In this document: positions 1 to 64,000 of the stretch, in pieces
How positions within the stretch are numbered: the first letter of the stretch is position 1
Layout of the letters: each line of letters starts with the position of its first letter
Source: a phage
DNA: 64,000 bases
Direction: 5' to 3' (one strand)
Sequence record: NC_104726.1
Notes under the pieces: model-generated
Seen by the model: the letters and a program-made list of their open reading frames with translations, nothing else
Told to the model about the DNA's origin: nothing
The model's database searches: none
Program-made: the position numbers and the translations under genes

Positions 1-1
1 C

Positions 2-1984
2 TTATTTGGTGTTATTCTTTGTATCAATCAGCTCACGGTATTCAATCATAGCAGGGGTGTCCCAATATTTCAAGCCTACATGCTTCAAAAGTGGGTATTT
101 CTTTTCCAATCTTGCAATATAGGCCTTCCCGCATTTAACTCGGTTGGCGATTAAGATTTTGGCACGATGATTTAGCTCACTGTGCTTCCACGTGGTGTTA
201 CCTTCCCACTTGTGGAAATGTGGCCGATAATTTCCAAAATCTTGCATGGGAATAATTTTCCCTAATTGTCTATACAGGCTGTCATAAGAAGTCTCATTTG
301 CTGCACGGGTCAGTAAGAATTTCCAAGCATCCTCTTTCAACAGGTGCTCCACATTCTTCTCTGTAACATACTGGCAATCAGGATCAGTCCAAAGCAGACG
401 AGATTCAGATACCAGATACAGATCTTCACCTTCAGGAATCTGAAGTGCCGCACGTACACGGTCATAATCTTGCTGGTAGATGTTACTCATCTGCCCCAGC
501 CAACAACTTCCACGTTGGATATCACCCTCATAAGGGATGCAGTGTTTAATCTTCCGGAACTCTGCCTTAGTAATACGCTCACGGCGGAAGTAACCATCCT
601 TCTCAAGTTTTTTAACCCAATAGCCTGGCTCATAATGAGTTTTTGTTTCACCTTTCTTCGCAGGTCGGCGAGGGAGCTCTGATAACAATTTGATCGTATC
701 TGCAAAGAACGGGTGGTGTGCCGCCTCTTTAAACTCTTTCACCAGATCAGTGTTCCGGCAATAGAAAACGTTGCGTCCGGTGATCTCGCTTAAGTAGTTA
801 CACTTATTTCGGTTATATTTGCCGTCTCCGTCGTTAAATACTAAATAAACTCCCCGTAAGAATTCTACCTTTCCGTAACAAGCGTAACCTATGCGGCCTT
901 TATTTAAGCCTCCAGCGAAGATCTCACAGTCCCCCAAATTTCCTAGGCCTGTCTCTTCCCATCGTTCCCACATAAAATTCTTACCGAAGATGTGCCCGAA
1001 CACTCCACTGTTCTTCATCATCTCGCGTGCTTCTGAGGATGTTTTTGCTGTCTCCAATTCCGCAACAACTTCTGCCCCACGTAAACGGATACCCTCTTTG
1101 ACAAAAGCCTCCAGGCGATCCTGGAATCCACCGTCGTCATGGCCCTCTATGGTCCATTCGCGCCCAGGGTTAATATTGCAATCCCCAATAGGAATCTCTA
1201 CACAGATTGCAGGGTAGTCTGTCAATGTTTCCAGGAATTTAGATCGGTAAGGTTGGTGACCCATTACCACGCGACTCTCGTCAGAGCTGGTATAACCTTT
1301 CAGGATAGTCATTTTCCAACCATCTTTCTCGTAGCGATACTGCGCCTCAACCTTGTCACCTTCCAGCATCTTACTGGTCATAGGGTCGGTAACGGTAAAC
1401 GGAAACTTTGCATAGCGTAGGCATGACGCAATAGCAGTGCGATATTTCAGAACATGCTCTTTCTTAACATGGAACTGAACTTTTACCCCGTTGTGCTCTT
1501 CAGTCTTCCGCTCACGGATCTTGGTAACGTTTGGGATACCCTGATCCAAGAACAATAGATATGTGCTTTCAACACCGTTGTGCACACTAATCACATCGAA
1601 AGTGTCCACCATGCTGAACGGGGCCTTTGAACCTACACCTTTATTACCTACCAGAGCGTTGCTGTTGCGCTTGGTTGACTCCCCGAGGTTCATGAAAGTG
1701 TTGCGGACCATCTCTTCTGACATACCCAATCCAACGTCCTGCACAAAGAAGTATGGTTCAAGGTCTGTAGGGGAGTGAATGATGATCGGTACATCACCCC
1801 GTCCAGACTCAACATGGGAGTCCACAGCATTGAAGATTGGTTCACGGCAGCTTGCCAGCACCTTATCTTCGTAAATCCCTTTAATGATTAGCCCAAAAGT
1901 CTCTTTGTTCAGAGAAATTGAGCCCCTGGTGACCTCCATATTTCCGGTTAGTACTGCTTTAGTTTCATTACTGTTTACAATCAT
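2..1984 (-). CDS. GHKL (Bergerat-fold) ATPase domain protein, 660 aa; C-terminal ~450 aa uncharacterised
   Basis: ATG at 1982-1984 preceded by AAGGAG; N-terminal motifs QDVGLGMSEEM, GNKGVGSKAPFS and NGVKVQF resemble the ATP-lid boxes of Hsp90/MutL/GyrB-type ATPases. Confidence 0.45.
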   Translation of the reverse strand: MIVNSNETKAVLTGNMEVTRGSISLNKETFGLIIKGIYEDKVLASCREPIFNAVDSHVESGRGDVPIIIHSPTDLEPYFFVQDVGLGMSEEMVRNTFMNLGESTKRNSNALVGNKGVGSKAPFSMVDTFDVISVHNGVESTYLLFLDQGIPNVTKIRERKTEEHNGVKVQFHVKKEHVLKYRTAIASCLRYAKFPFTVTDPMTSKMLEGDKVEAQYRYEKDGWKMTILKGYTSSDESRVVMGHQPYRSKFLETLTDYPAICVEIPIGDCNINPGREWTIEGHDDGGFQDRLEAFVKEGIRLRGAEVVAELETAKTSSEAREMMKNSGVFGHIFGKNFMWERWEETGLGNLGDCEIFAGGLNKGRIGYACYGKVEFLRGVYLVFNDGDGKYNRNKCNYLSEITGRNVFYCRNTDLVKEFKEAAHHPFFADTIKLLSELPRRPAKKGETKTHYEPGYWVKKLEKDGYFRRERITKAEFRKIKHCIPYEGDIQRGSCWLGQMSNIYQQDYDRVRAALQIPEGEDLYLVSESRLLWTDPDCQYVTEKNVEHLLKEDAWKFLLTRAANETSYDSLYRQLGKIIPMQDFGNYRPHFHKWEGNTTWKHSELNHRAKILIANRVKCGKAYIARLEKKYPLLKHVGLKYWDTPAMIEYRELIDTKNNTK

Positions 1985-2481
1985 TTATTGCGCTCCTTGT
2001 AGTAGATATGACTCCCGAATTGAGCTGTCCTCTGCATCTTTTTTGCCCATTTCGGTCGTACTTTGGTTGTATGGTAGTGTGTTGCTCCACCTGTTATGTC
2101 CATAGCCATGTATGCAACATGGTTGTTATTATAGACCTTTAGAAGCATCTTTGCAAGACTTTTAGCGTGATCCCATGAATCTTTTTCTGTCACCTTAAAA
2201 GTTTTGCCGTGGTTTGTCCACGAAAACTGGTTAGGTTGGTAGACAATCTTTCTTATAGTGTCTGGGTATTTGGGGTGAGATTTCCTGTTTAGTGTGGCAA
2301 ACCCTGATGCCAGCATACCCATCGTGCCATCCCCTCTAGCCTCCCTGTAGATATTGCATGCCAGAATGTTTTCCTTAGTATCTGAGGGCTTGCAAGTATG
2401 ATATACTTTTTGTTTTGGTGCTGCAACAACAGGCAGCGATAAAAATGCGCTCAAAATAATAGCAAAGATCTTAATTTTCAC
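1981..2481 (-). CDS. secreted SleB/CwlJ-like cell-wall hydrolase (candidate endolysin)
   Basis: GTG start at 2479-2481 with GGAG upstream; N-terminal signal-like segment MKIKIFAIILSAFLSLPVVAAP; motifs NIYREARGDG, QPNQFSW, GGATHYH, FGSHIYY typical of the SleB-type hydrolase family. Confidence 0.6.
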   Translation of the reverse strand: MKIKIFAIILSAFLSLPVVAAPKQKVYHTCKPSDTKENILACNIYREARGDGTMGMLASGFATLNRKSHPKYPDTIRKIVYQPNQFSWTNHGKTFKVTEKDSWDHAKSLAKMLLKVYNNNHVAYMAMDITGGATHYHTTKVRPKWAKKMQRTAQFGSHIYYKERNK

Positions 2482-2499
2482 AATAACTCCAAATAGAAA

Positions 2500-2519
2500 A
2501 TCCCCGCCGAAGCGGGGGA
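2500..2519 (-). terminator. hairpin CCCCGC-CGAA-GCGGGG followed by T-rich tract on minus strand
   Basis: Perfect 6-bp GC stem with 4-nt loop; minus strand continues ATTTTCTATTT; sits between genes 2531-2911 and 1981-2481. Confidence 0.4.
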
Positions 2520-2530
2520 GGTCTTAGAAA

Positions 2531-2911
2531 TTAATCGTAGTGTGCCAAAATCTCTCCATCGTTGCAAGTTCCCTCTACAAAGTTATGAAGATTCATGCAC
2601 TCATCTTGATAGAAGAATTTACCGCTTTTCAGCCGTAAGCCAAACAACTCCGCATCTCCACGATGGCAAGCCTCTACAAGTTCATAGATTTCATACGGCA
2701 ACTCTCCGTCGTCATGGAAGAACCCAGCCTTATCGTTGACATAGATGAAGAAATAATCACTGCTGTCGCAAGCGTCCAATATTTTAAACCAGATTTCATC
2801 TACATCTTTTTCTCGGATATCGATCACACAAGTGGAGCTGCATTCGTACTCCTTCTCCGGCTCCTCGGTCAATACCACCAGGTAGTTTCCCCGCTTACCT
2901 ACTTTAGCCAT
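2531..2911 (-). CDS. hypothetical protein (126 aa)
   Basis: ATG 2909-2911 with AAGGGGG upstream; no recognisable motif. Confidence 0.5.
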   Translation of the reverse strand: MAKVGKRGNYLVVLTEEPEKEYECSSTCVIDIREKDVDEIWFKILDACDSSDYFFIYVNDKAGFFHDDGELPYEIYELVEACHRGDAELFGLRLKSGKFFYQDECMNLHNFVEGTCNDGEILAHYD

Positions 2912-2920
2912 ACAACCCCC

Positions 2921-4105
2921 TTAAGCTTTAGCCAAAATGGCGCTAAACTCTTCACCAAACTCTTTTACAATCTTCATCAGGTTTGGGTATGCTTTGATCA
3001 GCTGAGCAACAATCTTGTCACGCCCTTTGCCGATAAGCAAGGCATTTCCTAAGGCATTAGGTTTCATCATCGCCATAAAGACTGAGAATACAAAATCTCG
3101 GTTCTCGTCCTTGAAGTTTTCCCAAAGGAAATCGAGGAAGTTTGCCACGCAGCTGACAAGATCTTCGTCTGAGATACTTGCATTTTCCATCATATTACGA
3201 ATAGCGATACAACCTTCAGATCCAAGAATCCACAAAATGTCTGGCTGCTTAGGACCTACGTATTCTTTGCAACCACCTGCCATAATCCGACCGATTTCAG
3301 GTAAATTGCGTTTCTTGGTGTGGTATGTCCAGATCTCTACCGCTGCAGTGTGACCAATAGCACCTTGCAGAAGAACACGGGCCATAGCGTCAGAAATAAT
3401 ACCGCTGTCAAAATCGTGCAAGATATCAGATGCAGCAACCCAAGATCGCGGTGTGGCAAAAGATGGACAATTAATCTCAGCCATGGCCTCATAATTATCG
3501 ATAGCTGATGGAACTCTTTTCAGATATCCAATTACAGAGGAGTGCACCCCATTAAGGAATGCGTAGTCCTCAATAAACACCTCTGCATTGCTTGTAACCT
3601 CTACAATGATAAAACGGTTAGCCAGAGGGGCTTCGAGCGCCGAAAGAACCGCACCATCTGTAGAACGGTTACCAGCAGCCACAAAAACAGAACCCTTAGG
3701 GAATGCATAGGTACCGCACTTGTGGTCAAGCATAATTTGCATTGCAACCTTTTGCAGGTAGTTATCTGCATGAGTGAGCTCATCCAGAAAGATAATTCCG
3801 CTCCAGTCAGGATCCGCAGGCCAAAATTCTGGAATTGCAAACACTGTACGTGTAGTTCCATCCGCCTCTACAGGGATAGGTAGCCCAGATAAGTCGGCAG
3901 GATCTTTATCTGACAGTCGCACGTCAACAAGGTTGTCATCTCGCTCACCGAACATATTATCAGCGATCTGCTTCATCACCTGGCTTTTACCCACACCCAT
4001 TGGTCCCAAAATTAGGACAGATCGGCTATGACGTTGGGCAAACTGAATAATAGCTGGCAACTCACGGACAGTGATTTGACCACTTTCGAATACGTTTCTT
4101 GACAT
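2921..4105 (-). CDS. MoxR-like AAA+ ATPase
   Basis: Walker A ILGPMGVGKSQ, Walker B IIFLDEL, sensor-like LEAPLANRFIIV; ATG 4103-4105 with GAGGA upstream. Confidence 0.65.
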   Translation of the reverse strand: MSRNVFESGQITVRELPAIIQFAQRHSRSVLILGPMGVGKSQVMKQIADNMFGERDDNLVDVRLSDKDPADLSGLPIPVEADGTTRTVFAIPEFWPADPDWSGIIFLDELTHADNYLQKVAMQIMLDHKCGTYAFPKGSVFVAAGNRSTDGAVLSALEAPLANRFIIVEVTSNAEVFIEDYAFLNGVHSSVIGYLKRVPSAIDNYEAMAEINCPSFATPRSWVAASDILHDFDSGIISDAMARVLLQGAIGHTAAVEIWTYHTKKRNLPEIGRIMAGGCKEYVGPKQPDILWILGSEGCIAIRNMMENASISDEDLVSCVANFLDFLWENFKDENRDFVFSVFMAMMKPNALGNALLIGKGRDKIVAQLIKAYPNLMKIVKEFGEEFSAILAKA

Positions 4106-4374
4106 TAGTAAAAGTCCTCTACTTGTGTGTAAGTGTTTTCAAAGTTTTCCAAAACAGATATCACATCGGATCTGTCAATATCATACGTGACTCTCCAGTT
4201 GTACGCAACCCTTTCTGCTGTTGCCTCTTCTGGCGCTAGTCGTCTGCTGGCATAAAAGAGTGTTGGAGTACACTTTCTTGCTTGCCCTCTAACTTTCCCA
4301 TAATAATATCTGTGAATATCTTTGTCAAAATTTAACTCTTTTTCTGCACGAAGTTCATATTGCTGGTATAACAT
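4105..4374 (-). CDS. hypothetical protein (89 aa)
   Basis: ATG 4372-4374 with AAGGAG upstream; stop overlaps start of downstream ATPase gene. Confidence 0.45.
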   Translation of the reverse strand: MLYQQYELRAEKELNFDKDIHRYYYGKVRGQARKCTPTLFYASRRLAPEEATAERVAYNWRVTYDIDRSDVISVLENFENTYTQVEDFY

Positions 4375-4418
4375 CTCTACTACTCCTTAAGCAGCATCCT
4401 TGCCGCCATTCCTGCCCA

Positions 4419-4799
4419 CTAAAATGCAGTCCGAATCCAGACAAGGTTCTTATCTGCCCAATCATAGAGGCAAGTCATTGCACTATTGAATTGCTCACAC
4501 GGAGGATAATCTTCTTCCATCTGACGCATAGCAGAGCCTTGTGGGTAAAGCTCCCGTGCTGCAAACCACGCGTCGTAGTCATCAACGGTGTCGAAGTAGT
4601 ATACAACATCCTCCAACTCAGGATCGAACTTTGAACTATCAGGATCCAGTTGTTCAGGGAACTTGGAGCGTAACTTGCCAGCCACAATACTTGCCAACTC
4701 GCTAACATGCTTATTGTCCCACTCCACTAGCTTCCCGTCTTCAGTGATGCGTCCTAACCACTGATCATGAAGGTCAACTGTTGTCTTCCACCGGGCCAT
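4419..4799 (-). CDS. hypothetical protein (126 aa)
   Basis: ATG start, operon context, acidic protein. Confidence 0.45.
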   Translation of the reverse strand: MARWKTTVDLHDQWLGRITEDGKLVEWDNKHVSELASIVAGKLRSKFPEQLDPDSSKFDPELEDVVYYFDTVDDYDAWFAARELYPQGSAMRQMEEDYPPCEQFNSAMTCLYDWADKNLVWIRTAF

Positions 4800-4801
4800 T
4801 A

Positions 4802-5059
4802 TCAGTCCACCTCTTCTTCTCGTTGTAGTTCAAGATACCCGTAGGTCTGGACATCTTCAAGGGTGTGGAACTCCCCATCTGCCGCTAATGCACGAACAAC
4901 TTGGCACAAAACCTTATGAGGAACTTCATCCAGACCAAGATTCAGTGCAGGGAACACCTTATCTAAGTCAACAAAATAAACGAACTGGAGCTCACCAGCT
5001 TCAAAAGGTGTATCTTCAATAAACATCTTCTCGGCATTAGTCAAGATCTGCACTTTCAT
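4802..5059 (-). CDS. hypothetical protein (85 aa)
   Basis: ATG 5057-5059 with GAGGAGG upstream. Confidence 0.45.
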   Translation of the reverse strand: MKVQILTNAEKMFIEDTPFEAGELQFVYFVDLDKVFPALNLGLDEVPHKVLCQVVRALAADGEFHTLEDVQTYGYLELQREEEVD

Positions 5060-5415
5060 TATTCTACCTCCTCTTCTTTTTCTTCGGCATTAGTTTCATG
5101 GCTACCCCACTCTGGAGTTTCCACCTCGATAGTAAACTCACGCACTACACGGTAATTGCCCATGAAGCGCTCCACTTCGTCAAGGCTTATGGAGAAGCCA
5201 TTGGCAACCAGGTCTGCAGCACCCTCTTCTACCAGGTAGTCCAGATTGGCTTCCAGAGCTTCAGGTTCAAACCCTGTCAATGCAATCAGATAACCTTTCC
5301 CTTCATCAGGGAGGACAATACATCCCAACTGATTTTCTTTAAAAAGGCAGTGACCATCATTGTTAATTGGGTGTTCATTGCAGTAAATAGCTGCACGATA
5401 AGTAACTTTAGACAT
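5059..5415 (-). CDS. hypothetical protein (~118 aa)
   Basis: Track start at 5436 is a TTG; the ATG at 5413-5415 has AAGGAG 9 nt upstream and is the likelier start. Confidence 0.45.
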   Translation of the reverse strand: MSKVTYRAAIYCNEHPINNDGHCLFKENQLGCIVLPDEGKGYLIALTGFEPEALEANLDYLVEEGAADLVANGFSISLDEVERFMGNYRVVREFTIEVETPEWGSHETNAEEKEEEVE

Positions 5416-5428
5416 CGGTAAGGTCTCC

Positions 5429-5701
5429 TTAGGCAATTGTCATTTTACATTCTTGAAATTTTAACACAAGACGGTGATTGTGTCTAGTGTCTAAAAAGAT
5501 TTTTTCAACCATCAGGCACACGGTATAACCGTCCATCTTGTTGACAACAAAATCTCCAGGATGAGGGAGGATGTCTCCCGGATTGGGGAAACATAGTCCA
5601 CTCAGAAAGGCATCGTCAGTGGTGGACTTAATAGATTTCCACACACTGTCTGCCTGAACATGTTCACCAACGTAATATACATTACCACATGCCTTCATCA
5701 T
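5429..5701 (-). CDS. hypothetical protein (~90 aa)
   Basis: Track start at 5707 is TTG; ATG at 5699-5701 preceded by GAGGG. Confidence 0.4.
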   Translation of the reverse strand: MMKACGNVYYVGEHVQADSVWKSIKSTTDDAFLSGLCFPNPGDILPHPGDFVVNKMDGYTVCLMVEKIFLDTRHNHRLVLKFQECKMTIA

Positions 5702-5703
5702 AG

Positions 5704-6603
5704 TCAAACCCTCGCATAAATTAAACTTGTATCAGTATACTTCTTTAATGGGTAAATATCCTGTCCATAGATGCAATCATTAAACACCTCATCTACCCAA
5801 AGGCTACACTTATATCCCATCATTTCTAAAACACCCATCTCTTCTTCGGTAAACTTATCACCGCTCTTGCAAGATGTCAATACCTCATTCTGAACTCTTG
5901 CTACCTCGAAGCGGTTATTGGCAATATCGCTATTGGCGATCAAATACTCACCTAGAGGGTGTGCGGCATTAAAGATGCACAGTGGACGGCTGACGTAATA
6001 GTCTCCGGGTGTATAAAAATTGTTGAGGTCTTTCACTAGAACATTCTTATCAGTCACTTCATTTATAACATCATGCATATCGCACATCTTTATATGTTTG
6101 AGGATTCCATCCCCCATCACAAAATAAAAACTTGCTGAGACACTTTCGGCATAGATCTTACTAGATCCGTTGTAGTTGTATTTTACTCGGATGCTAACGG
6201 GGGTTTTTCCTGTCGCGTTAGCCATCATCCAAAGAAATGGCAGCTCATACTTCTCCTCTGAGGAAACAAAAGGTGAGGTAGCCAGAGATCGAAAACCTCC
6301 AGAGAAGTTGAAAGTTACAGAACCGCTCCGGCGGTATGATACCGCGTATTCTACTTTTATATCGACGTACCCATTGGAATAGGTGTGTCCTTCATTATCT
6401 AAATATGTCCACTTATCAGACCCAGATACCAATCTACGCTCAATAACCTTCATCACTACAGGAATTAGTGGGTTGGTACAAACCGCTTTTGAAGTAGCTT
6501 TATCATCTAAAGCCTCGTAAATTGCAGAAAGGATGTCCCCAGCTGAAAGATTGGTTGTTATGTCCTGTTTCCACCGCGTACTAAAACTGTTAAGATTTGC
6601 CAT
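5704..6603 (-). CDS. hypothetical protein (299 aa)
   Basis: ATG 6601-6603 with GGAG upstream; first gene of the leftward unit reading out of the divergent promoter region. Confidence 0.5.
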   Translation of the reverse strand: MANLNSFSTRWKQDITTNLSAGDILSAIYEALDDKATSKAVCTNPLIPVVMKVIERRLVSGSDKWTYLDNEGHTYSNGYVDIKVEYAVSYRRSGSVTFNFSGGFRSLATSPFVSSEEKYELPFLWMMANATGKTPVSIRVKYNYNGSSKIYAESVSASFYFVMGDGILKHIKMCDMHDVINEVTDKNVLVKDLNNFYTPGDYYVSRPLCIFNAAHPLGEYLIANSDIANNRFEVARVQNEVLTSCKSGDKFTEEEMGVLEMMGYKCSLWVDEVFNDCIYGQDIYPLKKYTDTSLIYARV

Positions 6604-6643
6604 AAGTAAGTGCTCCTATGTTAGTTTTCTTTCGAATGGGTGC

Positions 6644-6672
6644 ACTATATCGGAGATTTATAGTAAAGTCAA
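6644..6672 (-). promoter_or_regulatory. sigma70-like promoter (TTGACT-N17-TATAGT) for leftward genes
   Basis: Minus-strand -35 at 6667-6672 and -10 at 6644-6649 with 17-nt spacer, upstream of gene 5704-6603. Confidence 0.4.
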
Positions 6673-6688
6673 CACGTTTTTGATGTTG

Positions 6689-6717
6689 ACATCTATTGAA
6701 ACAATTGATACGATTTC
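6689..6717 (+). promoter_or_regulatory. sigma70-like promoter (TTGACA-N17-TACGAT) for rightward genes
   Basis: -35 TTGACA at 6689-6694, -10-like TACGAT at 6712-6717, upstream of gene 6746-7723; back-to-back with the leftward promoter. Confidence 0.35.
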
Positions 6718-6745
6718 TTCACTTACAGAGCACGAGAGACAACTC

Positions 6746-7723
6746 ATGAATCTTGAAAAATATTATACACCAGAAGAGTTAGAGCGCCTGCTCAAAAAAT
6801 ATAGACGCAAACAGAATAATGCACGGAAACGAGATATAGAGTTCAACCTGTCATGGGAAGAATACCTCCTATTTGGTAAAAAACTTTTAGGAGATGGAGT
6901 ATGCGACTATACCCTTATACCTTTTGACATGCACACAGATGAAAACGGGCTGGGAAATCCTTTCTACCCATCTTTGGAGCGTATAGATGATGAAGGTCCT
7001 TACGCAATTGACAATTGTTGTGTGGTAGGGTTGAGGTGCAATGCTCTGAAAGACTGTCTGGTAGATAAAAAGACTGCAATCCTGATTAAAGACAAAACTG
7101 ATCGAAAAATTGTCCAGCAGATGATGCTCCACCTGAGCGAAGAGCGTATGGAGAAATTGAAAGGTGATTATACTTTTGAAGATTTCATCTTGCAATACGG
7201 GACAGAAGAAGATAAACTAGCACTATTTGACGAAGAGGAAGAAGATATGTCACCAATGCAGGACTTTAAAAATTTCATGGCTGATCGTGCAGCCAACAAA
7301 CACATTTCAGACATCGTGAACGAGACTGTGACAGAAGAAGTTGAAGAACAGAACTCTGAAGAGGAAAAAGAGCCTCAGGAGGTCGAAGAGGGGATTGCAG
7401 AAGAGGTTCCTGCACTGCCTGATGATGTTGAGATTGCTAAGGCTTACACTTTCTATTGTCAAACGTTCTACGATGCAGGTATGAAAGTTGATCTGTCGTT
7501 CAGCCAATTTAAGAGTTCGTATATTCGCAAATGCTGTGCTTTAACTGGTGAACGTCTCGGAGCTGGACTTAAACCACTGTTGGTGACCGACTGGAATAAA
7601 GGTTTCACTAAAGGAAACTTTATGGTAGTATCTCCAATTATGGAGAAAGCTATGACAGATCTTATGAAGACCACCCGCATGACAATGACCGAGTTGGCAG
7701 GTATTTTCAAACACGTTAAATAA
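6746..7723 (+). CDS. hypothetical protein with two Cys-containing repeat modules and an acidic linker
   Basis: ATG at 6746; track start at 6533 overlaps the opposite gene and promoter region; repeats around CDYTLIPFD...DNCCVVGLRCNALKDC and CCALTGERL...WNKGFTKGNFMVV; poly-acidic stretches EEEEDMSP and EEVEEQNSEEEKEPQEVEE. Confidence 0.5.
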   Translation: MNLEKYYTPEELERLLKKYRRKQNNARKRDIEFNLSWEEYLLFGKKLLGDGVCDYTLIPFDMHTDENGLGNPFYPSLERIDDEGPYAIDNCCVVGLRCNALKDCLVDKKTAILIKDKTDRKIVQQMMLHLSEERMEKLKGDYTFEDFILQYGTEEDKLALFDEEEEDMSPMQDFKNFMADRAANKHISDIVNETVTEEVEEQNSEEEKEPQEVEEGIAEEVPALPDDVEIAKAYTFYCQTFYDAGMKVDLSFSQFKSSYIRKCCALTGERLGAGLKPLLVTDWNKGFTKGNFMVVSPIMEKAMTDLMKTTRMTMTELAGIFKHVK

Positions 7724-7727
7724 TGAC

Positions 7728-7744
7728 AGGGGCCAATGGCCCCT
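7728..7744 (+). terminator. hairpin AGGGGCC-AAT-GGCCCCT after gene 6746-7723
   Basis: 7-bp perfect stem 5 nt after the stop at 7721-7723, followed by TCTGGAGTTTT. Confidence 0.3.
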
Positions 7745-7756
7745 TCTGGAGTTTTA

Positions 7757-9217
7757 ATGGATAGCAGAAGTTCAGAAATCATTACCTCACAGAAAGATGA
7801 TGCCCTGAGAATGTTGCAGGCTGCACGTATGTATCTCCTTGAAAAGCTGCCGTTTTATGGCACACTACTGTCAGGGTTGCAGTTCGTAGAAAACCACACA
7901 TGGTGCTCCACCATGGCAACCGACCATAAACGCATCTATTACAGTCCTGAGTTCATTATGGGATTGGCTGATGAACGCAAGGCTATTCTTAAGGCTTCTC
8001 TAACTGACGAGCAGTTTGAGATGGCTGAAGTTTTCTATTCCCCAAAATCTGTGAAAGAGGTGGCCTTCCTTCTGTCACATGAGGTGGGGCATATTATCTG
8101 TGATCACCTAGTCCGTGGTAAAAGCTTTGAGCCGGAACTGTTCAATATTGCTTGTGATCACGTTATCAACACAGGCCTTGTGGTTGACTTTAGCAAACCT
8201 CCTTGTGTTTTCTTCCCGAAGGGGAAAAGCACTACGTTCCTGAAAGGTAAGCCTTTTGGCTTCTTAGCCAGCTGCTACTGCGACATGAAGTTTCATGGAT
8301 GGATTGCTGAGAACGTTTATGCAGTTCTTGATAAGCAAAGAGATCAGAATAACGGTAAAAGTAAGAACGGTAAAGGTGAGAACTCTCAAAGTGATAAGCG
8401 ACAAACCGATGATCACATGAGTGGGAACGGTGGCACCAGTGATAATCTTGGAAAGGCTATGGGGTATGATCAGCCACAACCTGTAATCAGCCAATCTGAT
8501 AAAGATCAGGCCATGCAGGACTCTGGTGATATGCTGGAGGCAGCAATGCAAGCGTCCGGAGGCCGTTGCCCTGAGGCGGTGCGTGAGTTTGTCAAGAACA
8601 GAGGTAAACCTGTAATCAACTATATAGACATCATTAAGCAACGCATGTTGTCTAAAAGAAAGGCCGAACTGACCTACAGAAAACCTGGTCGCCGATCTGG
8701 GTCTTTGACCAGCACAATGCGAAAAGTTGGGGCTATAAACAAGAACCAGCACGTTATTGTTCCTGGTCGTAATCCGGAAAACACTATAGATATTGTGGTG
8801 GCTTTAGACGTTTCTGGCTCGATCTCTCAAAGAACTTTAAAGAAAATGTTCAATGAAATCACCGGATTGTGCAATCTGTATAAAGAGTTTAAGGTTACAA
8901 TGTTCTGTTGGTCAACTGAGGTTGGAGAGGTTAAAGTATACACTCGCGGCAACATAGACGAGATGATCAACTATGAGGTACACTCAACATGGGGCACAAC
9001 AGCTGCTTGCGTGTTCGAGTATCTGGATGCCAACATACCTAATGCAAAAGATGTCATCGTCCTGACCGACCTATACTTTGAGCATAACTTTGAACAAAAG
9101 GCTGTTGACAACAAGTGGAAAAAGTACGATACTTTATGGGTTCTCACCGAAGGGTATAATAAAAATTATATCCCTAGCTTTGGGAAAACTGTGGAATTAA
9201 TCGAGTACGCTAAGTAA
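7757..9217 (+). CDS. VWA-domain protein with N-terminal HExxH metallopeptidase-like domain
   Basis: HEVGHIICDH...NIACDHVIN zinc-binding-like motif; MIDAS-type VVALDVSGSIS; ATG 7757 preferred over track start 7736, which lies in the hairpin loop. Confidence 0.6.
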   Translation: MDSRSSEIITSQKDDALRMLQAARMYLLEKLPFYGTLLSGLQFVENHTWCSTMATDHKRIYYSPEFIMGLADERKAILKASLTDEQFEMAEVFYSPKSVKEVAFLLSHEVGHIICDHLVRGKSFEPELFNIACDHVINTGLVVDFSKPPCVFFPKGKSTTFLKGKPFGFLASCYCDMKFHGWIAENVYAVLDKQRDQNNGKSKNGKGENSQSDKRQTDDHMSGNGGTSDNLGKAMGYDQPQPVISQSDKDQAMQDSGDMLEAAMQASGGRCPEAVREFVKNRGKPVINYIDIIKQRMLSKRKAELTYRKPGRRSGSLTSTMRKVGAINKNQHVIVPGRNPENTIDIVVALDVSGSISQRTLKKMFNEITGLCNLYKEFKVTMFCWSTEVGEVKVYTRGNIDEMINYEVHSTWGTTAACVFEYLDANIPNAKDVIVLTDLYFEHNFEQKAVDNKWKKYDTLWVLTEGYNKNYIPSFGKTVELIEYAK

Positions 9218-9232
9218 GAGAGGATGTTATTT

Positions 9233-9490
9233 ATGGCAACAGAGGTAGTAATTAAAGCTGAACGCCCAGTTAAAAAAGCTATCAACACGTTCCCTGTGGG
9301 AACCATTGTGAGCATGATCACAGAGTCAGGTCGTGTATCTACGCTGCTGATTGTGAAATCTGCATGTTCTTCTTGTGTGTGGGCTTACGATCTGGACAAG
9401 AAAGAACTAAAATATTTTGTTGGGGAGCTGAAAGCAACCGAGCTCGATGCTCGTATCGAAGTATTTGGTGAAACTATGGAGGAAGAGTAA
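9233..9490 (+). CDS. hypothetical protein (~85 aa)
   Basis: AGAGAGG abuts the track ATG at 9224; ATG 9233 has proper spacing. Confidence 0.45.
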   Translation: MATEVVIKAERPVKKAINTFPVGTIVSMITESGRVSTLLIVKSACSSCVWAYDLDKKELKYFVGELKATELDARIEVFGETMEEE

Positions 9491-9753
9491 TGACCACGAA
9501 AATCACTATTGCAGAACCGAAAGCTAACACGCAACCTATCGAAAAATTTAAATGTGGTGAGGTGGTAACATTCACACCAGATAATGAAGATGCTAAGATT
9601 TTCGCAATGGTCACAGCTGAGTGGATGTGTGACAACACCACACAGGTTCTGCGTTTTGACACCTATCTTACCGATGAAATCAGGAACGACAAGATTGTGA
9701 CTGGTGTGGATACTGAGATTGTTTTCTACAAGAGCTTTTTAGAGGGTTTCTGA
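9490..9753 (+). CDS. hypothetical protein (87 aa)
   Basis: ATG with GGAGGAAGAG upstream; start overlaps upstream stop. Confidence 0.45.
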   Translation: MTTKITIAEPKANTQPIEKFKCGEVVTFTPDNEDAKIFAMVTAEWMCDNTTQVLRFDTYLTDEIRNDKIVTGVDTEIVFYKSFLEGF

Positions 9754-9754
9754 T

Positions 9755-9988
9755 ATGGCAAAAATTCGTAAATTATCTAGCAATCAGGTTGTGAAAGACT
9801 TTGAATCTGGAGAGATTCTTTATGTTCGTGATGCAGATGACGAAGGTGAAGATCTCGTTATGTTGGTGGGGCACGCTGAGGACGGATGCATCCAAGCTGT
9901 TTTTCTTGAAACAGCTATGGTGCACTGGATAGAGCTGGACCTGAAAGCACGAAAACCTAAAGCAGAAATCCTGATTTACGAAGATTAA
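9755..9988 (+). CDS. hypothetical protein (77 aa)
   Basis: ATG 9755 with AGAGGG upstream. Confidence 0.45.
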   Translation: MAKIRKLSSNQVVKDFESGEILYVRDADDEGEDLVMLVGHAEDGCIQAVFLETAMVHWIELDLKARKPKAEILIYED

Positions 9989-10003
9989 TAAAAGGAGAGA
10001 GCC

Positions 10004-10453
10004 GTGTTGAGCAAACGTGAATGCGACAGCATTAGCCTGAATTCTTATAAGAAACAATGGTTTGGGGTAGAAGTTTGCCGACTGCGGCTAGGCTCCTACC
10101 TGAACTTCGTTTATTATGAGAGCGACAGCCGTATCGTTTCTTATGAAGTGTTCTACACTAAGAACACCTTCGAACTACGCCGTAAAGTGGATGGCGGGAG
10201 AACTACCACCCAGAATAATTGGGAAACTATCCTCCCTACAGATGTTATAGGAAGTCCCCTGAATGTATCTGAAGATGAAAATCTTATGGTTCATGCTATG
10301 ATGGGACTTGACAGCTTAGAGCTGGCGATCTATGATATGTCCATCGAAGCAGTTAAGCTGGACTACATCGAAAACACTTTAGAGGAAGGTATCAAGAGGT
10401 TTCTCAGTGAGAAATTAAAAGACTACTTTCATAAGGAGCTATACCTATTATGA
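10004..10453 (+). CDS. hypothetical protein (149 aa)
   Basis: GTG start at 10004 with AAAGGAGAGAG upstream. Confidence 0.45.
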   Translation: MLSKRECDSISLNSYKKQWFGVEVCRLRLGSYLNFVYYESDSRIVSYEVFYTKNTFELRRKVDGGRTTTQNNWETILPTDVIGSPLNVSEDENLMVHAMMGLDSLELAIYDMSIEAVKLDYIENTLEEGIKRFLSEKLKDYFHKELYLL

Positions 10454-10695
10454 AGACCCGTAAAGAACGTAACAAAATTTTACCTGGAGCTCTCGAACAC
10501 CTGATGAAGTGCAGATCTATTTGGCACTCTGCCAAGGAAGGGCAGAAGGTGGTTGTGGTTAGTGACAATACCAACCCGTTTGGAGATTATACCACCATGA
10601 TGGCCCCATATGTCCGTGATGGCGTTGTAGAAGTGGTCCCTTACAACGGTCTGCATGAACGGCACTTTGAAAGCACTTTGTTAGTGGAGCTATAG
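10450..10695 (+). CDS. hypothetical protein (81 aa)
   Basis: ATG 10450 with AAGGAG upstream; overlaps upstream stop. Confidence 0.45.
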   Translation: MKTRKERNKILPGALEHLMKCRSIWHSAKEGQKVVVVSDNTNPFGDYTTMMAPYVRDGVVEVVPYNGLHERHFESTLLVEL

Positions 10696-10697
10696 TC

Positions 10698-11264
10698 ATG
10701 GCGGTCAATGTGGCTTACAACACAGGAAAGCTTGACAGAGACATTGGGTGTCTTGTCCTTTCAGATACAGAAGAGTATTGGGGTTATGGGTTGCTGTCAG
10801 ACCCACACCCGAGCAACCTTGTATCAACAGTGCTATACCGCTACGACCCTGTGCCAACGGTACACGACAAAGACATTCACGACCTTCGGATCAAGTGTCT
10901 GGAAGATCTGCTGAACAATGGTTGCAACAATCTGCGGGTAGCCAAGGAGAAGCTTACAAACATTCACAAAGAGGAAGTGATGAGCACTCTCAGTAAGAGA
11001 TCAGTGCACAAAAAGATGATGCTGAACTTTGCAATGGGTATCTACATGGACGGGTATAAGGGCGGGGACCCGATTCTCAAGCTTCGCTGCCCAACACTGT
11101 GGGAAAGGGTGGTTGACAGTAAGGACGGCACTGCCCTGCTTGAGCTTCACACTGCAGGTTGGATATGGCGGTATGTTGATGGATACCCTCTATGGGCATG
11201 TGGGCCTGGGGAATTTGTTGACAGGCCTAGTGCGGTGGTGGACTTGCTATTGCAGTTTGAATAA
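10698..11264 (+). CDS. hypothetical protein (188 aa)
   Basis: ATG 10698 with GGAG upstream. Confidence 0.45.
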   Translation: MAVNVAYNTGKLDRDIGCLVLSDTEEYWGYGLLSDPHPSNLVSTVLYRYDPVPTVHDKDIHDLRIKCLEDLLNNGCNNLRVAKEKLTNIHKEEVMSTLSKRSVHKKMMLNFAMGIYMDGYKGGDPILKLRCPTLWERVVDSKDGTALLELHTAGWIWRYVDGYPLWACGPGEFVDRPSAVVDLLLQFE

Positions 11265-11319
11265 AAGTGAGATATAAGGTGTTCATGCACCTACCAACAA
11301 TACAACAAGAGAGACTGAG

Positions 11320-11595
11320 ATGACGAAAGAAGAAGCTGACGTATTAGACTTTGCACTGGAGGCTACGCAAGAGGCTCTGGTGTTAGCTTGGAAAATGAAC
11401 CAGCGTGCTGCAGAATGCAACCGCCGAATCAATGAGATTCTTGGCATGTCTATGTATGATTTCACTATGCATGCCGGAGAGATTCCTGAATTAGCTGCTG
11501 AGATGAATGATCTTGACGATAAAATTAATATTATTCTGAAGACAGCAGAAACAACTCACCAAACCGCCCGTAAATTTATCAACGAGAAGGTGTGA
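11320..11595 (+). CDS. hypothetical protein (91 aa)
   Basis: ATG 11320 with AGAGAG upstream. Confidence 0.45.
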   Translation: MTKEEADVLDFALEATQEALVLAWKMNQRAAECNRRINEILGMSMYDFTMHAGEIPELAAEMNDLDDKINIILKTAETTHQTARKFINEKV

Positions 11596-11597
11596 AT

Positions 11598-12062
11598 ATG
11601 GACTACAGCTACTGCGGGGAAGAGGTCCCTTTTAACTACAGCAATCTTACCACAAGCAATCCATATGAGACTCGCCACGGTACGCACATCATTGCCATTG
11701 ACTTTGATGGAACGTTTAATGCGAGCCCTTTCATCTTCTCCCGCCTGATCAGGGATCTGAAGAAGGAGGGGTGGACAGTCTACCTTGTGACTTTCCGATT
11801 CATTACTCAAGACAATGTAGACATTGAGTATTGGCGCAAGGAGCTTGATGTTGGCGTGTTTTATACTGGAGGTGTTCAGAAGGCAGCCTATCTGGCGCAG
11901 TTTGATATCTACCCAGATATCTGGATTGATGATTCTCCGGCATGTATTCCGGCTAAAAATCAGTTAGAGTTTGCAATGAAGGAGATCGAGTATAAGTCTG
12001 AAGCTAAGCGGAACGGATGGCCATTTATTATTGAAGATTACCCAGATCCTGAACCGGAGTAA
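11598..12062 (+). CDS. HAD-superfamily hydrolase-like protein
   Basis: HAD motif I IIAIDFDGTF and distal acidic motif IWIDDSP; ATG 11598 with GAGAAGG upstream. Confidence 0.45.
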   Translation: MDYSYCGEEVPFNYSNLTTSNPYETRHGTHIIAIDFDGTFNASPFIFSRLIRDLKKEGWTVYLVTFRFITQDNVDIEYWRKELDVGVFYTGGVQKAAYLAQFDIYPDIWIDDSPACIPAKNQLEFAMKEIEYKSEAKRNGWPFIIEDYPDPEPE

Positions 12063-12067
12063 GAGCC

Positions 12068-12238
12068 ATGAGGCGAAGATATCATCACCTGATGTGGAAG
12101 TTATATCATGGTGCTGCTAAAGCTTACCGCACCGTGTTTGGTAATGACAATCACTGCATTATGTTACACCTTACCGCCATTGAACATCACAATGAGTGGA
12201 TTCGTGCAATCGTAATAGGTGACAAAGATTTTAAGTAA
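12068..12238 (+). CDS. possible small ORF (56 aa), not in supplied track
   Basis: ATG 12068 to TAA 12236-12238 in a 206-bp gap; weak ribosome-binding site. Confidence 0.2.
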   Translation: MRRRYHHLMWKLYHGAAKAYRTVFGNDNHCIMLHLTAIEHHNEWIRAIVIGDKDFK

Positions 12239-12268
12239 AGTATTGCTTTCTAGATGGAGACTGATTAA

Positions 12269-12649
12269 ATGTGCAAGTGTAAATCCTATAATTGGAAAGT
12301 GAAAGGTGCCAAGCATCAAAATGTTATCGTTGATGTGCCTAAAAAGCTCCGTGACGGCAAAAAACGTGTGTGCCTTGATAAGTGCATGGCTAAGCCTATC
12401 ATGAGTCTATGGGCGGCAGGATTGAAAACTCTAAACTGCTGCTGTGGTCATAACAAAGATGTTCCAAGTATCATTATCCCAGAAGATGCAGACCCTAAAG
12501 CTTATGCCAAAATACTGACCCGCTACCCCAGCACCTTCCTGATCGGAAAATGGTGTCACGATGAACTTCAATGGTGGGTAGCATACGGTAGTATAGGTAC
12601 TGCTTTTGGCTTTCCAGCTCTGTCAGAGCGCTACGTCAAAGTGTCATAA
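12269..12649 (+). CDS. hypothetical Cys-rich protein (126 aa)
   Basis: ATG 12269 with GGAGA upstream; multiple Cys clusters (CKCK, CLDKC, NCCCGH). Confidence 0.45.
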   Translation: MCKCKSYNWKVKGAKHQNVIVDVPKKLRDGKKRVCLDKCMAKPIMSLWAAGLKTLNCCCGHNKDVPSIIIPEDADPKAYAKILTRYPSTFLIGKWCHDELQWWVAYGSIGTAFGFPALSERYVKVS

Positions 12650-12754
12650 TCGATTTTAAGGCCTCAAAAGAGGCCTGTGCCTTCAATAACTCCACCCTCT
12701 CTTGTGATTACACCCACCTTTCAAAAAACTTCCCCAAAACGCTTAAAAATGTTG

Positions 12755-12784
12755 TTGACAGCACACACCTCAGTTTGCTATTCT
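12755..12784 (+). promoter_or_regulatory. sigma70-like promoter (TTGACA-N18-TATTCT)
   Basis: -35 TTGACA at 12755-12760 and -10-like hexamer at 12779-12784, in the 168-bp gap upstream of gene 12818. Confidence 0.3.
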
Positions 12785-12817
12785 CATTATCACAGATACA
12801 GAACGGAGTAACAAAAA

Positions 12818-13147
12818 ATGGCACATGTGAATATTAAACTACATTATCATGGTAGAAAACCAAAATATCCAATGCATAAAGTATTTTGGGGATTGCATAT
12901 CCAAGAAAAAGAAGGTATTGGTTACTGGTTTTGTGACCACGATAGACAATGGCATACCCATGAAGAAGTGTGCACTATGATGGAGCAGGGTATTAAATTT
13001 AATTTCTCAAACTATGATCATGGTGTTAATTGCATTCGAAAATTGAAACGATTTCTTAGAAAGAATCCTGAACTTAAAGGGCTTACATTCTTTATGTCTC
13101 ATAACTACATGGGGTATAGCGCTACTGTAACTGCAAGGATTAAGTAA
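12818..13147 (+). CDS. hypothetical protein (109 aa)
   Basis: ATG 12818 with GGAG upstream. Confidence 0.45.
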   Translation: MAHVNIKLHYHGRKPKYPMHKVFWGLHIQEKEGIGYWFCDHDRQWHTHEEVCTMMEQGIKFNFSNYDHGVNCIRKLKRFLRKNPELKGLTFFMSHNYMGYSATVTARIK

Positions 13148-13148
13148 T

Positions 13149-13367
13149 ATGAGCAAAGTAAAATTTGTTAAATTTAAAAATCCTAATGGAATAACAGCCC
13201 TTATGATGGGTGTACACTTTACACCGGGCAAAGAGTATGAGGCAGATGTATACAATGGGATAGATGGTAAAGGTGGGATAGGTGTGTGGACAAACCGTGG
13301 AGAAAGATACTTTATCAAGGATATAGATGCTCACTGGGGTATTTGGGAAGTTGTTGGAGATCTGTGA
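13149..13367 (+). CDS. hypothetical protein (72 aa)
   Basis: ATG 13149 with AAGGA upstream. Confidence 0.45.
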   Translation: MSKVKFVKFKNPNGITALMMGVHFTPGKEYEADVYNGIDGKGGIGVWTNRGERYFIKDIDAHWGIWEVVGDL

Positions 13368-13436
13368 TGATGAAATGAAATACTGTTTCTTCGGCAATAT
13401 GTAATATAGATTGGTTAAATATGGAGACTGATAGAG

Positions 13437-13637
13437 ATGGCTGATTTTTGTAAAGACTGTTCTGAAGAGTTGTTTGGTCGTGACTGCGGAGATCTGAAAG
13501 GATTGATCACTGAGGATCAGTGGAAGGAAGGCTATGCAGCACCTGTTATTTGTGAAGGCTGTGGTTACACCTATGTCGATCATGAAGGTAAGCGTGTCCA
13601 GCCGTCTGAAGATGGGTCGTGTTGGGAATATTACTAA
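13437..13637 (+). CDS. small zinc-ribbon-like protein (66 aa)
   Basis: CKDC...CEGC paired Cys motifs; ATG 13437 with GGAGA upstream. Confidence 0.45.
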   Translation: MADFCKDCSEELFGRDCGDLKGLITEDQWKEGYAAPVICEGCGYTYVDHEGKRVQPSEDGSCWEYY

Positions 13638-13641
13638 TTAT

Positions 13642-13675
13642 AAAAAGAAAGGGGCCGTCTGGCCCCTTTTTATTT
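13642..13675. terminator. bidirectional intrinsic terminator between convergent units
   Basis: GGGGCC-GTCT-GGCCCC hairpin flanked by an A-run upstream and a T-run downstream; convergent genes end at 13637 and 13684. Confidence 0.6.
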
Positions 13676-13683
13676 GCCTCCTG

Positions 13684-16600
13684 TTAACTAGGGAAGTTTG
13701 TATAAGCTTCGAGATGGTATTGCTGGTCACCAGGTAGCATAACACCTATGCTTGCAACACCTAATGTTCTACCACCAGGATTCCACTGAAACTTAAATCC
13801 AATCCAACCCGAGCTTCTGGCTGCATCAATGTTGTCACTGTACCCAAAAGTTGCTAGGCCATCAACACCTGCTCCGAAAAGCAGTTGTATCTGGTTCCTT
13901 GGTAGGCCAATAATTTCAGGTATGTAAGCACCGAAAAATGTAGGGTTGGTGGTTGTGGTCGGATTGTCCATGACCGGACCGGTAAAGACCCTCATATTGG
14001 ACGTTCCTGCAGGTCTAGGGTAAGCCCCGTCAAGAGGATTTCCTTCCCAAATAAACCACTGAGGTGCCATCTGTCTGACAGTAAACGATGTTGAAGACGT
14101 TTTGCGGCCTGCATCATCTCTAACTACAAACTTTATGGTGACATTCCCAGTAGCTTTAAATGTTACCAGCCCTGTGGTGGCATCCACTGTTGCAATGTTG
14201 GTATTACTACTTTCCCAAGTCTTTCTAATCCCGGATACGTTGGAAGGGGTGATAGAAGGTTCCTGCATCTGCAGTTTACCGCCCACAATCCCTATGCCGT
14301 TGCCCGGATTATACAGCACACCGACCTCGTCTATAATGTTCCCTGCTTTGAGACTATACTTCCTTGAGAAGTTGTAAGTTCCGTTATAAGTGTGTGTCCC
14401 TGAGAATGTGACATCTGCCTTCCCGTAAGAGATGCAAACCAACGCATACTTCCTGTCAGGCAACGTTTCTCCAGTCTCTGGGTGAGTTTTACCAATCTGG
14501 AACACGCTGGGGTCAGTAGAATCGTGGCTATCGCTGACAGAGCTTGGACCACCCATCAACTGAGGTAAGCAATTCCTTACCCACGTCCAGTTATTATCGC
14601 TAGAGAAGTCAACAGTCAAATCAAACACAACCCACTCATTTGGCTTCCACACAGGTGTTGCGATGGACTTGCCTACACCACCTCCTTGGAGTGTTGCCGA
14701 CTGCTCGGTGATCAGGGCCGCATAGGCCAGAGTTCCTAAACTCAGAGTCTGGCTTGCTGTCCTCACTACCTTAGAATCAGCATCTGTGAAGTTGTTGATG
14801 ATTTGGAATGTGCCATAAGTGTTTTTACAGGTAATTCTGGCGTTCAGCGTGTCAATCTTCCTCACATCTGCCATAGCAGTGTTAGACACAGAGAAGTCAG
14901 AAGCTTTAGCTGAGTTTGCCGCAACAGCAGGATCAACGTTAAGAGTTGCGTTGAACTGACAGGCAGGGGTAACCAGCAGCTTGTTATCACCTATTTGCTT
15001 CCATGAAATACTTTGGACAGGTAGATTCCATTTAATACCTGAGAAAACTTTAGCAACCCTTGGCCCCAAAGCTCCAGTCCTGTTGTCTTTACAGCACATA
15101 GACATGGTGATCGTTGACGGAGTTGCCTGACCGAACAATTCCTGTGCTTTTGCAGAGGACATAGTGTAGAAATTGTCCTTAACAAACTCATCAGCGGCTA
15201 AAGATCCGTCAGCCCTCCACCACTGGACCTGATACCCTGTTTTATCCCAGCCTCCAACCTGCTTCAAGTCCTCCCAAGAGATTTCCAGATCCCCCGTGGT
15301 AGGGTTGATTGCAGCAGTTCCTGGTGTACCGGATGACCACAATGGGATATCAAACCACGCAGGTTTAACAGATTGCACTGCATTAGGACCTATTGCAGCA
15401 GCAAGTTGTTGACCCATCAGCACGCGAGCATCTTTCACCAGGCCCCATTCTATCATAGACCCAGAGTAACCTTCTTTCTTGTAGGCAGAGGATCCGTTCA
15501 AATGGATGAGCCTGCTGCAGTCGAAGCCATACGCTCCACCACCGTTAGGATCTGCAAAGTTGGTTATGATTCTATCCCTAATATTTTTCCATGCCCTGCC
15601 CCCAATCTCATAGTCATGGTCATAACATCTTTGCAGTGTTGTCCAGCAAATGATCGCCATCCTTCTACCATCGCTGAATCCAAAGGCCTGATCGTTAAGC
15701 TCTCTCCACAAGTAGCAGTTAGTGGTCCACATGGCCCTATGAATGTTAAACCAGTTTATAGATTTGGCTGAGTTGTCCCACTGAGTCCCAGGTAATTCAG
15801 GCCATACTGCATTAACCAGCATGTCTTCTGTTCCTGCATCAACCAAGAACCCTCTCACCTTCTTACCCATGCCTACCCTATCTTTTGCAATCCAGCTGCC
15901 AAACAATCTCAGTTTTGGACCGTAGACAACATCTTCCGGATGCTCAAAAGAAACATATTTTAGGTATATTGTAGGGTCACCATAGGTGCCATCACAAACA
16001 GCTTTGTGCATGTTCTCGCCAAGGTCTAGACGAAGTCCTGTTACAACTTTAGACGTGTCGGTGAATTTGTCTGTTAAATCAAACTCATACCACCACCAAC
16101 CTGCACCCAACAATACTTTCTTACAACGCTGTGCGTCTGTATCAGATATTCTCTTATCCTCTGCAAAAGGTGAGTCAGCAAACTGATAGTGCAGAGCGAT
16201 CTCAAAAGGATGTGTGGATGTCCCGTTTTCTGCAAGAACTTGTTTACCTATCAGGTCGCACTTAATGATCATCACAACACGTTTGTATCCGTTTGTTACC
16301 GGAATTTGCATGGACATGGATGTCCCATCCATGTTTGATCTCAGTGCAGTCATGATGATATAAGGGTCAACGGCATTGCCCAGAGTCTCAGGACCGGGGA
16401 TTATCTTATACTTCTTGACCTGCCCCATGATGTAGTCACTGGCGTAAGTTGCCTCATTCAAGCAAGATCCTCCACCAGGTAACTCACCAGGTCCCCAGAA
16501 AAATGCGCCGTAACAGTTGTAGAACCACTTGTTAGGATCGTATTTATTCTTGAAGGTCTGAACCTCGTTGGCCTGTTTTGTCAAGAAAACCTGCGTATCT

Positions 16601-19311
16601 GTGAAGATTGCAGGGTTTACTCTCGCCTGACGTGGAGGGTACCCTGTTGATTGGTTAAACCACTGATTACAAGAGTAATCCCTCATATAGTCATAATCAG
16701 AGTATTTGTTTGCATCCTCGTTCCAACACATGTTCAGGTTGGTACCACCCATGCATACAATATATTCTGCGACATACTTATCACTTCTGGTAGGAATACC
16801 TATGAACCATCTGTTAACAGGTTCATCCCAAGCTGTGCGCTCATCTTTAACGCAGATAGCAATCCAGTCATGTGTTCCTGTTTTCTTGCACACATCTCGC
16901 TTCATACCATAGTAGAACTCTTTAGTATTCGGCTCAGGTGCATTTATCAGGTAACTCCATGCCTGATTTGCATAAGTTCCATTGGTGCGTGGATCATGAT
17001 CAAAGGCATACATGATGATCCTTTCCCCACCAAGATGTTCGCCAAGAGTAACTTTGACATTCACATCTCCGTAACCATTGCGAACAACATCCATATTATC
17101 AATAGAGATACCTCTGGGCGTGTAGGCAATTTTCAGCGAATTATCTTCACTAGTGCCGCCAAGTGTAATCCCTATGTTGTTTGTTGTCCCGTCGACATAT
17201 CTTACTGTAGCTTCCCAGCGTATTCCGAAATATCCTGCATCATGGCTGACAATTTTCAGTGTACGAGCTCCCGGGTGAGGTTTTCCAGGATCAGGCCAAG
17301 GGTCTGGGTGTTCGTGAACAGTCAACGACGTTCCGTTCTGCTCATTAACCTGCAACATTTTACCACCCTTGCCATTAGGATTGAACTCCCACAAGGCTTG
17401 TGTTTTCACAATATTGTCATACGTGGCGCGTCTTTGATCGTAGATCTCTTGGGTCACATCATAAGTGACTGATCCAGCATCCATTCTGTGGAGTCTGACC
17501 ATATACGATGTATCCCCTTCTACTGCAGGCTGGGTCCCATTCAGCCCAAAGTATACAGTATCGTTAACATGGAACTGCTTGTTTCTACCAACGGTATGCC
17601 ACTTGCCGTTGGACGGATACGCAGGAACTATAGTGTTCCAGTTCAAAGTCCTTGTCGTATAGGTTCTTCCAGTGCCATGCTTGTCATGGTAGGTGATCTT
17701 GATAGAATACAAACCACGTCTGTTGATGTTACGGTTATACTGGGTGACCACAACTTCGTTAGCACCACCATGGTTCCAGTTAGTGGAGAACTGATAGTTT
17801 GCATCTGTAACAACAGTGCCTGCAGCATTTACCAACTCAATCTTGTCAATAATGAACGTAGCACCCTCCGGCTGAGGTTTCAATTTCATCTTGACAGTAT
17901 CTCCGATGTAAATGTTGCTAACATTGCTCACACCATTGACATCAAAGATGTCTTCGATACCCCAGCTATCTACCGGGACATTTTTATACCAATTCTCCGG
18001 AATCTCTGTGAACCCTTGGCTGTTAAGTCTGCCGCCAAAGAGGTTATTAGATCCTGAAAAACTACCACGTGGTATTCCTGACCACCAAAGCTTTCCATTT
18101 ACCACACAGAATGTGCCTAAGAAACCTTCCCTGTGGATCCCTTGAAAATAAACGCTTTCTGTCCAGCTTACTGGCTCTGTCTGTTCAACAAACTTAGCTG
18201 TTGCCAGCGCTCTGTAATGAATAAAATTGGCCCTAGGACTATTATTAGCAGATTGAGCACCAATATCGTTACACAGGTTTCTGGAGAAACCACGGTACTG
18301 TTTTGTACCATTATTGAAGAAAATTCCACTAGTCCCGTACCCGCGAGCCATAATTACTTCATGGGTATAGGTGATGTTAAGGCTTCTCCACGTGTCGTCA
18401 CCCCAAACATCCTGACCATAAAACACATTAACAAGCTGTTGGTCATCAGGTTTGTGCATCCTTTCTGTGGCTATAATTGCACCATTAGGTCCACACATGA
18501 ACCCTTTCCATGTCTCGCCCACCGGGATGCCTTTAAACTGGTCAAGAGTCACATGCTCGGCTGGATAAACTAGTGTGTTTTTGCTGTTATTTCTTAAGAA
18601 ATCGTAACCTGCAATCCAGAATCCGTTAGGACCACCAAAAATAACCGAGTTGTCATGAACTTCACAATTAATTCTTGGATTTTTCCAAGGACCTGTCTCT
18701 GGACTTTCAGATGTTTCACCGATCTTAACTGGAGTAGCGTGTTGACTTTTGTCAACATGAAGAGAGCCGTAAGTATTATTGCCAGAGCCGTACAGGTGAA
18801 GCATACCATCAGCCTCTGGTGCAGCAATTACCCACACGGTATTGTTTACGCCACCCATTACTTCAACAAGTCTCTCAGGATGGGTGTCCAAATGCAACCC
18901 TGTTACGATCTGTTCCGGCAAAGGTGTCCACTCTCTGACACAAACATCGTTTCCACCTGCTGCCTCCGATCCGATAAGACCAGCTGTGCAACCAATATAG
19001 AAAAATTTATTATCGAATGTGCGGATTACAAATGCACGGTCAGCTCTCCAAACATGGTCTACGTTCCAAGCTGCCTCATTAGGATAGTTTATTGTATCAA
19101 GATCTCCAGTCCGACACTCTCCGAACCTATTATAGCCAGTAATATTAAGCTGACCATCATCAAAAAGTATAGCTAAGCTATTTACATAGGATACTGTGTT
19201 GCTTGTACCATCACTGTTGTCTATTGGGTATGACAGAACAGCAAGTTCCTTAATTCCACCCCTCTTATCGAGGAAATGACGACCAAGTTTTAGCAAAGGG
19301 ATTGGAAGCAT
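13684..19311 (-). CDS. giant virion/tail-associated protein (1875 aa) with Ig-like (Big_2-type) domain
   Basis: Single 5.6-kb ORF at the distal end of the late region; Big_2-like segment IATVDATTGLVTFKATGNVTIKFVV; FN3-like segments. Confidence 0.5.
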   Translation of the reverse strand: MLPIPLLKLGRHFLDKRGGIKELAVLSYPIDNSDGTSNTVSYVNSLAILFDDGQLNITGYNRFGECRTGDLDTINYPNEAAWNVDHVWRADRAFVIRTFDNKFFYIGCTAGLIGSEAAGGNDVCVREWTPLPEQIVTGLHLDTHPERLVEVMGGVNNTVWVIAAPEADGMLHLYGSGNNTYGSLHVDKSQHATPVKIGETSESPETGPWKNPRINCEVHDNSVIFGGPNGFWIAGYDFLRNNSKNTLVYPAEHVTLDQFKGIPVGETWKGFMCGPNGAIIATERMHKPDDQQLVNVFYGQDVWGDDTWRSLNITYTHEVIMARGYGTSGIFFNNGTKQYRGFSRNLCNDIGAQSANNSPRANFIHYRALATAKFVEQTEPVSWTESVYFQGIHREGFLGTFCVVNGKLWWSGIPRGSFSGSNNLFGGRLNSQGFTEIPENWYKNVPVDSWGIEDIFDVNGVSNVSNIYIGDTVKMKLKPQPEGATFIIDKIELVNAAGTVVTDANYQFSTNWNHGGANEVVVTQYNRNINRRGLYSIKITYHDKHGTGRTYTTRTLNWNTIVPAYPSNGKWHTVGRNKQFHVNDTVYFGLNGTQPAVEGDTSYMVRLHRMDAGSVTYDVTQEIYDQRRATYDNIVKTQALWEFNPNGKGGKMLQVNEQNGTSLTVHEHPDPWPDPGKPHPGARTLKIVSHDAGYFGIRWEATVRYVDGTTNNIGITLGGTSEDNSLKIAYTPRGISIDNMDVVRNGYGDVNVKVTLGEHLGGERIIMYAFDHDPRTNGTYANQAWSYLINAPEPNTKEFYYGMKRDVCKKTGTHDWIAICVKDERTAWDEPVNRWFIGIPTRSDKYVAEYIVCMGGTNLNMCWNEDANKYSDYDYMRDYSCNQWFNQSTGYPPRQARVNPAIFTDTQVFLTKQANEVQTFKNKYDPNKWFYNCYGAFFWGPGELPGGGSCLNEATYASDYIMGQVKKYKIIPGPETLGNAVDPYIIMTALRSNMDGTSMSMQIPVTNGYKRVVMIIKCDLIGKQVLAENGTSTHPFEIALHYQFADSPFAEDKRISDTDAQRCKKVLLGAGWWWYEFDLTDKFTDTSKVVTGLRLDLGENMHKAVCDGTYGDPTIYLKYVSFEHPEDVVYGPKLRLFGSWIAKDRVGMGKKVRGFLVDAGTEDMLVNAVWPELPGTQWDNSAKSINWFNIHRAMWTTNCYLWRELNDQAFGFSDGRRMAIICWTTLQRCYDHDYEIGGRAWKNIRDRIITNFADPNGGGAYGFDCSRLIHLNGSSAYKKEGYSGSMIEWGLVKDARVLMGQQLAAAIGPNAVQSVKPAWFDIPLWSSGTPGTAAINPTTGDLEISWEDLKQVGGWDKTGYQVQWWRADGSLAADEFVKDNFYTMSSAKAQELFGQATPSTITMSMCCKDNRTGALGPRVAKVFSGIKWNLPVQSISWKQIGDNKLLVTPACQFNATLNVDPAVAANSAKASDFSVSNTAMADVRKIDTLNARITCKNTYGTFQIINNFTDADSKVVRTASQTLSLGTLAYAALITEQSATLQGGGVGKSIATPVWKPNEWVVFDLTVDFSSDNNWTWVRNCLPQLMGGPSSVSDSHDSTDPSVFQIGKTHPETGETLPDRKYALVCISYGKADVTFSGTHTYNGTYNFSRKYSLKAGNIIDEVGVLYNPGNGIGIVGGKLQMQEPSITPSNVSGIRKTWESSNTNIATVDATTGLVTFKATGNVTIKFVVRDDAGRKTSSTSFTVRQMAPQWFIWEGNPLDGAYPRPAGTSNMRVFTGPVMDNPTTTTNPTFFGAYIPEIIGLPRNQIQLLFGAGVDGLATFGYSDNIDAARSSGWIGFKFQWNPGGRTLGVASIGVMLPGDQQYHLEAYTNFPS

Positions 19312-19330
19312 TGTGTTCTCCAGATAAGAA

Positions 19331-19352
19331 AACCGCCCCGTCAGGAGCGGTT
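19331..19352 (-). terminator. hairpin AACCGC...GCGGTT with T-rich tail on minus strand
   Basis: Located between genes 19360-21105 and 13684-19311. Confidence 0.3.
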
Positions 19353-19359
19353 AGATATA

Positions 19360-21105
19360 TTAACGTTGTGCAATTACTACGTCTACAATATCACCAACAC
19401 CACAATACGTTAATTGCAGCAAGGTAACACTGTTAGCCTTGTTGTTAATAACAGGTGTTGCCGACAGGATAGCATACTTATCGTGCAAAGTCACGTTGTG
19501 ACCTACAGCATCCTGAATGACATAGATAACTGCAGTGAATGGATAAGGTTTATCTTCCGCTGATGTCCCAGGCCACTGTCCTATTGTAAAATCCCCTTTC
19601 GCGTGGACAACATACATGCTGGCCTGCCCGTTAGGTGTCCATGTCCCACTGGACGCGTCAACCTCCTCTAAGTCAAAATCTACCTTTCCTGCGTGGAAAG
19701 TAGGGGCAGTAATGGTTTTACCCGCCTCAATTTCTTGAGAGGTGGTTATCTTACCACTGGAGTTAATGCCATTACAGACAAAGTTGACATTAGAGAAGTC
19801 TGGCAGCCACCCGGTCACTGTGCCGGATATTTCAAGGTTGTGAAGGTGGGTGGTGCCAGTCCCTGCGGCGTTTAAACTAACATCTCCATTTACCTGCAAG
19901 TTTCTGGTAATGTTGCAGTTTTCAGAGTTTGCAGTTGTTGCAGTTAAAGTGGTGGTGGTTAGCTCGGTAATTGTACCTTTATTGGCTGTAAGCCCTTCTC
20001 CTTCAAAAGTTGCACGCTCATTGACTCTTAGAGTATTCAGAGCTATATTTTGGATAGAGGCTGTACCTCGAATAACTACAGACCCGCCAACCTCCAAATC
20101 GCCATTTATCAATGCATCACCCGTGCTTTCAATATAGCTAGGGTAGATCATGGTGCCATCGACAGAGTATGTTATCCCTGTAACGGTACCTGTCACCTCA
20201 AGGTTCTTAACCCTGGTGGTCCCATCGACCTGCAATGTCGGTTCGGTTGCTGCCTTCATGGCATTACCACGAATGTACACGTAGTCAAAAAAGTTATTAC
20301 CCAGACCATCAAAATGCACATCGTTATTATTAGCCACTGGTTTCCCAGAAGTTATAGTGTCAGCTATAACCCTGTGGGTGGACACTTCATGAGGTTGCAG
20401 CTCTGTACTTCTCCAGTCTGCATGCTTAGGATCGCTCCACGCAAAAGTAAGTGTAGAAGTATTTGCCGTGAGGATTAGATTCCTAAAGCGTGCAGTAGAA
20501 TCTGCCCCATTAACAGGTCCATGTAAGGTAAGGGTGCCACCAACTATAGTGTTAGCGAGTTCTGTAAGACCTTTTACCACCAAAGACCCTACAGTAACTT
20601 TCATCCCCTCCATGGCTTTAAATATGCTATCAACATAGTCAACAACAAACTCTGTGTTTGCTATGGACTCTGACTTATCGTCCATTGGAGGTGTAGGTAC
20701 TCGTGGGTCACCTTCGAACCTCGGGCTGTTAAGTTTTGCGTAGTATTTTGCCATTACTGCAGAGTCGGTATATAATCTCCAGTTTGGAGATTGTGAAGGA
20801 TCTGCTGGCATTCTAACCGGGTTAGATTTTGATGCTGCGGGAGCGTACCACCACTGAGGGCCTGTGTCCCCTTTAAACTCGTACAGCTGGTTAAAAACTG
20901 TTGTGGATGCACCATACGCCCAAGGGATCGGTGGCGTTTTAAAATAAAGGTTGTCAAGCATGGCTTTTCGTACCGTAGGGATGGTGGTCCCATCCTCTAC
21001 GACAACTTCATCCACAGCGTTACCGTTGACAACCAAGTGCAAACGTTCAGAATCAACAATTACTTGATCTACCGCCTGCTCAAAGCTTGTCATGTCTTGC
21101 GCCAT
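19360..21105 (-). CDS. tail fibre / tailspike-like protein (581 aa)
   Basis: Position in the fibre cluster; Gly/Thr/Asn-rich beta-type sequence; assignment by context. Confidence 0.4.
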   Translation of the reverse strand: MAQDMTSFEQAVDQVIVDSERLHLVVNGNAVDEVVVEDGTTIPTVRKAMLDNLYFKTPPIPWAYGASTTVFNQLYEFKGDTGPQWWYAPAASKSNPVRMPADPSQSPNWRLYTDSAVMAKYYAKLNSPRFEGDPRVPTPPMDDKSESIANTEFVVDYVDSIFKAMEGMKVTVGSLVVKGLTELANTIVGGTLTLHGPVNGADSTARFRNLILTANTSTLTFAWSDPKHADWRSTELQPHEVSTHRVIADTITSGKPVANNNDVHFDGLGNNFFDYVYIRGNAMKAATEPTLQVDGTTRVKNLEVTGTVTGITYSVDGTMIYPSYIESTGDALINGDLEVGGSVVIRGTASIQNIALNTLRVNERATFEGEGLTANKGTITELTTTTLTATTANSENCNITRNLQVNGDVSLNAAGTGTTHLHNLEISGTVTGWLPDFSNVNFVCNGINSSGKITTSQEIEAGKTITAPTFHAGKVDFDLEEVDASSGTWTPNGQASMYVVHAKGDFTIGQWPGTSAEDKPYPFTAVIYVIQDAVGHNVTLHDKYAILSATPVINNKANSVTLLQLTYCGVGDIVDVVIAQR

Positions 21106-21114
21106 GATTTCTCC

Positions 21115-21381
21115 TTAAGCTTTTTGCTCTTCGTTTTTAACGTGGTCAGGGTGCTGGCAACCCCACCGGAGCGAGATGAATTTGCTAATAAGCTGGGGGC
21201 AAGCTACTGAAGGCGCGTATATCCACGCATACCATTCAGGAAGCGTATCATTATACCCCATATGAATAAACACCCCAGTCATCACCGCCATGCCTATGTT
21301 CGACCATAGCTTAGTTTGGGACACTTTCGTAGGGTCATCAGATGCCGCAACCAGTCCCCATAAAAACTGAGTTAGTTTCAT
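21115..21381 (-). CDS. small membrane protein, candidate holin (88 aa)
   Basis: Two predicted hydrophobic helices and a charged C-terminus (HPDHVKNEEQKA); ATG 21379-21381 with AGAGGG upstream. Confidence 0.3.
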   Translation of the reverse strand: MKLTQFLWGLVAASDDPTKVSQTKLWSNIGMAVMTGVFIHMGYNDTLPEWYAWIYAPSVACPQLISKFISLRWGCQHPDHVKNEEQKA

Positions 21382-21392
21382 TTACCCTCTTT

Positions 21393-22436
21393 TTAAGCAT
21401 AAGATATAGTGATCCATTGACCATTTACAAGTTTTTGGATAGCACCTGTCCAGTAATCACCTTGATAAGGGTGTTTATAAGCGTAGTTACCAGAGCACAT
21501 CACATGTCCAGGGTAGACTCTTGACTCTCTGTAGGTGGTTTTGAAACGGTTTGCTATCCTTACATCATCAACCCCTCTGCTGGGCATAGGGATAGTAAGG
21601 TTACCACTACTGTCTGCGCCGTTACCATTTACCCTGCGGACCACGTTTCTTCCACCAACTGTTGCATATTGACCCCTGACTGTTTCATCGTTACAATCAA
21701 CTCTTCCACCTATTTGAGCGCTTCCGCAGGATTGTTGTCCGTTAACAGTGGCTCTTGGTATCGTGACCGCATTGGCATTTGCAGAGGAACTTTTTGCATC
21801 GTTGCATTCAAGATTTCCTTGGATGGCCAGTCTTGCACGGTTGGCAGTTATAGCATTGAGCTTCATAGCCGAAAACACAGGCTGCCCACCAGAAGGTTGA
21901 AATCTCCAACGGAACCCGTCTATTTGGTGAGAAGGATCATCAAGGTCTGTGCCGTCAGCACCACCGATGTTGTCCATAATCCAGAAATCCATCGTCGTCT
22001 TGTCTGGAGTTATGGTGGTATATATTGCCGCATTGTCTGTTGACGCAGATGCAAACTCGATTCTTTGAAGACCTAAAGTTTGAGTCTGAGTCATTATGTC
22101 TCCAGACTTGTCAACATACAGATCGTCCATTTCTTCAGGCGAGTATACATTGAGAACTTGACGTGCAGCAGCTTTGTCTGGAACGTCTGCTAGATTATTA
22201 GTGACCCTTAAGAATCTATTATCCCATCCTGGGACAACATCTTCTGTTAGATGCTTTAACCACGCAGAAAGCATGTGAAGTTCAAAGTTAACAACTTCAC
22301 ATGCCACTCTTTGTGTCATATCCCAACCTTTCAATCTCTCTTCTTTTTTTGGTTGAGACTTATTCAACTCTCCCGTATTTTCAAGCACAACATCCTGATT
22401 GGCCCAAATATCAAGAGGGATAACTGGTTTAGTCAT
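21393..22436 (-). CDS. tail fibre protein, paralog A (347 aa)
   Basis: Homologous N- and C-termini with gene 23451-24491; C-terminal IQKLVNGQWIT resembles the C-terminus of P2 H-type fibres. Confidence 0.6.
   Translation of the reverse strand: MTKPVIPLDIWANQDVVLENTGELNKSQPKKEERLKGWDMTQRVACEVVNFELHMLSAWLKHLTEDVVPGWDNRFLRVTNNLADVPDKAAARQVLNVYSPEEMDDLYVDKSGDIMTQTQTLGLQRIEFASASTDNAAIYTTITPDKTTMDFWIMDNIGGADGTDLDDPSHQIDGFRWRFQPSGGQPVFSAMKLNAITANRARLAIQGNLECNDAKSSSANANAVTIPRATVNGQQSCGSAQIGGRVDCNDETVRGQYATVGGRNVVRRVNGNGADSSGNLTIPMPSRGVDDVRIANRFKTTYRESRVYPGHVMCSGNYAYKHPYQGDYWTGAIQKLVNGQWITISYA
21408..21437. repeat. 30-nt exact repeat copy 1 (3' end of fibre gene A)
   Basis: AGTGATCCATTGACCATTTACAAGTTTTTG, identical to 23466-23495. 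Confidence 0.8.
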
Positions 22437-22525
22437 CGCGTTCTCCTGAGAAAATTCCTTAGGACTATTTTAACACTTTAGAGAACAAAATGCAAGAACG
22501 GAGTCCTTTCCGTTCTGACCTTTGT

Positions 22526-22840
22526 TTACCTTTTACTATGCTCTACGAGCATGTGCAAAATCTTTTGTACATCAGCTCGGATACCGGAGACATCTGTCCT
22601 GACATCCTGCTTAAGGTCGTTAATATCGGCCTCTAGCTTGCTTAACCGGGTCTCGATAACGGAATCAAGTTTATCTTTTGTAACCATACTGTTTTTCACT
22701 AAGATGAGGTCTTTCTCCAGTTCATCCAACCTCTTGGAAATGCCTTTCCATTTGGTGTGCCACTGGTTGAAAGCCCATACACAGATCGGGACAACGGTAC
22801 CCATGCAGATACCGTACAATGCCGCCAAATCCAACTCCAC
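22526..22840 (-). CDS. membrane-anchored coiled-coil protein (104 aa)
   Basis: GTG start with AGGAGG upstream; N-terminal hydrophobic helix then charged heptad-like region. Confidence 0.35.
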   Translation of the reverse strand: MELDLAALYGICMGTVVPICVWAFNQWHTKWKGISKRLDELEKDLILVKNSMVTKDKLDSVIETRLSKLEADINDLKQDVRTDVSGIRADVQKILHMLVEHSKR

Positions 22841-22851
22841 AACACCTCCTC

Positions 22852-23436
22852 TTAGAGGGTAGGTCGCTCCGGGAAGAAAATGTCAGGGGCTTTAGATGTA
22901 TCTATTTCAAGAAGTTTTACCCTGTACATTTTCAAATCTCTGATGTTACGTTTCTGGTCATCAGTAAGATCATATTCAAGGTCAATCATGTCTTGATAGG
23001 CACCAATTCTAGCAGTAGCCCAAGCAAGTTCTGTCTCTATGACACCCTCTGCCTGTTGAACAAAGAATTCATTATCTGTGACAAATTCATCACCAACTAA
23101 ACGCAAAGCGTCGTGGTGAAGCATAATGTTTTCTGGTACCTCTTCTTTTTTGGCGATAACCACACGAAGACCTGGAGCAGGCCATAAGGCATCAGGTTCT
23201 TCTGTAGATGTCTTAAGAATTCCCTTCTCGTCAACAAGTAGGAAGATACAACCCGGATTTTCTTGTCGTAATGTTCGTGACTGCACATACCAATCGCCAT
23301 CATCATTACGTAAAAAATACCCAGTGTATGCGGTGTAATCCTCAACCTCTTGAGGGGTCAGCTCCTTGGTTTCCTTGTTGGAGTGGTATTCGCCAGATCC
23401 CGGTTGGTAAAGTTTAAACTCTTGAAGTATTTTCAT
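22852..23436 (-). CDS. tfa: tail fibre assembly chaperone (lambda Tfa / P2 G-like)
   Basis: C-terminus KMYRVKLLEIDTSKAPDIFFPERP closely matches the lambda Tfa C-terminal motif; sits immediately downstream of a fibre gene. Confidence 0.7.
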   Translation of the reverse strand: MKILQEFKLYQPGSGEYHSNKETKELTPQEVEDYTAYTGYFLRNDDGDWYVQSRTLRQENPGCIFLLVDEKGILKTSTEEPDALWPAPGLRVVIAKKEEVPENIMLHHDALRLVGDEFVTDNEFFVQQAEGVIETELAWATARIGAYQDMIDLEYDLTDDQKRNIRDLKMYRVKLLEIDTSKAPDIFFPERPTL

Positions 23437-23450
23437 GCTAGTCCTCCGAT

Positions 23451-24491
23451 CTATGCATAATTAACAGTGATCCATTGACCATTTACAAGTTTTTGTAAAG
23501 GTCCTGCCCAGTAGGTTGAACCACGCATCTCTTTTTTGTCACCGAAATGCCAGCCTGTGACAACGTAGCCGTTGCGGATTGGAGATTCAGAAACTCCGTC
23601 AACAAGTCTTGCACCGATTCTGATGTCTTGCACACCTGTCTGCGGGATAGTGATTGTTACATCACCGTTACCGTTAGCCGTCACTCCATTCACAGAGCGC
23701 ACCACATTTCTGTTACCGACAACACAGTGCTGACTTCTTACAACCATACTGTCACAACTTGCACCGCCATTAACATACACTGACCCAGTCGTCAACTGAC
23801 TAGCCACATTACAGTTGGTGAATGTTGCTGTATTGCTGATAGTAAGGTTATTGCACCTCATGTTATCGACAACTTCAACATTGCCTACCACTTTCAACAG
23901 CGCACGGTTAGCCGTGATCGCGTTAAGGTACATCAAAGTGAACTCTGGATTAATATCCGGCTGAGTTGGCTGGAATCTCCAACGAAACGCATCTACCGTA
24001 GATGTACCACCATCATCAAACGACCCAGTATTATCACTTAACCCAAAGTCGAGAGTTGTCTTATCTGGGCCAATAGTTGTCTCTATCCAAGCCTTATCTG
24101 TCTCGGCAGCTTTAAAGTTGATACGCTGCAAACCCAATGGGCCTGTCATTGTATCACCTGTAACTTTTACATACCTGGCGTCTGCCTCTTCCTTAGTAAT
24201 AATCCCAAGGTTTCTACGGGCAACAGGAATGTTCAAAAGATCACTCAAGTTATTATCACGTACCAGATAACGGCCTTCTTGAGCGGGGATCTGCTCGTCA
24301 GCGATGTATTTTGCCCAAGTCCCGAGCATATTGAAAATATAGTTAAGTTCTTCACATGAGGGCTTTTGACCAAGATCCCAACCTTTTCTCCACAAATCAT
24401 CAATCGGGCGTAGCCTGTTCTGTCTGTGGGTGTTAGGCAGAACCTGATCCTCCTCTGCCCAAATCTCTAATGGAAAACTAGGTTTTGACAT
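23451..24491 (-). CDS. tail fibre protein, paralog B (346 aa)
   Basis: N-terminus PLEIWAEEDQVLPNT and C-terminus QKLVNGQWITVNYA parallel paralog A; central region divergent. Confidence 0.6.
   Translation of the reverse strand: MSKPSFPLEIWAEEDQVLPNTHRQNRLRPIDDLWRKGWDLGQKPSCEELNYIFNMLGTWAKYIADEQIPAQEGRYLVRDNNLSDLLNIPVARRNLGIITKEEADARYVKVTGDTMTGPLGLQRINFKAAETDKAWIETTIGPDKTTLDFGLSDNTGSFDDGGTSTVDAFRWRFQPTQPDINPEFTLMYLNAITANRALLKVVGNVEVVDNMRCNNLTISNTATFTNCNVASQLTTGSVYVNGGASCDSMVVRSQHCVVGNRNVVRSVNGVTANGNGDVTITIPQTGVQDIRIGARLVDGVSESPIRNGYVVTGWHFGDKKEMRGSTYWAGPLQKLVNGQWITVNYA
23466..23495. repeat. 30-nt exact repeat copy 2 (3' end of fibre gene B)
   Basis: Identical to 21408-21437. Confidence 0.8.
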
Positions 24492-24503
24492 TTTATCTCC
24501 TGA

Positions 24504-26576
24504 TTATGAGAAGTCTGGCGGGACAACATCTTCTACATACCCTTTCAGAGCAACCTGCCCCATATGAAGCACGGTAGAATCTCTAGCGGTAACAGTGATG
24601 CTGTCAGACATTACTTGCGGGTATGCCCACACATACTGTTTTACCTCAGGGTATCTATACTCTATAGTTGCCATGTTTCCGCAAATACATCTCCATAAAA
24701 ATTCTTGGTAATTCCTGGTTGGGTCGTAACCATATACCGGAGCAAGCTCTTTACTAGGAACGAACCCTGCAAGGTATTGTATTTCAGACGGTTGCCAACC
24801 TAACTTAACGATAGGTATGTTTACAGACTCTTTTGCCTTTTCAATACCTCCCTGCATCACCCAATCGTAGCACTCAGTGCAGAAGAAATCAAGAGCACCT
24901 GCTTCTTTTTTATATTGGTCAGCAAGGTTCAGCTTTTGCGTAAGCTCGGTTTCCATAATGGTTGGGAAAAACAGCAGAGCTGTCATCTGAGCTGATGCAG
25001 CGTGTGCCTTTATTGCCTTTGAAATAGCCGCAATACGAGCGCCAAGCTTACCACGACAAAATGCTACATACTTGTCGTAAACACCGCCAGTTTTAGGATC
25101 GTCAATAGTCCCAATATCTAATGCATACTCACCTGTCTCATCATAAAACGCCTGTTTTGTAGGGTAATCATAAATACAAGGTCTACGAGTATCGGTATTG
25201 AACCACCACCACGGTTCACCAACCTGCATAATCACTGGCAGGTTGTTTCTCATAGCGGCTGATGCAAAATTCTTAAATACTGCAGTAAGGAAATTCATGC
25301 CCTCTTCAATGGTTGGAGACAGGAGGTAGCTACAAGGTGTATACCCTGTTTTAGCGTAGTTATCGTTCCAGTCTCTTTGGGTCCATTCCAACGGGCAGGC
25401 ATCGCTGTAAAGCTCAAAACTTACAGACTGCATAACGTCGAAGTTATGTCGTTTGGCATTGTACATAAAATCATCATGCCATTTATAAGCTGCAGCGTTT
25501 AGCGCCCCTGTTCTGTTTATAGACCATTGGGTTCCTGACCATGTGTAGTCATAATAATGACTCATACCAACATAGTGGTTTATGGTTCCGGTATAGCCCA
25601 GACGCTTGATATTGTTCAACACTCTTAAAGGAGATACGTTCCACATATCGTCATATGCGGTGCAGATCCCGACGTCGTGCTCTTTAACCTGAATATTGTT
25701 AAGTTGCATCATTTTCCAGCCCGTGTCTGGCTGAAGCAGATCTAGGCGCAACTCACACTCTACATTTTCCGTTCTCGGGTCTGTGCTATTACTTACCCAG
25801 TCTTTAGGCATAAGCGGTATTAAAATCCTTCTCACCTGCCGAGGATCAACACCCATCATGTTGTTGTTCTGATCCATCCCGACGCAGTCCTCGAAATCAA
25901 TATGAATCTCTGCAACATTCTTATCCTCTGAGATGCTGACAGCATATTGAGCTAAAGGAACATAGATGATTGTGCCATCAACAAGGTCTACAGTCATAAT
26001 CATCTTTTCAGGAGTGGAGAAGTTGCTGGCATTGGTTATTGACATTCTGAACCAAAGCTTGGTGTTTCTCATCTCATAGTGATCATCAAACCCAATACCG
26101 AAATGGTCATACTTGTCAACTGTTTCCCAAATGCACCCAGCCATACCTCCATATGTTCTTGACACTAAACGGTTAATACAACAGTTGTCGTCTGCAACAA
26201 TACAGGTACTTTCAGTCTGCTGAGTGGTTGTAACCCAATACCTTGGGTGAAACATTCTCTCCTCAACAGTATCCCAAGATATCCTGTCAAGATTCTCATC
26301 TGAAACTATTGTACATTTCGCCCTTTGTGTTCCAATCATCACCCCTTGAGATTTTGATGAAAACTCCATAAAGAAGCTTCTTGGCAACCTGTTGGGTAAT
26401 TTGTCAACAATTTCTACGGGGATCTCAATACTGGTTGCCCCAATTGGGATAGTTACATCGCCCTCAACATGATTATAATCCCTACCAGGAACGGCAGTAT
26501 CCTGAACTGTTCGGTAGTGAAACTGTGCAGCCATTGTAGAGTAATCACGGTAAGGTTTAAAAACAGCTGTTGCCAT
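24504..26576 (-). CDS. tail fibre / baseplate-attached protein (690 aa)
   Basis: Follows the J-like and I-like baseplate genes in P2-like order; N-terminal Calx-beta-like segment. Confidence 0.4.
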   Translation of the reverse strand: MATAVFKPYRDYSTMAAQFHYRTVQDTAVPGRDYNHVEGDVTIPIGATSIEIPVEIVDKLPNRLPRSFFMEFSSKSQGVMIGTQRAKCTIVSDENLDRISWDTVEERMFHPRYWVTTTQQTESTCIVADDNCCINRLVSRTYGGMAGCIWETVDKYDHFGIGFDDHYEMRNTKLWFRMSITNASNFSTPEKMIMTVDLVDGTIIYVPLAQYAVSISEDKNVAEIHIDFEDCVGMDQNNNMMGVDPRQVRRILIPLMPKDWVSNSTDPRTENVECELRLDLLQPDTGWKMMQLNNIQVKEHDVGICTAYDDMWNVSPLRVLNNIKRLGYTGTINHYVGMSHYYDYTWSGTQWSINRTGALNAAAYKWHDDFMYNAKRHNFDVMQSVSFELYSDACPLEWTQRDWNDNYAKTGYTPCSYLLSPTIEEGMNFLTAVFKNFASAAMRNNLPVIMQVGEPWWWFNTDTRRPCIYDYPTKQAFYDETGEYALDIGTIDDPKTGGVYDKYVAFCRGKLGARIAAISKAIKAHAASAQMTALLFFPTIMETELTQKLNLADQYKKEAGALDFFCTECYDWVMQGGIEKAKESVNIPIVKLGWQPSEIQYLAGFVPSKELAPVYGYDPTRNYQEFLWRCICGNMATIEYRYPEVKQYVWAYPQVMSDSITVTARDSTVLHMGQVALKGYVEDVVPPDFS

Positions 26577-27262
26577 TAACCCTCCTGTCTAGTTGCGTTT
26601 ACTGTAATACTTTCACAATAAATGGTTGTGGTGTCCCAATCAGGTCTTACGTCAGGAACATATAGCAAAGTAGCCAGCCCACCAACTCCGAATTGGTTTT
26701 CTTCCCACACTGATCCGAAGCCAAGAGCTGTAGAGTCCCCTTCAAAACCAAAAGCTTGCCCTTGCGATTCTGTAAGACGCAAATGACAAGGCAATGGTAG
26801 CATATCTAAGATCTGATCGATAGACTGCAATATGTCAAAGCAAGTTTTTCTAATATTTATGTCAAACCTGAAGTTGTCTCCTTTCCACGTATCGAAATTG
26901 TCTCTTCCGAACAATTGTCGCAAGGTGGAGATGACATCTTCGCGAGTCCCGCCCCTTGATGCTGCGGCCTGCTGAATAATTAGTGTGGCACGAAAATCAG
27001 CATCTGAAAGTCCATTCCTAAGAATACCAAGTTGATTACCAACTTCGTCAAGGTATCTTCCGCTGGCATTGTTAAGCAATCTTCCTTCAGCCAAACCTAC
27101 CAGCATCTTATCAACATCCTCCAACCTTTTAAGGTATACGGTTAAGAATGTGACTAAATTAACCTTCTCAGCCAGAAAATCTCCAGGCAGGTAGTCAAGA
27201 CCTCCCTGAACAAAATCTGGCAGAGTGTGGATGTGGTTAACATCCGACTTAATCTCTGCCAT
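26576..27262 (-). CDS. baseplate/tail protein I-like (XkdU/DUF2313-like)
   Basis: Motif RYLDEVGNQLGILRNGLSDADFR and position immediately after the baseplate J-like gene. Confidence 0.5.
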   Translation of the reverse strand: MAEIKSDVNHIHTLPDFVQGGLDYLPGDFLAEKVNLVTFLTVYLKRLEDVDKMLVGLAEGRLLNNASGRYLDEVGNQLGILRNGLSDADFRATLIIQQAAASRGGTREDVISTLRQLFGRDNFDTWKGDNFRFDINIRKTCFDILQSIDQILDMLPLPCHLRLTESQGQAFGFEGDSTALGFGSVWEENQFGVGGLATLLYVPDVRPDWDTTTIYCESITVNATRQEG

Positions 27263-27273
27263 ATCTCGCCGCC

Positions 27274-28764
27274 TTAAATAGTTTGTTGGAAAGTTATATT
27301 ACTTTCGTCGAGGTCAAACACCTCGGTCATGTTCGCAACAATATCGTTTGTAGTGTAAGCTTCATCAGAAGCTCCTACGGATTTAACTTGAATTACCAGT
27401 CTATTAAATCTGCCTATTGACACAGCAGCGGATGCAGCACCGACCAATTGGATATTGTATAACGTATCTGCAACATCCAGTCCGTTAACAACCTGCAAAA
27501 GAGCCTCTATAATGGCATCTTTTTCGGTTGTAGAAAGCGCAGCACCGGAGTAGGTAATTCTTACATCTAGGCGGTAGGTGTTTGCCTTGGAGTAATAAAT
27601 TCTTTCAGTTTGACCGTCAGATGTAGTGACATCGTAGAAAATATTACCATAAGTCCTGTTCGTACAGGCTATAGTTTGGTAAAGTGCTTGGCAAATGTCC
27701 TCCGTTGCACCACCAAACACAACCACTTGGAACTTGTAAGGAGGTATACCTTTAGCATCAGTTTTATCGGTGTTGTTGGAGAACACCCTCACTTTCTCAA
27801 CACCTTTCACCTCGCTTACAGCGCTAAGGATTGCAGGACGGGTAGCCTTAGATGTTAACTGTTTTGTGCTGGAAGCTCTTAAGCGATACTCTGAGTCTTT
27901 CTCAACATCCCTGCCCTCATTGAATCTTTCTCGGTTGGTAAGCTTGATAAATCCACTGGGAGTAGGTGACATTGTTGTCACGGTTTCTGCCTCTCTTGAC
28001 AGCTCACCAGCCTCGTTAGCGATAACATCCAGGGTGATAGTTCTTTCCCCTACAATCGGGGATACTCTGAAATCTACTCTACTATTAAGTCCAACTTGAT
28101 CAAGATTCGAATTGTACCCTATCCACAACGTTCCTGTCAACATATCGACCTGAATCAAATCGTCGTTCAACAGGGTTGTATTATCGACAATGAATTGCTT
28201 AATCTCTCCGTAAAAGCTTGGCAAATCAGAAGAGTCCAGAGACTTATCTGTTAAAACCAGACTTTTTGTTTTGATACTTCCATCTGTCTGGTTGGTAATT
28301 TGAAAGTTGTATTTACCAATCCTTAGGTCTGGAGCATTTATTCTGTGAGCAATAAGATTCCCTGCTACTTGCACATCGTTGCTAAGAACAAAGTTGCCAC
28401 TGTCCAGCGTATAAGTTTTGGAATCATAAATCATATTGTACGGCACAGTTGTGTTGATTGTCAACTGGCAGGTACCTGATGATTTAGAACGGCCTCTTCG
28501 GTAAATACCCTGTCTTCCAAGAAGCTCATCCAGGTAAATACCTTCTGCCCCATACAGCGTCTGTGATGCGTATACAGATGCTGCCATAAGAATAAGTTGA
28601 TACTCTCGCTCGTTGAAGATAGTGGTCAGCTTATCTGCAACGGAGTTACTCTGTACGTTGAAGTTTTCGCCAAAAGCACGGATCAGGCTTTGCTTAGTTT
28701 CAACGATTAGGTCATTTAGGGTTGGTATAACGAAACCAGCCTCTGTCAATCCATACTTAGCCAC
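27274..28764 (-). CDS. baseplate J-like protein (P2 J / Mu gp47 / T4 gp6 family)
   Basis: N-terminal signature incl. AEGIYLDELLGRQGIYRRG; GTG start with GGAGGAG upstream. Confidence 0.65.
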   Translation of the reverse strand: MAKYGLTEAGFVIPTLNDLIVETKQSLIRAFGENFNVQSNSVADKLTTIFNEREYQLILMAASVYASQTLYGAEGIYLDELLGRQGIYRRGRSKSSGTCQLTINTTVPYNMIYDSKTYTLDSGNFVLSNDVQVAGNLIAHRINAPDLRIGKYNFQITNQTDGSIKTKSLVLTDKSLDSSDLPSFYGEIKQFIVDNTTLLNDDLIQVDMLTGTLWIGYNSNLDQVGLNSRVDFRVSPIVGERTITLDVIANEAGELSREAETVTTMSPTPSGFIKLTNRERFNEGRDVEKDSEYRLRASSTKQLTSKATRPAILSAVSEVKGVEKVRVFSNNTDKTDAKGIPPYKFQVVVFGGATEDICQALYQTIACTNRTYGNIFYDVTTSDGQTERIYYSKANTYRLDVRITYSGAALSTTEKDAIIEALLQVVNGLDVADTLYNIQLVGAASAAVSIGRFNRLVIQVKSVGASDEAYTTNDIVANMTEVFDLDESNITFQQTI

Positions 28765-28844
28765 GTCACTCCTCCGGTATGAAAATCTCTACAAGGTATT
28801 TTACCAAATTTTGTAACAATAGTCAATCTGAGCATAAAAATAAA

Positions 28845-28860
28845 CCCCGCCGAAGCGGGG
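28845..28860 (-). terminator. hairpin CCCCGC-CGAA-GCGGGG with T-run on minus strand
   Basis: Just downstream of the stop of gene 28870-32469; minus strand continues TTTATTTTTAT. Confidence 0.5.
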
Positions 28861-28869
28861 CTTTAAAGG

Positions 28870-31800
28870 TTAGTCGTGAGACTCGTTCCAAGGTCCTTGG
28901 AAACTAGAGTTAGAACGGCTTACCACAACAGTAGGACAGGATATTGCGACCCCTGTTACAGAAGACGTTGACCATGGTGTGTAGATTTCAACAACAATAT
29001 CTATGGTTTGTTCACCAAGACCCGTTATCCCTACCGCACACATGCCGTTGTTGTCGTTTCCGTACTTCTTACCTGCAAGGATTTGATGTCCGGCTATCCA
29101 AACGTTAAGCTGGGAGCTGGCAAGAGTACCATTCAGTTTAAAGAAGAATGTTACGTTCTTACCCTGACCTGAAACGTTATCTACGTATCTCCACCTCCAA
29201 CGGCAAACCCTTTGCCGGGAGTTATATACTGGAGCACAATCTCCGTAAGTCCTGTGTGCAACAATTGCACCTTCGAACTGGTTAGCGCGGATAACAGAAG
29301 CTTCTACACGACCACGGAAGGTACCTCCGGTTGCATCTATGGTGCCTCTAAAGCTACCATTATTGGCATAAACATCCCCACGGAAGGTACCACTAGTGGC
29401 GTTAACTGCCCCTGTGAAGTTACCAGAACTGGCGTTGATGTTGCCTTTCACCCACACATCCATAAATTGGGCGTGCCCGTTCTTGTTAATATACCAACCG
29501 TATTTATGGTACCCGTTGCCATCGTAGTTGTTTGACGAAATTTCTTGTGCGATCTTGGCAGAGGAGATCGTGCCATTCTCTATAAAAGCGTCTTTCAAGA
29601 ACGCTTGGTTGTTCTTGATTGCGAAAGCAAGGGTTGCTGTTCCATTTCCGGGGTTGTATACCGCAAAATTGTTTGCACTAACCATGAAGTAGGATTGAAC
29701 TTGGCCCCCAGACCCTTCCATCCCCAGCTGGATACCTGCAACATATTTATTCCCTGCGGAGTCTACCTGAATCTTAGCTCCCCACTGAGCATCTATTTTA
29801 CCCTCAAGTGTTGTTACAGCTTTAGAGGTATTAGATACTGTAGCCCTGAGCTCATCAATATTACCCATTTCGTCAACAATTTCTTGTTTTGCAGAGGTAA
29901 GTTCTTGACGGATCGCTGTGGCTGTATTATTAACAAGATCAACTGTTGTACTATTAGTTTCTTGAATAGATGCTTGCAGATTGGCAACCTCTTTCTGCAC
30001 ATCATCTTCCAGCTTGGTGATCTTCCCTGTAGCTGCCACCAGATCCTGCTTAATAGCTTCCGTTGTCTTATTTAGCAGATCGGTTGTTGCCTTGTTGGTT
30101 TCTTGAATAGAGGAGTTAAGTTTGCTCTCAGTGTTCTTCAACTCTTCCCGCAGAGTACCTTGAGTTGCAGTTATTTGCTCACTCAATGCTTGAGTTTTAC
30201 GATTAACAAGATCAACGGTTGATCTATTTGTTGTCTCGATTAGTGACCCAAGCCTACCAGACTCTGCTGCAAGTTTATCGTCAAAGGATTGCTGAGCTGC
30301 TACCAGCTTACTGTTAAGGGCAGAAATTTCTCCATTAACCCCTGTAAATTTTTCTGTCGTCTCTCTGACAACACCCTCTATTGTATCCCCAAGCTCTTCA
30401 AAAATGCTAGTAACACGGTCATTGACTGCACCAACATTTTTATCCATTTCCTTGACTGCATTATCAAGATTGGCGGTAAGCTCTTTATAAGTCTCTGTCT
30501 TTTTGAACTCCGCATCAATCTGTGGCATAAGATCTTCTATGGATGTGTAACAGTGGGCTGCACACTCCACAAAAGCAGATGAACCAAAAGCATTTGTTGT
30601 CCTGATATACCAATAATAAACCTTATCGTTCTGCAGACCTTCAGATGTCCAAGTTGAACCAACACCCATACGGGTGGCGTTTGAAGTAACGGTTGCATCA
30701 CTGGTGTCGGGCAACCTTGTCATACCGGATGTCCAAAAGTCATACTGGGTGCTAACACTTGCTAAATCCCTACTATGCGGAATCAAGGTGATAGCAAAGT
30801 ATCCTTGCTTAACCTCTACAGAAACCGGAGCTTCAGGTGCCTGAATGTTAAACTCACAGTACGCTTCTGGAGATACACCACCTTTATAAGATGTTGCAAC
30901 CACGGTTGCTGTGTATGACCCTTTGGTCAAACCTTCTACTCTGACAAACTGCTCAACTGTCTGTGCTGTCCAAACAATCTCTCCGTTCTTTCTTACCTGC
31001 ACAATATTTTGAGCGTAAGTCCCAACGTTGTCCCAGGCCAAAACACCGTGAGTTACTTCCCCAGCTTGGAGAACGGAGTATCTGAAGTTTTGCGGCTGAG
31101 CTACACCGGACGGGGATATCGGAATATCTACATCGCCGGAATCCGGAAGTTGCCCTGTGGCATCATTCCACTCTTTAGCATCTTGACGAAGTTTTACCTT
31201 GACACCACCCTTTTTGGTAAACTCCCATTCAAGAACTCTCATTTCTTGGCCCACTATACCAATACTTGGGAGGTCCATTGTAACATAACGGCCAGGCTTA
31301 AATTTAAAACCTCGCATATTGCAGGTGACTTCAATAATCCTGCCAGCTCTAGCACGTCTTAGGAAGATTGCAGAAACACGCTGAGCTTGATAAGGACTGG
31401 TAACAAAGCGATAGTCTATATCGATTATCTTTCTTTCTCCATCCTTCTCTATCCACTCTGGGACAAACACTGATGGAAAATCTGTTTCAGAATACCCTTT
31501 GGTAGGACTGGTGAATCTGCCAGTTATTGTGTTGGATCTTTTGTCAAATGAGGCTTCCGGATAGATCTTGACCTCACCACAGACACAATCCTCACTTAGT
31601 GTCATTGTTGCCGGGCCATAGTATGCACCAACCAGCAAACCATACTTACCAGCTACATAGCTGAGATCTGCACCACAAGCTTTCAGCATTTCTGCCATAA
31701 TGCTTGCTGGGGCCTCATCCATGTCAAACTCACCGTTAATGGTGTAACGTCGCTCACTGGTTCCGTCAGCGTTTTTTACCGCCTCGTCGCATATGTTGGC

Positions 31801-32469
31801 AGCCTCCTTGAAGGACTCCCAGTTAATGGTTTCGTCAGGACATTTAAGGTACGTTCTTAAATAGTCTAGGATCACCAAGGCCGCGTTATTGGTATACACC
31901 TCTTTACTGATACGAGGATCATAGCATTTTTTACCAACCTTGACAAGTGTAACGTTTGGCAACCCAAAAGGAAACTTGTTAGGGTCAAACCTGAAGCTGG
32001 CACGTAGCCAACTGATCCCTCTACCTATCATGTCAGGTGACCATGATGGGCAGTGTGTACCCATGAAAGGATCAGATGTTTTTCTGTCGTTATGTAGCTC
32101 CCACGATACCAGATCTCCATACGAGGAAATAGGATTACCGTCGATAAGTATATCTTCTATACCTTCCAGAGGGTGATTGGCAAGAACAATAGCACAATGG
32201 AGGGTTCTGTCGCTATCCTGCTCCAAAAACGCAAGCAATCCAGATGTGCGTGTCTTTCCATACACTACAGAGCAAGGTGCAGCAGAAGATCTGAGAAGCT
32301 TTTGTCTATCTTGCTGACTTCTGTAAGATTTGTTGCCCTCAAAAATCTTATCCAGAGTTCTGGTGGTAACAGTGTTCAGGCTGTCAGCCAGAGCTGCCTT
32401 GGATGCGTTCCAGTCATAACTTGAAGATCTTGCAGAAGCAACGATGTTATCAATCATTGCAATTGGCAT
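28870..32469 (-). CDS. host-specificity / central tail fibre protein, lambda J-like (1199 aa)
   Basis: Segments NKYVAGIQLGMEGSGGQVQSYFMVSANNFAVYNPGNG and FN3-like APEAPVSVEVKQGYFAITLIPH parallel lambda J; long coiled-coil and C-terminal Gly-rich repeats. Confidence 0.7.
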   Translation of the reverse strand: MPIAMIDNIVASARSSSYDWNASKAALADSLNTVTTRTLDKIFEGNKSYRSQQDRQKLLRSSAAPCSVVYGKTRTSGLLAFLEQDSDRTLHCAIVLANHPLEGIEDILIDGNPISSYGDLVSWELHNDRKTSDPFMGTHCPSWSPDMIGRGISWLRASFRFDPNKFPFGLPNVTLVKVGKKCYDPRISKEVYTNNAALVILDYLRTYLKCPDETINWESFKEAANICDEAVKNADGTSERRYTINGEFDMDEAPASIMAEMLKACGADLSYVAGKYGLLVGAYYGPATMTLSEDCVCGEVKIYPEASFDKRSNTITGRFTSPTKGYSETDFPSVFVPEWIEKDGERKIIDIDYRFVTSPYQAQRVSAIFLRRARAGRIIEVTCNMRGFKFKPGRYVTMDLPSIGIVGQEMRVLEWEFTKKGGVKVKLRQDAKEWNDATGQLPDSGDVDIPISPSGVAQPQNFRYSVLQAGEVTHGVLAWDNVGTYAQNIVQVRKNGEIVWTAQTVEQFVRVEGLTKGSYTATVVATSYKGGVSPEAYCEFNIQAPEAPVSVEVKQGYFAITLIPHSRDLASVSTQYDFWTSGMTRLPDTSDATVTSNATRMGVGSTWTSEGLQNDKVYYWYIRTTNAFGSSAFVECAAHCYTSIEDLMPQIDAEFKKTETYKELTANLDNAVKEMDKNVGAVNDRVTSIFEELGDTIEGVVRETTEKFTGVNGEISALNSKLVAAQQSFDDKLAAESGRLGSLIETTNRSTVDLVNRKTQALSEQITATQGTLREELKNTESKLNSSIQETNKATTDLLNKTTEAIKQDLVAATGKITKLEDDVQKEVANLQASIQETNSTTVDLVNNTATAIRQELTSAKQEIVDEMGNIDELRATVSNTSKAVTTLEGKIDAQWGAKIQVDSAGNKYVAGIQLGMEGSGGQVQSYFMVSANNFAVYNPGNGTATLAFAIKNNQAFLKDAFIENGTISSAKIAQEISSNNYDGNGYHKYGWYINKNGHAQFMDVWVKGNINASSGNFTGAVNATSGTFRGDVYANNGSFRGTIDATGGTFRGRVEASVIRANQFEGAIVAHRTYGDCAPVYNSRQRVCRWRWRYVDNVSGQGKNVTFFFKLNGTLASSQLNVWIAGHQILAGKKYGNDNNGMCAVGITGLGEQTIDIVVEIYTPWSTSSVTGVAISCPTVVVSRSNSSFQGPWNESHD

Positions 32470-32894
32470 TAATACCTCCAGACATCAACAACGATAGAAT
32501 CTTTCATATCGAACATAAAGACCCCTTTATCACCTTTCGCCCAAATCTGGTTGTTCCAGAACACACCAGCGGTGAGCCCGTTCAGACCATCGAAGATAAC
32601 AATATCGCCACGCTGAACCTGTTTAGGAGTATCTAGTCGAGTCATAAAGAGATCAAAAATAGTAGGCAGGTGTGTGGTTTTGAAACGGAGCATGCACCAT
32701 CTTTTGCTTTCCAACTCTGTTTTATACGTTCCTTCGAAGTTAGAAAGAAAATCTGTTCCGTATTGGGCATCAACACACTTAGCTGCAAAGGTGCAGCAAT
32801 CGTGGAATCCCCATTCAAAAGGTATGGTGGCCTCTTCGTCAAACACTTTCCACAATCTTTCTTGCCAATCCACTAAACGAGGGTGTGTGCTCAT
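32469..32894 (-). CDS. NlpC/P60-like tail assembly protein (lambda K-like), ~141 aa
   Basis: WGFHDCCTF Cys motif and GDIVIF; ATG at 32892-32894 with GGGAGG upstream (track start is a TTG). Confidence 0.4.
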   Translation of the reverse strand: MSTHPRLVDWQERLWKVFDEEATIPFEWGFHDCCTFAAKCVDAQYGTDFLSNFEGTYKTELESKRWCMLRFKTTHLPTIFDLFMTRLDTPKQVQRGDIVIFDGLNGLTAGVFWNNQIWAKGDKGVFMFDMKDSIVVDVWRY

Positions 32895-33445
32895 TAAACC
32901 TCCCAAATGATCGGGCGGCTCGCCACCTGATCCACATATTTAAAAAATCTGTCATTATCGTTTCTTGAGCTGTGGCTTTCCTCCGTGTACCGATAAGGAA
33001 AACCTCTTAACCAACTGTTGAAGATGGAAGAGATGGATATGGACAAAGCACTGTTCTCACCTGTCTGAATAGCCATATCTGTTATAAGGCCGTCAAACAA
33101 GCCATTAGTTGTAACAGGCAGACCATTCTCCATAGCGGTAATATACAACGTGGCACGACAACCAGAATACTCCGTCTTCAGTAGATCACCAACATACTTA
33201 GGATCAAACCCGTTCAATGTTGCTACCACAGATCCGAAGTTGGTGGCATCTTTCTCAGACACAGCAGTTAATGTTGCTGATCCACCTATCCCTATAAAAT
33301 GTTGCCCCTCAATTACTACAACACCAGTGCCTGAGCACACCCTGACAGTTCCTGTCGGTAGCTCCAGCTTTGCAGCAATTAAGATCTCAACACCATCAAG
33401 CTCCAGCTTTTCAAGAAATAAATTATCTAATGGCGCTCTGATCAT
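32894..33445 (-). CDS. tail tip protein (lambda L-like / GTA g13-like), ~183 aa
   Basis: Position in an M-L-K-J-like order; ATG at 33443-33445 with GAGGA upstream (track start is a TTG). Confidence 0.35.
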   Translation of the reverse strand: MIRAPLDNLFLEKLELDGVEILIAAKLELPTGTVRVCSGTGVVVIEGQHFIGIGGSATLTAVSEKDATNFGSVVATLNGFDPKYVGDLLKTEYSGCRATLYITAMENGLPVTTNGLFDGLITDMAIQTGENSALSISISSIFNSWLRGFPYRYTEESHSSRNDNDRFFKYVDQVASRPIIWEV

Positions 33446-33446
33446 C

Positions 33447-34037
33447 TTAGAAATCCTCAAAGAAGGTGATAACTATATTATCACCTTTTTGCATAGCATC
33501 GACTTTTTGCTTAATTTTATAAATATCTCTGATATGAAACCTACCCTTTGGGGATTGAGTTATTATCTTCATAGTATCCCCTGCGGCAATAGGTTTTCTA
33601 AGTCTTGGAGATATGCTTATAACAGCAGACCCAACACCATCGCTGCGCACTGGAGCTGTTACCACTTTCAACTCATCATTGACAGATATTTTATCCCCAG
33701 CTCTGGCTATGTCTCTGTTTGGCTCCCACCCAACCGTCTTCAAAAAATCGTCGTTACCAGTAGGCCCAAGGGCGATTGGCTCATTAGCTGTAACTGAGTG
33801 ACCGTAAGTTTTAATAAGAAAGATGTTTCCATCTTTATACACCTGATCAACAAAGCTCTTAAGCTCTAGCAACTGTGACTCGCTGATATTGGAAACCGTC
33901 AAAGTGCCTTTCCAGTTAGGTGTGGCATAGGTTACTTTTTGCGTTTTACCTGTAAACGGACTTTTAAACGTAACAATATCTGCCAGCAGCTCCAATCTAA
34001 TATCTGGAAGGTATCTAGGCCTTTCCCATAAAAACAT
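33447..34037 (-). CDS. distal tail protein (lambda M-like / GTA g12-like), 196 aa
   Basis: Position upstream of L/K/J-like genes; ATG 34035-34037. Confidence 0.35.
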   Translation of the reverse strand: MFLWERPRYLPDIRLELLADIVTFKSPFTGKTQKVTYATPNWKGTLTVSNISESQLLELKSFVDQVYKDGNIFLIKTYGHSVTANEPIALGPTGNDDFLKTVGWEPNRDIARAGDKISVNDELKVVTAPVRSDGVGSAVISISPRLRKPIAAGDTMKIITQSPKGRFHIRDIYKIKQKVDAMQKGDNIVITFFEDF

Positions 34038-34109
34038 TGTGCCTCCAGGTTAAACAATCATGATAGTTATTTTACCAGATTTTAAGTTAATACGCAATAC
34101 AAACAAAAA

Positions 34110-34129
34110 GCCCCCGCCGAAGCGAGGGC
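34110..34129 (-). terminator. imperfect hairpin GCCCCCGC-CGAA-GCGAGGGC with T-run on minus strand
   Basis: Downstream of tailspike gene 34137-37955; minus strand continues TTTTTGTTTG. Confidence 0.4.
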
Positions 34130-34136
34130 AAAACAG

Positions 34137-37100
34137 TTACTTCAGTTTCTCTTGCAACCCAGTAACAACCTCTGTCAATTTTTTAACCTGCTCCTCAAGG
34201 GCGGTTATTTTATCGTCCTGTTCCCTGCAAACCTGGACAAGCAAGCCTGTTACGGCTGCGTAATCCACGCTATAGAATCTTTCCTCTGTTATCAAAGGAG
34301 TTCCATCTTGATCAGAGTTTGGGATTTCCTTTCTTTGCACGAAAGAGCTAACTGCTTCCGGCAGCGCTTCAAGCACTTCTTGTGCTATAACACCTGCATA
34401 AGGCATACCGTTCTCTTTAAGAGTGTAAGTATAACCCTTCATCTTCCGGATAGCTTCTAACGCATCAGGAATAACAGCTATGTTGTCTTTCAGGTCTCTG
34501 TCAGAGCTCTGATTGACAGATGTGCAATTCACTGCACCGTTTACAGAAAGATATCTTGATTTATCCGGCAAGGTACCGCAATGCCATACCCAATTTGCTT
34601 GAGACTCGTCAAGAACCTTAAACTCTAACACGTTTGGACGAGCCCCTGTGCTGCCGTTACCCCAATAATGCATATGGGCGGCATTAGCAGGCATGTTGCC
34701 ACCGTTATTAGTAACATGGCTTCCAGAAATATACACCTTTAACTCTGGGGTAGGTATTTCCCCTTCTGGGGTTGTTCCTCCATACCTGAAGCTAACACCA
34801 TTACCACCTGTTTGGGTCCACGGTCCCCAAGTGAAGACCTGTTTCACCATATTCCCATAACGTGTAAATCTATCGCCATGATAGGTAATATACTCTTGAA
34901 CACACCCATTACCATTATTGGCGTTATTTTGCAACACAATAAGTGTTCCGGCCTCATTTACGGGATAATGACGATCATATGTTGCATCATTATTTGCAGG
35001 CTGATGGTAAATACCTTCCCACAATCCGTGATAGGTGTTAAGGTCTGAAGTACCAAGACCCTGACCCCTGTGTTGCATAGCCTTATTCCAGGGATGGTGA
35101 TTACCACCTTCTATAGACCTGGTATACAAGTTACTTTGTCTGCCAGCAATCTGGAAAGCGTAGTTTCCAGAGAATCCTACAGATAAACCGCCTACAACCA
35201 TGGTATCTTGTGGGCCGTTAACATTACCAGCTATTATTTTTGACGGGTTGTTAGGCCCAAACTGGTTGTTCCAGTCTGCACCCGTGTGGCATACAAAACC
35301 ACCAGGAGCTGAGAAAGTGCCATCTTTGTTGAAATTGTAGAACTTATGAGCTGTACCTACAACATCGCGAACGATAACTTGACCAGCTTCCGGAGTAGAT
35401 CTGAACTCTGCCTGGCCTTGCAGTCTTGCACCATTACCACATTTAGAGGTAAAGGTGTTGTTGATCAGATCCTCTGTTCCTTCCGATGCAGCTTGGAACC
35501 CTGCGTTAGAGAACAGTGCTTTTCTAGTGGTCTGACTGCCAGGACAAATGTAGTCAATACCGTCTGCCCATAGCTCGACTTTTGGCATATTCATTTTGCT
35601 CATCACAGCATAGCGTTCAGCAGTGCCTATATAGTGCCACTGTGTGCCGCCACCAGTGTAGAACCCTGAAGTCCCTTTGAAGTCAACAATAGGTCTGGTG
35701 TTGGTATTATTATCTCCAAGAACAGCAAGATTCAAATCTGCTGACTGGAGAGGTGCAACGAACTTAACACCGTCCTGATTGTCTGTTACAGAGCCAACCT
35801 GGTAATCTTGCTCCCTGGTAAACACCTCGACAACATTTCTACTTGCGTATATGCTGACAGGGAAAGCACGCGCCTCTGCATAGAAAGCAACATATTCTTG
35901 TTTACCCCTTGTTGGAGCAACCATCCCAAGAAGTGCTTTTTCATTCTGGTAGAAATTTACTACCCCGTAGAAAGAGTCTCCTCTGTTTGTCCAACCACCA
36001 GTTCTATAGTGACACTGTAAGGTCGCACAGTTCATAGGGTCATTTCCAGATGAAGACCTGGTGACTATAGTAATATCTGTACCTGTCGAAGGGGCGTAAT
36101 ACGGATCTGTTCTAACGATGATTGGGTAGTATTTCCCATCTTCCATCCCTGCGGTTCTTGGCAGTGTTAAGAAGTCTTTTACACCTGCTGCTATAGGAAC
36201 TTTGAACAGATTCTGAGCGTCTGCTAAAGTTGTAGCCCCAGTGCCACCTGCGGCTTGAGGTAGAGGTTCCCACTTGGCCTTCCGGTTGTTATAAACACCC
36301 CATTCAAGCGTTCCTTCACCTTGCTCGTCCATACCGCCATCCCAGACAACCATCTTGGCGGCTTTCTTGGACCCCCAGAAACCTCTTTCTGCCCCTGAAC
36401 TACGGATCCACTCTCCAAGTCCCCAGTTTGCCAGCTGACCGTTCAGATCACCAACCTGCATATATTTAGGACAATCTAAGACCCCATCCTCACGGAAGCC
36501 TAAATAGCTATGAGTTTCAGATCCTTTTGCGCCTTTGTGCAGGTGGATTGTCAACCAAGCCTTATTGTCGTTTCTTACCTCAGAGTAGATCCTATACCCA
36601 TGCTCAAGGACACCGTCAGCGCCGTATTTATCCCCATGGAGAATACCTGATGGAGACTTAACCTCAGAAGTGCTTTGAGATAGGTAAAGGTTCCCGAAGG
36701 TAGGGGTATTTCTAGACCCGAGACCGATGTGCGATCTAAAGGTATCATCGTTACGAGGTCTGACCATCGGCTGCCATGCAGTCCACTGATTTGTGTTGGC
36801 CTGATAGGTTCTCAAATACCAAACATCTACGTTAGAGAATGGATAGTATTCCTGACGACAACCTGTACCGCCGTTAGCATTGTTCTGCCAGACAATCAAG
36901 TGACCAGCACCAGAACCTGCAGGGTAACCATTTGCCTCAGTTGCATAAGCAGTCATCGGCTGGTAGTATACACCATCCTGATTACCAGTCAAGTTATTGA
37001 TATTGAAATTTGGCTCAAGGGCTGCACGTTGCTTATAGAAAGCACCGATATTGATACGGACCCCAGCGGCATCTCTAGCCCCTGTGCCGCCTTGCTCTAT

Positions 37101-37955
37101 AGCAAGAGGTTGCCACGAAGCTGTTTGTTGGTTCCACATACCCCAACGGCCTGTTGCATCAAGCTGCAAGTACCCTGCCGTATTTAAATCATCTCCAGCA
37201 CGGATAACTGTTCTTGTTGGGTTGTTTGCCTCTAGGCGTTTAAATTCATCACGAAGTGCTATTCTTTTCGTTGTTGCTACACCGTTGGTTACTGCAATGG
37301 TGTACATGGCTCCGGTGGTAGCGCCACGGAAAATACCATCAACAGTTGTAGTATCACGACGAGATACCACACCGTTCAGAAATTTTTCACCAGCTGCTAC
37401 AGAAGGGTAGTTGGTAGTTCTTCCCTCTTCAATAACTGCAGGGCCAACAAAGTTATCAAGGTGAATAACATCGCCTACAGTGTGCACTGTACCAAAATCT
37501 ACACGCTGTGCAAGTGCTTTGGCATCGTTAGCTGTCTGAACAGTAACATCCATTACATCCTGGACAGACTGCCCTTCGGCTGTCATGATCATAGATGCGC
37601 CAATGGTAGATTCCAGCTCCTCCCTTAAGGACGGGTCAGTATATACCATCCATGCAGCATCAGTGATCCCACCATCGGAGTACGGTGAAGACAGTGCAGG
37701 AACAGTGTGCGGAAATTCGCCTTTCCAACGTAGGTAGAGGTCTTCCTCTTCGAAGTAGGCAAAATCCATTGGGCCGTTTAACTTACCACCTTCCTTAAAG
37801 GAGATTACATGAGAAACAGTCCCATCCACATGGACAACATCGCCAATTTTTACACGACGGGTCAGGTCTGGTTGTTGAACAACCAGGTAATCATCCTCTG
37901 TCACTGCGGTAGTGGCAGGAAGAGATTCAATTCTGACAACTTTAATATCAGCCAT
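34137..37955 (-). CDS. tailspike / tail fibre with C-terminal intramolecular chaperone (peptidase S74-like) domain, 1272 aa
   Basis: C-terminal SDRDLKDNIAVIPDALEAIRKMKGYTYTL...GVIAQEV matches the auto-cleaving chaperone domain of endosialidase/T5 L-shaped-fibre type proteins; N-terminal domain shared with gene 40590-41258. Confidence 0.6.
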   Translation of the reverse strand: MADIKVVRIESLPATTAVTEDDYLVVQQPDLTRRVKIGDVVHVDGTVSHVISFKEGGKLNGPMDFAYFEEEDLYLRWKGEFPHTVPALSSPYSDGGITDAAWMVYTDPSLREELESTIGASMIMTAEGQSVQDVMDVTVQTANDAKALAQRVDFGTVHTVGDVIHLDNFVGPAVIEEGRTTNYPSVAAGEKFLNGVVSRRDTTTVDGIFRGATTGAMYTIAVTNGVATTKRIALRDEFKRLEANNPTRTVIRAGDDLNTAGYLQLDATGRWGMWNQQTASWQPLAIEQGGTGARDAAGVRINIGAFYKQRAALEPNFNINNLTGNQDGVYYQPMTAYATEANGYPAGSGAGHLIVWQNNANGGTGCRQEYYPFSNVDVWYLRTYQANTNQWTAWQPMVRPRNDDTFRSHIGLGSRNTPTFGNLYLSQSTSEVKSPSGILHGDKYGADGVLEHGYRIYSEVRNDNKAWLTIHLHKGAKGSETHSYLGFREDGVLDCPKYMQVGDLNGQLANWGLGEWIRSSGAERGFWGSKKAAKMVVWDGGMDEQGEGTLEWGVYNNRKAKWEPLPQAAGGTGATTLADAQNLFKVPIAAGVKDFLTLPRTAGMEDGKYYPIIVRTDPYYAPSTGTDITIVTRSSSGNDPMNCATLQCHYRTGGWTNRGDSFYGVVNFYQNEKALLGMVAPTRGKQEYVAFYAEARAFPVSIYASRNVVEVFTREQDYQVGSVTDNQDGVKFVAPLQSADLNLAVLGDNNTNTRPIVDFKGTSGFYTGGGTQWHYIGTAERYAVMSKMNMPKVELWADGIDYICPGSQTTRKALFSNAGFQAASEGTEDLINNTFTSKCGNGARLQGQAEFRSTPEAGQVIVRDVVGTAHKFYNFNKDGTFSAPGGFVCHTGADWNNQFGPNNPSKIIAGNVNGPQDTMVVGGLSVGFSGNYAFQIAGRQSNLYTRSIEGGNHHPWNKAMQHRGQGLGTSDLNTYHGLWEGIYHQPANNDATYDRHYPVNEAGTLIVLQNNANNGNGCVQEYITYHGDRFTRYGNMVKQVFTWGPWTQTGGNGVSFRYGGTTPEGEIPTPELKVYISGSHVTNNGGNMPANAAHMHYWGNGSTGARPNVLEFKVLDESQANWVWHCGTLPDKSRYLSVNGAVNCTSVNQSSDRDLKDNIAVIPDALEAIRKMKGYTYTLKENGMPYAGVIAQEVLEALPEAVSSFVQRKEIPNSDQDGTPLITEERFYSVDYAAVTGLLVQVCREQDDKITALEEQVKKLTEVVTGLQEKLK

Positions 37956-37990
37956 TCTTTCTCCTGAAAGGGGGCAAACAGCCCCCTATG

Positions 37991-40588
37991 TTAAAGGTAC
38001 AATCCACGGTATTGAGCATAAAGGCCCAGACCGCGAAGGATTTCGCCAGAGTGATAGCCAACCGGATCAGAAACTGCCCAGCAGCCGTTTAAAACATTAT
38101 CCCCATTAATGAAGTGGTGCTTTTGCAGTAGCTTCACACAGGCTTCTACAACAATATCTATTTGAGGTATTGTCTCTGAATACCCGCACAGACCTAGCCA
38201 GCAGCAACCTGCAAGCCATTCACCTACCACCCACATCCTGTCTCCTCTGTCCTGATAAGAATATCCCCCAGAGGTGTTAAAGTCTGTAGGTAGATTTCCT
38301 GAATGAGATGACTGGAATCTGTTGAGGAACCATGCCCATTTCTGGCAGAACAGGAACAGTCTTTCATCAACAGGTTCTTTATGTTTCTTGAGCTCATATA
38401 TTGTGCGGCACGCAGCAACAAAAGATCTTGACTGGAGCTTAGAGTTATCTACCATCTCCCACCAACCAGTCAACCCTTCATTACCTCTCTGCCATACATA
38501 ACGTGAGGCAACTGGACCCTCTGTCTTAAATGTATTATTATACCAGACTTGAGCGTCATACAGAAAGCCTATTGTATTTGACAATCTATGGCGATCTATG
38601 TTTTCTGCACCCATGCAGTAGACTGCTGGGTATTGCATGCCTGGGTAGGGCCAATTTGGCCTTTCCTCTAAGAGATAGTTTTCCTTATCTATCACCTTTC
38701 CGGCAGGGAACACACCTGGTGTGTGCCTGTATGCACCTTGCTTGTAGTTTCTGACATAGCAATCACCAACCTTAGCGGTTGATTCTGTCTTGCTTGCCAT
38801 CCATACGCTAAACCAGATTAGATAAGCATCCCTATCTGCAATATAGAATTGCGGCAGTGTGTTGACGCAATATAGATCAAACAAGCCATTACCTATCTGC
38901 CTGTCGCTTAGGCTGAAATCTACAGAGGTGAGTCCCTTAGGATTAGCAAAGAAAGGTTTAATCTCTTCTTCAGTGTGATGAGGTTGTGTCGGATCTAGTT
39001 TGAAATCTCCTAGAGTAAGAGTTTCTGTTATCCATTGTCCATTAGTGGCATATAGATCAGCATACCATAACCACCTGTCTTTGTCAAGAAATTTGACCCT
39101 TACCATCTCATCATCTGATCGATAAGTTACTGAGTTTAAAGAAATCTCTCTTCCAAAATTGAAAGTTACTTTGCCTCTTGCTATATTACAACGGGTGAAG
39201 TTGTCAGAGTGGTTGTAAATGTCAGTATCGTACTGCATACTAACACTGGCACCACCGCTCACGGCAATGTTTTCCTCTTTAGGTAAGAGGTACGGATTAC
39301 CGTCTTTACCAACTACCTCTACGAAATCAGTAACCTTGGCAACTATTTCTGTTACCTCTGCCCCTCCAAAAGGAACCCCTATCCTGTACTGTTTTTTGTT
39401 ATTGTTGCCATCATTAAGGATGAAATGTGGCTGGAACAGAACCCCTTCTCCTCCGAAATTCATAACAATTTCAGCATCTCTGCCTATTTTGTATGTAGTC
39501 CCTTTTTGAATTATTTCGCAAGGCTGGCGTGCGTTCATTCTAAAATTGATATACCCGTCACTGTCCCTACTCATGACAGGAACTGTTCCTGCAACAAGAC
39601 AAGTACCATCTGTGAACGGTGCCTTAATCAACGTGGTCTTTCTAAACAGTTTGTCGTAGGCGTTTATGTCACTGAAATTAAGCAACTTGTTGTAAGACTG
39701 TTTAAACGCGGTGTAATACTTTTCTTCACCTGTCAAGGTGTAGAGTTGATAACAAGCGTCACACCACATTTCTTCCCCGTCCAACTCTGGGGCCTGATTA
39801 TCTGCAACCACGTTTATAGGATTTACAATTACAGGGGATCCAGCAGGTATCACCGATCCACCCTGCTCTTGAGGTAATCTTACACAATAGGTCACCTTGT
39901 GGCTTCCTGTAACACCCTTATCTTGTAATTGGATTGTGCCGAACTCTATAGACGTATGCCCACTGTCGGCTATGCTCCCGTTATCCCAATAGCGGTTACC
40001 ATCCCATGCTATGTACCACTCAACCCACCAACTTAATCCGGATGTTGTCCAATCTGGGTTAGCATCTGTGCCACCGTAAACATCAGAGTCTACAGTGTTT
40101 CTTCCTAACACACCGTTATACGCTTGGAATGCCTTGTCCAGGTATTCCCCCCATGTCGGAGATCCAGCTGGGATTTTTCCTCTACCGTTGGTAAAAGACA
40201 CTACCACATCTTTAAACCCACCGTGTGATGGAACCCCATCTGTGGATAGAGGGTAGTGGGACAATCTTTGCATTTTACTTTCTACGGCATATGCACCCAG
40301 AAGATGACTATTGTAAGCTTCCCAAGCATCTTTTGCCCTATCCAGATAGAAATCGCTTTTCGATGCCCTGTATGCTTCAATGTATCCCAGAATCAACACA
40401 GCTTGGGACTCATGCATTGCCCAATCGTTATTTATCTTATTACCTGCCCACCCTGCAGCTATAAGACCATCAGGGTTTACTAGCTTATTTTGTGTAGGTG
40501 TGTTGGTAATACCTGTGTTGTTATCGAGGCACTTCCTGTGCCCCTCAATCATCTGAAATACGTTATCAATGTTGTGTTGAATACGCAT
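37991..40588 (-). CDS. tail-associated protein, possible alpha/alpha-toroid glycoside hydrolase-like enzyme (865 aa)
   Basis: ATG 40586-40588 with AGGAG upstream, 2 nt after the stop of the adaptor-like gene; Trp/aromatic-rich motifs; fold assignment by impression only. Confidence 0.35.
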   Translation of the reverse strand: MRIQHNIDNVFQMIEGHRKCLDNNTGITNTPTQNKLVNPDGLIAAGWAGNKINNDWAMHESQAVLILGYIEAYRASKSDFYLDRAKDAWEAYNSHLLGAYAVESKMQRLSHYPLSTDGVPSHGGFKDVVVSFTNGRGKIPAGSPTWGEYLDKAFQAYNGVLGRNTVDSDVYGGTDANPDWTTSGLSWWVEWYIAWDGNRYWDNGSIADSGHTSIEFGTIQLQDKGVTGSHKVTYCVRLPQEQGGSVIPAGSPVIVNPINVVADNQAPELDGEEMWCDACYQLYTLTGEEKYYTAFKQSYNKLLNFSDINAYDKLFRKTTLIKAPFTDGTCLVAGTVPVMSRDSDGYINFRMNARQPCEIIQKGTTYKIGRDAEIVMNFGGEGVLFQPHFILNDGNNNKKQYRIGVPFGGAEVTEIVAKVTDFVEVVGKDGNPYLLPKEENIAVSGGASVSMQYDTDIYNHSDNFTRCNIARGKVTFNFGREISLNSVTYRSDDEMVRVKFLDKDRWLWYADLYATNGQWITETLTLGDFKLDPTQPHHTEEEIKPFFANPKGLTSVDFSLSDRQIGNGLFDLYCVNTLPQFYIADRDAYLIWFSVWMASKTESTAKVGDCYVRNYKQGAYRHTPGVFPAGKVIDKENYLLEERPNWPYPGMQYPAVYCMGAENIDRHRLSNTIGFLYDAQVWYNNTFKTEGPVASRYVWQRGNEGLTGWWEMVDNSKLQSRSFVAACRTIYELKKHKEPVDERLFLFCQKWAWFLNRFQSSHSGNLPTDFNTSGGYSYQDRGDRMWVVGEWLAGCCWLGLCGYSETIPQIDIVVEACVKLLQKHHFINGDNVLNGCWAVSDPVGYHSGEILRGLGLYAQYRGLYL

Positions 40589-40589
40589 C

Positions 40590-41258
40590 TTAGATAGCTC
40601 CTGCGATAATCAGTGCCCCGTACCAAGTTAACCCGTTGTCGTAGGTTTCCAACTTGAAAATGTCTGTTGCACCAGCTGTAAATGTTAGGATAGGATCTCT
40701 TCCGTAGGACCATTTAACATTACCAGGCCAATAGACTTTGTTGCCGCCAGAGGTCTGAGTAATGCATACGGTTATAGTTCTCGCCACCCCTTCAAGACCT
40801 TCTGTTTGATTTTCAAAAGAGATTGTGGTATTTGAAGTTAGTCGAACCTTAAAGGTATCCGCAACTTCAAGATCCATATCAAGCTGACCACCGATAGATC
40901 CGTAATCAACTATTCTGCCAGAAGAAGTTGCAGCAAGCTCACCAAAAACAGACCAGGCGTTTGCAGACACACCCCCAGCACCCTCTACAGTGGAGTCTGG
41001 GAGGATTATTTTAGGATAATCCCCGTTCCACGTGTAGTAGCGCTTAGTTTCTGGATCATAAGCAAAGTCCTTCTTGCTCTTAAGATAACCACCCTCTGTG
41101 AAATAGACTATTTTAGTAATGCTGAGATCGTTGACAACATCATCAATCTTAGCCTTTCTTGTCCCATCAGTCTGGTTGACAACCAAGAAGTCATCACTCA
41201 GGACTGTTTCTGCATCTTCAAGATCTGGAATTGGTATTGTAGGATAAGCTACAGCCAT
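40590..41258 (-). CDS. tailspike N-terminal (particle-attachment-like) domain protein, 222 aa
   Basis: N-terminus IPDLEDAETVLSDDFLVVNQTDGTRKAKIDDVV parallels the N-terminus of tailspike 34137-37955. Confidence 0.45.
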   Translation of the reverse strand: MAVAYPTIPIPDLEDAETVLSDDFLVVNQTDGTRKAKIDDVVNDLSITKIVYFTEGGYLKSKKDFAYDPETKRYYTWNGDYPKIILPDSTVEGAGGVSANAWSVFGELAATSSGRIVDYGSIGGQLDMDLEVADTFKVRLTSNTTISFENQTEGLEGVARTITVCITQTSGGNKVYWPGNVKWSYGRDPILTFTAGATDIFKLETYDNGLTWYGALIIAGAI

Positions 41259-41267
41259 GATTTCTCC

Positions 41268-41984
41268 TTAGTTAACATCAATAGCACGACCAGACTGGTT
41301 GGCAATAGCCTCATCATTGGAGGTAGCAATAACACCAGAGTATTCGCGCTCATCTGGAGCAAGCGTCCAGGTATTGCGGTTAATGGTTTGTTCTGCCTCA
41401 GTCATCAGCAGATCTTTATCCTGAGTCAACAGAGAGCCTACAGGGATCGGGTTTTCCATCTCAGGACCAGCATACTGGTTCCACCATGTGGCATCTCCGG
41501 TTCTAGGCAATCTGAAGTTGATCAGGTAGTACAGTTTATTAGCCCACTTAATCCAACCCTCATCATCACAGAGAGAGGTTGTCCCAGAATCAGGTTGTGG
41601 GTAGGTAAACTGATCAAGACCTACGAAAGCCAGCCTTACAATCTCGTTCTCTTTGGTAACAACCTCAAAGAACGCTTGGTATGTTCTCGATCTTCGATCC
41701 ATGGTAGACTGGAAGTTTACGATGTTTAGCACATCCGGCTCTTGTCTTGCCACTTCCATAATCTTGTTATCAAGAACAGTCTTCATGACCTTCTTACTGA
41801 GAAAGTCCATATAAGGGAAGCCAAACAACTCGTCAAAGTACCAGCTCCCCTTCCACGTATTAAACCTCATCCACAAGCGCTGGCGCAGACTTACCTGGTT
41901 TGAATCTATCAACTCAAGACCTTTGTCTATCGCCAAATCGCCTGTCTGTGGGTCCATCAATATATCACTATAAAGCGTAGCCAT
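41268..41984 (-). CDS. baseplate wedge protein (gp25/W-like)
   Basis: Motif SLRQRLWMRFNTWKGSWYFDELFGFPY; lies between the spike-like and J-like genes. Confidence 0.4.
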   Translation of the reverse strand: MATLYSDILMDPQTGDLAIDKGLELIDSNQVSLRQRLWMRFNTWKGSWYFDELFGFPYMDFLSKKVMKTVLDNKIMEVARQEPDVLNIVNFQSTMDRRSRTYQAFFEVVTKENEIVRLAFVGLDQFTYPQPDSGTTSLCDDEGWIKWANKLYYLINFRLPRTGDATWWNQYAGPEMENPIPVGSLLTQDKDLLMTEAEQTINRNTWTLAPDEREYSGVIATSNDEAIANQSGRAIDVN

Positions 41985-41996
41985 GAAAGCCCTCTA

Positions 41997-42674
41997 TTAG
42001 TGCGGTCCACTTGTCTCGCCATCAGGGCAAGAGTGGGTATGACCTTTATATTCTGCATAGAATGAATCCAAATCCACACCAGCAGCAGTTATAATTCTAC
42101 CAGATGGGTCTATTGTGGCACCATTCATTCTGATATTTCCATCCACAGCAGCTCGCAAATTGGCAGCCCCGTTAGTAAAAGAGAACTCCCCGCTGCTGTC
42201 GCACCGTAGTGTTCCACCCGGTGTCTGAAGCTCAAAATCGCCAGAAGGTGTCAGTTTAAAATAAACCCTATCATTCCATAACTCTACGTTATCAGGATCG
42301 ATCTGTAAAGCGTTTGAGTCTGAATGAACGGAGGTGATTGCCCACCCTGGAAACAGGCCGTGAGTTTGTTGATCGTCGTTATTGTTTTCATTCCTCTCTG
42401 AAAACTGCAATCCTACAACATCTCCGGCCTTAATAGGAAGTGTTAACCTTGCCTTTCCGCTGTTTGCAGACATTACCTGAATTGGAACGTCATAGATAAG
42501 AGGGTATCTCTCCACATCTCCGTCATCAAACGTGGTTTCAGCTATTGGCTGCACGGCTGCAGAAGGGATACTGTAGTCTACACTGACAACTCTGGCCCTG
42601 ATACTGGTGTGGTAGTCCCTCATTATTTTTTCTATAAAGGATCTTACAGCAGCATCTTTCCTATTTATTGCCAT
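41997..42674 (-). CDS. baseplate central spike protein (P2 V-like)
   Basis: C-terminus YKGHTHSCPDGETSGPH resembles the P2 V C-terminal tip motif. Confidence 0.5.
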   Translation of the reverse strand: MAINRKDAAVRSFIEKIMRDYHTSIRARVVSVDYSIPSAAVQPIAETTFDDGDVERYPLIYDVPIQVMSANSGKARLTLPIKAGDVVGLQFSERNENNNDDQQTHGLFPGWAITSVHSDSNALQIDPDNVELWNDRVYFKLTPSGDFELQTPGGTLRCDSSGEFSFTNGAANLRAAVDGNIRMNGATIDPSGRIITAAGVDLDSFYAEYKGHTHSCPDGETSGPH

Positions 42675-43678
42675 TATACCTCCTCAGTTTTGTCAACAAC
42701 TCCACCCACTGTTTCCCCAAGGCCAAGCTCTGTAGTGTAATCACCACCTTCTATGGTGCCCTTATGATGTACCGTGATCACCTTATAGAAGCCTGTATAT
42801 TGCTTGCTTTTAAGATAAATAGTGGACTCTGGGAGGATAGCTCCGTTAAGGCATGTGGTTACAGTAAGGCCAACATCCTCTCTCGGGTTTTTCTTTTTCT
42901 TTTTAGATGTCGAACCACCTTTGGCAGCAGCTTTAGCTTTTCGTTTTTTAGCAGGTTCTGGGTTTTTAGGGGTAGGAGATCCGTGCATCCCAGACTCTGC
43001 ACTTATTTCAAACACAGAGTCTTTGAACCTTTTCCCAACCTTGGTCCAATACAAAGCCCCATCCTGAACGCTAAATGTTGAGTTGGTCAGCCTTGCAAAC
43101 CTGCGGAGGTTCTCTGCAGTGTTTCCAGAGAAAGCCATAGAGTATTGTAGAGTCTGGTTTCCAAAACCCACAACCCTACCTTTTGGCAAGTTCATATCCT
43201 TCAGTAGGTCATTAAGCACAGAGTTCAGAGGTGTGCCTTTCTGATAAGATCTTGTGCTTTGGCACTTAATGATGTTCTCAGTGCCATCCCCAAAGATGAA
43301 CTTAGTTTTTCTGGTCGGACCTTCCCACCTGTCTTCAACAAACTCCACAGTTCCGGAGAATATCAACTGGTTCTCATTATCATAGCCAGCTTCAAACATA
43401 ACTGCAAGGGCATCAGCCTGATGCATATCCAGATAGTTAACTGTATCGTCAGACAGGTTGTAAACTGTCACATAACCTTTGTTTGGCTCTTTGGTATTGT
43501 CCTTTTGTATGTCAAACTCTATATTGGCAGCACCAGTGTCTGAGCTAACTTCATAAACTCCGGAATCACTCTCCCCTTTCTTTTCAACAGATTTTGGGAT
43601 ATTGGTTTTTGATTTACCGCCATGTTCTACAGGACGACCAAACAATAATCGCCATGTTCTACGTCTGTACTCTGCCAT
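42674..43678 (-). CDS. baseplate hub-like structural protein (334 aa)
   Basis: Position between tape measure and spike genes; Lys-rich segment KKRKAKAAAKGGSTSKKKKK. Confidence 0.35.
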   Translation of the reverse strand: MAEYRRRTWRLLFGRPVEHGGKSKTNIPKSVEKKGESDSGVYEVSSDTGAANIEFDIQKDNTKEPNKGYVTVYNLSDDTVNYLDMHQADALAVMFEAGYDNENQLIFSGTVEFVEDRWEGPTRKTKFIFGDGTENIIKCQSTRSYQKGTPLNSVLNDLLKDMNLPKGRVVGFGNQTLQYSMAFSGNTAENLRRFARLTNSTFSVQDGALYWTKVGKRFKDSVFEISAESGMHGSPTPKNPEPAKKRKAKAAAKGGSTSKKKKKNPREDVGLTVTTCLNGAILPESTIYLKSKQYTGFYKVITVHHKGTIEGGDYTTELGLGETVGGVVDKTEEV

Positions 43679-44058
43679 TATTCTAACCCTTGCTGTTCCT
43701 TGTAAAGATCAACCGGGGTGCCGTATACAAGTTGTAGCTCAGATCTCGCCCCAAGGTTATATCTTCCAACCCTACCCCAATATTGATCGTCTTTAAACGA
43801 CAGCGCCATCAGTCTACCTTTCGGTAAATCATCTCTGTAATGCAGTCCGTCTAAAATATCTTGACAAGCTGTTACTTTTCTGGTTACTAAAGGGCTGTCA
43901 CCTACTGGACCAAGAGATAACCACCAGGACTCATCCCTCTCATTCCATTGCATACGCATTTCATACGTTTCATTGTCTAAAACAACACGCATGGTTTGAT
44001 CAGGAAAGCCGTCAATGTCCCACACAAAGGTGATTATGCACCAATCTTTAAGCTCCAT
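43678..44058 (-). CDS. tail/baseplate structural protein (126 aa)
   Basis: Operon context only. Confidence 0.35.
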   Translation of the reverse strand: MELKDWCIITFVWDIDGFPDQTMRVVLDNETYEMRMQWNERDESWWLSLGPVGDSPLVTRKVTACQDILDGLHYRDDLPKGRLMALSFKDDQYWGRVGRYNLGARSELQLVYGTPVDLYKEQQGLE

Positions 44059-44070
44059 TATACGCTCCCC

Positions 44071-44982
44071 TTATTTCCCGTTAACTTTGTTGTAGTTCCC
44101 CTGCTCAGATGGGACTATGGTAGAAGGTCTTCCATATTCCTGATAATACCAATCCGCAGCCGATTGGGTAACACCGTTTTCATCTGTCCACATCATGGAT
44201 TTGTATGGCTGCCACTCCTCTGCAGCATTTGTGGATGCAGTGTCTGCGAATGCTCCTGTGTCCCTCTTGTTACCTACGTTACTACCATTCTTACAGTCGT
44301 TGACAGCACCTTTTTGCTGGGTTTTGCCTACTTTCTTAGGATTGCTGTATACAGTTGCATTAACAACCTTATTCAAGTAGAATGTGCGGAACTCTGTAAG
44401 TTCTACATCAAACACCATTGCAGCGCCTTCACCAACAGACTTGTTGGCAGAAAGACTGGTTATGATGTAGTTCTCAAGAAGTCTCTCCTCGGTAACCAAA
44501 GAAACCAACTGTCGTTTATTGATAATCTCAGTCAAAGCCTCCAATGCAGCGCCTGGTCGCATAGATGCTGCAGGGTTTTTAGAGTCAGTATTCCTGTCGA
44601 TGTAGTTTTGCTCATAGATTATGTGTGGGGACGTATTTACCCTACCAGTAAAAGAAAACACACCATCTTTAATTACAGCGTGGTCTGACAGGGTAGATTT
44701 ATCTTCCACCGCAAACCCAGTCTTATCAACAGAATGTTTGAAAGAGTAATTCTCAACCTGATCGAAGATAATGGCAAGATCGTTAGTAAAGTTTTTACCC
44801 TTCATCTCCGTATTGCGACCACCATAGTTAAGACCGCTGACAAACATAGTGTACTTTACATCGCTTTCAGTTTGCTGCTCTGCCTTTTCAGCCTTTGGAG
44901 ATTTAACCTCTTGAGGCTTGTACAGGTCTTTTTCATCAACTATATTGCTTGGCATAACCTCTCCAGGACACTCCGATACCAT
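44071..44982 (-). CDS. tail structural protein following the tape measure gene (303 aa; alternative start at 44955)
   Basis: ATG at 44982 lacks a ribosome-binding site; ATG at 44953-44955 has GGAGAGG upstream. Confidence 0.4.
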   Translation of the reverse strand: MVSECPGEVMPSNIVDEKDLYKPQEVKSPKAEKAEQQTESDVKYTMFVSGLNYGGRNTEMKGKNFTNDLAIIFDQVENYSFKHSVDKTGFAVEDKSTLSDHAVIKDGVFSFTGRVNTSPHIIYEQNYIDRNTDSKNPAASMRPGAALEALTEIINKRQLVSLVTEERLLENYIITSLSANKSVGEGAAMVFDVELTEFRTFYLNKVVNATVYSNPKKVGKTQQKGAVNDCKNGSNVGNKRDTGAFADTASTNAAEEWQPYKSMMWTDENGVTQSAADWYYQEYGRPSTIVPSEQGNYNKVNGK

Positions 44983-45032
44983 CTAGATATTGTATCATAA
45001 AATAGCCGTTTTTACAACACCGATAAAATAAA

Positions 45033-45048
45033 GGGGGCCGGAGCCCCC
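45033..45048 (-). terminator. hairpin GGGGGC-CGGA-GCCCCC downstream of the tape measure gene
   Basis: Minus strand continues TTTATTTTATC; possible attenuator between tape measure and baseplate genes. Confidence 0.4.
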
Positions 45049-45059
45049 TGCACAGTTTA

Positions 45060-47399
45060 TTACCAAAGGTCGGTAGACATGAAGTTGATATCTTTATTGT
45101 TCTCCCACTCAAGTTTTGCATCAAATATTTTGTTAAACTCACCCTCATCTATTGAAATCGTGATTTTCCCATCACTGATCTCTAAAGGTAGCATTTCCAT
45201 AGTTCTTAATTGAGAAGCAAAACCAGGACCACCTGGCAACGGAAGAGTCCCGCCCGGTAAGGTGTCCAAAGGATTGACAAACCCGTTACCACCCGATATG
45301 ATATCTTTGCGAATCATATCGCTGATAGTATCCAACTGCTGATTTCTTTCACTTAGTGGGTTGAAACGGTCATTAAATAATTCCCCGGCACTCAGTATTG
45401 TACCGATAATGCCCAGCTTACCGAGAAGACCAACTTTGCCACCAGGTGTCTTGAGGCCACCTCCCCCTTTTCCTGCCGGAGCGCCACCACCACCAGATCC
45501 TTCTGTAGTAGCTGCACCTGCTACTCCAGCCGCCCCCCTTAGAGAGCTAAGGAATTTAAAGGTTTTTACAAGCATGGATGCCATGACAAAACCTTTTGTT
45601 AGGGCGTTCACTACCAGCATGATGGCAGCAGCAAACCCTGCCCATTTAGCATAGCTAAAGGTGTCATGAAGCTCTTCAGAATATTCCTTCGTCTTAGCTG
45701 TTATGAATCCCCATTTGATTCCCCATTCAAGGAAAAACATACGGATCTTGACTATAGTGTTGTTTAGTTCACCAACTACCCAGTTAAGACCTCTCACAAA
45801 CCCGCTAACAAAATCACCAGATGCATCCCACACAAATTGCAGAGTCTCACCAGTGCGGATCAGTGTATAATAGAACTCTGTTAGTTCGTCAGACCAACGG
45901 GTGAACAGTTTCTGACGAGTCAGTTCGATGAAGGTTTTCAGTCTGTTTTCTGCCAGCACGTTAGACTTCTGCATTCTTTCATAACCAGCTGCAGATGCCT
46001 CGTTCATGTACTTAGCCACATACTTCATGATCTTGGCTGTTTTAACCTCACCTTTCTTCATCATGTCCATGAACTGATCCATGGAGAGTTCAGAAAGACC
46101 AAAAGCCTCTTTGGTAGCCTTGATAAAAGGTTCGTATGCACCAGGTAATGCTTCAGCAAGTTGTTGCTTCAGTTCTTCGGACATTACTTGCCCTTTACCG
46201 AGCATCTGTTGGATTGCCATAATACCGCGCTGGTATTTTACCTCATCAGCACCATAAGCAGCAGCATACTGGGAGTATGCAGAAAACAGCTCATGCACTT
46301 CCTGATTTGTCATCTGGTTTTTGGCGTTTACCGACATCTGGGCGTAACCTTGAAGACCAGATTTGAGATCAAAACCAAGACGCATAGCCTCTTGCTGGAC
46401 AAACGCAACCTCACTGTTGGCTTTGTTTGGATCTCCAGTAACAGCAGTAAGAGCAGCACTTGCCCCCTCCATCATGTGACCGGATCTGTTAACCGCAGCA
46501 AATCCAGAAAAAGCTGTATACGCAGCTGTTGCATTAATAACAGATCTACGTAAGTCTCTCATGGCATCGCCTAGTGTAAGCGTTTGGCTGGTGGCACTTT
46601 TAAATCCAGACTGCAGCGCTGACAGGTGGGCGTTAAAGGTTGACTTTTTCATCTCCCCGCGAGCAAACCTAGACTCTAACTCTGAGTATCCTGGCAAGCT
46701 TCCACGGAATCCGGCCCCATACTTGGCAGAAAGTCTTATCGCGGAGTTGTAGAGGTGGGTTCTTCTTGCCTCACGATCCGACATAAGCCTATTATCCATA
46801 CCAGCTTTACTGTCTCTTCTTAGCTGTCTATGATAACGATTCATAGCGGCTGTCTGAGCTTTCACAAGGTTAGGGTCGGAAGCCACACCACCCATATTAG
46901 GGTTACCGGGGATATATTTGAAAGATTTGGCATTAGCCAAAACTCTTGCCTTAGGTGCCTTATAACCACCGTAAGACACTGGTGCAGATTTGGCAGCCTT
47001 TTTGGCCTCTTTAGCTTGCTGCTGGTAGAACTTACGCATCCTAGCCATTTCTGGATTTTTAGCGGTAAGATTACCTACAGCTTGTTTACGTCTCGCATTC
47101 TCCCTACGTTCTATTGCAGCCCTTACTGCAGCCTCTTTCTTGGCCTGCGCTACGCTCTCCCTATGCAGCTTAGCATTTGCCTGAGATTGCTGTCTGGCAA
47201 CCCGCTGCATTGTCTGCTGGGTTTTAACAGCTACCGCCTGCCATCTACTCATGGGGTTGGCTGAGTTAAAATCTTCGCCCAGTTTCCTGAACTCTCTCCC
47301 AATACTGCGAATTTTCTCTACAGCTTTTTTGTAGGAGGAGTTCTCTATCTCAAAGCCAATCTTGTTGACTGTTGTGGCAACTATTTTGTTTGTAGCCAT
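45060..47399 (-). CDS. tail tape measure protein (779 aa)
   Basis: Long Ala/Lys/Gln-rich helical protein with C-terminal Gly-rich region; follows the chaperone genes; ATG with GAGGAAA upstream. Confidence 0.75.
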   Translation of the reverse strand: MATNKIVATTVNKIGFEIENSSYKKAVEKIRSIGREFRKLGEDFNSANPMSRWQAVAVKTQQTMQRVARQQSQANAKLHRESVAQAKKEAAVRAAIERRENARRKQAVGNLTAKNPEMARMRKFYQQQAKEAKKAAKSAPVSYGGYKAPKARVLANAKSFKYIPGNPNMGGVASDPNLVKAQTAAMNRYHRQLRRDSKAGMDNRLMSDREARRTHLYNSAIRLSAKYGAGFRGSLPGYSELESRFARGEMKKSTFNAHLSALQSGFKSATSQTLTLGDAMRDLRRSVINATAAYTAFSGFAAVNRSGHMMEGASAALTAVTGDPNKANSEVAFVQQEAMRLGFDLKSGLQGYAQMSVNAKNQMTNQEVHELFSAYSQYAAAYGADEVKYQRGIMAIQQMLGKGQVMSEELKQQLAEALPGAYEPFIKATKEAFGLSELSMDQFMDMMKKGEVKTAKIMKYVAKYMNEASAAGYERMQKSNVLAENRLKTFIELTRQKLFTRWSDELTEFYYTLIRTGETLQFVWDASGDFVSGFVRGLNWVVGELNNTIVKIRMFFLEWGIKWGFITAKTKEYSEELHDTFSYAKWAGFAAAIMLVVNALTKGFVMASMLVKTFKFLSSLRGAAGVAGAATTEGSGGGGAPAGKGGGGLKTPGGKVGLLGKLGIIGTILSAGELFNDRFNPLSERNQQLDTISDMIRKDIISGGNGFVNPLDTLPGGTLPLPGGPGFASQLRTMEMLPLEISDGKITISIDEGEFNKIFDAKLEWENNKDINFMSTDLW

Positions 47400-47453
47400 G
47401 GTTTCCTCATAATAAAAAGGGCCAGATCCCAGAAAAGGAATCCGGCCCTTAGA

Positions 47454-48187
47454 TTATCCTCTCCTGCGCTTAGCTTTCGCAGCAGCTGCGGCAGCCTTCT
47501 GCTCCCGCTCCATTTCCCTGTTTTGGACGGTATCTAGGAATTCTTCGATATCAAGATACTCACAGAGCTTCAAGAAATACGCCATATCTGCAAGATTTAG
47601 CGATTCAAAATTTTCCCCTTTGAAATTCTTGAGCACCCTGCACCAAAGAAAGTCGAACCAGTTAAGTGAACTGTTCTTAGCTGCCCACTCACTGGCCCTC
47701 ACAACAACCTTGCTTATTCCTGCTCTTCCGGAGTCTGATCCAGGTTGTTCACCTGCTGAATCATACCCATCTGCTGTAACATCTCCAGAAGGCTTCCTAA
47801 ACCGTCTTGTGTGAAAAAACAGCCGTAGTTAACCTCCAGAACCTTACCTGCCAGCTTAATCATCTCCAGCAGATGCCCTGCAAACACAACATCCGGGTTA
47901 AGCTTATCCACACCATCTACGGTAATATCTTCGAACAAGATTTTAAATAGCTCTTCAATAGAGTTATCATCAAGTTCTTGGAACAGGTAAGCCAGAGCAG
48001 TAGGAAGGACCTCTGCCATGTTCTGACCGCCTGAGATAATAGATCCACCGATAGCACCTAGCGGGACAGCCACAATCTTACCGATTTTAGGCATGTTTTT
48101 CATTGCTTTCATCGGTCCCCAGTGGGTGATCACAAAGTTGTGCCCTGCTAAATCAATCTCTGTTGTAGGTCTAAAGTTTATAGCCAT
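47454..48187 (-). CDS. tail assembly chaperone frameshift fusion product (GT-like), via -1 frameshift near 47813-47819
   Basis: -1 frame is open from the heptamer T-TTT-TTC to the stop at 47454-47456. Confidence 0.45.
47714..48187 (-). CDS. tail assembly chaperone (G-like)
   Basis: Immediately upstream of the tape measure gene; contains the slippery site; overlapping -1 frame ORF downstream. Confidence 0.6.
   Translation of the reverse strand: MAINFRPTTEIDLAGHNFVITHWGPMKAMKNMPKIGKIVAVPLGAIGGSIISGGQNMAEVLPTALAYLFQELDDNSIEELFKILFEDITVDGVDKLNPDVVFAGHLLEMIKLAGKVLEVNYGCFFTQDGLGSLLEMLQQMGMIQQVNNLDQTPEEQE
47813..47819 (-). other. putative -1 programmed ribosomal frameshift slippery heptamer (U UUU UUC)
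   Basis: In-frame as tgT TTT TTC within the chaperone ORF; classic X XXY YYZ pattern. Confidence 0.45.
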
Positions 48188-48230
48188 TTTATAGCATCCT
48201 TATTAGTCATGTTGTGCACCATATTTGTGT

Positions 48231-48259
48231 ATTTTACCATGATTATGGTGCATTGTCAA
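48231..48259 (-). promoter_or_regulatory. near-consensus sigma70-like promoter (TTGACA-N17-TAAAAT) upstream of chaperone/tape measure genes
   Basis: Minus-strand -35 at 48254-48259, -10 at 48231-48236; flanked by inverted repeat TGCACCATA (48215-48223) / TATGGTGCA (48245-48253). Confidence 0.45.
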
Positions 48260-48311
48260 TTTAACCTTTCAAGCAATTCAAGAACGTGTGTCAAAACCAT
48301 AAAAGCAAAAA

Positions 48312-48331
48312 GCCCCACCCGAAGGTGAGGC
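48312..48331 (-). terminator. hairpin GCCTCACC-TTCG-GGTGGGGC with T-run, downstream of tube gene
   Basis: Minus strand reads the hairpin followed by TTTTTGCTTTTAT. Confidence 0.5.
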
Positions 48332-48349
48332 TTATGCTAAAGTGTGCCC

Positions 48350-48823
48350 TTAGATAATACCTGCAAGACCTGCGAGGCCAGTAAGAGCACCAGTGATGTT
48401 ATCACGGTTGAGCCATGCATCCAGAATACCGATATCCCAGTCCAGTTGACCTACTTCGGTTCCGTAAGTCAGGTCAGGCTGTTTCTGGATCCAACCGATT
48501 GTAGAAATACCAGGGCCCTGGCTACCTTCCAGCAGAACCGGGAAGAATACCAGGCCAGTAATCGATGCCTGTTTCTGCCAGTCAGAAAGGTAAGCGTTCC
48601 ATACAGAAGTGTTCTGCAAAGATACAGTCATAACACCAGATTGGTTACGAGACAGGGCCGCAGACATTTCTCCATCCACACCAAAGTGAGGGTAGATGTT
48701 GTCTTCGTTTCTTGAAACAACGATCTTGGTGTCAGCAGCGAAGCCAGTGACACGCTGCTGCATCAGGTACAGTTTGACCTTTTTAGGGTCATAAGCATAA
48801 GGAGTTAAAATTTGAGTTTCCAT
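48350..48823 (-). CDS. tail tube protein (157 aa)
   Basis: Small protein immediately downstream of the sheath-like gene and upstream of the chaperone/tape measure genes. Confidence 0.5.
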   Translation of the reverse strand: METQILTPYAYDPKKVKLYLMQQRVTGFAADTKIVVSRNEDNIYPHFGVDGEMSAALSRNQSGVMTVSLQNTSVWNAYLSDWQKQASITGLVFFPVLLEGSQGPGISTIGWIQKQPDLTYGTEVGQLDWDIGILDAWLNRDNITGALTGLAGLAGII

Positions 48824-48833
48824 CTAGTCTTCC

Positions 48834-50210
48834 TTATTCAGTCATTGCAACAGCATTGGTGGATTTAGAACCAACTTTGTCAAGAAGGACGTTGATCCGG
48901 ATACGAACGAAGTGCAGGGCGTTGTTATACACCAGTTCTACTTTCACACCTTCCAGAACACGAGCAGCTAACTGATTGGTTGGGATTTCTGCACGTTTAG
49001 GAACTGTGATGATCGGGTCGTAGAATACATTATTGTCTTCGTCGAAACCTGTCAGGATCGCACCATTCTTAATGCCAGTGTTGATCGGGTTGTTCATCAG
49101 AACAGACTTGATAACCGGAAGATCATCATCAGACATCTTCATGCTTAAACCCATGTTAGAGCGGCGATGCATGTACCCAAACATAGATTCTTCAGATCTG
49201 AACTTGATCCAGTGTGCAAAACGAATAGCGTCTGCATACTGACCTGAAGCACACTTACCTTCCCAGAAAGCGCCAACACCGTTAATCATTCTGTAGAAGT
49301 TAACGTGGTTTTCCCAAATAGCCATACGCTGAGTTAAAGTCAGAGATGGTGCAATCACACCAGGCATCTGTTTTAAATGCAAGCTGTCGCCATAGGACGG
49401 ATCGTTAGATGCCATAGCGCCTATGATACCACCCTCTGGAAAATCTTTATCAGCACGAGGGTCGTACATGCCAACACTGTCATATTGTGCAGCCATCAGT
49501 TTGGTGGCGATGTTATTATCTTTACCAGTCACATCTTCTGCAGTAGAGTAGACATGCAGTTTGTAGTTAGCCTGAGCCCACTTAGCACATGCTTCAATAT
49601 CTGTGTGGTCTTCATGGCACAGGAAGTACCAATTATCCCGCTCAGCATTGATCTTGTCGATCACGGTAGAAGGTTTTTCAGCATTGGCGATATTTTTGAT
49701 TGTATAGTTACCAGTGTGATAACCAACAGTACAGTCACCAGTGATGGTGATAACACCATCGGCAGCCTCTACAGTGATATCGTCCAAGTTATCATCTGCT
49801 TCGATCTTAGTCTTCATTGACTCTGCAATCTGAGTTGCACCTGTTCCACCAGAGATAGGTACTATCAAAGAAGTATTGTAGCTACCTTTTGCAATAGTCA
49901 TTACGACATCGGTATCGGCTGCGGCAGCAATACCTTTAAAATCTACAGTGGTTTTTTCTTTAGCCTGTCTGCCGATCATAACATATTGTGGAGGGAATAC
50001 ACCACCAAAAGCTTTTGCTGCAAACTCATACGCTGCAGAGCCTTGTGCGAAACCATCTTCCACCATCTGATCCAGCTCAGCATATACGCGAGCTCTCTCA
50101 GTAAAGTTGTTGTGGATAGCGATGAACAGGGGAGTTTCGAAACCTACAGTGTCAATAGGCTGGGTTCCGAGGTTAACTGTAACATCTACCACTTTATCTA
50201 AATATGGCAT
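48834..50210 (-). CDS. tail sheath-like protein (458 aa)
   Basis: Size and position (sheath-tube-chaperone-tape measure order); assignment by context. Confidence 0.5.
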   Translation of the reverse strand: MPYLDKVVDVTVNLGTQPIDTVGFETPLFIAIHNNFTERARVYAELDQMVEDGFAQGSAAYEFAAKAFGGVFPPQYVMIGRQAKEKTTVDFKGIAAAADTDVVMTIAKGSYNTSLIVPISGGTGATQIAESMKTKIEADDNLDDITVEAADGVITITGDCTVGYHTGNYTIKNIANAEKPSTVIDKINAERDNWYFLCHEDHTDIEACAKWAQANYKLHVYSTAEDVTGKDNNIATKLMAAQYDSVGMYDPRADKDFPEGGIIGAMASNDPSYGDSLHLKQMPGVIAPSLTLTQRMAIWENHVNFYRMINGVGAFWEGKCASGQYADAIRFAHWIKFRSEESMFGYMHRRSNMGLSMKMSDDDLPVIKSVLMNNPINTGIKNGAILTGFDEDNNVFYDPIITVPKRAEIPTNQLAARVLEGVKVELVYNNALHFVRIRINVLLDKVGSKSTNAVAMTE

Positions 50211-50282
50211 TTGTTTCCTCTTAATATCTGTGCACGGATATCAAACACGCAGTGTAATCATTACACTACACAATTATAACGA

Positions 50283-50834
50283 TTACTGACCACTGTCTGT
50301 AACCGCTTTACCAGAATTGGGTGAAGGGAAGTGTGTGGTTATTTCAGCCTTAATTCCCTGAAGATCCTCAAAAGCCCCAATGTCTGTTTCAACAAACCTT
50401 ACGTTAAATGTCAGCATTACAGTGGCTCTATTTTCATACGTCTGCTTATTCAACGGCACTCTTTGAGGTGAGATTGTTGAATTGTTAGAGTAGGCAAAGC
50501 ACGATCCTAGAGGGAAATACTTGTCATAAAACATTGGAAGGTTTATTGCTTGCAATACTCTGCTAAGTGCAACATATGCCCTGCCACGATAAGCTGTTAA
50601 CAGATAAGTAACAGTGTAGCTGTGGGTGACGTAAGCATTACCCTCCGCATCTTGAAACTCATTATCTTCCCAAGTGGTGGGATTGATCGCCAAGGTTTGT
50701 AAAAGTACAAACTCACCTTCCGGCTTCGGTATGGTGGAGCTTTCTGCCAGAACTACAGTTCTTCCTGTGGCAACCTTGACGAGCTTAGCAATGGTTGTTT
50801 CAAGATCAGAAAAAACTTTTTCGAAAGCTTCCAT
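50283..50834 (-). CDS. tail completion / neck protein (183 aa)
   Basis: Position between head and sheath genes. Confidence 0.35.
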   Translation of the reverse strand: MEAFEKVFSDLETTIAKLVKVATGRTVVLAESSTIPKPEGEFVLLQTLAINPTTWEDNEFQDAEGNAYVTHSYTVTYLLTAYRGRAYVALSRVLQAINLPMFYDKYFPLGSCFAYSNNSTISPQRVPLNKQTYENRATVMLTFNVRFVETDIGAFEDLQGIKAEITTHFPSPNSGKAVTDSGQ

Positions 50835-51259
50835 CAGTTCTCTCCTTCAGGCTCTTCTACCACAAAAAATCTATATCTCCCACCACCAGAGGTAACATAT
50901 GCATCGCATTTTAAAACGGTAAACCATTTCAAGTCACCACGGATGTCAGGTAGCTGAATTTGGTCAGCCATTGCATATGTTCCTTCGTCCGGACTATACA
51001 ACTTGGTTGAGGAGTAAACTGTAAAAGCCTCGTACTGTCTGTCACCTTCAGGGTTTATTTGAGAGGAGTAATCTTTAGCTGCCCTTCCTGTCAACGGCTG
51101 CACAACACACTCTAAGACATCAAACTCTTCATACTCAAGCTCTAACCCCTCGTTGACAAAAGGACCACCAACTGTTTTGTTATACACTCTGTGGCGACCT
51201 TTGAATGTTTTACGAGGTATCAGTCTGTTCTTTCCTATCAGCTTATAACCTGCTGCCAC
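50834..51259 (-). CDS. neck / head-tail joining protein (141 aa)
   Basis: GTG start with AAGGGGGG upstream; context. Confidence 0.35.
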   Translation of the reverse strand: MAAGYKLIGKNRLIPRKTFKGRHRVYNKTVGGPFVNEGLELEYEEFDVLECVVQPLTGRAAKDYSSQINPEGDRQYEAFTVYSSTKLYSPDEGTYAMADQIQLPDIRGDLKWFTVLKCDAYVTSGGGRYRFFVVEEPEGEN

Positions 51260-51276
51260 TCAACCCCCCTTATTTT

Positions 51277-51735
51277 TTACTGTCCGATTTTAAAGGTTGC
51301 AGATTCAAGCAGCACATCGTAATGCCGCATAGCCTCGTTGAAGCCCTTTTCTTGTGCCCACTGCTCACTAACAGTAGGATTACTAAACTGACCAGCCTCA
51401 ATAACAAACTGGATAGCTTTGGCCCCTGTGTCCCCCATCTGCTTAAGAATAGCCTCTGCACTTGACCCTCTAGCCATAGCTCTCAACAATTTTTCTGTCA
51501 AGGTCTGTAGTTGAGTGCTGTGAAATGCAAAGGCTGTCTCCATGAAATTGCGAACAGGCAGCCCGTTCCAACCGAAGTTGTGAATAGCTGCCAATGTTGC
51601 CATATTTAAGCCTGACGGGTGAGGTTCGTCATAAAAGCCGTAGGTTATTGTTTTACTTTCAAGTCTCACAAGTTCTTTGTAGAAGCGATCTAAACGCTTT
51701 AGGTTGAACCTTGTTTGACATTTAACCTTTAGCAT
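51277..51735 (-). CDS. neck / head-tail connector protein (~152 aa)
   Basis: ATG 51733-51735 with GAGGGA upstream (track start 51747 is a GTG without a ribosome-binding site). Confidence 0.35.
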   Translation of the reverse strand: MLKVKCQTRFNLKRLDRFYKELVRLESKTITYGFYDEPHPSGLNMATLAAIHNFGWNGLPVRNFMETAFAFHSTQLQTLTEKLLRAMARGSSAEAILKQMGDTGAKAIQFVIEAGQFSNPTVSEQWAQEKGFNEAMRHYDVLLESATFKIGQ

Positions 51736-51788
51736 TATATCCCTCACTAATGTATTTTACCACAAAGATACATCAAAAGCAACAATTT

Positions 51789-52409
51789 TTAAAAACTGCG
51801 TTTGCGCCTTGGGTGGCGAGGAGGTTGGTTATTTAGACCACTGATAGGTGTAATACCCTGGACATCGAACGGTCCGTTGCTGTTTTCATTAAATTTAACC
51901 CGAATTCCTTCGTCTACACGAACACCACCAATGATAATCATTCTGCTGTAAGCATCTAGCTCAGAATCTACATAGTCGGGGTGTGCCAGCAGCCAATCAA
52001 GGAAATCTTTCCATTGAGCGTAGGAAGATCCACCACGAATCTCTATAGTCTCATCACCTATTTTTTCCAGACGGGAAGTTATACTTGCATTACCGCTGGA
52101 CACTTCCTGCATCATCAGCCACCGCACAAGTTGCACAAGCACATTGTACTTAAGCAGAGGTAGCTTATCAGGATCTGCCGGATAATTTAGTTTCAACTTC
52201 TCCATGTCAAGGAATGTTTTAATTACCTCATCAGGGAGAGTTTCCTCATCAACATTGCCGAGCAACAACCTCATAATATTAATAAGAGATTGGTCTGGAT
52301 CAGGTTCCGGAAGTACAGGATCTTCTTTTGGTGGTTCTTCTGGGGTATCGACTACACCATCATGGTTAGGCGGTGACGGGATAATCTCTTCATCTTCATA
52401 CCATGCCAT
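51789..52409 (-). CDS. head completion / adaptor protein (~206 aa)
   Basis: ATG 52407-52409; track start at 52466 is a TTG; acidic Pro-rich N-terminus. Confidence 0.35.
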   Translation of the reverse strand: MAWYEDEEIIPSPPNHDGVVDTPEEPPKEDPVLPEPDPDQSLINIMRLLLGNVDEETLPDEVIKTFLDMEKLKLNYPADPDKLPLLKYNVLVQLVRWLMMQEVSSGNASITSRLEKIGDETIEIRGGSSYAQWKDFLDWLLAHPDYVDSELDAYSRMIIIGGVRVDEGIRVKFNENSNGPFDVQGITPISGLNNQPPRHPRRKRSF

Positions 52410-52468
52410 TTGAAAATACCTCGTAAAAATAAAGCCCCATTCCTGATTTGGAAGGGGCCTTAACAAAA

Positions 52469-53296
52469 TTATGCCAGTGCAGCCTCAAAATCTTTCATCA
52501 TATTTTGGAAAGTTTTTGCCTTACTTAAGGTAACACCGTACTCTTTAGCGAAGGTTTGGAGTGCATCTTTTGAACCACTTTTGTCATCTTCGTTGTTAAG
52601 AGCTGCGGCCTGTTTAAGGATTTCATCCTTATTCTCAATGGCTAAAAATGAGGAAGAGGATACAGTCACATCTTGCGGATCTGCTACAGTAACTTCACCG
52701 TCACCACCAGGTTCAGTAGGACCTACAGGCGGCTCCGGCTCTGGTTCAGGCGGTGGAGCTATCGTAGAAACCAGTCCAAGATTTACAACCTGAGAACGTT
52801 TCTTAGGCCACTCAATGGTGAAAGTTTGGGTATCTTCTTCATAAACAATGTTGCATTGCTCATCGTTTATGGTCACTTTTTTAGGCATCCCTACAGGGTC
52901 CCATAGATGCCCCTCTGCCACGGAAACTTGGAAAGCAGCATCTACCTCTTTAAACACTGACGGGGTGAGGGTGATATTGACATCCCCGCTTTGCAGTGTT
53001 AAAGTGCTTTCATCAAGGTTCTCTGTGAAGAACAGAAGAATAACACCCATACGGATAGTTGAAATACCAGTATCAATTGGCAGGCCTGTATGTTTTGCAA
53101 TCTTCTCAAAGAAGTCTACAATCGTTCTACATGGATAGTGAACACTGCCAATAACGAATTCTGTTGGTGGCAGCAGGGCTGATAAACCAACATTGATTTC
53201 TGGGTTATATTGTGCTAAAAATTGATAAAAACTTAACTGATTGTTGAAAACTCTTAATAGCGGATCATACTCAACTGGATATACGGCTCTCTTCAC
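52469..53296 (-). CDS. virion structural protein (275 aa)
   Basis: GTG start with AGGAG upstream; first gene after the capsid terminator; Pro-rich linker PPPEPEPEPP. Confidence 0.4.
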   Translation of the reverse strand: MKRAVYPVEYDPLLRVFNNQLSFYQFLAQYNPEINVGLSALLPPTEFVIGSVHYPCRTIVDFFEKIAKHTGLPIDTGISTIRMGVILLFFTENLDESTLTLQSGDVNITLTPSVFKEVDAAFQVSVAEGHLWDPVGMPKKVTINDEQCNIVYEEDTQTFTIEWPKKRSQVVNLGLVSTIAPPPEPEPEPPVGPTEPGGDGEVTVADPQDVTVSSSSFLAIENKDEILKQAAALNNEDDKSGSKDALQTFAKEYGVTLSKAKTFQNMMKDFEAALA

Positions 53297-53329
53297 GGGA
53301 CACTCCTGTTAAACCCTAATAAATAAAAA

Positions 53330-53353
53330 GGGGAGGGGGAGAACCCCCTCCCC
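53330..53353 (-). terminator. strong intrinsic terminator after the major capsid gene
   Basis: GGGGAGGGGG-AGAA-CCCCCTCCCC hairpin; minus strand continues TTTTTATTTATT. Confidence 0.6.
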
Positions 53354-53377
53354 ATATGGGATGAATCACATCAGTGA

Positions 53378-54388
53378 TTAGTCACCAGCTTTCAGAGTTA
53401 CTTTAACAACCAGCTCTGGGCGGGTGTTAACTGCCAGCATAGAAGTTTCAGATTCAATCTTCTCTTCACGCAGGTATGCAGAGTGTTTATACCACATATA
53501 CAGTTCCTGTGCTGGAGTGTTTGCTTCGTTAACATCGTCTGCCGGAGCAAAGTGCAGTTGGAACATCTGATCAATACCCATCGGCAGAATGCGAGCTTCT
53601 TTCTTAGGAATATTGCCAGAGATATCTTCGATAAAGGTGATACCTTTATGTTCGAACACACGATAAACGCTGTCCTGACCGCCAGCACCCAGACGACGAC
53701 GCAGAGGTTCCTGAGCAGAACCGTAGTAGGTGTATGCCAGTTCTACCAGCGGGTGATGGGTAATAGCACTGAAGAACTCTGGTGAGCACAGGGCTACAAT
53801 ACGATAGCCAGCTGCATTATCGCCAGCTTGCAGCGCGATGTGCAGACGAGCTTCTTCCAGAACCTCCATAGGATCCTGATCTGCTTTTGCAGGGTCGATC
53901 TCAACAGATTTCTGAGACACACCCCATAGAGTGTAGTAATCATACTGGCAGGTAGCGTCACCAGGTGCATAGGATTTACCCAGAATAGCCTGGAACAGAG
54001 CTTTCTCACGCAGTGCTTCATGAGAAACACGGATACGACGAACAACGCGGGTTACTACGTCCTGAACAGTTTTCGGAGCATCAGGAGTGAAGTAACGACG
54101 GAAGTTCTGAACATCTGCGGCAGTGATGCCTTTGTCCAGAGGGAAGAACGGGATGTTCAGGTTTTTAACCTGAGCACGTTCACTACCAACGTAGTTACGC
54201 TCACCACCACGACGGCGTGCCGGAATGTCGGTTACAACTTCATCAACACGCTCGATCTGAGCAATTGTTGAGGTGCCGAGACGAGTTTCGAACAGATCCA
54301 TACCGGTAATCAGGCGAAATTGACGCGGAACAAGGTCCAGGGTAGCACCTAAATCGACAATGCCAAATTCATCTTTACGAGTAATCAT
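53378..54388 (-). CDS. major capsid protein (336 aa)
   Basis: Position after portal/protease/scaffold/decoration genes, followed by a strong terminator. Confidence 0.6.
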   Translation of the reverse strand: MITRKDEFGIVDLGATLDLVPRQFRLITGMDLFETRLGTSTIAQIERVDEVVTDIPARRRGGERNYVGSERAQVKNLNIPFFPLDKGITAADVQNFRRYFTPDAPKTVQDVVTRVVRRIRVSHEALREKALFQAILGKSYAPGDATCQYDYYTLWGVSQKSVEIDPAKADQDPMEVLEEARLHIALQAGDNAAGYRIVALCSPEFFSAITHHPLVELAYTYYGSAQEPLRRRLGAGGQDSVYRVFEHKGITFIEDISGNIPKKEARILPMGIDQMFQLHFAPADDVNEANTPAQELYMWYKHSAYLREEKIESETSMLAVNTRPELVVKVTLKAGD

Positions 54389-54439
54389 TTATTTCTCCAA
54401 AGTAAAACTTAAATATTTTCCCGAACAATTTAGGGCTTA

Positions 54440-54826
54440 TTATTCAACAAGAGTCTGGACGTGAACTTTGTTACCTAAAGCTTCCAACTTATCCAGAATT
54501 CTTTGGTCTGCTTTAGCTCCATCTGCACCTAACAGCATGTCTTTTGCAAAGGTAACACCATGGACGGCAACAACCAGGTTATAGGATTGACCTACTTCTA
54601 AAGGTTTTGCAAGATGAACCGTACCAGCATCTTTGACAAGAGCACGGTCAACAAGAACGCCGTACACATCAGAACCGTCTGCGTTAGCGATGGTACCTGT
54701 TTTTGTTACAACAGTGCCAGCGTGGTGATGCTCTGTCAGTGTTACCTTAATCTCTTTAAAATTGTAGCCAGCATCGCTAGAATCAACTTTGCCGAGCACG
54801 ATATCAGAATATTGAGCGGTAATCAT
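54440..54826 (-). CDS. head decoration protein (128 aa)
   Basis: Small Gly/Val/Ala-rich protein directly upstream of the capsid gene. Confidence 0.4.
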   Translation of the reverse strand: MITAQYSDIVLGKVDSSDAGYNFKEIKVTLTEHHHAGTVVTKTGTIANADGSDVYGVLVDRALVKDAGTVHLAKPLEVGQSYNLVVAVHGVTFAKDMLLGADGAKADQRILDKLEALGNKVHVQTLVE

Positions 54827-54846
54827 TTATTTCCCCCGTTAATGTC

Positions 54847-55824
54847 TTATTTGTTAGATTCTGCACGTGCACGAGCAAGTGCTTTTGCAACGTTTTCAGC
54901 AAGAATTTCTTCTGCGGATTTTGCAATATCATCCACAACAGGTTCGCCATCATTACCATGTTCAGTGGTGGCAAACTCTTCTTTAGTTTTATGCACCTCT
55001 GCTTCCAGCTCTTCAATTTTTGCTTGAGCTTTCTCCAGCATAGCTACGATAGGTTCGTTAGCTTTTTCCAGCATGAAGTCAACTAGGGTTGCGTGATCTT
55101 CTTCACCAACAAAGCTTAAAGCTTGAGCCTTAGTCAGCATTTTAGCTTTTTCAACTTCAACCTGGGCCTTGATGATTTCTTCAGCTTTACTCTGGGTTGC
55201 TTTCAGCTCTTCTACTTGCTTCAGCAGATCCAGATACTCTTTAGTTTTGGTTACGTCCACCGGATTCTCCTCGGTATTTGCGGATTTTGCAACATCATCC
55301 ACCTCGGTAGTTTTATCCACCTCAGCAGGTTCCTGTACCGCCTTGATCAGGTTCCCTTCTTTATCGAAGAGATCAGCGGTTACTTGTTCAAAAATCTGTT
55401 GTGTTTTTAACAGGCTGTACTGATCTACCACACTAAGCTGCTTGCCTTCTTTTGCAGCCTTATGAATGGTCACGTTATCACAACGCTCTTCCAGCCATGC
55501 AATACAAGACTCTGCGTCAGCTTGCGCCCATTCCCAATCAGGATGCTCTTTAGCCCAAGCCTCCTCTTCAATCTCAAAACCAAGCATGTGTGCAAGTGCT
55601 TTAGCATCATCATACCACATATCGAAGAAACGACGCAGGTATTCTTCAAAACTAAGCTCCACAGTAACTTGGCGAAGTGCCTTAACAATATCGTCTGTTA
55701 ACTGCTCAGGCTTAAGATCACTCTTCATCAAAAGAGATACAGGTCTATTGTTAGCGCTATAGCCTTGCGCCTTGTGGCACAGGGCAATCCCCTTCTCTTT
55801 AATAGTAATCGTTTTTTCAGACAT
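54847..55824 (-). CDS. capsid scaffolding protein (325 aa)
   Basis: Highly charged, coiled-coil-rich protein between the protease and decoration/capsid genes. Confidence 0.45.
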   Translation of the reverse strand: MSEKTITIKEKGIALCHKAQGYSANNRPVSLLMKSDLKPEQLTDDIVKALRQVTVELSFEEYLRRFFDMWYDDAKALAHMLGFEIEEEAWAKEHPDWEWAQADAESCIAWLEERCDNVTIHKAAKEGKQLSVVDQYSLLKTQQIFEQVTADLFDKEGNLIKAVQEPAEVDKTTEVDDVAKSANTEENPVDVTKTKEYLDLLKQVEELKATQSKAEEIIKAQVEVEKAKMLTKAQALSFVGEEDHATLVDFMLEKANEPIVAMLEKAQAKIEELEAEVHKTKEEFATTEHGNDGEPVVDDIAKSAEEILAENVAKALARARAESNK

Positions 55825-56243
55825 TATTCATTGCCCTCTTCTACAACACTGATCCCGAAGTTTACGTTGGTAATTTCACCAGTTTCTTCATCAACATTAC
55901 CTGTTGCCTGAATGCTTAGGCCACCAACAATGCCAGCCTTCTTAGCTTCCCATAGTTCAGGATTATTGTATTTAACTTTAGCAACCCAAGAGCCAGCCTT
56001 GATGACCTGCTCAGTGCCAATTACTACAACATCAAACTCTTCTTGAATCCACGTTTTTTCAATGGTGAAAGCATCTGTAGAGGTCAAGTGGAAAAGGTTC
56101 TCAGAAACTAGGCCTGCGGCGTATGCTGCGTCCCAGTTATCTTTAGCCTTTTTGATGGTGTCTTTACTCATCCACTCACCGTGAGCATCTTTAGTGTCAG
56201 GCTCGTAGATGATTTCGTAGGAAATCATTTCTTCCTGTGGCAT
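55824..56243 (-). CDS. putative prohead protease (XkdF-like), ~139 aa
   Basis: Motifs DAHGEWMSKD and GIVGGLSIQATG; track start at 56399 overlaps the portal gene; ATG 56241-56243 has GGGGAA upstream. Confidence 0.4.
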   Translation of the reverse strand: MPQEEMISYEIIYEPDTKDAHGEWMSKDTIKKAKDNWDAAYAAGLVSENLFHLTSTDAFTIEKTWIQEEFDVVVIGTEQVIKAGSWVAKVKYNNPELWEAKKAGIVGGLSIQATGNVDEETGEITNVNFGISVVEEGNE

Positions 56244-56310
56244 ATTATTCCCCATGTGGATTATTTTATCACGCCAAAGGAGGTTTTGCAACCCCCTGTG
56301 TTGATAATTT

Positions 56311-57867
56311 TTAATTTTCCATGTTGGATATGGAATTATCTCTGGTTGATGACATCTTAGAAGTGCCGTTACCAGTGGATCCTGCAGCCATTCCATCACC
56401 AGCCCTGCTGATGTCCTGGCCCAAGAGCTTCATCAGCTCTTCCTGATCCATGTCCTCGTCAAATCTTTCATCAAACCCGCCTACTTCAAGAATCTTATTA
56501 ATTACTGCAGGAGTTTTTGGCAAGTAACCTACAGCACCGATCCTCTGGACAAACTTGGAGAAGCTCTCCATATCCACTTCTTCAATCAGACCAGGTTTCA
56601 GTTTAGGCATATCATCATCTTCAAGGATGATACCATTCAATGCCAGAAGCTGTGGAATAAGATCTTTATTGAAGGCCTCAGTGATAATATCTATATCACG
56701 CTGAACAAAATGACCATGGATAGACTGTTTTGACTCAGACAGAGAGAAAGATCCAACGTTATCGTTACCGAGGTTAATAAAGCCAGCACCGAAACGGTCA
56801 AGAATCGCCTTCTTACGGGCATCGATCAAATCTTTAGTGGAATATTGCTTACCCATACCGTCAACCCCCTTCAGGGTCATGGAGTAAAGCTCTTTACCAG
56901 ACTTATCTCTATCAGACGGAAGTATAAAGAAACTTTGCTCACCACTATGGGCGTTTGCTGCGTCAAGCATAAGGTCTGCAACCATTCTCCCTTCCATTGA
57001 ATTCGGGTCAATGCTGGCCTTGTTCAAAATATTGGAAGGAATTTTCAGCTCAAGCACACCACCAAGGTCTTTGGAACAGCCAACAACCTCAAGGTTTTCA
57101 ATCAGAACTTTCTCACGGAAAGATCTGTAGCAACCTATCATCGGTGACACACCTGCAGGGTTAGATTCTGTTCCTGACAGGGTCATGAGCATAAGCTTTT
57201 TAGCAGGGATGAAAATTTCAGGCTCATTAAAGCCTTTTGAAGGCATTGCAGCAAGAGGTCCAGCCCAGCGTGCATTCTGAGTGTTTAGAAATGCATTAGG
57301 TGACTGATAAATACCTGTCAGTGTTCTACTATTCTTGTCAAAGACAAACGGCTCTGATCTGGACAAACTGGCCTGAGGTCGGAATGCAATTTTATCAATA
57401 AGAAGCATCCCGGCATATTTACCTTCTTTCTCTCTGCGGTATACTTTCTCAAACAGTGAAAAACCATACTCGTTAAAGGTAGCTGCGCTTCTTGCAATAT
57501 CTCGAAGAGTTTGTTGGTTTGCCAAATTACGCAAAGAATACTCTATAAGCTCGGCAGCTTTCTTAGAGTCTTCACTTTTAACATTATAAAGGATCTTAAA
57601 ATCATTAAATGCTTTCGTGATGAAAACATATTTTGTATCTAAGGCAGTAGCAACTGTGGAATCACATTTCATAGTCTCCACTGTAGCAATCAGCTGAGGC
57701 CAACGCAATTCCTCAACCATCATAGATTGCGATTCTGCCATAATTTGGGAAAGTGCGCCAGAACCGATCTCACTCATACGAACATTATGAGTTGGTGCGC
57801 CTGCGTTCCCAGATTTATTCACAGTTTTGGCTGTGGCGTTGTGTTTCCTGCGGTTCTTTTTGGACAC
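56311..57867 (-). CDS. portal protein (518 aa)
   Basis: Size and position directly downstream of the terminase large subunit; GTG start with GAGGGG upstream. Confidence 0.6.
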   Translation of the reverse strand: MSKKNRRKHNATAKTVNKSGNAGAPTHNVRMSEIGSGALSQIMAESQSMMVEELRWPQLIATVETMKCDSTVATALDTKYVFITKAFNDFKILYNVKSEDSKKAAELIEYSLRNLANQQTLRDIARSAATFNEYGFSLFEKVYRREKEGKYAGMLLIDKIAFRPQASLSRSEPFVFDKNSRTLTGIYQSPNAFLNTQNARWAGPLAAMPSKGFNEPEIFIPAKKLMLMTLSGTESNPAGVSPMIGCYRSFREKVLIENLEVVGCSKDLGGVLELKIPSNILNKASIDPNSMEGRMVADLMLDAANAHSGEQSFFILPSDRDKSGKELYSMTLKGVDGMGKQYSTKDLIDARKKAILDRFGAGFINLGNDNVGSFSLSESKQSIHGHFVQRDIDIITEAFNKDLIPQLLALNGIILEDDDMPKLKPGLIEEVDMESFSKFVQRIGAVGYLPKTPAVINKILEVGGFDERFDEDMDQEELMKLLGQDISRAGDGMAAGSTGNGTSKMSSTRDNSISNMEN

Positions 57868-57900
57868 AAGCTTTACCCCTCAAAACAGTATAACAAAATA

Positions 57901-57918
57901 GCCCTCGTGTTAGAGGGC
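57901..57918 (-). terminator. hairpin GCCCTC-GTGTTA-GAGGGC between terminase and portal genes
   Basis: Minus strand reads the hairpin followed by TATTTTGTTATACTGTTTTG. Confidence 0.35.
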
Positions 57919-57969
57919 TAGTATCTCCGATTACTCTATTCTACCACATCTAATTAAGATTGGCAACAC

Positions 57970-58774
57970 TTAGATAAAACGCTTGAACATAGAAGGTGAT
58001 GAGATTGATGGAATCACACAAGGAAGTGCTACCTCCTCTTTCTCCAGGAAATTAATCGCAGAAGCTACACAGTCTGCCCAGTCGTCTTTTCTGTTAAATG
58101 TTGATCTTTCCCCGTTGAATTTTTCAAGTTCAGTCAGAAATGCTTCCAGAGTATCAGGATGGAAACTGGATTTTACAATTCTCACCATTCCTTGTTGGGC
58201 AAGATTGGCAAAAGGTGAGAACCTTGTCAGTTTAGATTTGTTGGAAGGCATTGGGTCTTCTTCAACCCTAAACCCTTCGGCGAGCAGGGATCTGGAGGAG
58301 GTTAAGAACTCACTCTTACCTGCCTGCCCTGGGTCCACAGAGAAGACGATTATGCAATCATCACCATCGAACTGCGCCTGTTTCCTGATGATCACATCTC
58401 GTTCACCAGCCTTTTTACAGAACTTGCCTTCCAATCCTGTGGAATACCTCCCGTCATCCACGTTCTCAGGACAATAATCACCTGACAGGTAATAAAAGCC
58501 GTCGCTATCTTTACTTACCTTAATACTGGCAGTAAAGTCAGGAAATTTATTACCGGAAGTTCTCTCGGTTCCTGCCTTATCCCATGCCCTGCAAGATACT
58601 GATCCAAGGGGTACTCTATCGGCATCACGAAGGAAAGATCTTTGAAAATAGTTTGCACCCTCAGGCTTTGCAAACCAGTTACCATGGAGAAGCTGAGCTT
58701 TTTCCAGCTCTGGTAGACCTTCGAGGAAAGCAAGGTATTCTGGGTTGTCTCTCAAACAGACAGGATTATCGAAT
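57970..58774 (-). CDS. terL: terminase large subunit, exon 3 (nuclease domain)
   Basis: AQLLHGNWFAKPEGANYF and KDDWADCVASAINF are terminase nuclease-domain motifs; in-frame TAA at 58777-58779 bounds the 5' side; no ATG at the ORF start. Confidence 0.7.
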
Positions 58775-59753
58775 CCTTATATTCAAAGGTGGTCGCAACA
58801 CCACCCTCCGCACCATTACGTGCCGCTGCATGTTACCATGCAGAGTAGACTATATCACCACCCATCTCAGGGTGCTTCGCTTTTCGAGCGCCATAGGCTT
58901 GCGCCCTACTCCCTCTCGGGATAGTCGTTGAACTACATTACCAATCGTAATTGTTTGAAATATAGGTGTAAGTCTTACGGTCTTTTATTCCTTTAACAAC
59001 ACTAAAACTTACGCCCCACTTCTTAGCTATTTTATTTACACACAAAACCCTATCACTAAGATCCTCGCAGATACCTATTATCTTGTGCTCACTTATCCTA
59101 TTAGAGGTTGGCACTTTTCTAAAGTTAAACTCTTTAGAAATATCTGGGTATACTGAGCCATTCTTTATACCACTTACAAGTGGTTGATTGACACCAAACA
59201 TTTCACAAATGTCTTTTACCCTTGCACCTTGCTCTAACAGTCTACATATTTCAAGAGCAGTGGCATCATCTAGGGACCTGTATTTATTGACATAGTCCTT
59301 TTTAAGTCCCATTTCATGAGCATGATGTGTGTTTTCCTCAGGTGTTGTCCACTCAAGGTTCCATGCGGCGTTATTCAACTTATTGCCATCAAGGTGATTT
59401 ACTTGAGTTTTCACGCTGGGATTATCATTATCAACAAAAGTCATAGCAATCACTCTGTGAACGAGCACTTGGAACTTTTTACCGTCCTCGCACAAAGTTA
59501 CCATAGCATAGCCAGTCTTTTTCTGCACATTAGGATGGAGGAATTTATTAGAATACAGACTGTAAATTCTGCCATCGTATGTAGCACAATAATGATTGTA
59601 GCCTAAAAAGCCTAAATTTTTCATTTCAAACATCTCCCTACTACAGGTTCGGAAGGGTAATTATAGCTGCTGATTGTCCGTTTAGCAATCGGATTTTCCA
59701 GCAATTAACGAAGTTATTCGACGTGCATTTCTGCACGAAGCCACTATCATTTA
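58775..59753 (-). mobile_element. group I-like intron 2 in terL (979 nt), carrying an HNH endonuclease ORF
   Basis: Begins UAAAUGAUAGUGG after exon-terminal U, ends ...UAUAAGG; core-like blocks GTTCAACGACTA (58920-58933) and AGATATAGTCTACTCTG (58841-58856) on the minus strand; boundaries inferred from frame restoration. Confidence 0.55.
58938..59633 (-). CDS. HNH homing endonuclease (intron-encoded), 231 aa
   Basis: Motif VNHLDGNKLNNAAWNLEWTTPEENTHHA; C-terminal helix-turn-helix-like repeats; ATG 59631-59633. Confidence 0.75.
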   Translation of the reverse strand: MFEMKNLGFLGYNHYCATYDGRIYSLYSNKFLHPNVQKKTGYAMVTLCEDGKKFQVLVHRVIAMTFVDNDNPSVKTQVNHLDGNKLNNAAWNLEWTTPEENTHHAHEMGLKKDYVNKYRSLDDATALEICRLLEQGARVKDICEMFGVNQPLVSGIKNGSVYPDISKEFNFRKVPTSNRISEHKIIGICEDLSDRVLCVNKIAKKWGVSFSVVKGIKDRKTYTYISNNYDW

Positions 59754-60073
59754 ATGGTTGCGCCTATGAACGAGAATGACAACGGTCTTGGCTTGATCTC
59801 TACGCCAAGTCCGTTAACCGTGGTGTATTTCTCTATCAACTCTTCTTTAGAATCTCCCCATATAAATTCACCGTCGCGTCGGATAAAATATCTTTTCTTA
59901 CCGCATTTCTCCGGATCTGGATACCCTTCATCGTCCAACCACCATCTAACCAGTTTGGCAAGCATGTGTTCTGAATCTGGGTTACAGCTGATAACCATTC
60001 TTGATGGATACTTTGACTGAGATCGCAGACGAGACATCAGATAGTCTATCTGCTCCCATTCGAATTGTGTCGT
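59754..60073 (-). CDS. terL: terminase large subunit, exon 2
   Basis: Encodes ...EWEQIDYLMSRLRSQSKYPSRMVISCNPDSEH...FIGAT; bounded by in-frame TAG (60074-60076) upstream and TGA (59747-59749) downstream. Confidence 0.6.
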
Positions 60074-60390
60074 CTATGTTCGGGCAAGGTCGCTAGTCTT
60101 GCCCCGCCATTTTTCAGGCAGCTGCATGTCTCCATGCAGACCAGACTATATCTTATAAGCGACAACAACCGCTTACCCTCCCGTTTCGAATCGCTTGATT
60201 CTACGTCTTTCGACTAGTCGTTGAACGTTCATCCTCTCGGATGCTTCGCTGCGGATTATCTAAATTAACACACTGTTACCATACCTTCGATCTCTCTTCG
60301 AAGCCTCTATCATGTTACCATGACAGGTTGGTGGTGTCAATAATAAAGATTTCCCCGCAATTAGGGAGGTTTTACGAGAGCTACAAATTA
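60074..60390 (-). mobile_element. group I-like intron 1 in terL (317 nt), no ORF
   Basis: Starts UAAUUUGUAGCUCUC right after the Walker B codons, ends ...ACAUAG; contains AATTGCGGGGAAA, AATCCGCAGC, GTTCAACGACTAGTC and AAGATATAGTCTGG blocks on the minus strand. Confidence 0.6.
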
Positions 60391-60816
60391 ACCCTCATCG
60401 AAGCAAACCATGGTGTACTCAAGCCCTTGATGGTTAAGCTTATCTTGTACATACTCCATGTGGCAGTATTTTACAACAGCTCCCTTTTTGCTTCTATCCC
60501 ACTTACCAGTGTTAGGATCAAACCGTGGAAAAATGAACTTATGATCCTTCTCTCTGAACTTTGGCTTAATGTTTTCAGGCAGATCACTATAAATAGCTAC
60601 TGCTTTAGGCCATAGTCCACCCTCACCCTCCAACTGTGGAGTTGTTCTTCGGAACATAACCACAGAGCTGTGGGGGTCATCAATAATTTTAAGCGGCATC
60701 AACTGCAAAAGGAACGACTTGCCAGACCCTGCGGCACCGCCGATTACCAAAATATCTGCATCGTTTTCGAGGATCATCTTCTGCTTTTCAGAACACGGTC
60801 CGTAAATCTTAGACAT
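60391..60816 (-). CDS. terL: terminase large subunit, exon 1 (ATPase Walker A/B)
   Basis: Walker A GGAAGSGKS, Walker B MVCFDEG; ATG 60814-60816 with AAAGGAGAGAGG upstream. Confidence 0.75.
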
Positions 60817-61103
60817 TAACCTCTCTCCTTTGGAAACAGTGTTCTAATATAGTCTTGCAAAATGATCAATTTAGCTCTATCATTGCTACAAGACAGATTA
60901 TTATCCCTCATAATGCCAGAATTCACCGCATCTGGCGCACCTTTCTTTAAAGGTATAGCTTTAGCAGGTGGTTTCATGGCACCTTCCGGGGGTTTAACAA
61001 TCAACCTTCCTACATCTGGAGGGTCAATCTTGTATTCTTTCTCAACACTGGTTGCACACCCACATAATAACAAGCACGCAATAAACAGTGTAGCAACTCT
61101 CAT
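60816..61103 (-). CDS. o-spanin (outer-membrane lipoprotein, Rz1-like)
   Basis: Signal/lipobox-like FIACLLLCGC, Pro-rich DPPDV...KPPEG...KPPAKAIP, C-terminal PKERG resembling the lambda Rz1 C-terminus; start overlaps the i-spanin stop. Confidence 0.6.
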   Translation of the reverse strand: MRVATLFIACLLLCGCATSVEKEYKIDPPDVGRLIVKPPEGAMKPPAKAIPLKKGAPDAVNSGIMRDNNLSCSNDRAKLIILQDYIRTLFPKERG

Positions 61104-61498
61104 CGATCCTCCTGATTGATACTCTCATTATAAATATCTATAAGCTGATCAGGGAGTGTTGACTTCTTACCTTCAGGTGATTGGAGGTAGATAATCTGCT
61201 TTTCTTTACCTGCCTTCTCAGCCATGTTTAATTTATCCTGTAGGTCAGAAAGAGATTTTTCAAGGTTTTTAACCTCCTCTGCGTGGCCCATTTTAATTTT
61301 GTCGGCCTGCTTTTGTTGCTGATCAAGGATCCGTTCCCACTTTAACTCTGTTGCTGACACACCCTCTTGGTAGGCATCATTAAGCTTAGAGTTAAACCAA
61401 TACACGGCCCCAAGATAAGCTGTACCTATAGCCGCTGCAAAAACTAAACCTTTTATGATCCCTCTATACCTACTCAGCCATGTTAAACCTGAAATCAT
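61100..61498 (-). CDS. i-spanin (inner-membrane spanin, Rz-like)
   Basis: N-terminal hydrophobic helix then charged coiled-coil periplasmic domain; paired with the downstream lipoprotein gene. Confidence 0.6.
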   Translation of the reverse strand: MISGLTWLSRYRGIIKGLVFAAAIGTAYLGAVYWFNSKLNDAYQEGVSATELKWERILDQQQKQADKIKMGHAEEVKNLEKSLSDLQDKLNMAEKAGKEKQIIYLQSPEGKKSTLPDQLIDIYNESINQEDR

Positions 61499-61522
61499 TT
61501 TAAGGCTCCAGAAACGAAAAAA

Positions 61523-61551
61523 CCCCGCAGCTATACAGCTAACGGGGCGGG
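61523..61551 (-). terminator. GC-rich hairpin with T-run on minus strand
   Basis: CCCGC...GCGGG stem enclosing an AGCT-palindromic loop; minus strand continues TTTTCGTTTCTGG. Confidence 0.4.
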
Positions 61552-61603
61552 TTAAAATTGAGTAACCTAAATAGATCGAAACTAACTAAAAGGAGACTAA
61601 TAC

Positions 61604-61873
61604 TTATCGAGGCACTCGGTGGATGATTCTAACAGTAACTGCATTTTCATTCATCAAGTATGCATCTACATCTCTGTAAATATAAAACTTCTGCTCACTA
61701 TCAACAACACAAGCTACTGCCCCTTCAGAGTTGTCTTCAAAAAAGACCACCACTGCATCGCAGCTGAGTTCATGATATGACTCTCGAAGATTTACAGCCA
61801 GAGGATTGAAATCGTCACGAAAATCTACGGTATGGGTTGGATTTACACGCTCTACAATTTTAAGTGTATACAT
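61604..61873 (-). CDS. hypothetical protein (~89 aa)
   Basis: ATG 61871-61873 with AGGAA upstream; the longer track ORF (to 61963) would overlap tRNA-Pro. Confidence 0.4.
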   Translation of the reverse strand: MYTLKIVERVNPTHTVDFRDDFNPLAVNLRESYHELSCDAVVVFFEDNSEGAVACVVDSEQKFYIYRDVDAYLMNENAVTVRIIHRVPR

Positions 61874-61919
61874 TTTAAAGGTTCCTTTTGTTTGTATATG
61901 TTTAAAGTATAACTGAAAG

Positions 61920-61996
61920 TGGTCTCCACGGAGTGATTCGAACACTCGACCTCCTGATCCCAAATCAGGCGCTCTACCAAGCTGAGCTACGCGGAG
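61920..61996 (-). tRNA. tRNA-Pro (anticodon TGG)
   Basis: Manual cloverleaf: acceptor CTCCGCG/CGTGGAG, anticodon loop TTTGGGA, T-loop TTCGAAT, encoded CCA. Confidence 0.75.
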
Positions 61997-62007
61997 TATT
62001 TACTATT

Positions 62008-62082
62008 TGGTGGCCCTGGGTGGAATTGAACCACCGTCTGGCGATTATGAGTCGCTTGCTTGAACCTTCCAGCTACAGGGCC
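62008..62082 (-). tRNA. tRNA-Met or Ile2 (anticodon CAT)
   Basis: Acceptor GGCCCTG/CAGGGCC, anticodon loop CTCATAA, T-arm GGTGG-TTCAATT-CCACC, CCA. Confidence 0.7.
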
Positions 62083-62083
62083 T

Positions 62084-62159
62084 TGGTGCTGATGGCAGGA
62101 CTTTAACCTACAACCTATTGATTACAAATCAATTGCACTACCGATTTTGCTACATCAGC
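62084..62159 (-). tRNA. tRNA-Thr (anticodon TGT), non-canonical T-loop
   Basis: Acceptor GCTGATG/CATCAGC, anticodon loop TTTGTAA, T-loop TTAAAGT (A where C56 is expected), CCA. Confidence 0.6.
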
Positions 62160-62164
62160 AAAAA

Positions 62165-62263
62165 GGTGCTAGGTGATGGAATCGAACCACCTATGTATTC
62201 AACGACTACCTCGTCTATTTTCAGGATTAAAAATCCTCGCCCTTGCCAAAGGGCTTACCTAGC
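62165..62263 (-). tRNA. atypical 99-nt tRNA-like gene (anticodon ambiguous)
   Basis: Perfect 7-bp acceptor GCTAGGT/ACCTAGC, D-stem GCCC/GGGC, T-arm GGTGG-TTCGATT-CCATC, but 47 nt between D and T arms and no encoded CCA. Confidence 0.4.
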
Positions 62264-62361
62264 TCAGTATGTTGACCATGTTGCTAGTCGGCGATGACGA
62301 CTGTAACATTTGATAATCCGGTTCTGCTTCCGACTTTCGCTTAATTACAAGGTCAACAATG

Positions 62362-62452
62362 TGGCGGAGAGTAATGGAATCGAACCATCATCGAGTCATC
62401 CTCAACGGGACGGTTTTCAAGACCGCTTGAGCACCATTGCTCCCTACCCTCC
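62362..62452 (-). tRNA. tRNA-Ser (anticodon TGA), long variable arm
   Basis: Acceptor GGAGGGT/ACTCTCC, anticodon loop CTTGAAA, T-loop TTCGATT, CCA. Confidence 0.7.
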
Positions 62453-62566
62453 TTTATAAATAATACTGATAATGACACTGATTTTCGAGCAGTTAGTGAC
62501 TAGTATAAACGACGATAAATATCAATGCCATTATCTGTATTATTTATGCATCTAAAAATATAAATT

Positions 62567-62653
62567 TGGTGGGGAGTGGTGGAGTCGAACCACCCGAGTC
62601 GCAATGACAATAGATTTACAGTCTACACCGCTACCTCTACGGGATAACTCCCC
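62567..62653 (-). tRNA. tRNA-Tyr (anticodon GTA), long variable arm
   Basis: Acceptor GGGGAGT/ACTCCCC, anticodon loop CTGTAAA, T-loop TTCGACT, CCA. Confidence 0.75.
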
Positions 62654-62657
62654 AATT

Positions 62658-62732
62658 TGGCACCCCGTACTGGACTCGAACCAGTGTCAACGGCTTAGAA
62701 GGCCGCTGCTTTATCCACTAAGCTAACAGGGC
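62658..62732 (-). tRNA. tRNA-Arg (anticodon TCT)
   Basis: Acceptor GCCCTGT/ACGGGGT (two G-U pairs), anticodon loop CTTCTAA, T-loop TTCGAGT, CCA. Confidence 0.7.
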
Positions 62733-62790
62733 ACTGGGTGGCTTTCTTTTACACCTTAGCCGCCAGAAAAGGTGGGAGACCATGTTTACA

Positions 62791-62819
62791 ATATTACACT
62801 GTTAAGCAAAGTTTGTCAA
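62791..62819 (-). promoter_or_regulatory. near-consensus sigma70-like promoter (TTGACA-N17-TAATAT) upstream of the tRNA cluster
   Basis: Minus-strand -35 at 62814-62819, -10 at 62791-62796, AT-rich upstream tract; about 60 nt upstream of tRNA-Arg. Confidence 0.55.
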
Positions 62820-62828
62820 GAAAATATT

Positions 62829-63167
62829 TTAACTATTGCCAACAGGCTGTATTTCTGTGGTGAATGGCATAAAAGGTGCTGGTTTTTCAGCCTCTTCTAC
62901 TACCACCTCTTCCTCTTCACCAAACATCTCATCATATTCTTCCTGCATTCGGTCTGCCTTATCAAGAACATACTCTGCAATGCTTTGACGAATATTTTGT
63001 TTGGTTTTCGGGTCCAACATCAGCTCTCTTAAAACTTTGTGAGCTTCTGGAACCATCGCTATAAAAGATTCCTTCATATCAAGGATGTTCTTCTCTAGCT
63101 GAATGGCGTTGGACTCCTCTTTCAGAGGTCTGCCTCTACGGCGACGCTTTTTAGTTGTATCCGCCAT
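62829..63167 (-). CDS. small basic-N/acidic-C protein, possibly DNA-binding (~112 aa)
   Basis: ATG 63165-63167 with GGAGGAAA upstream; N-terminus MADTTKKRRRRGRP; track start at 63287 lacks a ribosome-binding site. Confidence 0.45.
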   Translation of the reverse strand: MADTTKKRRRRGRPLKEESNAIQLEKNILDMKESFIAMVPEAHKVLRELMLDPKTKQNIRQSIAEYVLDKADRMQEEYDEMFGEEEEVVVEEAEKPAPFMPFTTEIQPVGNS

Positions 63168-63195
63168 GTTTCCTCCATTATCACGTGATAGGTGG

Positions 63196-63224
63196 ATTTT
63201 ATCATAGCAAATACTGATTGTCAA
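63196..63224 (-). promoter_or_regulatory. near-consensus sigma70-like promoter (TTGACA-N17-TAAAAT)
   Basis: Minus-strand -35 at 63219-63224, -10 at 63196-63201, about 30 nt upstream of ATG 63167. Confidence 0.5.
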
Positions 63225-63511
63225 GTTCGCCGCAGGGTGGTATTCCCTGCGACTTGTCCAGCGTCCTGGACCAGCAAGACCCAACAAGTGGGTTACCAGA
63301 GCCCATTACCGCACTTTGGCTCGACCTTATTACAGGTTGGCTGGGGTCACATCGTCATGTGCTGGCTGCCCCTACCATTTTAAGTGTGGTACACTATCAA
63401 GCCCTCTAAGGGGAACTCAGCCTTCTCCGAACCCTGTTTCAAAGCATCCGGAGATAAAGCCATCAAATTCATCTTTAAATTGGATATTCATCATGATACA
63501 CGAAAACAACC

Positions 63512-63754
63512 TCATTGTAAAGCACAAATAAATAAAACATACTTAATTTGTTTGTTATCAGGCTCAGGGTAGAAGTAGAAGATCTTGCTATCACCGATCT
63601 GAACACCACCATCCCAACAGCATAGCCCATAACCCGTATTCATACAAGCTAAGTCGTTGGCAAAATCTATTGCATCATCCAGTGCACGAAATTCACCTTC
63701 ATCTTCTAAATAATCCTCATTCATGGAACGAAAAACGAGCTTAACCTTAAACAT
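63512..63754 (-). CDS. hypothetical protein (80 aa)
   Basis: ATG 63752-63754; acidic, Cys-containing. Confidence 0.4.
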   Translation of the reverse strand: MFKVKLVFRSMNEDYLEDEGEFRALDDAIDFANDLACMNTGYGLCCWDGGVQIGDSKIFYFYPEPDNKQIKYVLFICALQ

Positions 63755-63830
63755 AGCATTACCTGTAGACCTCGTAAGTTAAAATTGCATCACATCATAT
63801 TGCAGATCTTATCAGGTAACACTATTTTTG

Positions 63831-64000
63831 TCAACAGATTCCGGCCTTATACTTCCTGTCTGCGTATTCTTTAATCGCAACCTCATCTGCATTAGTGACC
63901 AGGTCTTCAAAGTAACCCTCAAGCTCCTCGTCAATGTCAGGAGACCAGCTCTTTTTCCTGTCAGTGTGAATTGCAGACTTGTTGAACTTATTACAGTTCT
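63831..64000 (-). CDS. partial CDS, 3' end only (continues beyond window)
   Basis: Open frame from the window edge to TGA at 63831-63833 encoding ...KSWSPDIDEELEGYFEDLVTNADEVAIKEYADRKYKAGIC. Confidence 0.3.
   Translation of the reverse strand, partial: NCNKFNKSAIHTDRKKSWSPDIDEELEGYFEDLVTNADEVAIKEYADRKYKAGIC

Follow-up and report, generated by a model that had tools for sequence, protein, structure and literature searches.

A Vequintavirus rIIA gene encodes a GHKL ATPase-domain protein that probably counters Rex-type abortive infection

We find that the 660-amino acid open reading frame (ORF) at the left edge of the window (the entire 64,000-nucleotide stretch of phage DNA analyzed here, from sequence record NC_104726.1) is, judged by its sequence, the already annotated rIIA gene of Vequintavirus, the rV5-like E. 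coli myophages. Taking the evidence as a whole, we consider it very probable that this Vequintavirus rIIA is the first gene of an rIIA-rIIB pair and that it serves as an ATP-dependent counter to Rex-type abortive infection. The gene is already known, as the counterpart of the classic T4 rIIA, and the finding is an ordinary one; Benzer's first work on rII mutants dates from the 1950s.

According to the ORF list, the frame is complete and lies on the minus strand, with its ATG at 1984-1982 and its stop at 4-2, and reading the interval on the forward strand gives a translation packed with stops. The initial annotation had reported a 660-aa protein at 2-1984 and left its strand unstated; the ORF is confirmed as complete. 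The rIIA ATG shares the sequence ATGA with the TGA stop of the upstream gene, which encodes a cell-wall hydrolase (ORF 1981..2481), and this overlap suggests translational coupling between the hydrolase and rIIA. The coordinates of the features of the gene and its product are collected in Table 1. The gene holds a lone run of six A's (window 608-613, minus strand; gene positions 1372-1377, from codon 458); according to a recent study, such a run in T4 rIIA acts as a hypermutable contingency locus (10.1101/2025.10.21.683753).

Table 1. Features of rIIA in the window; invariance was counted over an alignment of 23 rIIA sequences that includes T4 rIIA
Feature	Residues	Window coordinates	Strand	Basis or conserved residues
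rIIA coding sequence	660 aa	2..1984	-	ORF list; PHROG 612; identity to annotated rIIA
Shine-Dalgarno-like AAGGAG, 8 nt upstream of the rIIA ATG		1993..1998	-	Sequence read directly
GHKL (Bergerat-fold) ATPase domain	~17-190	1415..1936	-	
Motif I (N box), EPIFNAVD	48-55	1820..1843	-	E48, N52, D55 invariant in 23 homologs
Motif II (G1 box), DVGLGM	83-88	1721..1738	-	D83, G85, G87 invariant
Motif III (G2 box, ATP lid), GNKGVGSKA	113-121	1622..1648	-	G113, G116, G118, S119, K120 invariant
Motif IV region, GVKVQF	166-171	1472..1489	-	G166 invariant
Transducer-like second domain, conserved in T4 rIIA	~191-285	1130..1414	-	
PGREW motif	273-277	1154..1168	-	R275, E276 invariant in 23 homologs, T4 included
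C-terminal region, divergent between phage groups	286-660	5..1129	-	

Matches over the full length of the protein identify it as rIIA. The profile of PHROG 612 (‘RIIA lysis inhibitor’) aligns with residues 1-657 over positions 1-723 of its 725 (E=8.1e-124); this profile probably includes rV5-type sequences, and the match is not independent proof of C-terminal homology to T4. Among 50,697 phage records searched by tblastn, 119 match the 660-aa protein at 95% identity or more and all others fall below 60%; identity is 100% to the annotated rIIA of Escherichia phages rV5_ev158 and vb_EcoM_bov10K2/11CS3/22_2/25_3. The protein that the initial annotation had called uncharacterized is instead a known rIIA, given the full-length PHROG 612 match and these identical annotated relatives. 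Moreover, the first 8 kb of the window has 97.5-98.4% DNA identity to Vequintavirus genomes, including MaxTheCat, A6-1 and DrSchubert, and from the rIIA matches and this DNA identity we therefore conclude that the window comes from an rV5-like coliphage (Vequintavirinae). The rIIA proteins of Vequintavirus relatives (rV5; EdH4, QBO61345.1; bov10K2, QOC57218.1) have the same 660-aa length and 97.9-100% amino acid identity, and their genes have matching neighbors, the cell-wall hydrolase upstream and rIIB downstream, so that nothing material differs. In EdH4, itself a Vequintavirus, rIIA occupies 31398-33380 of MK327930.1, and its product differs from the window protein by 14 substitutions in 660 residues (97.9% identity), none of them within the invariant motifs.

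Some database labels that we met during these searches are at odds with the sequences. The first 8 kb of the window also draws matches from sixteen ‘Campylobacter phage’ records; those listed (MG065635, MG065646, MG065647, MG065654, MG065655 and MG065666) reach ∼97.5% DNA identity, like the rV5-like coliphages, and it seems likely that their hosts are mislabeled or that coliphages contaminated the preparations. Similarly, the profile of PHROG 609 (‘RIIB lysis inhibitor’, profile length 1055) matches rIIA residues 26-183 (E=1e-23). The rV5-type rIIB sequence gives no GHKL match in Pfam or NCBIfam, and PHROG 609 probably contains rIIA-like or fused proteins under a misleading label.

The partner gene, rIIB, begins 10 nt past the rIIA stop and in the same orientation in MT884008.2 and in EdH4. 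Over 204 aligned residues, the rV5-type rIIB shares 37% identity with its T4 counterpart (E=4e-39), and NCBIfam returns nothing for the rV5-type sequence. By tblastn, rIIB is absent from the 64-kb window, whose edge falls 1 nt beyond the rIIA stop, and the rIIB ribosome-binding site straddles this left edge; the pairing of rIIA with rIIB is thus demonstrated in near-identical genomes, with rIIB itself just off the edge. The initial annotation probably saw rIIA without its diagnostic partner because the window edge falls between the two genes. Linearization of the T4 reference record likewise separates the two genes, putting rIIA at the start and rIIB at the end. RIIB alone has been found to set off a bacterial gasdermin defense system (PMC10312443).

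The rIIA and rIIB genes together provide phage counter-defense against the lambda RexAB exclusion system (PMC11879866), in which RexAB responds to infection with membrane depolarization and growth arrest. CRISPRi-ART knock-down of RIIA or RIIB in T4, MM02, EdH4, SUSP1 and N4 reduced plating on E. coli expressing RexAB, and knock-down in the same five phages had no effect on E. coli without Rex (PMC11879866). Transposon sequencing of T4 found the same conditional essentiality (10.1101/2025.11.20.689424). By analogy with the 97.9%-identical ortholog in EdH4, the Rex-dependent role would carry over to the rIIA of the window. In the BASEL study, very few wild-type phages were affected by RexAB, and its authors proposed that defense is perhaps not the primary function of RexAB (PMC8594841); therefore, RexAB may not be the natural target of the rII genes of an rV5-like phage. 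A search of the PADLOC defense-system models gave nothing meaningful (E≥0.005, 12.7 bits), and rIIA is therefore not a recognizable component of a defense system. The initial annotation had allowed for a host-interaction or conflict role on the strength of the neighboring hydrolase and MoxR genes. The role itself holds up, as RexAB counter-defense in the EdH4 ortholog, but the argument from those neighbors does not; the informative neighbor is rIIB.

The ATP dependence that we propose stems from the N-terminal domain. Residues 50-147 match the Pfam model HATPase_c_3 with 34.9 bits (cut-off 25; E=1.8e-8), and the tests for membership in the GHKL superfamily found motifs I-IV present and gave both a profile match and a fold match. 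The boxes from which an N-terminal GHKL ATPase had first been proposed (DVGLGM at 83-88, GVGSKA at 116-121 and GVKVQF at 166-171) were all recovered, and the domain is borne out by the Pfam match and the invariant motifs, with the addition of the N box, unlisted at the time. By analogy with the GHKL literature, E48 and N52 have putative roles as general base and Mg2+ ligand, respectively, and residues 101-116 are modeled with low pLDDT, which is consistent with an ATP lid that moves. As read from these residues, the ATP-binding site of rIIA is intact. The literature that we searched yielded no structure or biochemical mechanism for RIIA or RIIB, and no ATPase assay or molecular target for RIIA.

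A sequence search of the PDB with the single protein returned noise (E≥0.1); the family profile had sequence matches in the PDB only to the N-domains of Hsp90/TRAP1 (E∼4e-7). This similarity might be taken to mean that rIIA is a very divergent phage chaperone of the Hsp90 type that remodels a host or prophage protein, an idea to which we give hardly any credence: the middle and C-terminal domains of Hsp90 were not found, and rIIA reaches 18 bits with the NCBIfam HSP90 model, whose cut-off is 455. NCBIfam as a whole gives sub-threshold GHKL-type matches only (sacsin, HSP90 and BbrUII).

The resemblance of rIIA to two-domain GHKL enzymes appears to extend to a second domain. The protein was modeled in full with AlphaFold2 (mean pLDDT 82.2), the models being built from shallow alignments of 22 and 17 sequences (pTM 0.55 and 0.52), with T4 rIIA left out of the structure-prediction alignment. 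In the predicted structure, the second domain packs after the GHKL domain, and the best structural matches include ParE, the T6 topoisomerase II ATPase, topoisomerase VI-B, MutL and MORC2. On this model, the N-terminal half of rIIA would be a two-domain ATPase module of the Gyrase/Hsp90/MutL/MORC branch. The earlier view that rIIA has no transducer does not survive at the level of fold, as residues ∼191-285 are transducer-like in the model. Y246 joins R275 and E276 as an invariant residue of the second domain in the 23-sequence alignment with T4. The second domain of related enzymes supplies a basic residue that contacts the gamma-phosphate (K307 in MutL, K337 in GyrB and R380 in Hsp90), and we infer that the PGREW loop, with R275 and E276, is a candidate gamma-phosphate/nucleotide sensor.

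The same structural matches could instead point to a DNA-directed GHKL clamp, like those of topoisomerases, MutL or MORC, that acts in replication or DNA compaction and affects Rex only indirectly. Such a role would suit the gene neighborhoods, with a helicase, a methylase and a primase/helicase downstream of rIIB in MT884008.2 and topoisomerase genes 60 and 39 adjoining T4 rIIA, as well as the net charge of +10 of the C-terminal region and the label ‘putative DNA-binding rIIA protein’ on some records. We nevertheless judge it very unlikely, since Pfam has no match to Toprim, MutL_C or a DNA-binding domain, NCBIfam finds no topoisomerase or MutL family (three weak matches lie far below their cut-offs), the nearest GHKL domain by sequence is that of Hsp90/TRAP1 and not of a topoisomerase, and the gene is dispensable without Rex (PMC11879866).

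Membership of rIIA in the standard GHKL families was considered and rejected. The two-domain modules of Hsp90/TRAP1, the MutL N-terminal domain, MORC2/3, the ParE/GyrB 43-kDa fragment and topoisomerase VI-B are 8-15% identical to rIIA, but rIIA is without the partner domains of those families, namely Toprim, the MutL C-terminal endonuclease/dimerization domain, the Hsp90 middle and C-terminal domains, and the CW zinc finger/coiled coil. The Toprim or cleavage partner of a topoisomerase ATPase subunit (GyrB/ParE/topoisomerase VI-B) was not seen, with no Toprim in Pfam. For MutL, there was no MutL_C match in Pfam and no fold match for the C-terminal dimerization/endonuclease domain, and for a histidine kinase, neither the DHp/HisKA dimerization domain with its phospho-acceptor histidine nor a catalytic domain of the kinase type was found, and Pfam reported no HisKA. 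Thus the absence of topoisomerase, MutL and kinase partner motifs described in the initial annotation is upheld by Pfam (no Toprim, MutL_C or HisKA), and neither Pfam nor NCBIfam yielded the standard topoisomerase or chaperone with intact partner domains for which it had advised looking.

Similarity to T4 rIIA is strong at the N-terminus and fades along the protein. With T4 rIIA (NP_049616.1, 725 aa), BLASTP aligns residues 1-190 at 28% identity (E=3e-21) and finds no similarity past them; hhalign of a 22-homolog profile with T4 rIIA aligns residues 1-303 to 1-307 (probability 99.94%, E=2.7e-37), and the homologous core therefore extends past the GHKL domain. Identity to T4-type and distant homologs drops from 28-38% in the GHKL domain to 6-20% past residue 286, a level that is alignment noise. 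Sequence and profile methods detect no homology to T4 rIIA past residue ∼303, and the C-terminal link comes from Foldseek only. Pfam finds no significant family in the last 460 residues (the one match, DUF7003, stays below its cut-off of 27 with 17.2 bits and was taken as noise), and phmmer of the C-terminal region against 1.84 billion representative proteins gives 10 matches with E≤1e-3, every one an rIIA-length protein aligned at ∼286-660 or a fragment.

Foldseek comparison of the C-terminal model with predicted viral structures returned 16 matches with E≤1e-3, mostly to proteins named RIIA, from T4-like phages and others; among these are the proteins of Aeromonas 44RR2.8t (4e-8), KVP40 (8e-7), Klebsiella Marfa, Pectobacterium Arno18, Aeromonas phiAS5 and Streptomyces Bmoc. 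The matches to T4-like RIIA have E values from 4e-8 to 4e-4, 10-15% identity and TM-scores of 0.20-0.36, and in these models such low TM-scores indicate local similarity with differing domain arrangements. The modeled region is made up of a helical linker, an alpha/beta domain, a beta-rich domain and a helical bundle, and near its end P631 and Y649 are conserved in at least 90% of the 23 aligned sequences. Thus modeled, the C-terminal region would not be a foreign add-on but one whose fold resembles that of other RIIA proteins and whose sequence is very divergent. The region had initially been described as matching nothing recognizable, which is right with respect to Pfam families but is contradicted by the Foldseek links to named RIIA proteins.

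Overall, the window protein is like T4 RIIA in its N-terminal GHKL and second domains, in common invariant motifs that include the SRE/GREW loop, and in having an rIIB partner. It differs in that the C-terminal 360 residues cannot be aligned by sequence or profile, in being 65 aa shorter, and in its gene neighbors, which in T4 are rIIA.1 and topoisomerase genes. [quoted passage not shown]

We can outline how RIIA might work as a counter to Rex. RIIA would be made together with RIIB, and would bind and hydrolyze ATP, probably in the manner of other two-domain GHKL enzymes, as a dimeric clamp gated by ATP. Nucleotide would be sensed by the invariant R275/E276 loop of the second domain, and the divergent C-terminal region would engage RIIB and/or a host or prophage target. 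The expected outcome is that Rex-type abortive infection, with its depolarization and growth arrest, is left untriggered or is neutralized. In this outline, ATP hydrolysis, dimerization and contact between RIIA and RIIB are what we infer. No membrane-spanning segment is predicted for the protein, its highest 19-residue hydropathy being 0.93; if RIIA associates with the membrane at all, it would have to do so peripherally or by way of a partner.

The outline could apply beyond this window, if all RIIA proteins have a common full-length architecture: an ATP-gated two-domain clamp, akin to Hsp90 and MORC, with an R275/E276 sensor, followed by a C-terminal module that evolves fast but keeps its fold. 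Closure of the clamp by ATP, together with RIIB, would then be the biochemical activity that blocks Rex-type abortive infection. The hhalign, fold and Foldseek results mildly favor a common full-length architecture, and we hold this general proposal to be possible but doubtful. Specialists who have modeled T4 RIIA with AlphaFold may have come to it already. The predicted structure offers residues and boundaries for mutagenesis (the GHKL-transducer module, the R275/E276 loop and the fold-conserved C-terminus), an opportunity that is equal for T4 and many other phages and that does not make this locus special.

The gene upstream of rIIA (1981..2481, minus strand) encodes a 166-aa hydrolase of the SleB/CwlJ type (Pfam Hydrolase_2, E=2e-19) with a signal-peptide-like N-terminus. 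If rIIA acted with this adjacent secreted hydrolase as a regulator of lysis timing, it would set the time of burst, as the database label ‘RIIA lysis inhibitor’, the overlap of the rIIA start with the stop of the hydrolase gene and the rapid lysis of T4 rII mutants on E. coli B (10.1101/2025.10.21.683753) might lead one to expect. However, according to a review, rIIA and rIIB seem to overcome lysis inhibition by a route that has nothing to do with the RI/RIII antiholin pathway (PMC6832632), and rIIA knock-down has no effect on Rex-free hosts (PMC11879866). In addition, rIIA lacks a membrane-spanning segment and shows no holin or antiholin similarity in Pfam or PHROG, and no lysis gene adjoins T4 rIIA. 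We therefore consider a role in lysis timing very unlikely and favor the Rex-directed role of rIIA.

The neighbors on which the initial annotation drew are real, both the hydrolase gene and a gene for a MoxR-like AAA+ ATPase (2921..4105). These two, the latter also on the minus strand, are conserved genus-wide, as is the gene for a 493-aa DUF2201 putative metallopeptidase/VWA protein (7736..9217, plus strand; Pfam DUF2201_N, E=4e-28, with a VWA-like DUF2201), and they are not the basis of the conflict role of rIIA. The MoxR-like ATPase and the DUF2201 protein form a MoxR/VWA-type pair. The PHROG of the 493-aa protein, PHROG 1314, is labeled ‘HNH endonuclease’, which is probably misleading. Just upstream of the hydrolase gene there is a G+C-rich terminator-like hairpin (2517-2502), and a terminator is annotated at the corresponding intergenic position in EdH4. 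Because of this hairpin and the ATGA overlap, the hydrolase gene, rIIA and rIIB may form one transcription unit.

Further along the window, a strand switch at ∼6530-6720 has promoter-like sites placed back to back, one on the minus strand (6672-6644) and the other on the plus strand (6686-6714), with a terminator-like hairpin (6690-6668) within it, and the sign of the GC skew flips at ∼6 kb and again at ∼14 kb. The strand switch, the promoter-like sites and the skew fit divergent transcription units. A 396-aa ORF (6533-7723) overlaps a region called ‘anti-termination’ or ‘anti-sigma factor’ in relatives. Finally, ARAGORN finds a cluster of six ordinary tRNAs (Pro, Met, Thr, Ser, Tyr and Arg) at 61920-62732, together with a 99-nt tRNA-like gene (62165-62263, minus strand) that has a four-base anticodon (atcc) and is called ‘tRNA-OTHER’ in EdH4; this element could be a pseudo-tRNA, an intron-containing tRNA or a frameshift-suppressor-like tRNA.

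Follow-up and report, generated by a model that had tools for sequence, protein, structure and literature searches.

NorQD, CoxDE, CobST and BchID are metal-insertion systems, and many MoxR-VWA pairs insert metal cofactors. In the NorQD complex, a finger of the VWA domain docks into the pore of the ATPase ring and the C-terminus lies on the post-sensor-1 loop (PMC13036017). A MoxR-vWA core is also the common element of the ternary conflict systems (Kaur et al. 2020), in which the vWA component sometimes carries a fused peptidase (PMC7159879). In phage N4, gp24 is an AAA ATPase and gp25 a member of the vWFA superfamily; together they form a core module of the Schitoviridae whose function is listed as unknown (PMC2784036).

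We analyzed a 64-kb stretch of DNA (“the window”) that is the left end of a Vequintavirus genome, 99.2% identical to Escherichia phage I29, and that carries such a pair on two opposite transcriptional arms. We propose, with a probability of roughly 0.7, that the two proteins work as one machine, made up of a MoxR-type AAA+ ring ATPase and a VWA adaptor with a zincin-like domain, and that their genes were split by an inversion. The novelty of the pair as such is low: it is already annotated in GenBank (rV5 gp4 has been labelled “MoxR ATPase” since 2013) and is widespread as the long-known N4 gp24/gp25 module.

Two conserved genes on opposite arms

The ATPase gene (2921–4105, minus strand; 394 aa, homologue of rV5 gp4) and the VWA gene (7757–9217, plus strand; 486 aa, homologue of rV5 gp12) lie 3.65 kb apart on opposite strands, with the strand switch inside the intergenic region 6604–6745. 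The first-pass annotation had called both reading frames, the minus-strand one at these positions and the plus-strand one ending at 9217, and had described them as 3.6 kb apart and divergently transcribed; both descriptions hold. Both frames are real conserved genes rather than chance ORFs; a sequence search found the region at least 90% identical across 121 phage records.

The same annotation called the ATPase MoxR-type, an assignment that stands at the level of the family and falls narrowly short at the level of the single sequence. Searched by itself against Pfam, the protein stays below threshold, both for its top match (AAA_14, 20.7 bits against a cut-off of 27) and for AAA_5 (16.7 bits against 22, E = 0.0075), and an NCBIfam search gave no family match; such single-sequence searches (Pfam, NCBIfam, PDB) return matches at the level of the P-loop only (ClpB, ClpC, p97) and would mislead one into making no MoxR assignment at all. 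The protein does match phrog_1297 (2e-110), a family annotated as ATPase, and homologues at E of about 1e-44 (34% identity, 85% coverage) carry PF07726, PF07728 and PF20030 (AAA_3/AAA_5/bpMoxR). AAA_5 and AAA_3 are matched by 31 of 62 family members (best E 1e-9 and 1e-8, respectively), and the first PDB match of the family profile is Midasin (6e-11). When the AlphaFold model (pLDDT 86) was compared with the PDB by Foldseek, the top 13 matches were all NorQ or CbbQ2 (E 1e-7 to 4e-6, target TM 0.60–0.66). On the strength of the homologues’ Pfam matches, the Midasin profile match and the NorQ/CbbQ structural matches, we place the ATPase in the MoxR/AAA_5 group.

Its AAA+ catalytic set is complete: Walker A (GPMGVGKS, 3983–4006) and Walker B (DE, 3779–3784) can be read from the translation, sensor 1 is N146, the arginine finger is R164, and a sensor 2 is present. 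In a 62-sequence alignment G37, G39, K40, S41, D108, E109, N146, R164 and R220 are all invariant. DSSP assignment on the predicted structure gives a hairpin (75–81/84–90) between helix 2 and strand 3, corresponding to the H2 insert, and a short hairpin (129–134) ahead of the sensor-1 strand, corresponding to the pre-sensor-1 element; an extra helical domain occupies the C-terminus (aa ~288–393).

Next to this gene on the minus strand is an 89-aa ORF (4105–4374, phrog_13164) that is itself annotated “ATPase,” a label derived from annotation transfer; its stop codon overlaps the ATPase start (ATGA). We considered whether it might be a detached N-terminus of the ATPase and dismissed the idea, as the ORF lacks a P-loop, the ATPase aligns with its homologues from residue 1–4, and nothing equivalent precedes the ATPase gene in phages UPEC06 or SSBI34. 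It is mentioned here for context only.

The longest form of the VWA reading frame begins at 7736 and encodes 493 aa, and our residue numbers for this protein follow that form. The true start is probably 7757, the one given in the first-pass annotation, since GGAG (7747–7750) precedes this ATG whereas ATG 7736 sits within a palindrome (7728–7744); 7757 is likewise the start in public annotations and in the main protein cluster (P0121, 486 aa). The protein matches phrog_1314 (5e-123) and, in Pfam, PF13203 (DUF2201_N; 4e-28, 99.2 bits against a threshold of 23.2) and PF09967 (3e-11). In the predicted structure (pLDDT 85), a low-confidence, apparently disordered linker (212–235) joins the DUF2201_N domain to a C-terminal domain with the VWA alpha/beta fold (8792–9199), and both fold searches with this protein were dominated by the VWA domain, BchD being among the matches.

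The N-terminal domain carries HEVGHIICDH (8078–8107), a putative zinc-binding and catalytic motif, and the residues of its HExxHxxxxH pattern (H115, E116, H119 and H124), together with D141, are invariant in 52 phage and bacterial homologues. The glutamate of an HExxH motif is the general base of zincins. The MIDAS of the VWA domain is complete (D358-x-S360-x-S362 within DVSGS, 8807–8821; T421, 8996–8998; D445, 9068–9070), and all five residues are invariant in the same number of sequences. These results agree with the earlier description of a VWA protein with a zinc-metallopeptidase-like N-domain. That it is also the only VWA protein accords with the single match of the DUF2201 family HMM over the 64-kb window and with the Pfam assignments listed for the genes of rV5. 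The labels “HNH endonuclease” and “DNA repair ATPase” that some annotations attach to this protein can be corrected on the same basis.

The intergenic region 6604–6745 contains back-to-back candidate promoters matching the sigma-70 consensus, TTGACT-17-TATAGT on the minus strand (6672–6644) and TTGACA-17-TACGAT on the plus strand (6686–6714), with both −35 boxes inside an inverted repeat (6668–6690); over 2400–9600 such sites number 17 against 14.1 expected, which is no excess over chance. Bidirectional promoters at this strand switch have been reported for rV5 (PMC3606486), and SSBI34 also has back-to-back sigma-70-like sites. These promoters would drive the ATPase arm on the minus strand and the VWA arm on the plus strand. 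The first gene of the plus arm, directly upstream of the VWA gene, encodes an Srd-like anti-sigma/HNH-fold protein (6746–7723; homologue of rV5 gp11), identified from phrog_3118, phrog_4592 and phrog_1400, from blastp synteny and from existing annotation.

Gene order in other phages and in bacteria

Outside a few lineages, the two genes are neighbors. We collected 80 IMG/VR loci from uncultured phages by their ATPase. In 69 of them the ATPase is followed immediately by a co-oriented DUF2201 gene (median gap between the ORFs 72 bp); one shows the split layout, nine are cut off by the contig edge, and one carries an inserted gene. The last (L036) was considered as a possible partnerless ATPase and rejected as uninformative, a radical-SAM-like gene filling the 1 kb to the contig end; leaving it out along with the nine contig-edge loci gives adjacency in 69 of 70 informative loci. 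The pair is also adjacent in N4 (gp24-gp25) and in four N4-like contexts, in a 155-kb phage contig, in two Vequintavirinae (UPEC06 and SSBI34) and in the bacterium Sulfurivermis fontis. For bacteria, the context examined comprises this one genome and a remark in the N4 record on the similarity of gp24 and gp25 to two proteins of Streptomyces coelicolor. Taken together, these gene orders strongly support the ATPase-VWA partnership that the first-pass annotation had deduced from the habits of MoxR proteins, and the co-conservation in related phages on which it had made that idea depend is very strong. In five relatives, the identities to the window (ATPase/VWA protein) are 50/46, 53/43, 37/38, 36/36 and 35/33%, a parallel divergence of the two proteins.

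The split layout was found only in the window, in 4MG and in locus L008, that is, in Vequintavirus, Seunavirus and a KB57-like contig. We regard it as derived. The ancestral state would have been one two-gene operon, ATPase then DUF2201, and a single inversion of a block with the Srd-like gene at one end, the ATPase at the other and the bidirectional promoter between them would account for the gene orders. Such an inversion predicts that the Srd-like gene and the ATPase should exchange arms, and blastp synteny between SSBI34 and the window shows exactly this, with the Srd-like gene on the opposite arm in SSBI34. The event would date to the shared ancestor of Vequintavirus, Seunavirus and the KB57-like phages; its breakpoints would lie between the ATPase and VWA genes on one side and past the Srd-like gene on the other, and it would have transferred the ATPase to the opposite arm together with the bidirectional promoter region. 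Because the promoter would have been carried along, each gene would now be in a unit leaving the same divergent promoter region; both would stay promoter-proximal, and joint early production, which we infer, would still be possible. Active-site and MIDAS residues are kept in the three split-layout lineages, diverged as they are to about 45–53% identity. Adjacency is clearly not required for the predicted partnership.

What the pair might do

In all lineages, the neighbors of the pair are early, transcription or nucleotide-metabolism genes (among them anti-sigma, RelA/SpoT-like and RNA polymerase II genes) and never structural modules. In the literature that we searched, we found no experiments on any DUF2201-type pair, no biochemical report on any DUF2201 protein, and no function for DUF2201/COG3864 or for the rV5 MoxR protein, CRISPRi-ART essentiality data included. 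Neither protein had a meaningful PADLOC match, and no tie to known defense systems emerged. We agree with the first-pass annotation that the target of the pair is not evident from sequence.

The pair is most likely a NorQ/NorD-like ATP-driven remodeling complex whose VWA partner bears a putative peptidase. The zincin-like HExxH domain would be tethered to the VWA domain by the disordered linker; ATP hydrolysis would pull or twist through that linker to remodel a target, which we infer to be intracellular (of host or phage origin) and which would most likely then be cut by the fused metallopeptidase. A more specific version is a dedicated ATP-dependent, MIDAS-targeted protease that, early in infection, destroys or remodels one particular host protein for host takeover or counter-defense; we offer this tentatively, with the odds against it. 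Such a protease may be tied to the transcription machinery, since the pair travels with the Srd-like anti-sigma gene or with phage RNA polymerase genes.

Part of the evidence that links the pair to NorQD could also be read as pointing to metal insertion, in a metallochaperone- or chelatase-like system where the HExxHxxxxH/D site holds a metal ion for delivery by the ATPase-VWA motor to an enzyme of the phage or the host. NorQ and CbbQ are the closest structural relatives of the ATPase, NorD shares the N-domain/linker/VWA architecture and NorQD drives Fe insertion (PMC13036017; PMC9976466), BchD is among the VWA matches, and in N4-like phages the pair lies beside nucleotide-metabolism enzymes; an HExxH site could indeed bind metal without protease activity. 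A pure metal-holding site would have no need of the HExxH glutamate, however, and this residue is invariant in 52 of 52 sequences. Pfam lists the domain as a putative metallopeptidase, the weak profile matches of the HExxH helix are to M48 and minigluzincin peptidases, and no conserved client metalloenzyme gene accompanies the pair in the loci examined. We consider metal insertion unlikely. A role as a virion-assembly chaperone has a precedent in Acidianus two-tailed virus, whose p618 (MoxR) and p892 (VWA) function in tail development (cited in PMC7159879 and PMC9964418), and the phage carriers of the pair are all large tailed phages. It is nevertheless very improbable: the two genes map to early or middle regions outside the structural modules, neither protein is supported by mass spectrometry as part of the rV5 virion (Table S3 of the rV5 study), and the pair spans podoviruses, myoviruses and jumbo phages with unrelated tails as well as bacterial chromosomes.

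The 3.6-kb gap might also be just what it appears to be, a real uncoupling of the Vequintavirus genes after the inversion, with each protein acting alone or one of them decaying. The two genes are in different transcription units, and in the type record of rV5 the VWA domain is frameshifted at window position ~9006; if this is real, the VWA C-terminus would be dispensable in the laboratory. That frameshift is a single extra T found only in one 2006 record, however, and both genes are retained in ~118 Vequintavirus records, are intact, with catalytic and MIDAS residues kept, in the window and in the other split lineages, and diverge at parallel rates. Of the alternatives, uncoupling seems to us the most doubtful, and a two-part remodeling machine with a putative peptidase remains our preferred reading.

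The practical gain is modest, namely corrected annotation and a hypothesis for pull-down and substrate-trapping work. The split Vequintavirus pair is in effect a natural experiment, as its halves can be deleted, tagged and expressed separately in a group of tractable coliphages that includes phages of the BASEL collection. The family at stake is large (33,511 representatives at 50% identity, with a DUF2201-type partner in 625 of 50,697 phage records) and supplies a core module of N4-like phages. If the pair is a takeover protease, the device would be common to N4-like phages, Vequintavirinae and jumbo phages, and its relatives in bacteria (the family has more than 30,000 representatives) would be an unrecognized class of two-component regulated proteases.

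The window pair among known systems

Acidianus two-tailed virus offers a likeness by description: it too encodes a MoxR ATPase and a VWA protein, but it is an archaeal virus, the two proteins are linked to extracellular tail development, and no fused metallopeptidase is known there. The ternary conflict systems share the MoxR-vWA core, and some homologues of the ATPase match the bpMoxR model; they are host-encoded, whereas the window pair is phage-encoded and has no VMAP, iSTAND, FtsH or beta-propeller third component. NorQ/NorD and CbbQ/CbbO are closer in plan, being likewise gene pairs whose second member runs from an N-domain through a disordered linker to a C-terminal VWA domain whose MIDAS is complete. 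Sequence identity is 16–20%, however, the zincin-like HExxH N-domain of the window protein is unrelated to that of NorD, and no cNOR or Rubisco client lies nearby.

The AAA_5 and DUF2201 pair of Sulfurivermis fontis shows the same two-gene order and domain architecture as the phage pairs (ATPase 2.5e-73 and DUF2201 partner 2.9e-119 against the phage profiles), and differs in its chromosomal context and shorter proteins. The N4 module is homologous: the ATPase finds its N4 counterpart by tblastn at E 7e-21 (27% identity over 88% of the query), and gp25 has DUF2201_N (3e-87) and DUF2201 (1e-46) and aligns with the DUF2201 family in hhalign at 100% probability (E 9e-57). The Vequintavirus proteins are longer than those of N4, the ATPase by its extra C-terminal helical domain and the partner by a longer linker. 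In N4 the two genes follow the RNAPII genes side by side and in one direction, whereas in the window they stand on opposite arms of a divergent promoter region.

Conservation of the ATPase and DUF2201 genes as a pair

Both open reading frames lie where the first-pass annotation had placed them, the ATPase gene at 2921-4105(-) and the DUF2201 gene ending at 9217(+), and they are indeed divergent, with a separation of 3.65 kb. The DUF2201 start at 7757 is likelier than the longest-ORF start at 7736 because GGAG precedes it by 6 nt while the ATG at 7736 falls within the palindrome AGGGGCCAATGGCCCCT; the resulting 486-aa form is used by most public annotations and by the 536-member protein cluster P0121. 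The motifs GPMGVGKS, Walker B D108-E109 (read as FLDE), HEVGHIICDH and DVSGS are all present.

The two proteins had been put forward as partners, with co-conservation in related phages set beforehand as the refutation test. Of the 80 IMG/VR loci collected with the ATPase family, the ATPase is followed immediately by a co-directional DUF2201 gene in 69 (median gap between the ORFs, 72 bp) and the layout is split in one; in nine the contig ends less than 200 bp from the ATPase, and in the remaining one, from an uncultured phage (L036), a radical-SAM-like gene intervenes before the contig end. This inserted ORF (2961-3983, 340 aa, CNFNCSFC motif) stands where DUF2201 usually follows the ATPase. 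Looked up from the VWA side, all six contexts (a 155-kb phage contig, the Sulfurivermis fontis chromosome and four N4-like phages) carry the ATPase directly upstream. The homologues in phage N4, gp24 (ATPase) and gp25 (partner), are likewise neighbours; they are conserved among N4-like phages and of unknown function (PMC2784036). Further, in a collection of 50,697 phage records the VWA protein occurs in 625 and the ATPase in 812, with largely overlapping host genera and about 118 records each at 95% identity or more to the window, and ATPase/VWA identities to the window drop in step in five relatives (50/46, 53/43, 37/38, 36/36 and 35/33%).

The individual labels are not new: in 2013 rV5 gp4 was already called “MoxR ATPase” and rV5 gp12 a DUF2201_N protein, and many GenBank records carry “MoxR ATPase,” “metallopeptidase” or “VWA-like.” What is new is comparative: the ATPase and DUF2201 genes are a single conserved pair with N4 gp24/gp25 as homologues, and their split layout appears to be derived by inversion.

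The ATPase and its HExxH-VWA partner

Pfam, NCBIfam and PDB sequence searches with the ATPase itself recognized barely more than the P-loop, and the direct Pfam AAA_5 match (16.7 bits) fell under the 22-bit cut-off; the proposed MoxR assignment comes from homologues, family profile and model. A large protein search linked the ATPase to proteins with AAA_3, AAA_5 and sometimes bpMoxR (E~1e-44, 34% identity, 85% coverage), models matched by half of the 62-member family alignment, and the family profile placed Midasin first in the PDB (6e-11). The AlphaFold model (pLDDT 86) contains the hairpin of the helix-2 insert as well as a short one ahead of sensor 1, and the 13 top-ranked Foldseek structures are all NorQ or CbbQ2, which belong to the CbbQ/GvpN/NorQ group of MoxR ATPases; family-wide there is no variation in Walker A, Walker B, sensor 1, the arginine finger or a lid arginine. 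On these grounds we accept this predicted ATPase as MoxR-type; it is a divergent representative that carries an additional helical domain at its C-terminus.

An 89-aa ORF (4105-4374, minus) overlaps the ATPase start codon (ATGA) and is annotated “ATPase” or “MoxR ATPase” (phrog_13164), but contains no P-loop or other ATPase motif. Phage 4MG has an 80-aa ORF likewise overlapping the ATPase start, with no detected sequence similarity to the 89-aa ORF; UPEC06 and SSBI34 have no counterpart of the latter.

The partner matched both the VWA- and DUF2201-type profiles in Pfam: DUF2201_N (putative metallopeptidase), 4e-28, and DUF2201 (VWA-like), 3e-11. Comparing 52 homologues from phages and bacteria leaves no invariant columns other than H115, E116, H119, H124, A139 and D141 (N-domain) and D358, S360, S362, G420, T421 and D445 (C-domain), which correspond to an HExxH site and a complete MIDAS. 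The model (pLDDT 85) shows an N-domain of three strands and then the HExxH helix, a low-confidence, Gly/Ser/Asp-rich linker (~205-250) and a compact VWA domain. Both fold searches were dominated by VWA matches, and the zincin fold of the N-domain is putative; DUF2201_N and the invariant HExxH suggest a metallopeptidase-like character, and the only ties to known peptidases are weak profile hits over the HExxH helix to selecase, BepA and HtpX.

The partner (window 7736-9217; N4 NC_008720 11164-12306, or 4191-5333 of the N4 locus L096) is widely labelled “HNH endonuclease” (phrog_1314, RefSeq FFH2 gp012, N4 gp25) and once “DNA repair ATPase.” In Pfam this protein matches only DUF2201_N and DUF2201 (3e-87 and 1e-46 for N4 gp25), and these labels look like propagated misannotation. 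In the rV5 type record (DQ832317, 8972-9081; locus L095), one extra T (“CAGCTGTCTTGC” vs. “CAGCTG-CTTGC,” window ~9006) lies shortly past the MIDAS threonine and breaks the gene into ORF12 and ORF13; the window has an intact gene, as do about 118 further records of Vequintavirus. Either the old sequence contains an error here or a laboratory mutation has truncated the VWA domain.

Gene order, promoters and the split layout

The 7-kb region around the pair shares 99.2% identity with Escherichia phage I29 and 90% or more with 121 phage records, nearly all Vequintavirus (rV5-like myoviruses with genomes of ~137 kb). Sixteen “Campylobacter phage” records (MG0656xx, host C. jejuni) show 97-98% identity to this E. 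coli Vequintavirus region, which suggests mislabelled or contaminant genomes in that submission.

From the window start, which is the conventional genome start, the minus arm carries rIIA (2-1984), a SleB-like hydrolase (1981-2481), one small ORF, the ATPase and six more ORFs on to 6603. Strand and GC skew switch at a 142-bp intergenic region (6604-6745), followed on the plus arm by an Srd-like protein (6746-7723), the DUF2201 protein and about 12 small ORFs. This intergenic region, like that of SSBI34, holds back-to-back sigma-70-like sites (consensus matches), and back-to-back or bidirectional promoters have been reported for rV5 too (PMC3606486). An inverted repeat (6668-6690, GTCAACA-N9-TGTTGAC) contains the -35 hexamers of both divergent promoter-like sites and could be a shared operator or merely the symmetry of such sites. 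The top sigma-70-like match of the region (4300-4328, minus; TTGACA-17-TATTAT, 11/12) falls within the 89-aa ORF; located ~195 bp ahead of the ATPase start, it might serve as an internal promoter for that gene. The GC-rich palindrome at 7728-7744, between the Srd-like and DUF2201 genes, covers the first in-frame ATG and may be a terminator/attenuator or an RNA-processing hairpin between these two plus-arm genes. The Srd-like protein, with a Glu-rich acidic stretch in its centre, matches HNH/endonuclease VII-like and Srd/“decoy of sigma70” families (phrog_3118, 3322, 4592, 1400), and its public labels conflict: anti-sigma factor, anti-termination protein or HNH endonuclease.

In UPEC06 and SSBI34, the plus arm carries a RelA/SpoT-like gene, some small ORFs, the ATPase and DUF2201, with the Srd-like gene on the minus arm; this is the ancestral order within Vequintavirinae. 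In 4MG (Seunavirus), the KB57-like contig L008 and the window, the ATPase is on the minus arm, and the plus arm of each has the Srd-like gene immediately before DUF2201. A single inversion, with one end past the Srd-like gene, the other in the ATPase-DUF2201 spacer and the bidirectional promoter region in between, would turn the ancestral into the split order; the divergent layout is probably a derived inversion. Since the putative promoters would have moved within the inverted block, both genes would remain in units driven from the divergent region. The RelA/SpoT-like (small alarmone synthetase/hydrolase-like) gene heads the ATPase unit in UPEC06 (L092, 5503-6066) and SSBI34 (L093, 4286-4843), and 4MG has a phosphohydrolase gene in the corresponding unit, on the same arm as the ATPase (L094, 5106-5615); in the window, the equivalent arm showed no homologue.

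Possible function of the pair

The pair is an ordinary MoxR-VWA couple in a large, experimentally untouched subfamily (33,511 DUF2201-type representatives). In every lineage it lies among early, transcription and nucleotide-metabolism genes, and rV5 virion MS data give evidence of neither protein; because of this context and the MS data, an intracellular target seems likelier than a role in virion assembly. The pair would be of wider interest if that target were a host-takeover or anti-defence substrate.

By analogy with NorQ/NorD, we propose that the ATPase and its partner would form an ATP-driven, MIDAS-targeted remodelling complex, most likely one that cleaves the protein it binds; the main rival is metal insertion by the pair. 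In NorQ/NorD, the VWA domain is held by the ATPase hexamer with a finger in its pore, the MIDAS is required for the client and not for the ATPase, and the NorD linker is remodelled by ATP hydrolysis (PMC9976466, PMC13036017). Like NorD, the phage partner combines an N-domain, a disordered linker and a VWA domain, but its N-domain differs in being zincin-like.

Follow-up and report, generated by a model that had tools for sequence, protein, structure and literature searches.

Two tail-fibre genes lie close together in a 64,000-nt stretch of phage DNA (NC_104726.1, referred to as the window), and a run of 30 nucleotides near their 3' ends is the same in both. What produced this identity, and how old is the gene pair that carries it? 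An earlier note on this DNA read the block as consistent with recent duplication or a recombination hotspot.

Organization of the fibre locus

The window derives from an rV5-like Vequintavirus. Its nucleotide sequence is 98.8% identical to rV5 across positions 19000–27000 and 100% identical to MG065635 over the fibre locus. NC_011041 and MZ501093 have the same gene order and gene sizes at 98.8–99.3% nucleotide identity. The order gp34, fibre B, Tfa, 104-aa protein, fibre A, 88-aa protein, gp28, which characterizes the Vequintavirus short tail fibre pair, was found in the window. Both fibre ORFs called in the earlier note were confirmed on the minus strand with unchanged coordinates and with 347 and 346 aa. 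The locus consists of the following features.

26576–27262, minus strand: baseplate wedge 1 protein (rV5 gp35), by its match to phiTE wedge 1
23451–24491, minus strand: short tail fibre B (rV5 gp33 orthologue, 346 aa), ORF, PHROG 4465, E 1e-171
22852–23436, minus strand: tail fibre assembly chaperone (rV5 gp32, 194 aa), Pfam Caudo_TAP, PHROG 136
22526–22840, minus strand: conserved 104-aa protein (rV5 gp31), PHROG 5345, E 1e-48
22437–22525, minus strand: spacer preceding fibre A, with a terminator-like hairpin and then a late-promoter-like motif
21393–22436, minus strand: short tail fibre A (rV5 gp30 orthologue, 347 aa), ORF, PHROG 4465, E 4e-166
21115–21381, minus strand: 88-aa membrane protein (rV5 gp29) after fibre A, PHROG 1322, E 1e-32

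Fibre B is 99–100% identical to gp33 of rV5-like phages, and the PHROG 4465 profile spans both fibres from end to end (residues 1–347 of gp30 and 1–346 of gp33). The gp30/gp33 pair and gp32 at this locus are already described genes of rV5-like phages. The two fibres were published as paralogues with 42.3% identity, and gp30, gp32, and gp33 are present in the rV5 virion proteome (PMC3606486). Two short tail fibre paralogues with a chaperone, homologous to Mu GpS and GpU, have also been published (PMC8594841). Neither paper mentions the identical block, how old the duplication is, or any conversion between the copies, and full-text literature searches found no such statement. A scan of IMG/VR with gp33 returned close relatives only. 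In each of the relatives compared (Av-05, TH18, GAP31, and L020–L028), gp31 comes after the Tfa gene, and its sequence points to a hydrophobic N-terminal part and, beyond it, a charged helical region. No Pfam match was obtained for gp29.

Domain structure of the two fibres

BLASTP aligned the two fibres over their full length with 43% identity and 58% positives (E 3e-94). This result upholds the proposed paralogy and shows that the similarity is not confined to the 30-nt block. The accompanying picture of ends that are conserved and a centre that differs is an oversimplification. Residues 1–30 are 50% identical (30-aa windows), but the 70% peak lies in the middle of the protein at residues 121–150. 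The lowest values are at residues 61–90 (27%), 211–255 (23%), and 301–330 (27%), and strong likeness at the C-terminal end is limited to the last 20 residues (15/20).

The assignment of the N-terminus as the attachment domain was borne out. The baseplate-docking N-terminus in the model of the phiTE short tail fibre (STF; PDB 9cuy) is matched by both fibres, gp33 through residues 1–108 (E 1.4e-19) and gp30 through residues 1–83 (E 1.3e-9). The C-terminal 58 residues of gp33 (286–343) match residues 440–501 of Mu GpS (5yvq_A; E 1.7e-6). In the PDB search gp30 alone fell below threshold against Mu GpS, and a family profile that includes gp30 matched it. The profile from 30 homologues matched the phiTE STF at E 2e-34 and Mu GpS at E 1.9e-13, and the Mu GpS match takes in the terminal strand VYIRPVQKNINGTWYNV. 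The AlphaFold2 monomer of gp33 was poor (mean pLDDT 63) and was used for one Foldseek search only, in which 5yvq_A (Mu GpS) was the top and sole significant match (E 1.7e-7, low TM-score). Homology to the receptor-binding domain of T4 gp12 has been reported by HHpred (PMC3606486); no T4 gp12 chain was among the PDB matches by phmmer, profile, or Foldseek. The gp35 protein matches phiTE wedge 1 (PDB 9mjn) at E 6e-67, the protein to which the STF N-terminus attaches in phiTE (PMC11972413). By this analogy, gp35 is the likely docking partner of the fibre N-termini. We view gp30 and gp33 as probable Mu GpS-like trimeric fibres; their N-terminal domain would plug into the baseplate wedge, and the C-terminal tip of each probably binds the LPS core. 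Purifying selection acts on both copies, with dN/dS against FV3 of 0.059 for gp30 and 0.020 for gp33. Fibre A (gp30) is the faster-evolving copy.

Age of the duplication

The exact 30-nt repeat and the equal gene length are what a recent duplication of the fibre gene, suggested in the earlier note, would have in its favor, but the 43% amino acid identity between the copies and the saturation of their synonymous sites contradict it. At the 143 identical residues other than Met and Trp, 52 codons are the same compared to 53.9 expected if codon usage alone is at work, and pS is 0.85. The occurrence of orthologous A and B clades in distant lineages is a further argument against recent duplication. 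In the neighbour-joining tree of residues 1–285, the A clade and the B clade each have 100% bootstrap. These clades include distant metagenomic relatives that have the two-fibre layout; in the orthologues of these lineages, too, synonymous sites have reached saturation. The same tree splits A plus B from the single-copy fibres with 97% support, a grouping that older conversions could inflate; the neighbour-joining trees in this work used 276 and 59 columns. These data show that the duplication is old, and we give its recent origin next to no credence. A single duplication, dating back to an ancestor that Vequintavirus shares with some uncultured relatives, would have given rise to gp30 and gp33, and the copies would then have diverged to their present 43% identity.

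The 30-nt block

The block occupies these positions.

21408–21437, minus strand: 30-nt block in fibre A, codons QKLVNGQWIT, exact match
23466–23495, minus strand: 30-nt block in fibre B, codons QKLVNGQWIT, exact match

The identity is exact as first reported, but the block does not form the final 30 coding nucleotides. It corresponds to codons −14 to −5 because 12 coding nucleotides and the stop codon lie after it. The identity extends 0 nt to either side. Simulations in which both proteins and their alignment were fixed and each codon was redrawn from the window codon usage gave a longest exact run of 11.8 nt on average, with a 99th percentile of 21 nt; runs of at least 30 nt arose in 1e-4 of 20,000 simulations. 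Codon usage gives a probability of 1.3e-4 that ten codons are identical. These data show that the block is non-random and more than chance.

The block encodes the most conserved C-terminal strand of the fibre family, and a conserved ten-residue motif combined with a common codon preference could in principle yield identical DNA without copying. The motif Q-K/Y-x-V/I-N-G-x-W-x-T is indeed kept family-wide, including in Mu GpS and the phiTE STF, and Av-05 uses several of the codons of the window block. Both the simulated run lengths and the codon-usage probability oppose this explanation, as do the recurrence of the identity in L020 with other codons and the other long exact tracts in L024 and L028. 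We judge chance to be very improbable.

A function of the 30 nt at the DNA or RNA level, either as a promoter or leader for the next gene or as a recombinase site, was considered since the start codon of the next gene lies 27–56 nt downstream of each block. Against such a function, synonymous third positions vary among relatives (CTT/CTG, GTA/GTC, AAT/AAC, CAA/CAG, and ACT/ACC/ACG), and the L023 and L024 copies differ at six block codons with the peptide unchanged. The promoter and terminator scan called none at the block on the gene strand, and the late-promoter-like motif is located elsewhere. These data indicate no nucleotide-level function for the block, and this explanation is as improbable as chance.

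Mu swaps its S/S' tips by inversion. Repeats that serve a programmed switch of the fibre tip, either an inversion of the Mu G-segment type or a diversity-generating retroelement, therefore had to be weighed because the fibres are homologous to Mu GpS; the profile search also matched PDB 8ju3 (S/S' chimera). The block repeats are direct and 2058 nt apart, and the locus is not flanked by any matching long inverted repeat, which argues against inversion. Recombination from block to block would delete the chaperone gene, and both copies are complete genes whose products are found in virions (PMC3606486), which argues against switching of either kind. Mismatches near the block are not adenine-specific, and both repeats lie inside complete paralogous genes, which speaks against a retroelement. 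A programmed switch has a negligible probability.

Probable gene conversion between the copies

Codons were compared one by one in 10 Vequintavirus genomes and 6 metagenomic relatives. Megablast counts of places in a record were unusable as a gauge of block identity within genomes. The comparison also covered a second, internal motif.

21895–21922, minus strand: FRWRFQP patch in fibre A, 28 nt, 82% identity to its fibre B partner
23968–23995, minus strand: FRWRFQP patch partner in fibre B, paired with 21895–21922

Both copies of L020 and L022 read CAA AAA CTG GTC AAT GGT CAG TGG ATC AC, which differs from the window block by three synonymous changes. Synonymous sites are saturated between the window and L020 orthologues (pS 0.80–0.83); thus, the identity within each genome must have been renewed after the lineages split. 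Both ECP2309 copies read AAC at the codon that is AAT in both window copies. The FRWRFQP patch in L020 is a 20-nt exact run, and its Arg codon is AGA in both copies compared to CGT in both window copies.

Other relatives carry other tracts. The two copies have a 110-nt exact tract in common in L024 (P<2e-4), a different 30-nt exact run in L028 (P 0.002), and a 29-nt exact run in L020 (P 8e-4); the run-length P is 0.004 for FV3 and 0.06 for L023. The comparison of the window with L024 gave 52 orthology sites and 3 concerted sites over alignment nt 1–300, and 1 orthology site and 12 concerted sites over nt 901–1000. In the tip tree the A and B fibres of L023, L024, and P0005 cluster with 99% support, which conflicts with the tree of residues 1–285. 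The locus thus has an over-long tract, substitutions common to both copies, and conflicting trees for tract and flank, the three signs by which gene conversion was recognized. The hotspot of the earlier note is roughly right in this form: the 3' 170 nt holds different conversion patches in different lineages.

The block is already broken in several Vequintavirus genomes (runs of 14–23 nt in FV3, YP-6, NHEP1, JES2013, YN3, and B9-1), and conversion is therefore occasional rather than continuous. In L023 and L024 the terminal block residues are identical between the copies and the nucleotides are not. Thus, selection alone maintains the motif, and function does not depend on the patch.

We consider it highly probable that three elements together explain the locus: the known gp30/gp33 genes, one old duplication, and recurrent conversion patches that include the 30-nt block. 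Homologous recombination between the copies would repeatedly overwrite short 3' stretches and one internal motif. The block would be one such patch, on the most conserved strand of the fibre family, and the remaining identity may seed recombination. The converted sequence may have come from the copy in the same genome or from a co-infecting relative; both sources fit, and either fibre gene may have been the donor.

Position and origin of the second copy

The spacer before fibre A contains a terminator-like hairpin at 22516–22495 followed by the late-promoter-like sequence TGTTAAAATA at 22475–22466. The hairpin and the promoter motif are kept in FV3, L020, L023, L024, and L028, and the stem sequences vary between lineages and still fold. 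The second copy would have come to sit two genes downstream, behind its own terminator and late promoter, where it fills the slot of a 157-aa membrane protein gene in single-fibre relatives. A tblastn search of the window for a remnant of that gene gave nothing convincing (best E 0.09, elsewhere in the window).

This separate slot would also suit a second fibre acquired from another phage, with the 3' sequence common to both fibres marking the capture junction. The greater divergence of gp30 points the same way (40–43% identity to the single-copy fibres of sister genera versus 47–52% for gp33), and tip-plus-chaperone cassettes do move between relatives (Av-05 versus TH18). However, the split of A plus B from all single-copy fibres has its 97% support on the 285 unconverted residues, a search of 5.8 billion proteins turned up no outside sequence closer to gp30, and every match above 43% identity comes from the same two-fibre layout. 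A single old junction also cannot account for lineage-specific patches or for synonymous changes common to both copies. Acquisition from another phage is unlikely, although it is the least improbable of the alternatives to duplication followed by conversion.

A single chaperone gene and its proposed role for both fibres

The gp32 protein matches Pfam Caudo_TAP with 45.7 bits (cut-off 22.1; E 9e-12) and PHROG 136 at E 2e-36. The earlier note correctly stated that only fibre B is followed by a Tfa-type chaperone. A Caudo_TAP gene lies immediately 3' of gp33 and not of gp30, which is followed by the gene for the 88-aa membrane protein. A phmmer search of the ORFs in the 64-kb window found no second Tfa homologue, and in the PDB phmmer gave no match of gp32 to TfaMu. 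In every two-fibre lineage examined, the locus carries a single Tfa gene.

The variable N-domain of the Mu Tfa attaches to the distal part of the fibre and remains on the virion (as summarized in PMC9608196). The extreme C-termini of the fibres are ISYA/VNYA in the window and L020 and VQTL/IQTL in L023 and L024. Identity in the N-part of Tfa is 74% between the window and L020 and 41% between the window and L023. This covariation of fibre C-termini and Tfa spans three lineages only. From gene content and covariation we infer that a single gp32 acts in the folding of both fibres and does so by attaching to their C-terminal ends, which resemble each other. Conversions at the C-terminal end would then be harmless or even favored because gp32 would bind both ends.

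A more tentative proposal, which we hold as possible though doubtful, goes further. Selection would favor 3'-end conversion because gp32 must recognize both fibres, the shared strand would be a gp32-docking module kept in step, and the copying would also overwrite receptor-contacting loops. The lineage of L023, L024, and L028 is where such overwriting of loops would be seen. If true, the phage would have a built-in means to equalize or re-diverge the specificities of two fibre sets competing for six common sites on the baseplate.

Discussion

Phages of the rV5 type rank among the E. coli phages most often isolated and are therapy candidates. Both of their short fibre genes have been kept since an old duplication; most of the differences lie in the tip loops, and short patches at the 3' end pass from one copy to the other. 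Such knowledge has a bearing on engineering, namely which fibre segments can be swapped without loss of chaperone compatibility. It is also a caution that short exact repeats in fibre genes need not mean recent events. Recurrent conversion is a small addition to a fibre pair and chaperone that were already established, and these findings open no new kind of biology. The published paralogue identity of rV5 gp30 and gp33 (Kropinski et al. 2013; Maffei et al. 2021, with gp32) matches the value found here.

The N-terminal baseplate-docking domain is homologous to that of phiTE gp236 (PDB 9CUY; E 1.4e-19 for the better match) and of phi92 fibre III, gp147, and the phiTE and phi92 wedge proteins are homologous to gp35 and gp36 here. 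The phiTE and phi92 fibres point down, and their proposed role is firm binding to the outer membrane (PMC11972413; PMC13450770). Those phages have a single such fibre, with six trimers per baseplate, whereas the rV5-like phages have two paralogues that apparently use the same site.

The shaft and the C-terminal tip, including the last strand, are homologous to Mu GpS in its complex with GpU/TfaMu (PDB 5YVQ), and the Caudo_TAP chaperone gene directly 3' of gp33 is a further likeness to the Mu GpS/GpU pair. The docking domain is of the phiTE type and not of the Mu type. Mu combines one constant part with two invertible tips that have a chaperone each, whereas the locus described here has two complete fibre genes in direct orientation and one chaperone.

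Mosaic tail-fibre genes and the concerted evolution of paralogues by gene conversion are general phenomena. As in those cases, short near-identical tracts lie inside diverged fibre genes, and the trees of tract and flank conflict. Unlike mosaic fibres in general, the exchange here is between two copies and is concentrated on the C-terminal 170 nt beside a single chaperone gene.

The fibre locus

Positions 19000-27000 of the window are 98.8% identical to Escherichia phage rV5 and 99.5% identical to FFH2 by megablast, positions 21100-24520 are 100% identical to GenBank MG065635, and the gene order matches the records of annotated relatives. Both fibre reading frames have exactly the coordinates assigned in the earlier note.

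Features of the fibre locus, in transcription order
24504-26576, minus: gp34-like protein, first in the locus
23451-24491, minus: fibre B, 346-aa ORF, rV5 gp33 in annotated records
22852-23436, minus: 194-aa tail fibre assembly protein gp32, from annotated records and Pfam Caudo_TAP
22526-22840, minus: 104-aa protein, ORF
22437-22525, minus: 89-nt spacer preceding fibre A
22516-22495, minus: terminator-like hairpin in the spacer
22475-22466, minus: motif TGTTAAAATA after the hairpin, resembling the rV5 late-promoter motif
21393-22436, minus: fibre A, 347-aa ORF, rV5 gp30 in annotated records
21115-21381, minus: 88-aa small membrane protein, the gene after fibre A
19360-21105, minus: 581-aa fibre protein, last in the locus

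The fibre pair is already known. In rV5, the tail-fibre-like proteins gp30 and gp33 are similar in size and share 42.3% identity, the virion proteome contains gp30, gp32, and gp33, and recognition of two LPS chemotypes was suggested as possible (Kropinski et al. 2013, PMC3606486). Maffei et al. described homology to Mu GpS/GpU, saw little variation among alleles, and assigned the terminal receptor to the LPS core (PMC8594841).

In the gene upstream of fibre B, a Calx-beta domain is joined to two domains (N-terminal and TIM-barrel) of the N4-type non-contractile tail sheath protein, which the literature ties to ECA/NGR glycan recognition. The small 104-aa and 88-aa proteins are conserved inside the fibre operon of every relative examined; the 88-aa protein matches a membrane-protein family, and the 104-aa protein has a hydrophobic N terminus. 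The homologue of the latter (gp31) in FV3, YP-6, B9-1, and NHEP1 (1726-2004 of loci L013-L016) is annotated as 279 nt versus 315 nt, which may reflect another start call or a true truncation. MG065635 and 15 other MG0656xx records are titled 'Campylobacter phage' with C. jejuni as host, and their identity to E. coli rV5-like phages, the window among them, is 98-100%; the host label on these 16 records looks doubtful.

Likeness between the two fibres

Fibres A and B are paralogues, as the earlier note proposed. The proteins align end to end with 43% identity (E 3e-94), and the similarity extends beyond the block, a 30-nt exact repeat near the 3' ends of both genes. The proposed pattern of conserved ends and a differing centre is partly right: 15 of the last 20 residues agree, but similarity also lies away from the ends and peaks at residues 121-150, the best 30-residue window (70% identity). 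The weakest stretches are 61-90, 211-255, and 301-330 (23-27%), with the greatest difference at residues ~300-330. Purifying selection acts on both, with dN/dS versus FV3 at 0.059 (A) and 0.020 (B).

In each copy, the first ~100 residues match the N terminus modelled for the phage phiTE short tail fibre in its wedge-bound state (PDB 9cuy). A profile from 30 homologues matches the phiTE fibre (E 2e-34) and the phage Mu tail fibre GpS (E 2e-13), the latter match including the last strand. Mu GpS is also the sole significant Foldseek match of the monomer model, which is a poor model. Both fibres of the locus are complete, conserved, and carried in the virion; their docking domains are homologous, and their tips are of the Mu type.

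Age and origin of the pair

Fibres A and B use the same codon at 52 of 143 identical non-Met/Trp residues, where random draws from the window codon usage give 53.9, and the proportion of synonymous differences is 0.85. The duplication is therefore old, and the suggestion that it was recent is wrong.

Sister genera (Av-05, TH18, GAP31, and a Salmonella relative) and metagenomic lineages L025-L027 have one fibre only. The single-fibre loci consist of the fibre, then Tfa (the assembly chaperone), a 104-107-aa protein, and one or two small membrane proteins. Single-fibre relatives carry a gene for a 157-aa multi-pass membrane protein (5449-5922 of L008, the Av-05 locus, and also in L010 and L011) whose slot is held by fibre A in rV5-like phages; no homologue of this gene was found in the window. 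The two-fibre layout is common to six metagenomic or assembly contigs. The copies of L020-L022 are 78% (A) and 87-88% (B) identical to those of the window, and the copies of L023, L024, and L028 are about 49% (A) and 73% (B) identical. A tree of residues 1-285 separates an A clade (100%) from a B clade (100%), and A plus B split from all single-copy fibres with 97% support. This topology points to a single duplication that predated the separation of the two-fibre lineages.

The fibres of Av-05 and TH18 (3501-4571 and 3501-4595) are 89% identical overall with unrelated C-terminal tips, that of TH18 resembling the phiTE tip. Their chaperones (4581-5126 and 4613-5197) share only about 35% identity. 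The pair cleanly illustrates a tip-plus-chaperone cassette swap.

Probable conversion between the copies

The identity of 21408-21437 with 23466-23495 is exactly 30 nt with no further extension; the block does not end the genes, as had been stated, since twelve coding nucleotides and the stop codon follow it. It encodes QKLVNGQWIT. For the two given protein sequences, the probability of ten identical codons is 1.3e-4, and any 30-nt exact run arose in 1e-4 of simulations. Constraint on the nucleotides themselves was considered and is ruled out: the block is broken to 14-23 nt within Vequintavirus (FV3, YP-6, B9-1, NHEP1, JES2013, and YN3, with one Leu-to-Phe change), and the two copies of L023 and of L024 differ at six codons with no change of peptide.

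Other lineages carry patches of their own. In L020 and L022 both copies read CAA AAA CTG GTC AAT GGT CAG TGG ATC AC at the block site, three synonymous differences from the window. Synonymous sites between window and L020 orthologues are saturated (pS 0.80-0.83), which would have erased a single ancient event, so the A/B identity was renewed after these lineages split. At the FRWRFQP motif the L020 copies share a 20-nt run, and the Arg codon is AGA in both L020 copies versus CGT in both window copies. In ECP2309 an AAC codon stands in both copies, versus AAT in both window copies. Exact tracts of 110 nt across the tip loops in L024 and 30 nt across GYWAAPLQKL in L028 were found, along with runs of 23, 19, and 14 nt in L023. 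Between window and L024, sites supporting concerted change versus orthology number 12 to 1 at alignment nt 901-1000 and 3 to 52 at nt 1-300. In the tip tree, A and B of the L023 lineage join at 99%, within the B type, and site patterns and trees agree on conversion.

Given the excess over chance, the lineage-specific patches, and the lack of nucleotide-level constraint, the block is best read as a conversion patch, short and fairly recent, on the most conserved strand of the fibre family. The phrase 'recombination hotspot' in the earlier note came close, with different A/B conversion patches in separate lineages. Recurrent short-patch conversion is an ordinary process; no mention of it between gp30 and gp33 copies was found in the literature searched.

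Transcription, chaperone, and docking

The hairpin and motif of the spacer are kept in FV3, L020, L023, L024, and L028; in the metagenomic relatives the stems vary in sequence and still fold. These conserved elements belong to fibre A itself, and with them the two fibre genes appear to occupy neighbouring late transcription units. TKKTAAAATA occurs seven times in the window versus 1.0 expected from shuffling (22466, 28797, 34068, 48230, 51753, and 60467, minus; 20937, plus). Six of the seven matches are on the gene strand, and 28797-28806 is directly upstream of the wedge gene starting at 28764. These sites probably correspond to the late promoters that have been reported for rV5.

Only fibre B is followed by a Tfa-type chaperone, as previously noted: gp32 scores above the Pfam Caudo_TAP threshold, and a small membrane protein follows fibre A. 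No second Caudo_TAP-type protein was found in the window, and the locus has a single chaperone gene. We infer that gp32 serves both fibres from the gene content of every two-fibre lineage, from the extreme fibre C termini (ISYA/VNYA versus VQTL/IQTL), which covary by lineage with the Tfa sequence, and from the precedent of Mu, whose Tfa binds the distal fibre through its variable N-domain (PMC9608196). Two tips would broaden LPS-core recognition.

Phage phi92 has a single homologous fibre, gp147 ('fibre III'), present as six trimers and proposed to mediate irreversible binding (PMC13450770). The text of that paper gives the wedge as one gp145 and two gp146, and PDB 21vq has two chains of a 495-aa 'gp145' and one of a 209-aa 'gp146'; one of these two sources may have exchanged the gene names. 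Relatives of the rV5-like phages have six docking sites, which in rV5-like phages two fibres would share.
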